A DNA stretch of 24,000 bases. Source: an uncultured archaeon. Its GTDB lineage: Archaea; Asgardarchaeota; Lokiarchaeia; Sigyniarchaeales; SOKP01. The stretch spans positions 7,894-31,893 of the forward strand of contig CAZWEM010000018.1 in NCBI GenBank assembly GCA_964632315.1. The letters are read 5' to 3'. The translations under genes and the position numbers were made by a program. This document shows, piece by piece, positions 1-24,000 of this stretch (positions are counted from its first letter, which is position 1; each line of letters starts with the position of its first letter). The notes under the pieces were generated by a model that did no database searches, was not told the origin of the DNA, and worked only from the letters and a program-made list of their open reading frames with translations.

Positions 1-1
1 T

Positions 2-328
2 ACCTTGATTGATAACATGAAACCAGGAATCACATTTGACGAATGTTATGCAGCTGTAAGGAACGTAGCAGACAAATCGGGATATGCTAATGATTTATTC
101 TTTGGAATTGGCCATGGAATAGGATGCATTGGAAATGAAAGCTACCCAATTGTATTACCAGGTAAGGATTGGGGATCAATGTTTTTTGAAGAAAATATGG
201 TGGAAATAGCTGCAATAGTTTTTAATCGCCCTGGATTAGGAGGTTTAAGATTAGAATCCCCCACCTTAATTACAAACCATAAAGCTGAGGTGTTACCAAA
301 GACACCTTTTGAAGTAGATTATGTTTAA
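2..328 (+). CDS. M24-family metallopeptidase (Xaa-Pro aminopeptidase/creatinase-like), C-terminal fragment; the 5' end lies outside the window
   Basis: The frame is open from the window edge. The motif GIGHGIGCIGNESYPIV matches the GHGIG..E.P metal-binding region of the pita-bread (M24) fold. The protein ends with the typical LITN..EVL tail. Confidence 0.75.
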   Translation, partial: TLIDNMKPGITFDECYAAVRNVADKSGYANDLFFGIGHGIGCIGNESYPIVLPGKDWGSMFFEENMVEIAAIVFNRPGLGGLRLESPTLITNHKAEVLPKTPFEVDYV

Positions 329-343
329 AATTAATAAAAAAAA

Positions 344-817
344 TTAAATTCTTTCCTTTCCACATTTTTTGCAGAATTTAGCTGAAGGATCCATTTCCTC
401 TCCGCAATAGCTACAAATATTTTCTTGTTTAGATACCATCCTTTGAAGATTTACGGTTTTAATAATTGTTGAATTTACTAACTCACTTAAATAAGTCGCG
501 CTTTCTCTTCCATTATTCTTATTAGTGGCCATACTAATCGAAAAAATATGATTATCTCTGGTTTCAACAACCACTAAATACACATTTCTGAATTTTATAG
601 GATATACTTTCTTAATATTGGTTAAAGGGATTTTAAAACCCTCCTTATAATCATCAACCGAAGCACCAATATCTGTAAGACTTATGTTCGATCTTCTCAT
701 CAGAGATAAATTTTCTTCGCTAAGAAGAATTTTTCCTAATTCCATTTGATATTGCCACTTTTTTTGAAATACTTGTCCTTCGCAAAAATAACCATCCGAT
801 GTAAAGACTAATGACAT
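344..817 (-). CDS. Zinc-ribbon protein with a possible PH/GRAM-like N-terminal domain (hypothetical)
   Basis: 157-aa ORF. The C-terminal CSYCGEEMDPSAKFCKKCGKE is a classic CxxC-x9-CxxC zinc ribbon. The N-terminal beta-rich region (GKILLSEENLSLMRR...IPLTNIKKV) loosely resembles bacterial PH/GRAM-like domains; this is unverified. Confidence 0.55.
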   Translation of the reverse strand: MSLVFTSDGYFCEGQVFQKKWQYQMELGKILLSEENLSLMRRSNISLTDIGASVDDYKEGFKIPLTNIKKVYPIKFRNVYLVVVETRDNHIFSISMATNKNNGRESATYLSELVNSTIIKTVNLQRMVSKQENICSYCGEEMDPSAKFCKKCGKERI

Positions 818-973
818 TATAATTCTTTCTTATAAGTTTGGATTATATCTATTTTTGATTTTATTCTAAATTAATCATAGAAAAATTCACTTATATATCA
901 TGGTAAGTCCAATTTTTATCACTTATAAAAGCTCCATAAATTTTTAAATATGAACTCGATAACTACTTTAGAG

Positions 974-994
974 TTCCGATTAAATTAATTGGAA
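974..994. promoter_or_regulatory. 21-bp near-perfect palindrome (candidate operator) upstream of the 1031 gene
   Basis: ttccgattaaattaattggaa: 9 of 10 arm positions are complementary around a central A. GC-containing TTCC/GGAA ends sit in an otherwise AT-only spacer. It ends 36 nt upstream of the ATG at 1031. Confidence 0.3.
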
Positions 995-1030
995 TTAAAT
1001 AGAATTCAAATATTAAAATTGTGAAATTAA

Positions 1031-1570
1031 ATGTCTGAGCAACTACTTAAATGCAGAAATTTCATGCTTAAGGAAAAAATGATTTCTTTAACAGATAAAG
1101 GAGAAATTTTTAATGCAGACAACAACGAACTAATTGGTACTTTTCGAGGAAAGCTGATAAAGATTGGAAATACATATAGAATAAGAGATCTCAATGAAAC
1201 TCCAGTGTTGACGGTATCAGAGAAAATCATCTCTTTACGTTCCTCTTATAGATTCTATAATGGTGGAGAAAAGGACGATAGTCAATATTTAGGAATTTTG
1301 AAAAGGAAACTAGTATCAATTAAACCAAGCTATTGGTTTGAAGATCCCAATGAGAATAGAGTTTTTGAAATGAAAGGTAATATTTTTACACTAAAGTTCA
1401 GAATCTTGAAAGATGGCAAGGAAGTAGCTGAAATTAGCAAAAAACTTTGGAAAAGCTTACTTAGAGGCCATTATGGGGTAAAAATGAATCCTGATTTAGA
1501 TGATGGCTCTGCAATGCTCATATTGGGCATAGTATTAATGCTACATCATGAAAAAGAAGAAAATCGATAA
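1031..1570 (+). CDS. LURP-one-related (LOR/DUF567) tubby/scramblase-like fold protein
   Basis: 179 aa. Repeated beta-hairpin pattern (KEKMISLTDKGEIFNADNNELIG; GNIFTLKFRILKDGKEVAEISKKLW; YGVKMNPDLDDGSAMLILGIVLML) matches the architecture I recall for LOR/DUF567 proteins. This includes the hydrophobic C-terminal helix. Confidence 0.65.
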   Translation: MSEQLLKCRNFMLKEKMISLTDKGEIFNADNNELIGTFRGKLIKIGNTYRIRDLNETPVLTVSEKIISLRSSYRFYNGGEKDDSQYLGILKRKLVSIKPSYWFEDPNENRVFEMKGNIFTLKFRILKDGKEVAEISKKLWKSLLRGHYGVKMNPDLDDGSAMLILGIVLMLHHEKEENR

Positions 1571-1582
1571 ATCATGCAGTAA

Positions 1583-1590
1583 TTTTTTTT
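1583..1590 (+). terminator. Oligo-T tract, candidate archaeal terminator
   Basis: A T8 run lies 13 nt after the stop at 1568-1570, followed by a further T5 run. Archaeal RNAP terminates on oligo-T. Confidence 0.35.
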
Positions 1591-1616
1591 AATTTTTATT
1601 TTGTTATATTTATAGA

Positions 1617-2744
1617 ATGAAATTTACAACTTCTTCCCAAAAGAGTATTGTTTCTCTTTTAAAAGATTTGATTCAAATTCCGACGGAAAATCCCCCAGGT
1701 TTTACCAAGGAAATTATCAATTTCTTAACCTCCGAAGTTCTAACCGAAGAGCAAGGTTTTGAAAATAATATTATTGCATATAAAAAAGATAAAAATATTC
1801 TTCATAATCTCGTAAGCAAAATTGGAAATGGAGAAACAAAGATTATATTTTCTGGTCATTTTGATGTTGTTCCTGTGGGAAACCGTGGTGATTGGACAGT
1901 GGATCCTTTCTCTGGAAAAATCGTTGGGGACTATATATACGGACGAGGATCTGCTGATATGAAATCTGGGATAGTGGCATTATTAACTACGATAAAAAGC
2001 TTATCTCAAGTCCCTAATTTTTTAGATAAATGTACCTTAATCTTTGCTGGCACCGCTGATGAAGAACTTGGTATGACGGGTGCTCAAAAATTGCATCAAA
2101 TGGGAATTATGAAGGATGCAAATTTATTAATTGTGGCAGAACCTACAAAATTAAAAATTGGAGTGGCAGAAAAAGGATTATTATGGTTATCGGCAACTTT
2201 AAAAGGAAGATCAGCGCATGGGTCTATGCCGCACGAAGGAGTTAATGCAATTGAAAAAGCAATGAAATTCTTACCTAAAATAAAGAAATGTGTTGAAAAG
2301 AATCAAAATCCAATTTTAGGGAAGTCTACTGTTAATATCGGAACTATTAAAGGTGGAACGAGTATAAATATTGTTGCGGATAAAGTAACTGTTGAATTAG
2401 ACTTTCGATTAATACCCGAAGATAACTCAGATACTATTATCGCAAATCTAAGGGAAATAGATGAAGATTGTGAAATTAAAGTAATAAAAACTTTACCCGC
2501 ATTAGAATCAAATATTGAGCACGATTTTATCAAAAATCTTAAAAATGTGACAAAAACTGAACTCATTGGACTACCATATGCAACAGATGCTGCAGAATTA
2601 ATAAAATACAGTGATAAGGTTCCATTTGTAATATTTGGTCCAGGGGACCCTGTTCATATTCATAAAAATGATGAAAGAGTAAATATTGAAGATGTATTCA
2701 CTGCTACTAAAATCTTAAGAGACAGTATTTATATGACTTATTAG
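1617..2744 (+). CDS. M20-family metallohydrolase (ArgE/DapE/acetylornithine deacetylase-like)
   Basis: 375 aa. Motifs SGHFDVVP, GRGSADMKSG and TADEELG match the M20 metal and catalytic residues. A dimerisation-domain insertion is present, followed by a C-terminal HK.DE motif. Confidence 0.85.
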   Translation: MKFTTSSQKSIVSLLKDLIQIPTENPPGFTKEIINFLTSEVLTEEQGFENNIIAYKKDKNILHNLVSKIGNGETKIIFSGHFDVVPVGNRGDWTVDPFSGKIVGDYIYGRGSADMKSGIVALLTTIKSLSQVPNFLDKCTLIFAGTADEELGMTGAQKLHQMGIMKDANLLIVAEPTKLKIGVAEKGLLWLSATLKGRSAHGSMPHEGVNAIEKAMKFLPKIKKCVEKNQNPILGKSTVNIGTIKGGTSINIVADKVTVELDFRLIPEDNSDTIIANLREIDEDCEIKVIKTLPALESNIEHDFIKNLKNVTKTELIGLPYATDAAELIKYSDKVPFVIFGPGDPVHIHKNDERVNIEDVFTATKILRDSIYMTY

Positions 2745-2751
2745 AGAGAAA

Positions 2752-3903
2752 TTACAATGAATTAATAAATTTCTCAATCCTATCCAAAGCCTCTGATAAT
2801 TTACTATATTCTGTCGCATACGAAATTCTTAAACGATCATCAGAATATGACCCAAAAATATTCCCAGGTACAATTGCCACTCCTTGGGATTCCATGATTC
2901 TTCTAGAAAATTCAGTACTAGAAATATGGAAATTTTTAATTGAGGGCATTATGTAAAAAGCCCCCTTTGGTTTCACTACTTCAAAATTTAATTCACTCAA
3001 CCGATTATACGCTAATAAGCGTCTTCTATCGAAATCTTTTAAAATTTCATCAAAAAATAAATGATCCATCTTTAATGCTTCAATAAATCCATATTGTGCG
3101 GCATGATTGGTTCCTGCAGCGGTATATTGATGATATTTTTCTATAAGTCCAATAATTTCTTTGTTTGCAGCGACATAGCCCAGTCGGAAGCCTGTGGCAG
3201 AAAACAGTTTTGACATTGCATTTAATGTAATGGTCCTTTCAAACATATCACTAAATGATGCTGGACTATAATGCTTTAATCCATCATATAAATAATTTTC
3301 ATACACTTCATCAGAAATTAAATATAAATCATTTTCTATCACCAGTTCATTTATACGGTTTAATTCATTTAAAGATAAAGTGTATCCAGTGGGGTTATTA
3401 GGAGAATTTATTAAAATAGCTTTAGTTTTTGGAGTGATTGCTCTTTCCATCTCTAAAAGATTAATACTGAAATCTTTATTTCGTTTAAGCTCCACTACTT
3501 TCACGTCGTAAAAAAGAGCTAAATAAAAATATGATAAGAAATTAGGGGAAGGGATAATAATTTCATCTCCCGGATTAAATATCGTCGCAAAAGTAAGTGA
3601 GAGCGCTTGGGATCCTCCATTAGTAACAATTATATTTTTATCCCAATTAGTTTCAATGCTATTATATTTTCTAAGTTTTTCTTCAAGTAATTTTAGCAGC
3701 TCCGGGGTACCTCTTGTTGGGGCATAATACGTGATTTTTTTTTTTAGAGCATTAATATTTCCTTCGATTGCAGGATCGGGTGTTGGAAAATCGGGTTGTC
3801 CGATGCCCAAACTGATGACGTCTTTTCTACCAGCAGCAAGATCGAAAAGTTCTCGGATCTTTGATTTTGGTGCCTTCGCGACTTTTTGAGATAGTTCTTT
3901 CAT
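2752..3903 (-). CDS. Class I/II PLP-dependent aminotransferase (aspartate aminotransferase-like)
   Basis: 383 aa. NSPNNPTGY and the PLP-lysine motif SKLFSATGFRLGY are present; length is typical of AspC-type enzymes. Confidence 0.85.
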   Translation of the reverse strand: MKELSQKVAKAPKSKIRELFDLAAGRKDVISLGIGQPDFPTPDPAIEGNINALKKKITYYAPTRGTPELLKLLEEKLRKYNSIETNWDKNIIVTNGGSQALSLTFATIFNPGDEIIIPSPNFLSYFYLALFYDVKVVELKRNKDFSINLLEMERAITPKTKAILINSPNNPTGYTLSLNELNRINELVIENDLYLISDEVYENYLYDGLKHYSPASFSDMFERTITLNAMSKLFSATGFRLGYVAANKEIIGLIEKYHQYTAAGTNHAAQYGFIEALKMDHLFFDEILKDFDRRRLLAYNRLSELNFEVVKPKGAFYIMPSIKNFHISSTEFSRRIMESQGVAIVPGNIFGSYSDDRLRISYATEYSKLSEALDRIEKFINSL

Positions 3904-3983
3904 AGTTAAACAACCAAATAATGATATCTAAAGGGAATAATATTATATAAACTTAAAGCAAGAAGTACAATTAATTTAAATTA

Positions 3984-4535
3984 TTATATCTTTTCTCCTT
4001 GCTTTTCAAGGATCTCAAACACCAAAGTTTTAAACGCATTATCCACATTCTCTCCCAGTTTTGCACTGGTTTCAATGAATTTACTTGCTTTAATCTTCTC
4101 AGCCAAACTTTTCCCATCATTATCTGAGATCATTCTTTGGTCCTTTAAATCACATTTATTCCCAATTAAAAGGTATGTTCCCTCTTTCTTAACAAATTTT
4201 TTAAAGTCATTGAGCCACTTAGTTTCAATGGTATTGAATGTGTTAGATCTCGTAATATCATATACTAATAGAGCTCCTACGCATCCTTGATAATATAAAC
4301 TCCTCACGACATTATATTTTTCTTGTCCTGCTAAATCCCATACAATTAATCTAACTTTGGCATTTGAATTTTCTAATATTACATCTTTTCGGATGATATT
4401 TGCTCCTAGAGTTGGTTTATAATCTTCTTCAAAAGCATTTTCAACAAATTGGTTTATCAGAGACGTTTTTCCTACAGCACTATCTCCTAATATTACGATT
4501 TTAAAAACGTATTCCCTTGTTTCTTCTGTCGACAT
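3984..4535 (-). CDS. Ras-superfamily small GTPase, Rab-like
   Basis: 183 aa. G1 GDSAVGKTS, G3 WDLAGQE, G4 GNKCD, G5 ETSAK, and a Rab-like YYQGCVGALLVYDIT segment. There is no C-terminal Cys prenylation motif (ends ...EKQGEKI). Confidence 0.9.
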   Translation of the reverse strand: MSTEETREYVFKIVILGDSAVGKTSLINQFVENAFEEDYKPTLGANIIRKDVILENSNAKVRLIVWDLAGQEKYNVVRSLYYQGCVGALLVYDITRSNTFNTIETKWLNDFKKFVKKEGTYLLIGNKCDLKDQRMISDNDGKSLAEKIKASKFIETSAKLGENVDNAFKTLVFEILEKQGEKI

Positions 4536-4633
4536 GCTTTTTTTTTCACCCGATAATTTGTATGAAATTATTTTAAAATTGGATGAAGTTATATTTAACT
4601 ATTTATTGATTTTTGAAATAAAATAGTTATACC

Positions 4634-5221
4634 TTATTCAAGAATTTTATTTTCTATTAAAAGCGTCAATCTAAACGAATTATGATTTGGGGAATTTATA
4701 TTTTCTTTAATGCTTATAGGTCTAACTATCTTTTCAGAAGGTAGGGATTTTTCTAATGAATTAATAAGAAAAGCTTTGAAAAGATCGCATGAAATTCCGA
4801 TTTCAGAACAAAAAACACATTTTCTTACGTCAATTACATATTTAATATCTGATTTCTCTGAAATTTCAACTTTCCAATTCGTTTCTATCAAGCGATTTAT
4901 ATCGACAATAATCTCTTCGAATTTTTTCCCAAATGGATATAAATAAAATGAGAATTTTCGACCTATTTCATATAATAATTGAGATGAATCATAAAGTAAA
5001 CAATTTTGCGCAGTAATTATCTTTTTAAATGAAAAAAAATCAATTGTCCCATCCGGATCCACATCTCGAAGATCTTTTAAATCTAATAATTCTGCTTCTC
5101 GTAAAATAGATTTCATTCCATCATAATCAAGTGTATCTAAATAAGATTGGAGGAGTGCAGTTATTACGCGATTCTTAACACTACCTCTATATGCTCCAAT
5201 CATCTCAGAATTATTATCCAT
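4634..5221 (-). CDS. Hypothetical protein, tentatively V4R-like
   Basis: 195-aa ORF, co-directional with and 98 nt upstream of the GTPase gene. Its C-terminal half (LYEIGRKFSF...VIDVRKCVFCSEIGISCDLFKAFLINSLEK) has the Cys-punctuated helix pattern reminiscent of V4R domains. The match is weak and needs profile or structure search. Confidence 0.45.
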   Translation of the reverse strand: MDNNSEMIGAYRGSVKNRVITALLQSYLDTLDYDGMKSILREAELLDLKDLRDVDPDGTIDFFSFKKIITAQNCLLYDSSQLLYEIGRKFSFYLYPFGKKFEEIIVDINRLIETNWKVEISEKSDIKYVIDVRKCVFCSEIGISCDLFKAFLINSLEKSLPSEKIVRPISIKENINSPNHNSFRLTLLIENKILE

Positions 5222-5425
5222 AAGCGATCGTATACTTTTTATTTTTCTACAAAGCGGAATTAATACTTTTTCGACTAGCCTAATCTTCTCTCTAATATCT
5301 TTAGTCGGTTGAATGCTTTTAAGATTTTATTTTTAGTTGAATTATCTGATTATAATAAGAACTATTACAATTCTATTAATTAAATAAAATTAAGATTAAA
5401 AATAATAAGATATTAAAAAATTAGG

Positions 5426-7126
5426 TTATTCTTCAACAGTTTTAAGAATGTCTTCAATCTCAGATTGAATGACTTCTGCTTTCTTTGCTTGTTCTCCTTT
5501 TATGGCATTTCCAAGCTCGATCCGTTCACGATGGAGCGTATTCATGGCGCAAAATGGAACCTCTAATACCCTAGCATTGTCGTCGGGATCAATAACTCCA
5601 TAATGAACCAAGCACCTGCAAACTCTCTGGAGATCAAAGTTATATGCATCCTGGAAGTGCATGGCACTAATTAATAAGTTTTTAGTATGTAAGAAATTAG
5701 CTGCTGATGCAAGATTTGGAGCCATTACCAATCGAGCAAAACTCTGGAACGTTTGACTGGTTAAGATTTTTGCAGGATCCTTGACATATCTCATTGCCCC
5801 AGCCAAGTAGTAAGCTTTCATCATCTGACGATATCCTAGATTTGTCATGTCATCGATAAACTTACCAATAGTATTTGGAACGGAACCAAAATCTTCTAGA
5901 TTAATACCTTTTAGAAAATTAGTAGGTTTAGGAACCTCTTGATTTTGTACCATATCATATACTTTATTGGACCATCGAACGAGGCCCTCAGTATCGAAGT
6001 AATTTTCAATAGGCTCCCATTCATTGTTTTTATTAACAATACAAATTGTTGCAAATCCACAATCTTTATGACTCGTCATGGAAAATTCTGGAACATCATC
6101 AAACCAAGCAAGTAACCGAGTCATTTTTGCAGTCGTTGCTATAGGATAAAATCGCGCGATCGCATTGTTTGTAGCTTTATTAATAGCCACCTTTAAATCT
6201 GAGGTGGTATATCTAAGATCCATTAATTCTTCGAAGCTTATTCGACCACATAAAGATACTGGTTGGAAAACAACACCTGAGACCACATCCGTATTTTCTT
6301 TAGCAAAATTCAATATAGGTCCTACTTGATGATCATTAACACCTTTGGCAACTGTTGGTACTAATACAACTCCAAAAAATCCTATTTTTCTTGCATTTTC
6401 AATTACCTTTTTCTTTAGGGGCCATAGATTTACTCCCCTAACTTTCTTCCATGTTTCAGGATCGTCAGTAGCATCAAATTGGAGATAACAAGCTTTCATA
6501 CCTGCGTCCATGCACTTTTTCATGAATTCGGGAGATTTTCCAAATCTTACTCCATTAGTTGTAACCATGACTTCAACAAAACCAAGCTCAACTCCCTTTC
6601 TTATGATATCTGGAAGATCATTTCTTACTGTTGGTTCTCCTCCAGATAATTGGAGTAATACAGGAGATATTGGTCTCATTGATCTAAAATGTTCCATTAT
6701 TTGAACTATTTGGTCAAAAGTAGGTTCGACAACATAACCTTTTGCGCTAGCGTTTGCGAAACATATTGGACAAGTGAGGTTGCAACGATTCGTAATATCA
6801 ATCAAAGCAATATTTGGAGCGCTTTTATGATTTTGACATAAACCACAATCATTTGGGCATCCACTGCTAATATCCTTAATACCAGAGTTTACAAATTCTG
6901 GTTTCGTTGAGTTATCAATAGTAGAACCTAAATCATCAGTAAAAGTTTCAGCCCATTTATATTCTTCGGGATCAATGGAGAGCTTGTCCTTGAATTCTCC
7001 GTGTTCATCGCAATTTTTCCTCATCATGACCCAATTTGTCTTTGGATCAACATAAATTTCCGCGTCAATGGTCTTCATGCATTCTGGACAAATGCTTTGC
7101 GTGCGCCTTATAATTTCTTCAGTCAT
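5426..7126 (-). CDS. Radical SAM enzyme, COG1964-type; tetraether lipid synthase (Tes/GDGT-MAS)-like
   Basis: 566 aa. It has an N-terminal rubredoxin-like CPEC...CDEHG site and an auxiliary Cys cluster, GCPNDCGLCQNH. These are followed by the radical-SAM motif ITNRCNLTCPICFA, the SAM-binding LSGGEPT, and further C-terminal Cys residues (CRCLVHYG...FCAMN). This arrangement matches what I recall for the MJ0619/Tes family. Confidence 0.8.
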   Translation of the reverse strand: MTEEIIRRTQSICPECMKTIDAEIYVDPKTNWVMMRKNCDEHGEFKDKLSIDPEEYKWAETFTDDLGSTIDNSTKPEFVNSGIKDISSGCPNDCGLCQNHKSAPNIALIDITNRCNLTCPICFANASAKGYVVEPTFDQIVQIMEHFRSMRPISPVLLQLSGGEPTVRNDLPDIIRKGVELGFVEVMVTTNGVRFGKSPEFMKKCMDAGMKACYLQFDATDDPETWKKVRGVNLWPLKKKVIENARKIGFFGVVLVPTVAKGVNDHQVGPILNFAKENTDVVSGVVFQPVSLCGRISFEELMDLRYTTSDLKVAINKATNNAIARFYPIATTAKMTRLLAWFDDVPEFSMTSHKDCGFATICIVNKNNEWEPIENYFDTEGLVRWSNKVYDMVQNQEVPKPTNFLKGINLEDFGSVPNTIGKFIDDMTNLGYRQMMKAYYLAGAMRYVKDPAKILTSQTFQSFARLVMAPNLASAANFLHTKNLLISAMHFQDAYNFDLQRVCRCLVHYGVIDPDDNARVLEVPFCAMNTLHRERIELGNAIKGEQAKKAEVIQSEIEDILKTVEE

Positions 7127-7478
7127 GTGAATCAGTTTTTTTAGTTTTTATTTACTTAAACAAATATTTAATTAATCAAATAACACATTTTTCCTTAAAA
7201 AATTACCCATCATCATCATATTTGTAAAAGTATTATTAATCAAGAGTCTGATCGTTATTAAATTGTATTCTTTATAGAATAAATTGAAAATCCATATTCC
7301 TTATTATTTTATAAATTTTTAAAAAAATATGAGGAAGATACTAGGAACAACTGAATTTAAATTAAATTTATTAATACTAACTTTTATAATTTAAGAGAAG
7401 AAGATTAGACGATTTAAGACGGTTAAGGTGAGCTATTATTCCTTTAGGGATATTTTTAATAAAATGGGATGAACTTTT

Positions 7479-7485
7479 AGGAGGT
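7479..7485 (+). promoter_or_regulatory. Shine-Dalgarno-like AGGAGGT
   Basis: aggaggt lies 9 nt upstream of the ATG at 7495. Most other genes in the window lack an obvious SD. Confidence 0.35.
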
Positions 7486-7494
7486 TCAATTTAC

Positions 7495-8073
7495 ATGAAA
7501 TATCCCGAGGATCTTGAAATCAATTCAAATGTCGTTCAACAGATTCAAATATCCCATAATTTTGTTGAAAGTTATATCACAATTGAAGAAAAAGATTGGA
7601 ATTCGATCTCTTATTATAACGAAAATAAAGATATCATTATTGTACTTGCCTTAGACAAATTTGATGATGCCTCCGATTATACTATAATTTTGGATGAATT
7701 CAAAAAAGAACTTGACTTGGATATCAAGAAAGAACGCTTGAAGCGCCATTTAAAAGAGAAATATGATCTCTCATTAAAAGTATTTCGAACAAGAGACGAA
7801 GTGATCGCTAAATTAAGCAATGAGGTTGCCCATTTAAAGACTTTGGAATATGATTTGAAAAAACGTTTTGATAAAATCGCTAGGTCTGATCATTTAAAAG
7901 TAAAGAGTAAGATTCAATTTCTGCTTGCAGTTAATGATCTAGTATCATATGATGAACTTAAAAAAGTCATAAATACAAGCTCGAGATGGTTGAATGAAGT
8001 TCTTAAAACACTGTTAAAGTGTAATTTAATAGGGTATAATAACGAATCTGATTCTTACTTTTTAGTATTCTAA
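7495..8073 (+). CDS. Hypothetical protein: possible longin-like N-terminal region, a coiled coil and a C-terminal winged-helix-like domain
   Basis: 192-aa ORF. The central segment is charged and heptad-like (KKERLKRHLKEKYDLSLKVF...LKTLEYDLKKRFDK). The C-terminus (VSYDELKKVINTSSRWLNEVLKTLLKCNLIGY) looks like a wHTH. The in-frame upstream 63 nt is also open (see findings). Confidence 0.6.
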   Translation: MKYPEDLEINSNVVQQIQISHNFVESYITIEEKDWNSISYYNENKDIIIVLALDKFDDASDYTIILDEFKKELDLDIKKERLKRHLKEKYDLSLKVFRTRDEVIAKLSNEVAHLKTLEYDLKKRFDKIARSDHLKVKSKIQFLLAVNDLVSYDELKKVINTSSRWLNEVLKTLLKCNLIGYNNESDSYFLVF

Positions 8074-8168
8074 TTATATCGTTTCCCTCGTTATAAAATG
8101 AACAATTTATTAATCATGTAAGTCTTTTCTTCATAAAAATATGAACTTATTTAATTAAATTTACAATT

Positions 8169-9302
8169 ATGAATCTGGATAAAGAGGAACAAGAAGCAGT
8201 TTTAAAGGTAATGGAATCTCAAATGTTAACTTTGCTTCATGGACAGAATGTAAAACAATTTGAGATTGATTTTGCTCAATATCATGGTGTTAAGAATGCT
8301 ATTGCTGTAAATACCGGAACAGCAGCACTTCATATCGCCATTGCAGCACTGAATATAGGACCGGGTGATGAAGTGATAGTTCCCCCTTTCACATTTATCT
8401 CGACTGCCAGCTCGATTCTTCACAATAATGCAATTCCAGTTTTTGCCGATATCGATGATAAATCCTATACTTTAGATCCTAAATCCGTAGAACAACACAT
8501 AACTGAAAGAACAAAAGCAATTATACCGGTTCATTTGGCTGGAATTCCAGCAAATATGACTGAATTAAAAAAAGTAGCATTGAAAAATGAAGTAGCAATA
8601 ATCGAAGATGCCTGTCAATCCATAGGTGCTCATTGTGATGGCAAATTGGTTGGTTCAATAGGAGATGTTGGGTGTTTTAGTTTTTATCCTTCTAAAAATA
8701 TCACAACTGGAGAGGGGGGAATGATAATCACGAATGATGATAAATTAGCAGAAGAATGCAGGTTACTAAGACATCACGGAGAACCCTCATGGTATGTTTA
8801 TAACAGATTAGGTTATAATTATCGAATGACTGAAATTCAAGGTGCTATTGGAAGGGTCCAACTGAAAAAAATTAATGATTTCATCAAAATTAGAAATGAA
8901 AATGCTGAATATCTCTCTGAAGGTATTGCTCATCTCGAAGGAATTGATCCACCCCATGTTCCTAATTATTGTAAACCCGCATTTAACTATTGGATTGGTA
9001 GAATCCATCCTGATGTAATTGGAGTAGATAAAGAAGAATTCTTGCTACAATTTCCTAAAAGTAAAGTACTCTACCCCATTCCTCTTTATAAAACTAAGTT
9101 ATTTCAAGAAAAAATTGCATATCCTAAAGGATGTCCCTGGTCTTGTCCATTCTATGGAAAACAAATTGACTATTCTAAGGTAAATCTACCAATAGTAGAG
9201 AAAGTCACAAAAGAAATATTTGCTCTCGACATCCATCCCAATATCACTAAAAGTATTTTAGATGAATATATATCAAAAATAAGCCAAATTACATCAAAAT
9301 AA
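8169..9302 (+). CDS. DegT/DnrJ/EryC1/StrS-family PLP-dependent sugar aminotransferase
   Basis: 377 aa. Motifs GTAALHIA, DACQSIGA and the PLP-lysine motif FSFYPSKNITTGEGGMIITND are present. Confidence 0.9.
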   Translation: MNLDKEEQEAVLKVMESQMLTLLHGQNVKQFEIDFAQYHGVKNAIAVNTGTAALHIAIAALNIGPGDEVIVPPFTFISTASSILHNNAIPVFADIDDKSYTLDPKSVEQHITERTKAIIPVHLAGIPANMTELKKVALKNEVAIIEDACQSIGAHCDGKLVGSIGDVGCFSFYPSKNITTGEGGMIITNDDKLAEECRLLRHHGEPSWYVYNRLGYNYRMTEIQGAIGRVQLKKINDFIKIRNENAEYLSEGIAHLEGIDPPHVPNYCKPAFNYWIGRIHPDVIGVDKEEFLLQFPKSKVLYPIPLYKTKLFQEKIAYPKGCPWSCPFYGKQIDYSKVNLPIVEKVTKEIFALDIHPNITKSILDEYISKISQITSK

Positions 9303-9309
9303 AACTTTT

Positions 9310-9582
9310 ATGAAGAGATTAATAATCCAAGTTTATGGATTGGTGCAAGGTGTTTTTTTTAGATATAGTACAAGAAAACTTGCTAGAAATTTAGGATTAA
9401 CGGGAATTGTAAAAAATTTGCCAGATGGTTCAGTCTATATAAAAGCCGAAGGCCCAGAAGAAAAATTATTAGAATTATTGAAATTTTGTAGGAAAGGTCC
9501 AAAGAGTGCAAAAGTTGATGATGTGGAATTTAGATTTGAATCATTTCAATCTAAATTTAAAGGGTTTGAATATTCCTTTTGA
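9310..9582 (+). CDS. acyP: Acylphosphatase
   Basis: 90 aa. Both acylphosphatase signatures are present: VYGLVQGVFFRYSTRKLA and GIVKNLPDGSVYIKAEG. It starts 7 nt after the preceding gene. Confidence 0.85.
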   Translation: MKRLIIQVYGLVQGVFFRYSTRKLARNLGLTGIVKNLPDGSVYIKAEGPEEKLLELLKFCRKGPKSAKVDDVEFRFESFQSKFKGFEYSF

Positions 9583-9609
9583 AAATCTCCTCGTATTACC
9601 TGCATATTA

Positions 9610-9993
9610 TTGTGGAAAATAAATAATTGTCGAATTTATTTATTTATGTCGTATGCATTCGAAAAATATGCAAATCTTCAATTATTTAAGACCCTAAGGC
9701 ATGATCAGATTAAATTTCAATATCCAATCATACTTAGAATGTATGGGTTATTGAACGAACTTAACCTAAAGAATGAAAATCGGTATATCTTATGTAATTT
9801 TATCGACCAAAATAGTGATGTTTTCGATTTAAAAGAGGATATCTACAAAAAAAATAATTCCTGTTCTCTAAATCAACTCTTTCTCTTTGCTATTAGGAAG
9901 GCTAAAGAAAAAAATTTAATAAAGTCTCTTTATAACGAATATCTTAACAGTATTGATGCAATTTTGGAAAAAAGAGAATTAACATCATTTTAA
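9610..9993 (+). CDS. Hypothetical protein
   Basis: ORF with a TTG start at 9610; the first ATG is at 9646 (MSYAFEKY...). No recognisable motifs. Its position directly upstream of a GTPase gene is the only context. Confidence 0.4.
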   Translation: MWKINNCRIYLFMSYAFEKYANLQLFKTLRHDQIKFQYPIILRMYGLLNELNLKNENRYILCNFIDQNSDVFDLKEDIYKKNNSCSLNQLFLFAIRKAKEKNLIKSLYNEYLNSIDAILEKRELTSF

Positions 9994-10090
9994 TCTTTTA
10001 AAAATAATTTTCATGTTGAAGCAAAAATTAATAATAATAAACACTATTATGAAAGTATTAATTCAACGTGAAATATGGATTTGATTAATT

Positions 10091-10618
10091 ATGACGGAAC
10101 CCGATTATGTAATCAAGATTTGTTTGCTTGGGGAGGCAAATGTTGGAAAAACATCACTTGTTTATCGCTTTATTGAAAATAAATTCAGAGATAATTATAA
10201 AAGTACACTTGGAGTTAATCTCCTTAAAAAAGACTTGAATATTGAAGATTACGGCGGAGTAGCTGCCACAATCTGGGATCTAGGTGGTCAAGAAAGTTTT
10301 AGATCCCTCCGAAAACTCTACTTAGAGGGAGCGAATGGTGCTCTAGTTATCTTTGATTGGACTCAAAAAGAAAGCTTCCTTAAATTAGAAAGTTGGATAC
10401 AAGATTTTAGATTAGAGAGAGAAAATGAACCAATTTTATTGATCGGAAATAAAGATGATTTAAAAGATAAGGAAAAGGTATCTAAAGATGAAGCATTAGA
10501 ATTAGCACGTCGTTATAAGCTAAAATTTCTTTCTACCTCAGCTAAAACAGGTTCTAATGTAGAAGAAGCATTTAATACTGTTACTAAGACGATTTTAAAA
10601 TCCCAATTAGCTAAATAG
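10091..10618 (+). CDS. Ras-superfamily small GTPase, Rab-like
   Basis: 175 aa. G1 GEANVGKTS, G3 WDLGGQE, G4 GNKDD, G5 STSAK. There is no C-terminal Cys motif (ends ...KSQLAK). Confidence 0.9.
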   Translation: MTEPDYVIKICLLGEANVGKTSLVYRFIENKFRDNYKSTLGVNLLKKDLNIEDYGGVAATIWDLGGQESFRSLRKLYLEGANGALVIFDWTQKESFLKLESWIQDFRLERENEPILLIGNKDDLKDKEKVSKDEALELARRYKLKFLSTSAKTGSNVEEAFNTVTKTILKSQLAK

Positions 10619-10633
10619 TCTAAGGATAGCTTG

Positions 10634-10639
10634 TTTTTT
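10634..10639 (+). terminator. Oligo-T tract, candidate terminator
   Basis: A T6 run lies 15 nt downstream of the TAG at 10616-10618. Confidence 0.3.
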
Positions 10640-10816
10640 AATATATTATCGAAAATGTTGCTGAAATATTTTTTAAAATTAACAATTATTTATAAAGCAT
10701 TTATAAATGATCATATATTTAAATAAAATTATATATAAAATATGACTTCGTCATTAAAGATAATTTTACAATTATTTAACTATATACAAATCATATTTGG
10801 AACTTATTGATTTATC

Positions 10817-11209
10817 ATGCCTGAAGAAGAAGATGATCATGAAGAAGAGGAGGAGGAGGAAGAAGAAGAACTCTCCTCTGAAGAAGGTTTAGATTATAAA
10901 ATTGAAAATGTTGTTGCAACCGTTACTGTTGAAATCACTGAAAAAATTGATTTAAATCAAATTGCAAGAAAGCATGCTGAAGTAGAATATAATCCAGAGA
11001 GATTTCCTGGATTAGTCATGCGAATTGAGAAACCCAGAGCAACTATTCTCATATTTTCCACCGGAAAAATGGTTGTTACTGGATTACGTAAAGCGTCTGA
11101 GGCTGAAAGAGTGGTTGATAAAGTTGTTAAAAATATTCGAAAAGCAGGAATAAAATTATCTAATCCCGAGATCACCATTCAAAACATAGAAAACTTAATA
11201 TATCATTAA
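10817..11209 (+). CDS. tbp: TATA-box-binding protein, acidic N-terminal tail plus first TBP repeat; ends at an in-frame TAA inside the inter-repeat junction
   Basis: IENVVATVTVE...YNPERFPGLVMRIEKPRATILIFSTGKMVVTG matches the TBP repeat consensus. The ORF stops at 11207-11209, exactly where repeat 2 should begin. Confidence 0.85.
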   Translation: MPEEEDDHEEEEEEEEEELSSEEGLDYKIENVVATVTVEITEKIDLNQIARKHAEVEYNPERFPGLVMRIEKPRATILIFSTGKMVVTGLRKASEAERVVDKVVKNIRKAGIKLSNPEITIQNIENLIYH

Positions 11210-11218
11210 GTTTATGGA
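11189..11218 (+). other. 30-nt insertion carrying a stop codon and a perfect hairpin, interrupting tbp
   Basis: The sequence is gaaaacttaatatatcattaagtttatgga. A 9-bp inverted repeat aaacttaat (11191-11199) / attaagttt (11205-11213) flanks a 5-nt loop, atatc. The TAA at 11207-11209 lies in the 3' arm. Deleting these 30 nt gives the junction ...[19 protein letters not shown]..., the same length as the canonical QN-x-x-x-SGD junction. Confidence 0.6.
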
Positions 11219-11257
11219 TTTGCGAGTGGCGATCTTCATACGAACATCGATCTAAAT

Positions 11258-11503
11258 ATGGCTGCAATTGTTATGGAGTATGCCATGTATGAACCAGAAG
11301 TGTTTCCCGGGTTAATTTATAGAATGCAAGAACCTAAGACTGTATTTTTAATATTTTCAACTGGTAGAATAGTATGCACCGGAGCCAAGCAAAAAGAAAT
11401 TGTAAGAGATGCCGTAAAAAAACTAAACCAACAAGTACGTGATCTAGGAGTTGCAAAAAAGGAGCTTATAGATAGCGATTACCAAGATATCACGTTTATT
11501 TAA
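11258..11503 (+). CDS. tbp: TATA-box-binding protein, second TBP repeat
   Basis: It is in the same reading frame as 10817-11209. [34 protein letters not shown] matches the repeat-2 consensus. Translation immediately after the TAA gives [16 protein letters not shown], the missing first strand of repeat 2. TBP homology therefore starts near 11219, while the first ATG is at 11258. Confidence 0.8.
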
Positions 11504-12056
11504 ATTTTTATTTTCTATTTTTATATTTTAGTTGATTATGAAAAGCAGTGCTAATCATAAATTCGATAATCAATTTTCGGTAAGCCAATATTTCTAACCC
11601 CTTTCTCATTTGGTGCCATCTTATTGTAAACATCTACAGGACTTTCATAGGGAATTTTACTCCTTAAACCTTCTCGATTTGCCAATAATCGTTCTTTAAA
11701 ATCTTCTAACCATTTTTTCCGGATTTGAGCTAGTTCTTTGGATTGAAATTGATGAGCTTCATATTTATCAAAATTAGCATATTCTATAATTTTAAGTTTT
11801 AAAATTCTTAGGTATACATATCCCCCAAGCCATTAATTCATCATTCGCAAGCGGCTTAAATCCTAATCTTTTCCTTTTTTCTTTTCAAAAAAATCTAAAT
11901 TCTAATCCAATCTCTTCCTTTCAGAGAGAGATCTTTAAGTTATGGGAGGAGTCCCCCAAATTGAGGACATTCTTCTCCAGAATTTATTTAAGAATGTATA
12001 ACATGATAATAAATGATATTAAATTCAGACAAAAATCAATAAAGTGATTGCATTTA

Positions 12057-14294
12057 ATGACAAAAACGATTTTGATGAATAATAAATTAATGAAGGTCAC
12101 AGTCATTATATTATCTTTTATTATACTAAGTATTTTAACCTCCAATATCAGTTTAAACAAAAATGAAGAAAGAAACAATAGCGAACTATTTTCAGAGCCT
12201 TTAGCATCAAGTTCAAAATCGTTTATTTCTATCTGGGATACAACCAAATCTGGTGTTAGTAGTAGCAATCAAGTTCATTTACCTTTATTATCGAGTGGAA
12301 AATATAATTTTACGGTTAATTGGGGAGATGGAAATAATGACACAATTACGATCTGGAATCAAGGTTCTGTAACCCATACATATGCTACCCAGGGTATTTA
12401 TACCATAAAAATATTAGGAAAGATTATTGGTTGGCAATTTAATTACCAAGGAGATAGGTTGAAAATACTTGAAATTCAGCAATTTGGATGTCTACAATTA
12501 GGAAATTTGGGAAGTTATTTTTATGGATGCCGTAATTTAGCACTCACCGCTACTGATAGTTTGAATTTGAATGGAACCACAAATTTAAGTTTAATGTTCG
12601 GAAACTGCCATAATCTTGGCAATAGTGGTGATTTTAATAAGTGGAATACGTCAGGAGTCACAGATATGTTCCAAATGTTTTATAACGCTCAAACCTTCAA
12701 TTGTTCCATAGATAACTGGGATGTCTCAAGTGTAACGACAATGGCAAGAATGTTTGTTGATGCTGACTCATTTAACCAACCCATTGGCAACTGGGTTGTT
12801 TCGAGTGTGATAGATATGAATTGCATGTTTTGCGGTGCTTATTCTTTCAATCAACCCATTGGCAACTGGGATGTCTCAAATGTGAGAGATATGTTTGAAA
12901 TGTTTGGTGATACAATCTCTTTTAATCAACCCTTAAGTAAATGGGATGTATCGAATGTGACAGAAATGCAGGGTATGTTCGATCAAGCATTATCATTCAA
13001 TCAACCCATTGGTGACTGGGATGTTTCTAGTGTGACATCAATGGCTTTGATGTTTGGATGGGCTCTTTCATTCAATCAACCCATTGGCAATTGGGATGTA
13101 TCTAGTGTAACAACAATGGCTTCAATGTTTGCTGGAGCATCCTCATTTAATCAACCGATTGACGATTGGAATGTCTCAAATGTAATAGATATGAGCAGTA
13201 TGTTTGATGATGCTGGTTCATTTAATCAATCTCTTGGATCGTGGAATGTTTCGAAAGTAATAACGATGAATAGAATGTTCTATGGAGCCTCCTCATTCAA
13301 CCAACCCATTGACTTATGGGATGTTTCGAGTGTAACGGATATGTTTGAAATGTTTTCTAGTGCCTCCTCATTCGACCAATCTATTGGTGATTGGGATGTC
13401 TCGAGCGTGGGAGATATGAGAAACATGTTTTATGGAATAGCTTTATCAACACCAAATTATGATAATCTTCTACTGGGTTGGTCGCAGTTATTGCTAAAAA
13501 ATGAAGTAATTTTTGATGGTGGTGATTCCAAATATAGTAATGCTGCCAAAACCGCGCGGCAATACATTATAACTACTTTTGATTGGACGATCATTGATGG
13601 TGGTTTAATATCACCGGGAGAATTCACCTTATTTTCAAATGCAGGCACTCCCGATATTGATGGACGTTTTAATCTTACCTGGACACCATCTTCAAGAGCA
13701 AGTAATTATTCAGTGTATCAAAATTCGAGTTACATTACTCAAGTTAATGAAAACTTATCTCTCTTGACTGCTGAAATTACAAATTTAACCCACATGCTCA
13801 CTGGCTATAATGAAGGAACTTACTACTTTATCATTGTAGCAAATAATGATTTTGATTACACTCTTTCTAATTGTCTCACTGTTGTAGTGAGATTACCACC
13901 AGGAGAATTCGAATTATCATCAGATTCAGGCACTCCCGACCCCGACGGATGTTTCAATCTTACCTGGACACCATCTTCAAGAGCAAATAATTATTCCGTT
14001 TACCTACATTCAAGTTATATTACCGAGCTAAATGCTAGTGTTTCTCTCTTAGGATCTGGAATTACTGATCTGAATTTAAAATTGATTGGTTACGTTGATG
14101 GTGCTTATTATTTTATGATTGTTGCCTATAATAACTATGGTATAAATCATTCAAACTGTATTAATGTGATTGTAATGAAAACTCCAACACAACAACAACC
14201 TCTCCCCGCAATTCAAGGATACGATCTCTACTTGCTTATAGGAATAGCGAGCGTGATAACGACTTTAATGCTTCGAAAACGAGTCAAATCCTAA
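12057..14294 (+). CDS. Secreted/anchored surface protein with BspA-type (DUF285) leucine-rich repeats, two FN3-like modules and a C-terminal membrane anchor
   Basis: Alternative starts are TTG 12048, ATG 12057 and ATG 12090 ([16 protein letters not shown] signal/anchor). The N-terminal VNWGDG...HTY...GIYTIKILG module is typical of DUF285 proteins. About twelve [20 protein letters not shown] repeats follow. Two [35 protein letters not shown] modules come next. The C-terminus is a hydrophobic helix, [16 protein letters not shown], followed by the basic tail RKRVKS. Confidence 0.85.
12631..13430 (+). repeat. Tandem 75-nt (25-codon) coding repeats, about 11-12 copies
   Basis: The motif caacccattggcaactggg recurs at 12777 and 12852, exactly 75 nt apart. 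At the protein level, consecutive 25-aa units end in MF ([77 protein letters not shown]). Confidence 0.85.
13611..14180 (+). repeat. Two tandem 285-nt (95-codon) module duplicates
   Basis: The PGEF codons at 13614 and 13899 are 285 nt apart. Long identical stretches are shared, e.g. cttacctggacaccatcttcaagagcaa in both copies. Confidence 0.8.
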
Positions 14295-14315
14295 TTTTCC
14301 ATTTTTTCTTTTTTT
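14295..14315 (+). terminator. T-rich tract, candidate terminator
   Basis: ttttccattttttcttttttt lies immediately after the TAA at 14292-14294 and contains T4, T6 and T7 runs. Confidence 0.35.
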
Positions 14316-14388
14316 GAATATTAAGTATAAATAGGATTATATCCTAGCTTTATATTAAAGATTTTGACAAAAATCGAGCTATGAAATT

Positions 14389-14604
14389 ATGAAGCATAGA
14401 TATAATTTAAAAATCATCAATTCAAGAATTAAATCAGTATTAATCGTGAGTGTTTTATTAATATCCATTATAGTTCATATAAAAATTGGATTTTCCTTGA
14501 GTCCTGATACACCTACGAATCCGTATCCTCAAGATGGCGCAACTGGTTATGGTGGGATTTTTTTACTCCCATACTTAGAAGTTGACGTCTCTGATGGAGA
14601 TTAG
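14389..14604 (+). CDS. Short signal-anchor ORF, possibly a truncated surface-protein stub
   Basis: 71 aa. A hydrophobic N-terminus (SVLIVSVLLISIIV) is followed by SPDTPTNPYPQDGATG, which resembles the start of an Ig/FN3-type extracellular domain, but the ORF then terminates. No downstream continuation is seen in any frame. Confidence 0.3.
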   Translation: MKHRYNLKIINSRIKSVLIVSVLLISIIVHIKIGFSLSPDTPTNPYPQDGATGYGGIFLLPYLEVDVSDGD

Positions 14605-14711
14605 ATATAGAGAAAAACTTAGTAGTAAATGATTTTTAAACCACTATCTTAATCGGAGGGTGACCGCAATTTCTTTTATTTGATTTTTCTGAAATATGCG
14701 TTCGAGTTAAT

Positions 14712-15191
14712 TTAATCTTTCTGAAAAACAATCATAAATTCACAGAAATCTTCTCCTGTTTGTAAAGCGCAATTTACTTCTTGAGCAAAACAATGAAAAT
14801 TTATCATTCTTTCAACGATTCCTGCAAGTATTCCGGCTTCAAAGGAACAAAAACTTCCGTCTGATTTGATTCCCTTGCCTATCAAATCTTTAATTGATGA
14901 ATGTTCTTTTAATTTTAACTGAATAATTTCTTCTGAACTGTCAGTAATTTCAACTTTTCCAAGATTATAATCGTGAATTATTTTTTTTAATGATTCAGGG
15001 ATCTGATATACATCATTTAATTGTTTGACTTTTAAGATCGTTCCAAGTTCATGCCCCAAATAATAGAAAATGGCTTCTAATTGATGTCCTAGAGCTAATA
15101 AAGCTCCTACTTTCATATCTCCTATTTCTTTACCTTTTTCTAAATGATTCCTCATTTGAGCTAAAATTCCAGAAAGTAATTGTCTATCCAA
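14712..15191 (-). CDS. V4R (4-vinyl reductase-type) domain protein
   Basis: 159 aa. The C-terminal FCSFEAGILAGIVERMINFHCFAQEVNCALQTGEDFCEFMIV matches the V4R signature (C.f.aG.l.G......v.E..C...G...CeF.i). It is the last gene of a three-gene co-directional cluster. Confidence 0.75.
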   Translation of the reverse strand: MDRQLLSGILAQMRNHLEKGKEIGDMKVGALLALGHQLEAIFYYLGHELGTILKVKQLNDVYQIPESLKKIIHDYNLGKVEITDSSEEIIQLKLKEHSSIKDLIGKGIKSDGSFCSFEAGILAGIVERMINFHCFAQEVNCALQTGEDFCEFMIVFQKD

Positions 15192-15221
15192 TCATTTCAC
15201 TTCCTAATTTTTTAAATTATT

Positions 15222-15518
15222 TTATTCAATTTCTACTGATGAGATAAAACCGTATAAAATCGCATCGATAATGTCTTCTTCTTGGATATTAATACTTAAT
15301 TTCTTATCAGCGATTATAATTGTAGGTAATGAAGTTACCTTATAATGCTGGGTTAGTTTATAATTTTTACTTACGTCTATTTTTTCAATATATAATTTCT
15401 TTCCAAACATTGATAAATTTATTCTCTTCAACATTTCTTCGACAGGTTGACAAGGAGTACAATGTGGAGATGAAAAAAGTAATATTTTCGGATATCCACT
15501 TTTCAAAGCACTTGACAT
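15222..15518 (-). CDS. Thioredoxin-fold protein (thioredoxin/glutaredoxin-like)
   Basis: 98 aa. It has the CxxC motif HCTPCQ near the N-terminus and the cis-proline context VTSLPTIII. Size and beta-alpha-beta layout are typical of small archaeal thioredoxins. Confidence 0.75.
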   Translation of the reverse strand: MSSALKSGYPKILLFSSPHCTPCQPVEEMLKRINLSMFGKKLYIEKIDVSKNYKLTQHYKVTSLPTIIIADKKLSINIQEEDIIDAILYGFISSVEIE

Positions 15519-15550
15519 TTACAATCCTTATAACCTATCTAAATAAATTT

Positions 15551-16090
15551 TTATTGATCTTTATATTTTTCATACAAATTCATAATTATTGCTTGAAATG
15601 CTTTATAAACCCCGTTTCCTGTTTTTGCTGAAGTTTTATAGTATCCAAGAAAATTTCTTTCATTAACAAGTTGAATTGCTTTATCATCATCTAAATTATC
15701 TAAATCTACTAGATCGATCTTGTTTCCAAATAGCATTATTGGAATATTTCCACAGTATTTTTTAATATCCTCATGCCATTCACTTACATCCTCAAAACTT
15801 TCCTCTTCATCTGGGTCATGGGAAAAAACAATTATTGCTGCCTTACTCCCCTTATAAAACGTAGGACGCATGAAACTGAACTGTTCTTGACCTGCAATAT
15901 CCCAGAAAAAAAGCTTTACGGCATTTCCCGCAATTTTTTCATCATATTTCGAAAATTGGGCTCCTAACGTCTTTATATATTCCTTTTGGAAACTGCCCTT
16001 CGTATATTTTCGTATCAATGATGTTTTGCCAACGCCCCCATTGCCTATTACAGTAATCTTGAATACAAAATCTTTCCTTTCCTCATTCAT
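15551..16090 (-). CDS. Ras-superfamily small GTPase, Rab-like
   Basis: 179 aa. G1 GNGGVGKTS, G3 WDIAGQE, G4 GNKID, G5 KTSAK. There is no C-terminal Cys motif (ends ...YEKYKDQ). Confidence 0.9.
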   Translation of the reverse strand: MNEERKDFVFKITVIGNGGVGKTSLIRKYTKGSFQKEYIKTLGAQFSKYDEKIAGNAVKLFFWDIAGQEQFSFMRPTFYKGSKAAIIVFSHDPDEEESFEDVSEWHEDIKKYCGNIPIMLFGNKIDLVDLDNLDDDKAIQLVNERNFLGYYKTSAKTGNGVYKAFQAIIMNLYEKYKDQ

Positions 16091-16270
16091 TTTACCATAA
16101 TCACTAAATTGTATTTTTCCGTATCTCTAATTAATTGGATTATTTATCCAAAAATAAACAATACATCATTTTTTATTTATATGGATTAATATAATAACAT
16201 TATACTTTAAAGTTTTTCAAATACTAATTTAGCTATATAATAAAAATTCAGCAAATAAAGCAGATTAGAC

Positions 16271-16732
16271 GTGATAGAAAGAATCACCAAAATTGTGGAT
16301 AATTTAGTTAAAAATCAAATTCGAATCGCTTTTGCGGAATCTTGCACAGGAGGTTATGTCTCTCACATGTTTACCAATATATCTGGGGTATCAAACACTT
16401 TTGATCGAGGTATAGTTTGTTATAGCAATGCTGCTAAAGTGCAACTATTAAATGTAGAATCCAAAACATTAGAAAAATATGGTGCCGTATCAGAGGAAGT
16501 TGCTAACCAATTAGCATTCAATCTCAGGATTCTTTCAAGCGTTGATATTGGTATTGGAATAACGGGAATCGCAGGACCTACTGGCGGAACTGAAGAAAAA
16601 CCCGTAGGTTTAGTATATATTGGGTTTTCAACTGAGAAAGAAACAGTTGTAAAAAAATTCCAATTTCATACTGACAGAATTGATTTTAAAAAGAAAATAT
16701 TAGAAAAGATTTTAGATTACTTTGAAACCTAA
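16271..16732 (+). CDS. cinA: CinA C-terminal domain protein / nicotinamide-nucleotide amidohydrolase (PncC-like)
   Basis: 153 aa with a GTG start. Motifs AESCTGG and GITGIAGPTGGTEEKPVGLVYIG are characteristic of the CinA/PncC domain. Confidence 0.85.
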   Translation: MIERITKIVDNLVKNQIRIAFAESCTGGYVSHMFTNISGVSNTFDRGIVCYSNAAKVQLLNVESKTLEKYGAVSEEVANQLAFNLRILSSVDIGIGITGIAGPTGGTEEKPVGLVYIGFSTEKETVVKKFQFHTDRIDFKKKILEKILDYFET

Positions 16733-17916
16733 TCTTCTATTATTTTTCCTTGTTCCATGATCATTTTTTTAGTGCCGTCTTTATACTCTATAGTGATATT
16801 TACTTTCGGAGCAGTGACAAAATCCCAATGCATCTGTGATTTTGAAGTTCCACCAAAAAGATTATTCATTCCGAATGCAACATGTACGCTACCAGTTATT
16901 TTTTCGTCGGTTAAGATGTATCCAATCCCTCGCGTTATTTTCGGGTTACATCCAATGCCTAATTCAGCCACATTATAAGTCCTTATTTCTGGAAGGTTAT
17001 TCTTTTTATCTATCTCTTCACATTGCTTAAAAGCTTCAATTAAAGTGTCTAAGTCATTATCGGCTGTAATATTATCAATTTGAAGTTTTCCGTCCTTAAA
17101 AGTTAAATTCACCCCTCTTATGATTCTCTTACTATCTCTTTCTCTCGTTATTGGACAAAATATTGTTCCCTCTCCTAATTTTTCATTTGGTGGGAAAAAT
17201 ACTTCCCCAGCTGGTAAATTTCCACCTAAATCTCCCATTTCAATCTGTTCATCAGATATTAAACCATCATCTAAAATTTTTGTCCTATTTTCTATAGAAA
17301 CCCAAAAATTTGTTCCAAAATCATCACTTACATGCACTTTTTTCGCATTTTCAAAATGTTTACCTATATTTTTCGTAATCTTGTGTAATTCTTCCATGGG
17401 TACTGCCATCCCGTCAACGCAAAACTTTTCAAGTAAATCATAATCTATTCCATAGTATTCTGCAGCACTCTCAGAGGGCCAACCAGCATATATCCATTTT
17501 TTTCCAGGTGCGAATTTTTCATTAGCACCATATAACACGTCTCTTATTGGAACCATCGATTTTGCATGTGATTTTAATCTATCCCGAGGGATATGATTCA
17601 TTATACCTGGATTTTCAAGAGGTTCGATAACGACATAGGCATCAATATTTTCGATTAATTTCAAGTAATGTGTATGCGTTTTTTCTAAAATTTCATTCTT
17701 AATTTTACCATCAGTATAAACAGAATGCGTATATTTATCTGAAGTTGATGAAATTCGAGGAAGCCCCCCATTTCTATAAGCTTCTAAGGCAATTTCTTCT
17801 AATAGCTCTTGTGAGTATATCCCTCCAGTTATAAACACACACTCTCCTTCTTTTTTGAAGTTAAGTGCTTTGATAATATTTTGAGCACATAGAACAATTT
17901 TTTTTTTATCAATCAT
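16729..17916 (-). CDS. M29-family aminopeptidase (AmpS/aminopeptidase T-like)
   Basis: 395 aa. Motifs LPAGEVFFPP, GIGCNP, HVAFG and SQMHWDF match the thermophilic metalloprotease (M29) family as I recall it. Confidence 0.8.
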   Translation of the reverse strand: MIDKKKIVLCAQNIIKALNFKKEGECVFITGGIYSQELLEEIALEAYRNGGLPRISSTSDKYTHSVYTDGKIKNEILEKTHTHYLKLIENIDAYVVIEPLENPGIMNHIPRDRLKSHAKSMVPIRDVLYGANEKFAPGKKWIYAGWPSESAAEYYGIDYDLLEKFCVDGMAVPMEELHKITKNIGKHFENAKKVHVSDDFGTNFWVSIENRTKILDDGLISDEQIEMGDLGGNLPAGEVFFPPNEKLGEGTIFCPITRERDSKRIIRGVNLTFKDGKLQIDNITADNDLDTLIEAFKQCEEIDKKNNLPEIRTYNVAELGIGCNPKITRGIGYILTDEKITGSVHVAFGMNNLFGGTSKSQMHWDFVTAPKVNITIEYKDGTKKMIMEQGKIIED

Positions 17917-18095
17917 AGGATTAAAAATATGTGTATCGATTTTATTTCTTATTAAAATCAGAAATATGAATCGTATCGATACTTAAGACTTAACAAAGAG
18001 TTTATTACATTGAATGTTTATATTAAATGTAGAATTATAGCACTTTATTCAGCTCTTATAAATATATATACACAATTCTTCTGGTAAATCCTAAT

Positions 18096-18560
18096 ATGGT
18101 TATTCGCGAAGCCGGCTTATTATTCAGGGGATTCACGCTTGTAAAGAAAAGCTATCATAAATCAACCTTAGGTAAAATCGATACCGACTTGCGGAGTGGG
18201 CTCTTAACCGCTATTCTTAATTTTGCAGAAACTGCATTTTCGAAGGATTTTATTGAATACTTCGAAGGTAAGAAGTATGTCATCGCTTTTAGGAAGGATC
18301 AAATAACAGCTGAAGATAGTTTTGAACCGGAACTTTTAATTTCTTACGCAATAATGGATAAAGAAAAACGCATAGAAAAATATATTCATAAAGTCGTTCA
18401 ACCCATACTAAAAATGATTGCTGACCAATTTAAGAGCAAGAATAATGGTAGAAATCTTTCAGAAGTGACCCAATTTAAATATTTTAAGGAAACCTTAGAT
18501 AAGCTGTTTGGTACTGATACAGAAAATGTGGATCAAAAATTAAAAGGAACATTTTATTAA
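18096..18560 (+). CDS. Hypothetical small protein with predicted longin/roadblock-like beta-beta-alpha-beta-beta-beta-alpha layout
   Basis: 154 aa. Strand-like VIREAGLLF and GFTLVKKSY are followed by the amphipathic helix DLRSGLLTAILNFAETAF. Strands FIEYFEGKKYVIAF and LLISYAIMD come next, then the helix IEKYIHKVVQPILKMIADQF. The fold assignment is inferred from the sequence pattern only. Confidence 0.5.
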   Translation: MVIREAGLLFRGFTLVKKSYHKSTLGKIDTDLRSGLLTAILNFAETAFSKDFIEYFEGKKYVIAFRKDQITAEDSFEPELLISYAIMDKEKRIEKYIHKVVQPILKMIADQFKSKNNGRNLSEVTQFKYFKETLDKLFGTDTENVDQKLKGTFY

Positions 18561-18564
18561 CATC

Positions 18565-19512
18565 TTACTTCTTTTTTACCTCTTTTAAATACCACAATAA
18601 AATTGGTAAAACAATTGAAGCATCAGATATAACTGTGGATCTTTGTGCGTTTTCTCCGATCTTTCCCCAAGAAATTGCTTCTTGCAATGTTGCACCGCTT
18701 AACCCTCCAGGTTCAGGACGATCCATGGTAATTTGAATAGCATAATCTGCAGAATTTGGGCAAAACTGGAGTGATTGAAATATAAAATTTTTTGGGACAC
18801 CTCCACCAATAATACAGACTCCCGCTTTTTTTGAATCCCACGCAATATCGACCATTTTAAGCATATCTTTAAAATGATTTAAATTCAAATTTTGATAATG
18901 AAATCCGAGTTGTAAAGCTAAGCCAGAATCTGTAAATGCTGGACAAAAAATGGGAATATCTTTCTCGGCGCATATTTTTAAAATTGATTTAGAACCTTTT
19001 GGTAACTGTTCTCCTAAATATTTTAAAAATTCACTTACAGGCATCGAATATTCAGGTATATCTAATTTCGAAACAAAATCTTCAATTCCTTCATACACCT
19101 CGTTAGGTAAAAATACATCATAAATTCGATTCATCTCATTGCTATGAAATTTCTGATCATCAAATTCATTTACGTTTAACTCTCCTTGAAGATGATGAAA
19201 ACCTAGACTTTCCGCAAGATCGTGAGTAAGATTTGCTCCAGTAGTTATTAAAACATCAATAAAATCCTCTTTTATAAAATCGTGAAGTATTCCTTGGAAT
19301 CCTGCAGGAACTAATGCACCTGCTAACCCAAAAAAAATCCTACAATCTTCTTCATTTATCATTTCCTCATAGATTTTACAAGCAAGTGCCATTCTTTTGG
19401 CGCTAAAACCAGTATTAGAAAGTTTTTTTATAAAATCGGTAATATTTTCATCATCATCTAAATGAAATTGATTTACTTCTTTATATTTCTTATTTGAATC
19501 TTCTTGAGTCAT
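18565..19512 (-). CDS. dys: Deoxyhypusine synthase
   Basis: 315 aa. It has the NAD-binding IGGGVPKNF and the catalytic-lysine motif EAISWGKI. TTGANLTHD is also conserved. Confidence 0.9.
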   Translation of the reverse strand: MTQEDSNKKYKEVNQFHLDDDENITDFIKKLSNTGFSAKRMALACKIYEEMINEEDCRIFFGLAGALVPAGFQGILHDFIKEDFIDVLITTGANLTHDLAESLGFHHLQGELNVNEFDDQKFHSNEMNRIYDVFLPNEVYEGIEDFVSKLDIPEYSMPVSEFLKYLGEQLPKGSKSILKICAEKDIPIFCPAFTDSGLALQLGFHYQNLNLNHFKDMLKMVDIAWDSKKAGVCIIGGGVPKNFIFQSLQFCPNSADYAIQITMDRPEPGGLSGATLQEAISWGKIGENAQRSTVISDASIVLPILLWYLKEVKKK

Positions 19513-19527
19513 TTTACATCATCATAT

Positions 19528-20430
19528 TTAAATAGAATGGGAAATAAATGAAATGAATTCAATAATCAGTTTTGCTGCTAAATTTGCTGTCATATTGTTA
19601 GGAGGATCCAAGTTTGGAGCGACCTCAACCAGATCGAAACCAATGATGTTAAAACTTTTTGCTAATGTCCTCAAAATGTTCCACATTTCTCTATATGATA
19701 ATCCTCCAGGGATAGCATATCCCGTTGCTGGTGCAATTGATGGATCTAAAACATCAATATCAATCGAAACATACAATTTTTTAATTTTAGAATTTTTGAA
19801 AAAATTAATAATGTCATTTGTAAGCTTTTGAAGTCCTAAATCAGAAAATAAAAATGCATCGTAGTGTGTTATATGCTCCTCATTTGCAATCTTCAATTCA
19901 GGGATGTCCATATCTCGAGTTCCAACAATTAAAAGTCTGTTGTTATCAACAAAATCTAAATCGTATATTCGGTGTGAGATCGTTGCATGAGAATATACTC
20001 CTTTATCCCACTCATCATATAAATCTAAATGGCTATCAAAAATTAGAATCCCAACATCATTATTTAAATTTAAATTTTTTCCCATAGATTTTACAACTGG
20101 GAAAGTACAAAAGTGATCTCCACCAATAGCAACAAGTACAATATTTTGTTTTTTGTTGTAAATTCTAGTTATAAAATCATTAATTTCCTTGAGATTTAAT
20201 TCTACGTTTGAATCAACTATTCTAATGTCCCCAGCATCAATCACTTTCAAACTTGGAATTTCAATTCCCATCTCTGTAGTCAAAGCTAAATTCGAAGTAA
20301 CGGCTCGAATTTTTGAAGGTGCTTCCGAAGCATTTGCATGCTGTGCAGAACTTAAATAATCCCACGGAATACCAAAAATTACAAATTCTGAATCATTTTG
20401 TATTTCTTCATTAAAGTCAAAAAAACTCAT
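19528..20430 (-). CDS. speB: Agmatinase / arginase-family ureohydrolase
   Basis: 300 aa. The Mn-binding motifs IGGDHFCT, FDSHLDL and SIDIDVLDPSIAPATG are present. Confidence 0.9.
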   Translation of the reverse strand: MSFFDFNEEIQNDSEFVIFGIPWDYLSSAQHANASEAPSKIRAVTSNLALTTEMGIEIPSLKVIDAGDIRIVDSNVELNLKEINDFITRIYNKKQNIVLVAIGGDHFCTFPVVKSMGKNLNLNNDVGILIFDSHLDLYDEWDKGVYSHATISHRIYDLDFVDNNRLLIVGTRDMDIPELKIANEEHITHYDAFLFSDLGLQKLTNDIINFFKNSKIKKLYVSIDIDVLDPSIAPATGYAIPGGLSYREMWNILRTLAKSFNIIGFDLVEVAPNLDPPNNMTANLAAKLIIEFISFISHSI

Positions 20431-20443
20431 GGATATCCTCCAA

Positions 20444-22159
20444 TTACATTTGTTCTAATGTATCAATTCCTAATAAATTCAAACCAACTTTAATCACAAT
20501 CTGAACACACACTATCAATAACAGTCTCGCTTTTTCTAACTCCTTATCTTCTGAAATTACTTGACAAGATACATAAAAAGAATTAAATGCTTGACATAGT
20601 GATAATAGATATTGTGGGATGTAATGAATGCTATAGGTAGATTCAACTGAGGAAATTATCTCTGGAAAATATGTTAATTGCTTAATAATTTTTAATTCGG
20701 TTTCATGGGTCAATAAATCCCACTTTACATCTAAATTTATTTTTATTTCCGATTTTGAAACAATCGAACTAATTCGAGCATAACAATATTGTATATAAGG
20801 TCCAGTTTCACCCTCAAAAGAGATACTTTCCTTTGGGTTAAAAATGAAACCTTTTGTAGGATTAAATTTTAATATATAAAATTTTAATGCTGCCAAACCG
20901 ATTATCTCAGCTCTCTTCTTCTTTTCTTGAGCATCTAAACTTGGATATCTTGAATCGACTTCATTCATTGCCAAATCTTCCATTTCTTCGATGATGTCAT
21001 CAGCATCAACTACAGTTCCTTCCCTACTTTTCATTTTACCGCTTGGTAAATCAACCATGCCATATGATAAATGATAATTATCACCCTCGAAACCGAGCAT
21101 ATCTAATACAGCAAATAACCATTTAAATACTTGAATTTGTTCATCAGCTACCACATAAATCGAGAGATCATAATTAAAATCCTCCTTCTTTTTATAAGCT
21201 AAATAAATATCTTGGGTGATATAAAGAGAGGTTCCATCATTTCTTATTAAAACCTTATTTTCAAGGTTATATTTTTCTTTTAATCTAGCGATAATGGCAC
21301 CATCATCTAATTTTTCGAAGATTCCTCTATTTAAACCATCAAATATTATCTCTTTTCCCTTCAAATAAAGATCTGATTCATAATATTCTTTATCAAAAGC
21401 GATTTCTAATTTTTGATAAGTTTCTTTAAATCCCTCAAGAGCCCATTTTCTCATCTTATTCCATAATGCTAGAGTTGAGGGATCATTATTTTCCCAAGAT
21501 CTTAATAACTTTCTTGCTTCTTCCTCTAAATTGGGCTTTTCTTTAACTTTTTCATTAAATTTGACGTAATAATTTCCGACAAAATGATCACTTTTTATGT
21601 CCGGTTTCTTATCATGACCCCATTTTTCATATGCTAGCATACTTTTACAAATGTGAATACCTCGATCATTATACAAATTCACTTGAAATACTTGATGTTT
21701 TTTATAAATTAGCAAGTTTGAAATTGATTTACCTAAAAGCATGTTTCTGATATGGCCGAAATGTAAGGGTTTATTTGTATTTGGAGATGGATATTCGATA
21801 ACTACTCTTAAGTGCTTTTTCTTATCTACTAAAATTTGACTTTCCTGCTTTCCGTAATCTTCCTTTTGTTTAAAAATAACTTCTAAAATGTGTTGTGTTT
21901 TAACTCTTATGTTTAAGTAAGGTCCTTCAGCTTCGACTATGTCAATAAAATCGGGAATTTCAAGTTTACTTTTTAAATCTAAGGCGATATCTTTAGGAGA
22001 TTTTTTTTCTTGTTTTGCTAATCTATAACAAGGGAACGCGTAGGTATAAACGTACTCATCCGGGGGAATCTCAATTAAATTGAATATTTCTTCCAGCGAA
22101 AAATAACTGATATAAGATTTTAATAATTCTGCAATTTTCAGTTTATCAATAACTTTCAT
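20444..22159 (-). CDS. argS: Arginine--tRNA ligase
   Basis: 571 aa. It has the class I HIGH motif PLHFGHIRN and a KMSKS-equivalent, SGKMKSREG. An N-terminal Add-1-like domain and a C-terminal anticodon-binding (DALR-like) region complete the protein. Confidence 0.95.
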   Translation of the reverse strand: MKVIDKLKIAELLKSYISYFSLEEIFNLIEIPPDEYVYTYAFPCYRLAKQEKKSPKDIALDLKSKLEIPDFIDIVEAEGPYLNIRVKTQHILEVIFKQKEDYGKQESQILVDKKKHLRVVIEYPSPNTNKPLHFGHIRNMLLGKSISNLLIYKKHQVFQVNLYNDRGIHICKSMLAYEKWGHDKKPDIKSDHFVGNYYVKFNEKVKEKPNLEEEARKLLRSWENNDPSTLALWNKMRKWALEGFKETYQKLEIAFDKEYYESDLYLKGKEIIFDGLNRGIFEKLDDGAIIARLKEKYNLENKVLIRNDGTSLYITQDIYLAYKKKEDFNYDLSIYVVADEQIQVFKWLFAVLDMLGFEGDNYHLSYGMVDLPSGKMKSREGTVVDADDIIEEMEDLAMNEVDSRYPSLDAQEKKKRAEIIGLAALKFYILKFNPTKGFIFNPKESISFEGETGPYIQYCYARISSIVSKSEIKINLDVKWDLLTHETELKIIKQLTYFPEIISSVESTYSIHYIPQYLLSLCQAFNSFYVSCQVISEDKELEKARLLLIVCVQIVIKVGLNLLGIDTLEQM

Positions 22160-22280
22160 TTTCAGACAATATTTCTTTAGCTAATATACTTAGATCGATT
22201 GAAACTTTTATCTGCTTTAATATATATATTTTAAATAGCTCATAAAATTTATGCTATTAACTAAAAATGGATGAGTTCTC

Positions 22281-23486
22281 ATGTCTTTTAAACGAGATAC
22301 CAAAAATAATTTTCCAAGTTGGCCAATATATGATGATTCTGAAATCAAAGCATTAGAAAACGTGATTAAGTCTGGTAATTGGTGGTGTGGTGCACCAGGG
22401 ACACCTGAAGGAGAAAATCTCTGGAAATTTCAAGAGGAATTCGCGAGATTTCAAGAAGCTAAGCATTGTATTGGTGTTTGTAATGGGACTGTCGGTATAG
22501 AAGCTGCGTTAATGGCATTAGGTATTGGTTTGGGTGATGAAGTGATTGTATCTGATTACACTTTTGTTGCCTCTGCCTCTGCTGTAATAGCTACAAATGC
22601 AGTGCCAATATTTTGTGATATTGATCCAGAAACTCTTGTTTTAGATGTTAATAAAGTTGATGAATTAATCACACCACGAACCAAAGCGATTATCTCAGTT
22701 CATTTAGGAGGAAATCCAGTAAAAATGGATGCATTATTAGAAATAGCACAAGAAAAAAATTTATATGTAGTAGAGGATTGTGCCCATGCTCATGGTTCAC
22801 GATATAAAGGTAAGCGACTAGGTAATTGGGGAGTTGCTGGAGCTTTTAGTTTTCAAGCATCTAAAGTGCTCACAGCTGGGGAGGGGGGTGCAATTATATG
22901 CAACTCTGATGATTTGGCTCACAAGATTTATTCTTATACTGATTGCGGAAGGAAGATAAATAACTATTCTTATAAACATTTTTCCTATGGGACTAATTAC
23001 AGAATGACTGAATATCAAGCGGCAGTACTTCGAGCTCAATTAAGAAAGTTTCCGAGTCAGCATGAGTTGAGGAATAAGAATGCTATATATCTCATGAAAG
23101 AACTTAATAAAATTGATGGAATAAAAGTGATGAAACCTACTCCTGGTACCTCAGAAATGGGTTGGTATGTATATCCCATAATTTTTGAACCAGAAAAATT
23201 TGGGGGGTTATCTAAATCTCAATTTTACAAGAAACTTAATAGAAGGGGGATTCCAACTGATGATTGTTATCCTCCTTTGCATACTCTAGATTGTTTTAAA
23301 AACTTTAATCTAAAAAAAGGGATAGATTATTCAAAAGCGAATTGGGGCGGAAATAAAAGTGAAAGCAAGAATTTTCCAATTGTTTCAGATATCTATTCTC
23401 GCAGCGTAGAGTTTCCTCAATTTATTCTTCTCGCATCCAAGCAAAAATTAGATGAGATTGTTGAATTTATCAAATCTTTAATTTAA
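22281..23486 (+). CDS. DegT/DnrJ/EryC1/StrS-family PLP-dependent sugar aminotransferase (second paralogue)
   Basis: 401 aa. Motifs GTVGIEAA, DCAHAHGS and the PLP-lysine motif FSFQASKVLTAGEGGAIICN are present. Confidence 0.9.
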   Translation: MSFKRDTKNNFPSWPIYDDSEIKALENVIKSGNWWCGAPGTPEGENLWKFQEEFARFQEAKHCIGVCNGTVGIEAALMALGIGLGDEVIVSDYTFVASASAVIATNAVPIFCDIDPETLVLDVNKVDELITPRTKAIISVHLGGNPVKMDALLEIAQEKNLYVVEDCAHAHGSRYKGKRLGNWGVAGAFSFQASKVLTAGEGGAIICNSDDLAHKIYSYTDCGRKINNYSYKHFSYGTNYRMTEYQAAVLRAQLRKFPSQHELRNKNAIYLMKELNKIDGIKVMKPTPGTSEMGWYVYPIIFEPEKFGGLSKSQFYKKLNRRGIPTDDCYPPLHTLDCFKNFNLKKGIDYSKANWGGNKSESKNFPIVSDIYSRSVEFPQFILLASKQKLDEIVEFIKSLI

Positions 23487-23491
23487 ATTTT

Positions 23492-24000
23492 TCAAGAATA
23501 TAGAACTTCCTCAATTTTCTTTGTTTCTGCGCTTTTATACATTGTCTCAATAATCTTTAGGATCTTTAAACCGTAATTACCATCAGTAAGCGGATCTTCA
23601 TTATTCATTATACAATTTACAAAATATGCCATTTCTTGAGGATATCCAAAATTCCATGCTTCAGATGGGACTGGAAAAGTCCAACCTTTCGTTGAACCTG
23701 CTTTTTCTACGGCATATCCATATCCCTTTTCACTATATACACTAACTAAATTTGAAAAGGTTGGAGCAACTTTCACTTGTCCTTCCGTTCCAAATAGTTC
23801 AAATCGCATATCGTAACCACCGGGAGCCGTCCAAGATTCCTCAAGTATCACTTGAGCATCATTTTCAAAATATAAAATTCCCACTGCATTATCTTCAACT
23901 TCGCAAGTCCCAAATTCACCTCTATCTGGAACTATAGTTCTTGTCTGACAAAATACTTTTGACACTTCGCAATTTAGATACCAAACAAGACAGGCAACGT
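23492..24000 (-). CDS. Gfo/Idh/MocA-family oxidoreductase, C-terminal domain; the 5' end lies outside the window
   Basis: The frame stays open upstream of the listed GTG (23965) to the window edge (...ACLVWYLNCEVSKVF...). ILEESWTAPGGYDMRFELFGTEGQVKV and the C-terminal helical tail resemble the alpha/beta C-terminal domain of this family. Confidence 0.65.
   Translation of the reverse strand, partial: VACLVWYLNCEVSKVFCQTRTIVPDRGEFGTCEVEDNAVGILYFENDAQVILEESWTAPGGYDMRFELFGTEGQVKVAPTFSNLVSVYSEKGYGYAVEKAGSTKGWTFPVPSEAWNFGYPQEMAYFVNCIMNNEDPLTDGNYGLKILKIIETMYKSAETKKIEEVLYS

Follow-up and report, generated by a model that had tools for sequence, protein, structure and literature searches.

A predicted V4R-fold protein encoded beside a Rab-like GTPase throughout the Lokiarchaeia

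Two genes and their spacer

The window, that is, the whole stretch of 24,000 nucleotides analysed here, belongs to the genome of a Loki-type Asgard archaeon. On its minus strand lies a previously unannotated gene (4634..5221) encoding a protein of 195 residues, which we shall call V4R-like because it is predicted to be a divergent member of the V4R/Bet3/H-NOX superfamily. It is the upstream member of a pair, the conserved downstream partner being the gene of a Rab-like small GTPase of 183 residues (3984..4535, same strand). The layout, with the longer frame co-directional and 98 nt upstream of the GTPase, is as the first-pass annotation had described it. As many as 387 homologues, each of about 195 residues, make it clear that 4634-5221 is a real gene. 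It is found in a single copy in the genome. Ras-family matches number 77 over the 4.45 Mb of this genome, so that for a random gene chance alone would place a GTPase next door in only a few percent of cases.

The intergenic spacer (4536..4633, minus strand, 98 nt) displays two features ahead of the start codon of the GTPase: a TATA-like box read from the sequence, TTAAATAT (4591-4598), and a Shine-Dalgarno-like GGTGA (4546-4550). Of 46 distinct sequences from the window's family, 31 have a similar A/T box 5′ of the GTPase; the spacer in this family covers 1-170 nt in nearly all loci (typically 30-130 nt, with one of 378 nt). Most other Lokiarchaeia families have spacers of -4 to 42 nt. The presence of the box within a 98-nt gap implies that the GTPase may have a promoter of its own, and that the two genes may be expressed from separate transcripts in the window's family. 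A scan for sigma-70 promoters and intrinsic terminators returned counts at shuffle level; it is not applicable to an archaeon.

The protein encoded at 3984-4535 matches Pfam Ras at 1.3e-52. Its translation comprises the G1 to G5 motifs of the Ras superfamily (GDSAVGKT, the switch I Thr, WDLAGQE, NKCD and SAK), and its closest solved relatives in the PDB are Rab11, a Thorarchaeota Rab, Rab1a, Rab14 and Rab8A, which makes it a Rab-like small GTPase. It ends in ...LEKQGEKI, with none of the C-terminal prenylation cysteines of eukaryotic Rabs.

Fold and ancestry of the upstream protein

The AF2 model of the 195-residue protein (pLDDT 88.3, pTM 0.87) is made of five helices (residues 17-42, 62-75, 80-94, 101-111 and 146-158) and four strands (117-123, 127-133, 164-168 and 183-191). 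This is the composition of the V4R fold (PF02830), in which the helices pack on an antiparallel sheet of four strands, as illustrated by MJ1460 (PDB 2OSO/2OSD) and by the sensor domains of PoxR and DmpR. Structure prediction therefore points to a V4R/Bet3/H-NOX fold, not to an unrelated one. When the model is submitted to Foldseek, the best 29 matches are all H-NOX domains, aligned over the full length (E 2e-5 to 1.5e-2, TM 0.50-0.61), the top ones with E 2e-5 and TM 0.56-0.61. The V4R structure 2oso appears at E 0.026. The Bet3 structures 1wc8, 1sz7 and 2j3r (E 0.04-0.05, TM 0.38-0.40) rank below both H-NOX and V4R, a position that does not make the protein a member of the TRAPP Bet3/TRAPPC3 family. 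YslB (3njc) is a further match.

Neither the window protein nor 25 of its homologues matches the Pfam V4R model, whose gathering score is 31 bits, above the cut-off or even at E 10; the only Pfam model to surface for this set is ATC_hydrolase (E 0.018-0.031), and TRAPP_Bet3 (PF04051) is not matched by the protein or its homologues. The path to V4R goes through Helarchaeota-labelled orthologues (alignment A2), which pass Pfam V4R with 54.5 and 45.7 bits and match MJ1460. Compared with these by hhalign, the alignment of the window's family (A1) reaches a probability of 98.4% (E 5.5e-15, 151 columns). A class-wide profile (A5) run against the PDB finds the V4R protein MJ1460 at E 5.4e-8, the H-NOX domain of sGC beta-1 at E 0.009 and Thor-TRAPPC3 (7yh3) at E 0.015. 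The profile-profile comparison proposed for this frame thus ends at bona fide V4R proteins, and the V4R-like reading of the first-pass annotation, which is borne out by the modelled fold and by transitive homology, goes unrecognized by Pfam. We conclude that, by model and profile, the product of 4634-5221 is a protein of V4R/Bet3/H-NOX fold with V4R homology.

The same early reading had perceived in the C-terminal half of the protein an echo of the window's other V4R protein (14712-15191). Direct comparison does not retain it (BLASTP E 0.68, hhalign probability 2.4%, hence no detectable similarity). The A2 proteins align with the family of this other protein at 88.6% in hhalign, and it is by such a transitive route only that, as judged from profiles, the two are linked. 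Specific to the Lokiarchaeia family and setting it apart from other V4R proteins is an N-terminal signature, D-G-x-x-S and E-x-G-R-K-F-x-x-Y-L-x-P-x-G. A close-family profile searched against the PDB sequences gave only marginal calmodulin/EF-hand matches, on the stretch DVDPDGTIDFF; this stretch is not conserved class-wide and its loop is devoid of the position-12 Glu, and we rejected an EF-hand.

The stretch rich in cysteines that had first attracted attention corresponds to residues 133-158. It contributes to a putative metal site spread over 4682..4819 (minus strand) and composed of C135 (4817-4819), C138 (4808-4810), C145 (4787-4789) and H180 (4682-4684), all four invariant in A1 (26 homologues, 65-94% identity). 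When aligned with the Helarchaeota-labelled proteins, the Cys helix falls on their V4R core, a Cys-punctuated helix at this place being a trait shared with V4R proteins. C138 and C145 coincide with two of the four invariant cysteines of these proteins, while H180 falls within one column of the last. The usual four-Cys site may thus have been rewired, in the lineage of the window, into a Cys3-His arrangement (C-x2-C-x6-C + His). Four cysteines form the Zn-binding cluster of Thor-TRAPPC3 and PoxR (PMC10933270), and by analogy the window's site might well bind a metal; located in a region similar to that of the Zn site of Thor-TRAPPC3 and Bet3, it would likewise tether sheet to helix. The Cys/His site is absent from some sister families: it is gone in family f31 and partly gone in f2, and the pairing with the GTPase is still kept there. 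A metal or redox mechanism cannot therefore be the core function of the protein across the class.

A pair conserved across a whole class

The V4R-like family is present in every Lokiarchaeia family sampled, mostly as one copy per genome: in 119 of 134 genomes of the window's family (f1), 3/14 of f2, 3/4 of f31, 1/1 of f33, 2/2 of f32, 2/2 of f3 and 3/3 of f4. It was met in 0 of about 240 genomes from other Asgard families. In f1 the V4R-like gene is followed by the GTPase in all of about 45 loci. The aminotransferase gene downstream is as syntenic in this family as the GTPase is, and synteny within f1 alone therefore proves nothing. In six other families a same-strand Ras-family GTPase comes after the V4R-like gene in 17 of 17 primary copies. 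It is next in all five Helarchaeota-labelled loci, separated by -4 to 9 nt, with an S13-S4-S11-RpoD operon replacing the aminotransferase downstream of the pair, and in 12/12 further primary copies (f2, f31, f32, f33, f3 and f4). Flanking genes differ from one Lokiarchaeia family to another while the pair stays. Linkage of the orthologues to a GTPase in other genomes, on which the first-pass annotation had made its case depend, is thus the rule, and because the adjacency is kept across the whole class Lokiarchaeia it goes far beyond chance. Among V4R proteins, a cognate GTPase encoded alongside is a distinctive trait, of which we found no description in the literature searched.

The GTPases are conserved as partners too. 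Those of different families are reciprocal best matches at 51% identity, and in a careful maximum likelihood tree all of them form one clade (support 100/93) with a topology that mirrors taxonomy, a single orthologous group among the approximately 60-77 Ras-family paralogues of each genome. A quick first tree had placed the Helarchaeota-labelled partners beside another paralogue; this placement was discarded, the constrained tree being better by 23 log-likelihood units and the careful search recovering the partner clade. AU tests do not reject its monophyly, and constrained trees score better. Residues specific to the clade include A20, P41, L43, I47 and others; A20 sits in the P-loop, and P41, L43 and I47 cluster about the Thr of switch I and the interswitch. 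The conservation of the pair throughout the class, the orthology of the GTPases and their signature residues are what the comparisons show.

The one-contig genome G213 has neither the V4R-like gene nor a partner-clade GTPase, a joint absence that speaks for the pairing. A few genomes depart from this picture. Genus g4, in the window's own family, has lost the V4R-like gene, of which tblastn found no remnant there, and keeps two GTPases of the partner clade. Family f32 has two divergent second copies of the V4R-like gene with no adjacent GTPase. Neither natural V4R-GTPase fusions nor a general V4R-GTPase adjacency came to light in other Asgard classes: the V4R frames there, of roughly 420-570 residues, consist of one V4R domain or two with no GTPase domain attached, and their neighbours are not GTPases. 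As an exception, a weak Ras-like frame lies one or two genes away from tandem V4R arrays in these classes.

A candidate sensor and its switch

Asgard archaea have dozens of Rab-, Ras- and Rag-like GTPases. To our knowledge, a regulator or effector can be assigned to almost none of them. According to Tran et al. 2024 (PMC10933270), the genome layout of MK-D1 does not in general reveal which GTPase goes with which regulator, and its GTPase genes as a rule do not share operons with those for RB, longin or TRAPPC3. The pair described here differs from this layout in being conserved across a class: it designates one GTPase clade and one candidate partner of V4R/Bet3 fold, co-inherited in the whole of the Lokiarchaeia. 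Both proteins are small and soluble, which makes their pairing directly testable.

We consider it rather probable that the adjacent GTPase has in the V4R-like protein a sensor, regulator or effector dedicated to it, the two making a vertically inherited two-gene module. The V4R-like protein would be a fast-diverged member of a V4R-fold family that is restricted to Lokiarchaeia among the genomes searched, and the module would have been passed on vertically since the ancestor of the class. The protein, probably a dimer, would sense a small ligand, a metal or a redox state, and would dock onto its cognate GTPase at the switch I/interswitch face. It might then set the nucleotide state of the latter, in a GEF- or GAP-like way, or else serve as a GTP-dependent effector. 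Contact between the two proteins, the way in which regulation runs, and the nature of ligand and metal are what we infer here.

That the two genes are conserved neighbours whose products have no direct contact, owing their proximity to co-regulation, a shared pathway or inherited synteny, with the V4R-like protein acting as a stand-alone binder of small molecules, seems unlikely to us. V4R domains have in general been described as ligand-binding modules acting on varied effectors (PMC2253512, PMC10933270), the TATA-like box of the spacer suggests that in the window's family each gene has its own transcript, and both the g4 GTPases deprived of a V4R-like gene and the f32 second copies deprived of a GTPase would fit such loose company. 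Against it, however, the pair survives where all flanking genes have changed, in seven GTDB families and several orders, with gaps down to -4 to 13 nt; its GTPases belong to one orthologous clade out of so many paralogues; and both genes are missing together in G213. We deem it quite unlikely that the module prefigures the eukaryotic TRAPP complexes acting on Rab1 and Rab11, with the V4R-like protein as a Bet3/TRAPPC3-type subunit that is the exchange factor, or part of it, for the adjacent GTPase. Bet3 structures figure among the Foldseek matches of the model, the class-wide profile touches Thor-TRAPPC3, Rab11 and Rab1 are the best solved relatives of the GTPase, Bet3 contacts Rab directly in TRAPP and forces switch I open with its C-terminus (PMC10152722), and V4R has been proposed as the ancestor of Bet3 (PMC2253512). 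Yet the family is nearer to MJ1460 and, in structure, to H-NOX than to Bet3, a Pfam TRAPP match is absent, and many other Asgard Rab-like GTPases also have Rab1 and Rab11 as best matches. Moreover, longin subunits carry most of the catalysis in TRAPP (PMC10152722), whereas the conserved module includes no longin gene, and none resembling one was recognized in its flanks at any locus examined. Finally, full-length matches to H-NOX domains at the top of the Foldseek ranking, together with the sGC beta-1 match of the class-wide profile, evoke a haem-bound sensor of NO or O2 that would signal to the GTPase as bacterial H-NOX proteins do to neighbouring kinases and cyclases. This we hold to be highly improbable: a Pfam HNOB match is absent, the proximal His expected on the helix before the sheet is not there (helix 101-111 has no His, and the sole invariant one, H180, is in the region of the last strand), the haem-propionate motif Y-x-S-x-R is not among the invariant columns, and sequence homology leads to V4R proteins with Cys sites.

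The module of sensor and GTPase that we favour can be set beside systems already known. With Thor-TRAPPC3 (PDB 7YH2/7YH3; PMC10933270) and eukaryotic Bet3/TRAPPC3, the V4R-like protein shares the fold of the superfamily, and a Rab or Rab-like GTPase as partner, proposed in the present case; with the former it also shares an Asgard origin. It differs by a sequence similarity that is marginal (the E of 0.015 for 7yh3), by a structural similarity lower than that to H-NOX and by the want of a longin partner in the Lokiarchaeia module. Modules of the MglA/MglB type likewise bring side by side, and transmit together, a small Ras-like GTPase and a small non-enzymatic fold, but the partner there is of Roadblock/LC7 fold, here V4R and only putatively a regulator, and the GTPase here is Rab-like instead of MglA-like. 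Stand-alone bacterial H-NOX sensors, the best full-length structural match, are also small sensor folds encoded beside a signalling protein; there, the neighbour is a kinase or a cyclase in place of a GTPase, and the Cys/His cluster of our protein takes the place of the haem-ligating His and Y-x-S-x-R. If the partner does regulate the GTPase, a Bet3-type fold would for the first time be tied functionally to a Rab-like GTPase in an organism other than a eukaryote, and this would bear on the origin of the TRAPP-Rab relationship. If it does not, the module still defines a new V4R subfamily missed by Pfam. A far bolder conjecture, to which we give little credence, would have a dimer of V4R/Bet3 fold directly control how its own Rab-like GTPase exchanges nucleotide: the module, fixed in the ancestor of Lokiarchaeia, would be the relationship of Bet3 fold and Rab as it survives in prokaryotes, and TRAPP-Rab would have begun as a two-gene unit of sensor and switch, before longins were recruited.

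A second module of the window (14712..16090, minus strand), identified by Pfam matches, associates in this order a Rab-like GTPase (15551-16090), a thioredoxin (15222-15518) and a V4R protein (14712-15191). Of 41 loci of f1 and f2, 40 show this order, among them one in a 4.4-Mb genome that is a single contig. Here again a Rab-like GTPase is kept beside a V4R-fold protein in Lokiarchaeia, but the V4R subfamily is another one (the hhalign value of 2.4% given above), the GTPase is of another clade, and the gene order is reversed with respect to the pair at 3984-5221, with the thioredoxin in between. This V4R subfamily is present only in f1 and f2; the Helarchaeota-labelled families yielded no member of it. 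The early suggestion of two independent pairings of GTPase and V4R in the window is supported, both being conserved with distinct subfamilies, gene orders and phyletic ranges, and this independent conservation argues for functional coupling. In the odd locus of the second module, L127, the GTPase is encoded on the other strand. The V4R protein at 14712-15191 resembles the C-terminal domain of MsvR.

Fold and family of the protein encoded beside the GTPase

In this AT-rich window (G+C ~31%), which lies on contig C18 of a 4.45 Mb genome assembled in 119 contigs, the ORF map bears out the presence of a 195-aa ORF (4634-5221, minus strand) followed on the same strand, after a spacer of 98 nt, by the gene of a 183-aa Rab-like GTPase (3984-4535, minus strand). 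The latter belongs to the Ras superfamily (Pfam Ras 1.3e-52). Its closest solved structures in a PDB search are Rab11, a Thorarchaeota Rab, Rab1a, Rab14 and Rab8A, and it has no C-terminal Cys. ORF 4634-5221 is a conserved gene, since metagenomes with labels such as Lokiarchaeota and Promethearchaeota contain 387 homologues of ~195 aa (JGI names some of them "predicted hydrocarbon binding protein"), and since C135, C138, C145, H180 and long N-terminal motifs do not vary among 26 homologues (65-94% identity).

No Pfam or NCBIfam family matches its product above cut-off. The first-pass annotation had read it as V4R-like because its Cys-punctuated C-terminal half echoes the clear V4R protein of the window (14712-15191). 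The direct likeness did not hold: the two gave no signal (BLASTP E 0.68; hhalign probability 2.4%). What stood is the V4R reading itself. AlphaFold2, run on the alignment of these 26 homologues, gives a confident model (pLDDT 88.3, pTM 0.87) with five helices and a four-stranded sheet. With Foldseek against the PDB, its top full-length matches are H-NOX domains (E 2e-5, TM 0.56-0.61), followed by the V4R protein MJ1460 (2oso), YslB, Bet3/TRAPPC3 and BcsD/CesD, the very set of folds met around Thor-TRAPPC3 (Tran et al., 2024, PMC10933270); the predicted fold is thus related to V4R/Bet3, as had been anticipated. Unlike H-NOX, the protein is devoid of haem ligands: helix 101-111 has no His, and the Y-x-S-x-R motif is absent. 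The family profile also retrieves, at E ~1e-14, two distant relatives from other families of the same class, and nine metagenomic relatives carry the name "V4R domain-containing protein [Candidatus Helarchaeota]"; both sets score above the gathering threshold of Pfam V4R (54.5 and 45.7 bits vs 31). Profile-profile comparison links the window's group to these Helarchaeota-labelled orthologues (98.4%, E 5.5e-15, 151 columns), which in turn match the window's second V4R family (88.6%) and MJ1460. A class-wide profile finds MJ1460 at 5.4e-8, the H-NOX domain of sGC beta-1 at 0.009 and Thor-TRAPPC3 (7yh3) at 0.015, and the Cys-punctuated helix does align with the V4R core. From the predicted fold, the Foldseek matches and this chain of profiles, we place the product of ORF 4634-5221 among V4R-fold proteins, as a divergent member.

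Four Cys are invariant in the Helarchaeota-labelled orthologues. In an alignment with the window's family, two of them fall on C138 and C145, and the last is within one column of H180; the window's family has lost the third and has a new one, C135, which creates a C-x2-C motif. Thor-TRAPPC3 and PoxR have Zn sites of four Cys (PMC10933270); by analogy, the window's family is likely to have a Cys3-His Zn site. Proteins of family f31 have none of these Cys/His residues and one f2 lineage lacks C-x2-C; both kept the GTPase neighbour. The class-wide invariants are mainly N-terminal (D34, G35, S38, A43, G87), with F183. A loop at residues 53-65, DVDPDGTIDFFSF, has the look of an EF-hand Ca loop, with marginal calmodulin matches; we rejected this reading because the position-12 Glu is absent and the loop is not conserved outside the window's family.

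Conservation of the pair and of its GTPase

A search of 1.84 billion cluster representatives gave 101 V4R-like proteins at E up to 1e-3. A profile built from intermediate proteins of that search places the family, usually as one copy per genome, in every Lokiarchaeia family sampled (119/134 genomes of f1, the window's family; f2 3/14, f31 3/4, f33 1/1, f32 2/2, f3 2/2, f4 3/3), and in 0 of ~240 genomes from other Asgard families.

Wherever the flank is long enough in the window's family (~45 loci), the V4R-like gene precedes a same-strand orthologue of the window GTPase and then an aminotransferase gene; in several genera, one or two additional GTPase paralogues stand in tandem upstream, often with a PCC/PF03479 gene. 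Since this family is syntenic as a whole, it is the other families that provide decisive evidence. A GTPase follows the V4R-like gene in 5/5 Helarchaeota-labelled loci (gap -4 to 9 nt), where the genes beyond form an S13-S4-S11-RpoD operon. A same-strand Ras-family GTPase also follows 12/12 further primary copies in f2, f31, f32, f33, f3 and f4, within unrelated flanks (gap mostly 0-42 nt, at most 204 nt). In f32, no GTPase gene adjoins the two second copies, which are divergent. Linkage to a GTPase in other genomes, on which the first-pass annotation staked its reading, is therefore found throughout these primary copies.

The window GTPase and its Helarchaeota-labelled counterpart are reciprocal best hits (51% identity, ~152 bits vs 139-140 for the next). 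A quick tree did not join them; a constrained tree stands 23 log-likelihood units above it (AU p 0.76). In a careful IQ-TREE analysis of 110 GTPase domains (57 other paralogues of the genome, 46 from partner loci and 7 further ones from fetched loci), the smallest clade with all partner-locus GTPases has support 100/93 (AU p 0.69), and its only other members are four paralogues of the window's genome, three of them a long-branch group. Its topology tracks taxonomy: f1, f2 and f31 are separated from f3, f4 and f32. Residues rare in paralogues mark this clade: V10, A20 in the P-loop, E32, P41 and L43 flanking the switch I Thr, I47 in the interswitch, T99, D110 and A150; several of these positions are on the face normally used by regulators or effectors. 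In G213, a one-contig f2 genome of genus g10, the V4R-like gene is absent and the closest counterpart of the window GTPase reaches 144 bits, where same-order partners reach 180-221, so that both genes seem, from these scores, to be missing together. Genus g4 is an exception: it lost the V4R-like gene and kept two partner-clade GTPases behind a PCC gene. A lone paralogue of the window's genome (contig C46:21533-22081) groups with the upstream tandem paralogues of other genera, which points to loss or relocation of these copies in the window's genus.

Other genes adjoin the pair. Most genera of the window's family have a PCC/PPC gene (PF03479, DUF296), either immediately before the V4R-like gene or flanked by upstream GTPase paralogues (L035:7206-7634, L041:6599-7027, L045:3378-3809, L040:5445-5882, L147:7296-7724 and others); the window's own genome gave no homologue. 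There, the gene directly upstream encodes a radical SAM protein of 566 aa that bears at its N-terminus a zinc ribbon of HMPTM type (5426-7126, minus strand), an arrangement specific to the window's genus; in other genera this gene is several kb away or GTPase paralogues take its place. Elsewhere, proteins of 312-318 aa fuse a ~140-aa unassigned N-terminal domain, which by eye looks Roadblock-like, to a Ras-family GTPase (L049:6927-7883, plus strand; L083:1271-2209, L085:2287-3225, L183:1399-2337, L191:4185-5141). They form a separate clade (support 100); their genes are divergently oriented to the pair in Helarchaeota-labelled genomes and directly downstream on the same strand in f32.

A probable dedicated partner of the GTPase

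The best-supported reading is that the V4R-like protein is a dedicated partner of its GTPase; binding, direction, ligand and metal are all features that we infer. This small protein of sensor fold would bind its cognate GTPase and set or read its nucleotide state. A neutral or merely co-regulated adjacency is less likely, as it fits poorly with a pair that is retained class-wide while its flanks change. An attractive rival reading is a proto-TRAPP, where the V4R-like protein would act as GEF for its GTPase: Bet3 contacts Ypt1, with opening of switch I (PMC10152722), and Bet3 has been proposed to descend from V4R (PMC2253512). Against it, the family is nearer archaeal V4R and H-NOX than Bet3, and the module has no longin gene. 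In the full-text literature on V4R/Bet3 with Asgard or GTPase we found only Tran et al. (2024), and no description of the pair; according to that paper, the GTPase genes of MK-D1 do not in general share operons with those for RB, longin or TRAPPC3 (PMC10933270).

Ahead of the GTPase ATG, the window's spacer comprises TTAAATAT (4591-4598) and GGTGA (4546-4550). A box similar to the former recurs in 31/46 distinct sequences of the window's family, where a separate promoter may therefore serve the GTPase; in AT-rich DNA this is only suggestive. In other families the spacer is too short for an intergenic promoter. A scan for bacterial-type promoters and terminators was uninformative.

The second module and other V4R genes

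As the first-pass annotation had surmised, the window contains two GTPase + V4R modules, each conserved and independent of the other. The second (GTPase 15551-16090, thioredoxin 15222-15518, V4R protein 14712-15191, all on the minus strand) differs from the first in V4R subfamily, GTPase clade and gene order. Its order is kept in 40/41 loci of f1 and f2, the GTPase being on the opposite strand in the remaining one (L127), and its V4R subfamily was not found in Helarchaeota-labelled families. Ras-family matches number 77 in the genome, V4R matches at Pfam level only two, to which the V4R-like protein is added; two of its three V4R-type genes thus lie beside, or within one gene of, a GTPase. The only other Pfam V4R match, a weak one of 18 bits (contig C20:10877-11014), is 8 kb from a divergent GTPase (C20:2287-2796) that falls in the long-branch trio inside the partner clade. 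In other Asgard families, proteins of ~500 aa carry a pair of V4R domains but lack a GTPase domain (L131:1171-2673, L134:2442-3935, L135:2333-3874). Finally, two complete one-contig genomes of another Asgard family, f15, display three or four tandem V4R genes encoding ~200 aa each (L136:2948-5482, L137:3374-5246), with a weak Ras-like ORF one or two genes away.

Follow-up and report, generated by a model that had tools for sequence, protein, structure and literature searches.

The window, that is, the whole stretch of 24,000 nucleotides of Lokiarchaeial DNA analysed here (GC content, 31.7%), contains a TBP gene at positions 10817-11503 of the forward strand. The gene is read as two open reading frames, 10817-11209 and 11258-11503, which lie in one frame with a single TAA codon (11207-11209) between them; this layout, reported in the first-pass annotation, was confirmed by translation. 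The order of the genes, Ras GTPase–TBP–V4R–thioredoxin–Ras, is that of the syntenic place of the single conserved TBP. Genes for EndA and RtcB were found neither in the 24-kb window nor in the related loci, and no tRNA gene was detected when the window and 60 related loci were scanned. The features of the TBP gene are listed below.

10817-11189, forward strand: TBP exon 1, from translation and Pfam, with the acidic N-terminal tail and repeat 1, ending in Ile124 and the G of the Val125 codon.
11167-11302 (minimal) or 11129-11307 (maximal), forward strand: tract of the interrupted haplotype, from four-taxon site patterns.
11168-11180, forward strand: 5' strand of the exon-exon helix, GAGAUCACCAUUC, within the codons for Glu-Ile-Thr-Ile-Gln.
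11184-11190, forward strand: context of the putative 5' splice site, with the helix strand ACAU (11184-87) and the 3-nt bulge AG|A (11188-90); predicted cut after G11189.
11190-11219, forward strand: 30-nt element AAAACUUAAUAUAUCAUUAAGUUUAUGGAU, the proposed bulge-helix-bulge (BHB)-type mini-intron, in codon phase 1, splitting Val as G|UU.
11191-11213, forward strand: hairpin h', with a 9-bp stem (11191-99/11205-13), the loop AUAUC (11200-04) and the TAA (11207-09) in the 3' arm.
11214-11220, forward strand: context of the putative 3' splice site, with the helix strand AUGG (11214-17) followed by AU|U (11218-20); predicted cut after U11219.
11220-11503, forward strand: TBP exon 2, from translation, with the UU of Val125, repeat 2 and the stop codon TAA (11501-03).
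11224-11236, forward strand: 3' strand of the exon-exon helix, GAGUGGCGAUCUU, in the codons for Ala-Ser-Gly-Asp-Leu, with a switch of the Ser codon from TCN to AGU.

A 30-nt insertion at the junction of the two TBP repeats had been placed at 11189-11218. The insertion and its length stand, and its true boundaries are 1 nt to the right, at 11190-11219. The former boundaries were rejected because Phe would replace an invariant Val. Among all in-frame deletions tried, only that of 11190-11219 yielded QNIVASGD: this deletion reconstitutes the Val codon (G|UU) and leads to ITIQNIVASGDL, a sequence shared without change by all 14 aligned orthologues. With this shift, the junction peptide QNIFASGDL expected earlier becomes QNIVASGDL. 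The Val is rebuilt from the split codon in six of six interrupted variants, as G+UU, G+UC or G+UA. The resulting product of 218 residues shows 99% identity to the intact orthologue P0001 and matches 14 of 14 aligned orthologues exactly across the junction. Exon 1 is the same as the orthologues as far as ...ITIQNI, and exon 2 is 100% identical to P0001 across repeat 2. The prediction that the removal restores a two-repeat TBP was borne out by Pfam: PF00352 matched the joined product in two stretches, one for each repeat, with an E value of 4.8e-59.

The junction is uninterrupted in 85 of the alleles examined. The element was not found in the 80 Lokiarchaeial genome loci listed (0/80) or in the closest intact alleles. 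Orthologues carrying a comparable linker without a stop had been named in the first-pass annotation as a sign of simple pseudogenisation; in the alignment, the intact orthologues have no linker whatsoever at the repeat 1/repeat 2 junction. Contigs with the interrupted allele were traced by exact-sequence cluster look-up. They number dozens, come from many samples (sources: JGI, ENA, NCBI and Logan), and carry at least five sequence variants of the element, all at the identical position. The interrupted alleles fall into two TBP clades, about 77% identical at the DNA level, and intact alleles are present in the same samples. In one contig (L001), the element is identical to that of the window, with 25 SNPs between the two over 8 kb. 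A protein search with a 61-residue query ending in the intron-encoded tail gave only four unrelated TBP fragments.

Copies of the hairpin elsewhere, which the first-pass annotation had proposed to look for, did not turn up: the window, 0.70 Mb of Lokiarchaeial DNA and viral contigs were searched for the hairpin or the 30-mer, and every hit was a TBP copy. A dispersed palindromic repeat or MITE was considered and rejected, as no further copies were present in the sequences searched and the element ends without a direct duplication. Rfam searches, of the window at the gathering threshold and of 11050-11350 in a permissive scan, gave a best E value of 0.38, far under the gathering score. As for an intrinsic terminator, which was weighed by eye only, the hairpin is AU-rich and the downstream runs of T are three nucleotides long at most.

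The exons of the interrupted TBP genes are under normal purifying selection, like those of the intact alleles. Between the window and L008, both interrupted, 95 codons differ synonymously and 17 nonsynonymously; a further comparison of interrupted alleles gave 54 and 4, and the core of the window differs from that of the intact sister allele L002 by 53 synonymous and no nonsynonymous codons. The corresponding ratios for intact control pairs are 90:13 and 57:1. In the 13 codons from the TAA to the ATG at 11258, the interrupted alleles show 21 extra codon variants, none of them nonsynonymous. Because 21 of 21 are synonymous, this stretch seems to be translated in frame. The relaxed selection that marks a pseudogene was not observed, apart from two interrupted contigs, L009 (14 nt) and L096, that have additional disabling deletions. 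These deletions could be assembly errors, yet they look as decay would.

The perfect 9-bp inverted repeat described earlier (11191-11199/11205-11213, loop ATATC), with the TAA in its 3' arm, is present as stated. In the alignment of the six variants, 98% of the cells of the stem are paired, and the loop is the most variable part. The pairs 11193-11211 and 11198-11206 are G-C in L090 instead of A-U. The codon variants within the element are seven nonsynonymous and two synonymous, so that the element is not constrained as a peptide; this ratio, together with the two compensatory replacements of A-U by G-C in the stem, means that the element evolves as structured RNA rather than as coding sequence. 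A perfect 9-bp hairpin alone does not exceed chance in this window (2 found versus 1.7 expected from shuffles), whereas the larger fold does: the 76-nt region folds at -21.0 kcal/mol, compared with -9.4 ± 2.6 kcal/mol for shuffled sequences (z = -4.55; 0/200).

This larger fold includes a helix between the two exons, 11168-11180/11224-11236, in which 12 of the 13 positions are paired. Its 5' strand is made of synonymous codon choices unlike those of the intact sister alleles, and a compensatory change, G70-C34 to A70-U34, distinguishes the two clades (residues are numbered here by the last two digits of their positions). None of 3000 synonymous recodings that encode the same peptide reaches the stability of the exon duplex, -17.0 kcal/mol (mean, -7.2 ± 2.4 kcal/mol; best, -15.8 kcal/mol). 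The same duplex in 88 intact alleles has -6.95 ± 2.47 kcal/mol, with a best value of -12.0 kcal/mol, and five of the six interrupted variants surpass all of these alleles. In the variant L106, the helix is without its inner half and the duplex has just -11.7 kcal/mol. For the whole structure, 86% of the cells are paired over the six variants, compared with about 40% in slid controls. Three pairs show double-sided changes; in this small sample of six variants, the observed level of covariation was reached by 4 of 500 shuffles.

Between the hairpin and the exon-exon helix lies a short central helix, ACAU/AUGG, which consists of three Watson-Crick pairs, U87-A14, A86-U15 and C85-G16, and an A·G (A84 and G17). 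The C-G and A-U pairs are invariant, the U-A pair alternates with U-G, and the conserved A·G is never replaced by a standard pair. The 5' bulge AGA sits between this helix and the 9-bp hairpin in an invariant arrangement; both AGA and CAU at the 5' site are the same in all variants. The 3' site is located in an asymmetric internal loop, which is closed before the distal helix by A83-U21 in the window and by no pair in L008 and L106. Since the far side of the 3' site is closed so weakly, the motif is relaxed, and the arrangement seems to fit a relaxed BHB form and not the strict motif, in which a 4-bp helix separates two 3-nt bulges on opposite strands and further helices flank them. In terms of archaeal tRNA and rRNA BHB introns, the 5' site resembles the HBh' form and the 3' site a bulge-helix-loop.

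EndA cuts between the second and third nucleotides of the bulge, symmetrically about the central helix (PMC12397907). The cut positions in TBP were set independently of the structure, by the orthologous protein sequence, and both are located 2 nt 3' of their strand of the central helix, that is, after the second bulge nucleotide. The sites required by the protein thus appear to match the EndA rule, the agreement being one of geometry only. It must be added that the hairpin can slip by one position, to a register CAUA/UAUG with four Watson-Crick pairs. This slipped register is favoured by the MFE and RNAalifold structures and, under the same cutting rule, predicts excision of 28 nt and a frameshift.

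The sites at which the interrupted alleles group together extend from -23 to +83 relative to the junction, and those that follow the species grouping are located at -62 and beyond and at +89 and beyond; the third four-taxon pattern is supported by no site. The window and its sister allele differ most at the junction, with 12 differences per 30 nt versus about 2 elsewhere. Together with flanking exon sequence of about 23-61 and 83-88 nt, the element is a haplotype that has been uncoupled from the remaining locus by recombination. A simple recent transfer from an L008-like donor was rejected: the flanks of the window, 78% identical to L008, are no closer to it than the rest of the gene, 77% identical, and the two deep clades have only three structure-forming flank sites in common. 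The contig L109, considered as a spliced or precisely intron-less copy, turned out to be a chimeric assembly of both haplotypes, with an intact junction and intact-type flanks.

Taken together, 11190-11219 is probably a BHB-type mini-intron in the Lokiarchaeial TBP pre-mRNA that is spliced by EndA and RtcB. In the transcript, the 9-bp hairpin, the ACAU/AUGG helix and the exon-exon helix would expose the two junctions as 3-nt bulges on opposite strands. EndA, the tRNA splicing endonuclease, would cleave after G11189 and after U11219, and the ligase RtcB would seal the exons, giving a Val codon from G+UU and a normal two-repeat TBP. The spliced junction would read AACAUAG|UUGCGAGUGG and encode the expected peptide; translation of the unspliced mRNA would stop at the TAA, after repeat 1. 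For cleavage and ligation, and for the enzymes responsible, we infer this course from the sequences and from what is known of EndA. Asgard archaea encode a broad-specificity EndA of the (αβ)2 type, whose L1/CSL loop accepts relaxed motifs (PMC5829648). At the DNA level, the element and its adapted exon flanks behave as a single haplotype; alleles lacking the element occur beside it in several close lineages, among which short-tract homologous recombination has reshuffled it.

Four alternatives had been offered in the first-pass annotation with no choice among them, and it is the mini-intron excised at the RNA level that the evidence supports. Inactivation of a TBP copy by a palindromic insertion with a stop, with another TBP serving the cell and the null allele moving by recombination, is an unlikely explanation. 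The TAA is in frame, and its removal is our deduction so far; frameshifting or large deletions are present in addition in L009 and L096; the same samples also contain intact alleles, and the interrupted state is rare, being absent from all of the genome loci listed. These points would suit a pseudogene. However, the exons evolve like those of intact alleles (95:17 versus 90:13), the stretch after the stop has accumulated synonymous variants only, and the interruption has been kept in two clades about 77% identical, with both halves open and in register. Moreover, compensatory and synonymous changes maintain the hairpin and the exon helix, and the gene lies where synteny places the conserved TBP, so that a pseudogenised paralogue is disfavoured. 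An assembly or sequencing artefact can be dismissed with near certainty. Mis-assembly is visible in the family, as in the chimera L109 and the odd deletions of L009 and L096, but one and the same insertion site is seen in many contigs, which stem from independent projects and assemblers; the element has five sequence variants that include compensatory changes, and contig L001 carries it unaltered.

The other two alternatives leave the RNA as it is. Translational recoding, in which ribosomes would bypass the 30 nt or read through the TAA and produce the full-length protein with no RNA processing, seems quite improbable. In the bypass of T4 gene 60, the gap inside the reading frame is non-coding and contains a hairpin and a stop, and matched take-off and landing codons are required. 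The TBP element recalls this arrangement in having a hairpin beside a stop codon in a gap within the frame, its length of 30 nt leaves the exons in one frame, as read-through needs, and L106 has AUA both before the element and before GCA. In contrast to gene 60, the take-off codon AUA and the landing codon UUU or UUC are mismatched in five of the six variants. Hopping could not rebuild the split codon of the invariant Val; recoding would give Phe or add 10 residues to the first strand of repeat 2. It also leaves unexplained the three synonymous forms of the rebuilt codon and the exon-exon helix, and the predominance of nonsynonymous variants in the element speaks against read-through. Still less probable are two half-TBP polypeptides, repeat 1 (130 residues) and repeat 2 (81 residues from the ATG at 11258), assembling into a TBP-like saddle. 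Both halves are conserved, and gene callers annotate two TBP-domain reading frames; surveys would therefore score the gene as a broken or split TBP. However, the 13 codons before this ATG, with all 21 of their extra variants synonymous, are strictly conserved in amino acid sequence, though they would be untranslated in two half proteins. The 81-residue product would have no first strand of repeat 2, and the hairpin covariation and the exon helix would not be accounted for.

A more far-reaching form of the mini-intron proposal is possible but doubtful: the element might be mobile, spreading among co-occurring Lokiarchaeial lineages via co-conversion of its adapted flanks, and splicing might act as a gate for TBP synthesis. 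In such a gate, the unspliced mRNA would give a half-TBP with one repeat and cleavage in the slipped register would give a dead product; therefore, the activity of EndA and RtcB would set the level of full-length TBP. In the unconventional cytoplasmic splicing of HAC1/XBP1, the non-spliceosomal endonuclease Ire1 cuts a short intron out of a transcription-factor mRNA at stem-loop sites, a tRNA ligase or RtcB seals the ends, and a message left unspliced yields a protein that is truncated or otherwise different. This system differs in its endonuclease, Ire1, and its recognition motif, and it is eukaryotic and stress-regulated; it is cited as an analogy only and not as a class to which the TBP element would belong. 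If the gate exists, control of the HAC1/XBP1 type would have an archaeal counterpart, and this in the prokaryotes most closely related to eukaryotes.

Only two archaeal protein genes spliced by the tRNA endonuclease are known according to a 2023 review, cbf5 and HVO_1309 (PMC10485636). In the literature searched, such an intron was reported neither for Asgard archaea nor for TBP. If splicing of the element is real, it would be the third BHB-type intron of an archaeal protein gene and the first in Asgard archaea, and it would interrupt the gene for an essential general transcription factor, in the archaea nearest to eukaryotes. The presence/absence polymorphism among close lineages that share samples, with a mapped tract, offers a natural experiment in how such introns are gained and lost. 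It would also open to study how an intron is accommodated, with synonymous sites recoded into an exon-exon helix.

The cutting geometry proposed for TBP is the same as that of archaeal tRNA and rRNA BHB introns, which occur in the form hBHBh' or in the relaxed forms HBh', hBH and BHL. The length of 30 nt is within the range of archaeal tRNA introns, 11-175 nt (PMC2738675). Unlike these introns, the TBP element lies in an open reading frame, its central helix has three standard pairs plus A·G, and the outer helix at its 3' site is all but missing, its place being taken by a distal exon helix of 13 bp. The HVO_1309 mRNA of Haloferax volcanii, which is cleaved by EndA and is seen spliced in RNA-seq, is the second known case (PMC10485636). 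It resembles the TBP proposal in that the tRNA splicing endonuclease acts on an archaeal mRNA, a likeness drawn by description only, and its host differs, being a euryarchaeon with an α2-type TSEN. The cbf5 mRNA of crenarchaea is spliced through a relaxed BHB by the (αβ)2 class of EndA (PMC2738675; PMC10485636). The cbf5 intron of Desulfurococcales and Sulfolobales, like the TBP element, is short and lies in a protein-coding gene, and its relaxed BHB-like borders seem to have a counterpart in TBP; a hetero-tetrameric (αβ)2 EndA with a specific loop is present in its hosts and, as in other Asgard archaea, probably in the host of the TBP element. Both also show a patchy distribution with gain or loss among close relatives (PMC2738675; PMC10485636). 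The differences are the gene, TBP, and the lineage, Lokiarchaeia of the Asgard archaea, and splicing is predicted from sequence for TBP. Furthermore, the TBP element, unlike the cbf5 intron, is combined with a long helix between the exons that is formed by synonymous codons, a clear presence/absence polymorphism and a recombinant haplotype tract around the putative intron.

The TBP gene is split into two open reading frames (ORFs) by one TAA (11207-11209) alone, located in a 30-nt element. The stop codon is enclosed by a perfect 9-bp inverted repeat (11191-99 / 11205-13, loop ATATC); the same-frame ORFs, the single TAA, and the repeat were all found again as the first-pass annotation had described them. 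The interrupted gene keeps the synteny of the conserved TBP, Ras GTPase - TBP - V4R - thioredoxin - Ras GTPase.

Features of the TBP locus and its surroundings (window coordinates)
3984-4535, minus strand, Ras/Rab-like small GTPase gene
10091-10618, plus strand, Ras/Rab-like small GTPase gene
10688-10708, two TATA-like motifs forming a palindrome (ATTTATAAA gca TTTATAAAT), ~110 nt before the start codon of TBP; the only perfect 9-bp hairpin of the window besides that of the element
10817-11503, plus strand, TBP gene, two same-frame ORFs (10817-11209 and 11258-11503)
12048-14294, plus strand, DUF285 repeat protein gene (748 aa; Pfam E = 2.7e-150)
14341-14501, 161-nt stretch just downstream of the DUF285 gene, missing from the otherwise 99.7% identical contig L001
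15551-16090, minus strand, Ras/Rab-like small GTPase gene

The window is AT-rich (GC content of 31.7%) and contains ordinary chromosomal genes: arginyl-tRNA synthetase, deoxyhypusine synthase, an arginase-family enzyme, aminotransferases, and three Ras-family small GTPases. The three GTPase genes lie within 12 kb, and two of them flank the TBP locus, with this synteny kept in relatives; several such genes close together are typical of Asgard genomes. The closest database matches of the TBP are from metagenome-assembled genomes labelled Lokiarchaeota or Promethearchaeota, and the source is therefore an Asgard archaeon. The DUF285 gene is located between TBP and V4R in the window and L001, and is missing there in the related contigs L002, L004, and L092; in contig L097, a TPP_enzyme_C fragment gene is at this position. 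The spacer that follows TBP seems to be a site of variable insertions.

All in-frame deletions of 27, 30, or 33 nt near the junction were enumerated, and among them ITIQNIVASGDL was obtained solely by deleting 11190-11219. The 24-residue junction stretch is invariant in all 14 aligned orthologues (protein identity of 87-99%), and the junction is without interruption in all 85 intact alleles extracted. The product after removal of the element has 218 aa, the same length as the closest intact orthologue, P0001 (99% identity). The element lies in codon phase 1 and splits a Val codon, G | UU. The boundaries given by the first-pass annotation, 11189-11218, were 1 nt off, since Phe would replace the invariant Val.

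The exon-1 product (130 aa) is also encoded on a second contig, L001; 25 SNPs over 8 kb and a 161-nt indel separate this contig from the window, yet its element is identical. A search of JGI metagenomes with a fully degenerate DNA pattern, matched by interrupted TBP only, gave two further contigs, L008 and L009. Clusters at 90% identity, retrieved by exact look-up of the half-gene products, contain several variants and extend over dozens of contigs (JGI, ENA, NCBI, Logan); two 81-aa exon-2 products were on 14 contigs each. In the DNA of the variant contigs, the 30-nt element came in five versions, and its position never changed.

Versions of the element
Version 1, window/L092 type
Version 2, L097, loop AUUUC
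Version 3, L090, AAUGCUUAGUAUAUCACUAAGCUUGUGGAU
Version 4, L008/L101, ...AAUUC...GUGGUU
Version 5, L106, ...AGUUC...GUGGAA

This distribution over one position, five versions, and four sources effectively excludes the artefact that had been offered as one alternative. The interrupted state is real, though a minority: none of the 80 listed loci of species-representative Lokiarchaeial genomes has the interruption. A dispersed palindromic repeat was not supported, as no further copy was found beyond the TBP copies in the window, in 0.70 Mb of Lokiarchaeial DNA, or in viral contigs. Contig L109 is a chimera: an intact-type junction comes first along it, and the region then appears a second time, with the element. 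Where the two haplotypes are present together, assembly of short contigs at this locus easily goes wrong. A one-repeat TBP of 134 aa, P0142, is encoded on a 10.5-kb ENA contig. Its repeat 1 breaks off after the start (...EITEKIDLN), and repeat 2 (MAAIVMEY...) follows at once, with the fusion at the IDLN motif common to both repeats; this looks like unequal recombination between the repeats or assembly collapse.

Selection on the exons was assessed from codon differences over the 193-codon core.

Synonymous:nonsynonymous codon differences
Window vs intact sister L002, 53:0
L008 vs intact L089, 54:4
Two interrupted clades vs each other, 95:17
Intact control pairs, 57:1 and 90:13

The 13 codons from the element to the first downstream ATG (11258) contain 21 extra codon variants in six interrupted variants, and all 21 are synonymous; therefore, this stretch seems to be translated in frame with exon 1 in the interrupted lineages. 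On removal of the element, the split Val codon becomes GUU, GUC, or GUA. Such predicted translation past the element cannot be compatible with re-initiation at 11258 or with simple termination at the TAA. Two half-proteins, as once proposed, are thus not borne out, because the codons upstream of this ATG vary synonymously only. A decaying pseudogene fares no better: the exon codon counts resemble those of the intact controls, and the syntenic position is kept. An inactive copy in the sense of a null allele is likewise hard to reconcile with an interruption that has long persisted under purifying selection, although L009 and a further contig, L096, carry extra deletions, as decay would show; these might be assembly errors on short contigs. 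L009 and L008 are identical over 6.3 kb apart from 14 nt missing in L009, TGCAACAATCCTCA (at ~5,900), beside a short CCTC repeat. This deletion in exon 1 frameshifts TBP repeat 1; the alternatives are an error of assembly and a variant that is truly inactivated. In L096, the sequence after the element (...UUGC) jumps to AAUGUACGAGCC, and ~20 codons of repeat 2 are gone.

Translational bypass or read-through of the element also fails. Take-off and landing codons for a bypass are unmatched in five of the six variants, the invariant Val could not be made by either route, and the element is without peptide constraint. Read in frame, its variants show seven nonsynonymous and two synonymous codon changes, the reverse of the exon pattern. 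Variation is found in the loop, at two stem pairs, and in the final nucleotides. L090 has G-C instead of A-U at both 11193-11211 and 11198-11206, and a single U.U mismatch at 11192-11212. The position of the TAA within the stem accounts for its conservation. Over the six distinct variants, 86.4% of cells are paired, vs 36-41% with the 3' partners slid. Three pairs are changed on both sides, and the observed covariation was reached in only 4 of 500 column shuffles; since the sample of six variants is small, it is supportive, not decisive. By these patterns, the element evolves as RNA structure, not as peptide.

EndA is known to cut between the second and third nucleotides of each 3-nt bulge of a bulge-helix-bulge motif; cleavage proceeds by attack of the 2'-OH of the second bulge nucleotide, with the third as leaving group (PMC12397907). 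The protein independently sets the cuts after G11189 and after U11219. The 5' strand has the order ACAU (11184-87), AG|A, and the 9-bp hairpin, and the 3' strand the order hairpin, AUGG (11214-17), and AU|U. In the central helix, U87-A14, A86-U15, and C85-G16 are paired and A84 is opposite G17 (labels are the last two digits of window positions). This means that each protein-set cut lies 2 nt 3' of its own strand of the same short helix, matching the EndA rule; in this modelled motif, two independent lines of evidence agree, and the coincidence is non-trivial. Two features are non-canonical: the fourth position of the central helix is a conserved A.G, and past the 3' bulge there is a single A-U (window) or no pair (L008, L106) before the distal exon helix. 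The motif therefore resembles the relaxed HBh'/bulge-helix-loop forms, which have been described for broad-specificity enzymes. In addition, the hairpin can slip by one position, with A88-U13 in place of A91-U13 and four Watson-Crick pairs (CAUA/UAUG). MFE and RNAalifold structures favour this slipped register, which under the EndA rule would lead to removal of 28 nt and a frameshift. The productive register must be used at least part of the time, if EndA acts here. The intron reading is weakened internally mainly by the relaxed 3' site and by competition from the slipped register.

The predicted fold of 11165-11240 (-21.0 kcal/mol, z = -4.55) pairs GAGAUCACCAUUC (11168-80) with GAGUGGCGAUCUU (11224-36), both coding. 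Between interrupted and same-peptide intact alleles, synonymous differences are clustered at this helix (12 per 30 nt vs ~2 elsewhere), including a switch of Ser codon family from TCA/TCU to AGU, and the pairs increase from 7-8 of 13 in L002 and L004 to 12 of 13 in the interrupted allele. None of 3000 synonymous recodings of this peptide, sampled by window codon usage, reached the duplex energy of -17.0 kcal/mol (mean -7.2, sd 2.4, best -15.8). The values of the interrupted variants were -17.0, -17.0, -16.9, -17.0, -14.7, and -11.7 kcal/mol, and that of 88 intact alleles (77 distinct) was -6.95 ± 2.47 kcal/mol (best -12.0). The two deep clades show a compensatory G70-C34 <-> A70-U34 change. 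L106 is a weak case, in which the Ser codon stays TCG and only the outer part of the helix is formed. L089, the nearest genome-collection relative of L008, has the most interrupted-like junction flanks among the intact alleles (AACATAG|TTGCAAGTGGCGAT, AGT Ser codon; 10 of 13 exon-helix pairs). L089 may have lost the element recently and precisely, or may represent the background type where the element arose.

The N-terminal tail of TBP (window 10820-10890 and orthologues) is hypervariable, strongly acidic with E and D runs, and variable in length; acidic tails of other archaeal TBPs are usually C-terminal. The tail differs among otherwise near-identical alleles and is usable as a lineage marker. 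Lineage-specific tails are common to interrupted and intact alleles (protein pairs P0128/P0004, P0147/P0149, and P0126/P0006).

Identity in the rest of the gene and in the ±36-nt patch
Window (interrupted) vs L002 (intact), 93.0% and 72%
L092 (interrupted) vs L004 (intact), 93.0% and 76%
Window vs L092 (both interrupted), 88.6% and 95.8%

Over 2 kb of the locus, four-taxon site patterns comprised 235 species-grouping, 15 interrupted-grouping, and no third-pattern sites. Within the gene, the species pattern was at ≤ -62 and ≥ +89 from the junction and the interrupted grouping at -23 to +83. Therefore, the element and its flanks form a single haplotype, which homologous recombination has separated from the rest of the locus. 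The tract consists of the element, ~23-61 nt of exon 1, and 83-88 nt of exon 2 (minimum 11167-11302); identity inside it is 93% between interrupted alleles, 90% between intact alleles, and 82% between the two types. It may be an old polymorphism retained in several lineages, or the interrupted tract may have been transferred later. In the two deep clades (77% identical), interrupted alleles share, against their intact sisters, three flank sites only, 11173, 11179, and 11185, and all three are pair-forming positions. Both haplotypes occur together in single samples (3300076654, ERZ23486244, and the chimeric contig L109).

The element is probably best explained as a mini-intron spliced by EndA/RtcB. 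Excision of a mini-intron at the RNA level, one alternative of the first-pass annotation, is with boundaries shifted by 1 nt the favoured candidate on sequence evidence, namely exon selection, RNA-type variation, and cut geometry. A literature search found no BHB intron reported for any Asgard protein-coding gene, nor for TBP; a 2023 review counted two archaeal genes spliced by this pathway and expected further cases. Asgard archaea are reported to have an (αβ)2 EndA with the L1 (crenarchaeal-specific) loop, the type accepting relaxed motifs (PMC5829648), and the crenarchaeal cbf5 mRNA intron, which has a relaxed motif, is spliced by the same (αβ)2 class (PMC2738675, PMC10485636). This cbf5 intron is the closest known system, and the mechanism proposed for the TBP element would be identical; the notable features of the TBP element are the exon-exon helix written in synonymous sites and the presence/absence haplotype structure.

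Follow-up and report, generated by a model that had tools for sequence, protein, structure and literature searches.

Do Bet3-fold proteins communicate with Rab-like GTPases in prokaryotes, and could redox serve as the input? These questions can be asked of a triad of small genes in a window of 24,000 nucleotides (the whole stretch of archaeal DNA that was analyzed), which encode a Rab-like GTPase, a thioredoxin (Trx) and a V4R protein. Asgard archaea possess dozens of Ras/Rab-like GTPases, whose functions and regulator pairings are hard to assign. Genome layout was reported to be unhelpful for pairing Asgard GTPases with regulators, because the GTPase genes, as seen in MK-D1, generally do not share operons with genes for roadblock, longin or TRAPPC3 proteins (Tran et al. 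2024, PMC10933270). The triad is a clear exception, in that one GTPase lineage is tied to one V4R/Bet3-fold protein and one Trx across the whole Loki-type radiation. No earlier description of a GTPase-Trx-V4R module was found in the literature.

The initial annotation of this DNA had claimed three minus-strand genes separated by gaps of 32 and 30 nt, and the open reading frames (ORFs) lie exactly so (Table 1). The SD-like sequence GTGAT precedes the GTPase start, and SD-like motifs of at least 5 nt were found before 63 of 90 orthologous starts, compared with 6% at random positions. A scan for sigma-70 promoters and terminators was uninformative, the host being an AT-rich archaeon. Neither a thioredoxin reductase nor an obvious downstream effector is encoded within the triad module. 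A defence-system identity was ruled out by a PADLOC search, which returned 0 matches for the GTPase, 0 for Trx and just a 14.6-bit noise match for V4R. Elsewhere in the window, a candidate pair of a V4R-like gene and a GTPase gene (4634-5221 and 3984-4535) gave an hhalign probability of 1.3% and a single-sequence AF2 pLDDT of 48, and was kept out of the evidence.

Table 1. Features of the triad locus and its surroundings, with positions in the window.
Feature	Position	Strand	Basis or remark
Gene 1, Rab-like Ras-superfamily small GTPase, 179 aa	15551..16090	-	Pfam Ras
GTPase/Trx spacer, 32 nt	15519..15550	-	ORF positions
Gene 2, small thioredoxin, 98 aa	15222..15518	-	Pfam Thioredoxin
Trx/V4R spacer, 30 nt, contains SD-like AGGAAGTGA	15192..15221	-	
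Gene 3, stand-alone V4R/DUF2507 protein, 159 aa, TTG start	14712..15191	-	AF2, Foldseek, profiles
AT-rich divergent intergenic region, GTPase gene to cinA	16091..16270	.	inferred operon promoter region
GTP2, second Ras-family GTPase	10091..10618	+	recurrent triad neighbor, outside core

With 3 Ras-family genes in 24 kb, the window is GTPase-rich, and one adjacency by itself would therefore be weak evidence. Comparison across genomes indicates that the triad is a genuine operon of three genes that Loki-type Asgard archaea inherit together. The GTPase orthogroup, Trx and V4R occur together in 90 of 90 related loci with sufficient DNA and, in the window's own clade, in 78 of 78 species-level loci with enough upstream DNA. 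Divergent loci (L081-L100), which span 25-62% GC and have unrelated flanks, contain the triad genes in every case with enough sequence. Intergenic gaps within the triad do not exceed 90 nt across the 90 loci. Both junctions, GTPase/Trx and Trx/V4R, are 4-nt overlaps in L083, the GTPase and V4R genes overlap directly in L087 and L098, and the GTPase/Trx junction of L085 is a 4-nt overlap by the gene calls versus a 32-nt gap by our own ORF calls. Lineages differ in whether the Trx gene precedes or follows the V4R gene, and the permuted order GTPase-V4R-Trx of L097-L099 keeps all three members. Flank rearrangements, including those within the window's clade, never split the triad, whose proteins are more conserved than their housekeeping neighbors. 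Chance adjacency in a GTPase-rich genome was ruled out by the 90/90 co-occurrence and the single GTPase orthogroup; background synteny among close relatives was ruled out by the divergent loci without common flanks and by the clade's flank rearrangements, which spare the triad. The linked module that the initial annotation had proposed, and had staked on conserved adjacency, is thus conserved well beyond background synteny.

Several other genes recur at the edges of the operon. In 45 loci GTP2 immediately follows V4R in the same direction, and in 24 loci it stands in inverted order with TBP, which is also the window's arrangement; in L088 and L092, GTP2-like genes immediately precede the triad. 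A stand-alone gene for an AsnC/RAM ligand-binding domain lies beside the triad in 9 divergent loci. As a fourth component of the operon it was ruled out for the window's clade, being absent from the window and from L001-L080. Of the genes called within or beside the triad, none was found to encode a longin, roadblock or sybindin Pfam domain in the neighborhoods of the loci examined, and such partners may be encoded elsewhere.

The product of gene 1 matched Pfam Ras (E=1.1e-42; 145.9 bits versus a cut-off of 21.6) and TIGR00231 small_GTP (90 bits versus 42.5). The Ras-superfamily G-boxes first claimed for it (G1, G3, G4 and G5), and G2 as well, were located by reading the sequence: G1 G16-NGGVGKT23, G2 T41, G3 D64-IAGQ68, G4 N123-KID126 and G5 S154-AK156. 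Its best solved relatives in a PDB sequence search were Rab23 (7e-34), Rab30, Rab43, Rab11A and Ypt1, with Rab1B also among them; Ran scored about as well as Rab11 in this comparison, which is one of scores and not a tree. The triad GTPases form a dedicated orthogroup: the window protein is 47-57% identical to 14 of 14 triad GTPases from divergent loci, versus 30-40% for other paralogues, and conservation among orthologues is at least 98% at Q68 and across the switch regions. Whereas a eukaryotic Rab proper carries C-terminal Cys that are prenylated for membrane anchoring, the triad GTPase ends in ...LYEKYKDQ, without a Cys motif (CC, CXC or CAAX) for prenylation. The orthogroup has zero conserved Cys, C113 being present in just 52% of orthologues, and the GTPase was therefore ruled out as the thiol target of Trx.

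Gene 2 encodes a small protein with 37 bits against Pfam Thioredoxin (cut-off 23.5) and, as had been claimed, a CTPC redox motif (C20-TPC23) and a cis-Pro (P65). Of 98 orthologues, all (100%) have C20 and C23 and at least 98% have P65, and the CxPC site is intact in 98/98, as CAPC (68), CGPC (16), CSPC (6), CTPC (5), CVPC (2) or CMPC (1). The protein fails the canonical TrxA equivalog, with HCTPC rather than WCGPC and 36 bits against TIGR01068 (cut-off 96.8). Dispensability of Trx, first hinted at by L086, L087 and L088, was ruled out when these loci were re-inspected. Trx genes are present in L086 and L088, where they had been uncalled or mis-called; L087, the divergent locus that shows the GTPase and V4R genes alone, is uninformative on this point because its contig ends 55 nt after V4R. 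The consistently intact CxPC site (100%), beside a GTPase without conserved Cys, supports V4R as the probable target of Trx.

All V4R homologues start with MDRQLL or MNRxLL at the TTG codon of the window gene. The window protein scored just below the Pfam cut-offs for both V4R (PF02830; 29.9 bits versus 31) and DUF2507 (PF10702; 29.7 versus 35), but at the family level V4R is matched by 53 of 55 members (best 2.3e-10) and DUF2507 by all 55. The AF2 model (pLDDT 94.2, pTM 0.88) confidently predicts a V4R/Bet3-superfamily fold. MJ1460 was the sole significant match in a PDB sequence-profile search (1.2e-3). The best NCBIfam match was the C-terminal half of MsvR (3.4e-11), which aligned over profile positions 118-236 of 236 with 43 bits versus a cut-off of 220. 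By sequence, the protein comes closest to V4R proteins of methanogens and to the redox-sensing MsvR domain.

The Cys-rich V4R tail described at the outset is present, and the protein contains C115, C134, C141 and C150, plus H133. In the model, C115 sits where helix D begins, and the last two strands carry C134, C141 and C150. Retention among 99 orthologues is 100% for C115, 93% for C134 and 97% each for C141 and C150, making C115 the sole invariant cysteine. In L094 and L096, C115 is the last remaining V4R Cys, while the adjoining Trx is intact and the family signature is kept; this single-Cys sub-lineage is small (2 loci, 3 proteins). The Cys spacing of 19, 7 and 9 matches that of MaMsvR C206/C225/C232/C240 (19, 7 and 8), and C115 is the equivalent of MaMsvR C206. 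A C206A substitution in MaMsvR abolished redox control (PMC3729527), and oxidized MsvR was re-reduced by the M. acetivorans Trx system, according to a second-hand account (PMC7278568, citing Sheehan 2015).

A further association of the two redox components was found in Trx-V4R-V4R fusions, a family of 44 clusters whose source MAGs carry the labels Heimdall, Thor, Odin, Hod, Wukong and Loki. These are single polypeptides of 480-540 aa with a CxxC thioredoxin and two V4R domains bearing the Cys motif. Like the triad, they pair a CxxC Trx with a Cys-motif V4R. In the 5 loci examined, their neighbors do not include the triad GTPase: a peroxiredoxin gene follows the fusion gene in 2, ESCRT-III genes are nearby in 1 and a Ras GTPase gene in 1, the last belonging to another orthogroup than the triad GTPase. 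A GTPase link is thus not conserved for the fusions (1/5 loci, different orthogroup), and because they are not consistently beside a GTPase, the redox pair and the GTPase link appear separable. The action of thioredoxin on V4R cysteines that the initial annotation had suggested gains independent support from these fusions, from the MsvR precedent and from the persistence of C115 and Trx together where the other Cys are lost.

These data are consistent with a reading that we tentatively favor, in which V4R would carry a thiol switch that Trx resets and that is coupled to the Rab-like GTPase. The V4R protein, with its Bet3/V4R fold, would be the sensor, probably a homodimer with a hydrophobic cavity. 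Cys115, at the N-terminus of helix D, would in most lineages be near three further Cys, which together probably hold Zn. Under oxidizing conditions, Cys115 may be oxidized or Zn released, and the conformation of V4R would change; the dedicated CxPC thioredoxin would then re-reduce V4R and reset the switch. The dedicated Rab-like GTPase would bind V4R, either having its nucleotide state controlled by V4R or reading V4R as an effector, so that redox state would be converted to a GTPase signal. The data show the gene linkage, the orthology, the fold, the conserved residues and the Trx-V4R fusions; the physical interactions within the triad, the direction of signaling and whatever the GTPase acts on downstream are what we infer here.

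PoxR and MopR bind phenols, and Bet3 binds palmitate. In a somewhat unlikely alternative, the V4R cavity would bind a hydrophobic ligand, the Cys would merely hold Zn, the GTPase would relay occupancy, and Trx would be otherwise employed, for example in assembly, where it would keep Zn thiolates reduced, or in acting on a ligand. The structures of Thor-TRAPPC3 and PoxR demonstrated that four Cys form a structural Zn site, which links the beta-sheet with helix D and gives rise to a cavity for ligand; the authors of the Thor-TRAPPC3 structure favor ligand binding as its role (PMC10933270). The four Cys of the triad V4R share the topology of this site (helix D start plus the last two strands), and their positions vary by lineage (C134 lost, C143 gained), as is expected of a metal site; the AsnC/RAM gene beside the triad in divergent loci also suits ligand sensing. 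In view of the Zn precedent and of the 222 of 225 V4R family proteins that retain at least 4 Cys (3 are without the full set), the V4R cysteines may be mainly structural. However, a Cys4 Zn site is impossible in the C115-only sub-lineage because the other three Cys are lost, yet that sub-lineage retains the family signature and Trx, and the homologous Cys of MsvR is a proven redox switch (PMC3729527). Moreover, a merely structural site fails to explain a Trx that is dedicated, co-inherited and even fused.

Eukaryotic TRAPP is the guanine nucleotide exchange factor (GEF) for Rab1/Ypt1 and Rab11/Ypt31/32. That the dimeric V4R is likewise an exchange factor, acting on the Rab-like GTPase encoded beside it as a forerunner of the Bet3-Rab1/Rab11 relationship, with Trx just tuning or protecting it, seems unlikely, although part of the evidence points that way. 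The V4R/Bet3 similarity on which the initial annotation had rested this proposal is significant by Foldseek: the best matches of the V4R model included MJ1460 V4R (1e-6), human Bet3 (~3e-6) and YslB/DUF2507 (3njc, 2e-5), and Bet3/TRAPPC3 chains are among the top fold matches (1sz7, 3.3e-6; 2j3w_E, 9e-6; yeast TRAPPIII Bet3 7kmt_F, TM 0.69). The best solved relatives of the GTPase include the TRAPP substrates Rab11A, Ypt1 and Rab1B, and no two genes of the module are packed more tightly than those of the GTPase and V4R, which overlap directly in L087 and L098. The most conserved part of the V4R family is its N-terminal helices (residues 24-51), and the N-terminal helices of TRAPPC3 form protein-protein interfaces (PMC10933270).

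Against this exchange-factor reading, no TRAPP-family match to the V4R protein was found in Pfam at E<=1, and Bet3/TRAPPC chains were likewise missing from the PDB profile matches at E<=10. The modeled fold is about equally distant from Bet3/TRAPPC3 (TM 0.55-0.69, E ~1e-5 to 1e-6) and from the MopR/PoxR/DmpR phenol sensors (TM 0.53-0.64), and it also matched YslB and BcsD. In TRAPP, the Rab is contacted mainly by a heterodimer of longin subunits, with Bet3 flanking (PMC10933270), whereas neither longin nor roadblock genes occur in or next to the triad in the loci examined. The universal intact-site Trx and the sole invariance of C115 would also be left unexplained. Beyond the shared Bet3 fold, nothing in these data specifically supports the TRAPP-ancestor interpretation first offered. 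Quite improbable is the combined possibility that V4R is a redox-gated Bet3-fold exchange factor (or a GDI- or GAP-like regulator) for its cognate GTPase, with Trx setting it on or off, so that the operon would preserve a pre-eukaryotic Rab-TRAPP-type pair at its simplest. If true, the control of Rabs by TRAPP would have a direct antecedent in archaea, and for the first time an Asgard GTPase would be matched to its regulator. Co-expression alone, that is, one transcription unit for shared regulation (e.g., a stress regulon) of proteins with different targets, is very doubtful: MK-D1 GTPase genes are generally not in operons with regulators (Tran et al., PMC10933270) and Trx enzymes are typically promiscuous reductants, but a specific GTPase orthogroup, Trx and V4R stayed together through order permutation, flank turnover and 25-62% GC, and such retained linkage, the translationally coupled overlaps (L083) and the Trx-V4R fusion proteins are classical signatures of physically or functionally interacting products.

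The triad is a rare, testable pairing of a GTPase with partners in the closest prokaryotic relatives of eukaryotes, and its three small proteins, none with a predicted membrane anchor, are experimentally tractable. If the coupling proposed in the thiol-switch reading is direct, it would link oxidative-stress sensing in strict anaerobes to GTPase signaling, and would offer a tangible candidate for where Rab-TRAPP regulation took root before eukaryotes. If the Trx-V4R part alone is direct, it would define an Asgard-wide thiol-switch family, both stand-alone and fused, that is related to the methanogen sensor MsvR.

Several known systems resemble the triad in part. Pairs of the MglA-MglB type also place a small Ras-like GTPase beside a small, dimeric, co-inherited regulator, but there the partner is a roadblock/longin protein, whereas the triad has a V4R-fold partner and, as a third component, a redox-active Trx. 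The phenol-sensing V4R domains of PoxR, MopR and DmpR, with their Zn site and ligand cavity, are at a similar structural distance from the triad V4R; they are N-terminal domains of bacterial sigma-54 activators, whereas the triad V4R stands alone and has archaeal V4R/DUF2507 proteins as its nearest relatives. Thor-TRAPPC3 and two modeled V4R/TRAPPC3-fold proteins of MK-D1 (WP_147663132.1 and WP_147661794.1; Tran et al. 2024, PMC10933270) are, like the triad V4R, Asgard proteins and stand-alone, and Thor-TRAPPC3 is a homodimer with the four-Cys Zn tether described above. That study reports no GTPase or Trx linkage, and the word 'thioredoxin' is absent from it (PMC10933270). Except for MJ1460, Thor-TRAPPC3 and the other solved chains have no detectable sequence similarity to the triad V4R, and a search of the supplement of Tran et al. 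for an MK-D1 orthologue gave no match.

Bet3/TRAPPC3 shares the alpha/beta fold of the triad V4R without a sequence-level relationship, and its Rab-like GTPase partner is physical in TRAPP but genetic in the triad. The main Rab-binding surface of TRAPP is formed by the longin partners Bet5/Trs23, which the triad lacks; TRAPP is without a thioredoxin, and Bet3 has a hydrogen bond in place of the Zn/Cys site (PMC10933270), whereas the triad has both a thioredoxin and V4R cysteines. MsvR of M. acetivorans and Methanothermobacter has V4R cysteines C206/C225/C232/C240 that correspond to C115/C134/C141/C150 of the triad, its redox-controlling C206 aligning with C115, and it is re-reduced by a Trx system. 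MsvR carries an N-terminal HTH and has a DNA-binding output, whereas the triad V4R, in which 159 aa leave no space for an HTH domain, stands alone and is linked genetically to a Rab-like GTPase. Finally, MsvR uses the general cellular Trx, whereas the Trx of the triad is dedicated and encoded in the operon itself.

The three minus-strand genes of the triad, which encode a Rab-like GTPase, a thioredoxin (Trx), and a V4R protein, were found exactly where the initial annotation had placed them, with spacers of 32 and 30 nt. The claimed GTPase motifs G1 (GNGGVGKT), G3 (DIAGQ), G4 (NKID), and G5 (SAK) were present together with G2 (T41), as were the CTPC and cis-Pro signatures of Trx (C20-TPC23 and P65). 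By sequence comparison, the solved structures nearest to the GTPase were Rab23, Rab30, Rab43, Rab11A, and Ypt1; its own sequence has no C-terminal cysteine. The window (~31% GC) is archaeal by its TBP, deoxyhypusine synthase, and ArgRS genes. Because it contains three Ras-family GTPases in 24 kb, one adjacency alone means little.

Coordinates of the triad, of other features in the window, and of related genes in comparison loci
Feature	Locus	Coordinates	Strand	Remarks
GTPase-1	window	3984-4535	-	Ras family
195-aa ORF	window	4634-5221	-	98 nt upstream of GTPase-1, co-directional
127-aa ORF	window	9610-9993	+	directly upstream of GTPase-2, co-directional, conserved
GTPase-2	window	10091-10618	+	Ras family
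TBP	window	10817-11503	+	
Insert in TBP	window	11190-11219		30 nt; in-frame TAA 11207-11209
DUF285 protein	window	12048-14294	+	748 aa, secreted or anchored; five DUF285 (BspA-like) repeats, Pfam 2.7e-150
V4R protein	window	15191-14712	-	159 aa, TTG start
Trx	window	15518-15222	-	98 aa; Pfam Thioredoxin 37 bits (cut-off 23.5)
Triad GTPase	window	16090-15551	-	179 aa; Pfam Ras 1.1e-42
orf154	window	18096-18560	+	154 aa; syntenic in 65 related loci, 53-76% identity
AsnC_trans_reg gene	L081	5660-5920		
AsnC_trans_reg gene	L082	5545-5817		
AsnC_trans_reg gene	L086	5498-5761		
Fusion protein locus	L101	4001-5494 and 5611-6006		
Fusion protein locus	L103	4001-5491 and 5504-5995		
Fusion protein locus	L105	2472-5557		

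Close relatives of the V4R protein numbered 334, all of fixed length and all from Asgard MAGs. Scanning one genome per GTDB species yielded 80 loci, and in each of the 78 with enough upstream DNA, same-strand Trx and GTPase genes lay ~310-390 nt and ~850-950 nt, respectively, upstream of the V4R start. The genomes concerned are closely related, and synteny extends to the wider block around the triad. Of the loci, 45 have the downstream GTPase-2/TBP block co-directional and 24 have it inverted, as in the window, and an insertion separates M29 from cinA in 17 of 66 loci; such flank rearrangements split the triad in no locus of the clade. The triad proteins are more conserved (median identity: V4R, 75.5%; GTPase, 74.2%; Trx, 68.7%) than their housekeeping neighbours (deoxyhypusine synthase, 70%; CinA and M29, 64%). 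The GTPase-2/TBP block always neighbours the triad in this clade, with tandem TBP duplicates in L014, L019, and L028.

The decisive test of linkage is the divergent subgroup, comprising 20 loci (V4R identity 36-55%, GC 25-62%) in which none of the window's flanking genes was found. The proposed linkage of GTPase, Trx, and V4R genes held there wherever the DNA reached far enough. Two apparent Trx exceptions were rejected as gene-calling errors: L086 contains an uncalled CAPC Trx, and the call for the CVPC Trx of L088 began at an internal start. In total, the complete triad is present in 90 loci, where gaps are ≤90 nt; both junctions overlap by 4 nt in L083, and the GTPase/Trx junction of L085 is an overlap by gene calls and a 32-nt gap by separate ORF calling. 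The order is GTPase-V4R-Trx in L097, L098, and L099, so the members can stay together even when rearranged. Fourteen divergent triad GTPases are 47-57% identical to the window's copy, which is the best match of every one, as against 30-40% for other Ras paralogues; by these comparisons, the triad GTPase is a dedicated lineage. GTPase-2-like genes occur immediately upstream of the triad in L088 and L092. A stand-alone AsnC_trans_reg gene (RAM/Lrp ligand-binding domain, 82-90 aa, without HTH), on either strand depending on locus, accompanies the triad in nine divergent loci (those tabulated and L085, L088, L089, L095, L097, and L098) and is absent from the window and L001-L080; it is possibly a lineage-specific fourth component.

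The window's V4R protein falls just below the Pfam cut-offs for V4R (29.9 vs 31) and DUF2507 (29.7 vs 35), which 53 and 55 of 55 family members match, respectively, and its NCBIfam alignment is to the V4R portion of MsvR, a redox regulator (3.4e-11). Its family is narrow, since an exhaustive query of 1.84 billion representative proteins gave only 53 matches at E<1e-3; the nearest relatives beyond it are V4R/DUF2507 proteins of methanogens, among them MJ0739. The best-conserved regions are the N-terminal helix pair (IGDxKxGALxALGxQLEAIFYYxGHELG) and the FCSFEAG start of helix D. AlphaFold2 with a 55-sequence alignment predicted four helices and a four-stranded sheet (pLDDT 94.2, pTM 0.88). Foldseek matched this model to MJ1460 V4R (1e-6), human Bet3 (3e-6), the MopR/PoxR/DmpR phenol-sensor domains (~1e-5), and many TRAPPC3 chains (yeast TRAPPIII Bet3, TM 0.69), as well as YslB and BcsD. 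By these matches, the protein has the V4R/Bet3-superfamily fold, but TRAPP subunits resemble it no more closely than ligand sensors do; MJ1460 alone was detectable when solved structures were searched with the family's sequence profile.

Trx-V4R-V4R fusion proteins form a family of 480-540 aa (44 clusters) in MAGs labelled Heimdall, Thor, Odin, Hod, Wukong, and Loki, for which we found no description in the literature. Among five loci examined, a peroxiredoxin (AhpC-TSA) gene directly follows the fusion gene in two, and two ESCRT-III (Snf7) genes precede it in another. A GTPase link of the fusions was rejected, as a GTPase adjoins in only one of the five and belongs to another orthogroup. Trx-V4R therefore appears to be an older redox pair spread across the Asgard archaea, with tight GTPase coupling a feature of the stand-alone triad.

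Full-text searches of freely accessible literature returned no description of the triad cluster; the one closely related paper (PMC10933270) never mentions thioredoxin. None of the three protein families is new; what is new, as far as can be determined, is their conserved combination. In MAGs labelled Hod-, Hermod-, Thor-, and Odin-archaeota, the loci are 74-82% identical to those of Loki-type genomes and share their synteny, and L024 (DATKTW010000097.1), binned as 'Candidatus Nanopelagicaceae bacterium', has a full Loki-type locus (V4R identity 77%). This suggests mis-binning or mislabelling (L024, L002-L004, L018, L029, L040, and others have doubtful submitter taxonomy), and such labels are thus not evidence for a broad phyletic range.

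Several other features of the window were recorded. The TBP insert lies exactly between the two repeats, is absent from 74 of 74 orthologous loci, and has no second copy in the window; precise removal of the 30 nt restores canonical IQNIVASGDL. The insert folds into a perfect 8-bp hairpin enclosed by a helix between the two exons (MFE -21 kcal/mol, z=-4.6); a 4-bp helix with unpaired nucleotides flanking it at both junctions is reminiscent of a bulge-helix-bulge splice motif. Candidate explanations are a mini-intron within a protein-coding gene, an insertion that disrupts the gene (split/pseudo TBP), and an assembly artefact. The DUF285 gene is inserted between V4R and TBP, a position where none of 80 related loci has any gene. 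The 195-aa ORF, without a Pfam family, shows cysteines in a V4R-like pattern (RKCVFCSE...ISCDLFKAFLINSLEK) and weakly matches ATC_hydrolase, a family that in fusion protein P0154 also weakly overlaps a V4R domain; compared with the V4R family by hhalign, the ORF reached a probability of 1.3%, and a single-sequence AlphaFold2 model was unusable (pLDDT 48). With GTPase-1, it is a possible second V4R-like/GTPase pair. The 127-aa ORF and orf154 also lack a Pfam family; the former could, from its size and position, be a (roadblock/longin-like) GTPase partner.

The active-site Cys pair of Trx is kept in 98 of 98 orthologues, and no conserved Cys was found in the triad GTPases; therefore, V4R is the only plausible Trx client within the module. 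Four observations, namely MsvR-like Cys spacing, invariance of V4R C115, the Trx cysteines, and the fusions, point to a Trx-served thiol switch. In the best-supported model, V4R would be a thiol sensor, in most cases with a Zn-thiolate, that its own Trx resets and that is coupled to a dedicated Rab-like GTPase. The analysis establishes the gene linkage, orthology, fold, residue patterns, and fusions, and the literature provides a precedent, whereas a V4R-GTPase contact, the direction of information flow, and the output are inferred. V4R may instead be purely a ligand sensor, or the triad may be only co-expressed with no direct interplay of its products, but neither reading accounts for all of the evidence. 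The initial proposal of a TRAPP-ancestor exchange factor keeps its fold and is compatible with GTPase-V4R gene overlaps and the conserved helical surface of V4R, but it has no specific support, as V4R lacks a Bet3 sequence signal, no longin partner gene lies near the triad, and in TRAPP a longin heterodimer contacts the Rab (PMC10933270).

In MK-D1, genes for GTPases and for TRAPPC3 generally do not share operons, so that GTPases are hard to pair with their regulators (PMC10933270). In the solved Thor-TRAPPC3 structure, as in PoxR, four Cys linking the sheet to helix D hold a Zn ion, and its authors favour a ligand-binding role (Tran et al. 2024; PMC10933270). The four Cys of the triad V4R model share this topology, and their positions shift among lineages (C134 lost and C143 gained; an extra C97xxC100 in the divergent subgroup), so that a predicted Zn site is plausible in most members. 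C115 is the sole invariant Cys; in L094 and L096 it alone is left (C134V, C141S, C150D). These two can therefore have no Cys4 site, yet an intact CAPC or CGPC Trx still adjoins. The Cys spacing (19, 7, 9) matches C206/C225/C232/C240 of MaMsvR, the M. acetivorans MsvR, making C115 the equivalent of C206, whose C206A substitution abolished redox control (PMC3729527). The proposed action of Trx on V4R Cys is favoured by the fusions, by joint retention of C115 and Trx, and by analogy with MsvR, which is re-reduced after oxidation by the M. acetivorans Trx system (PMC7278568).
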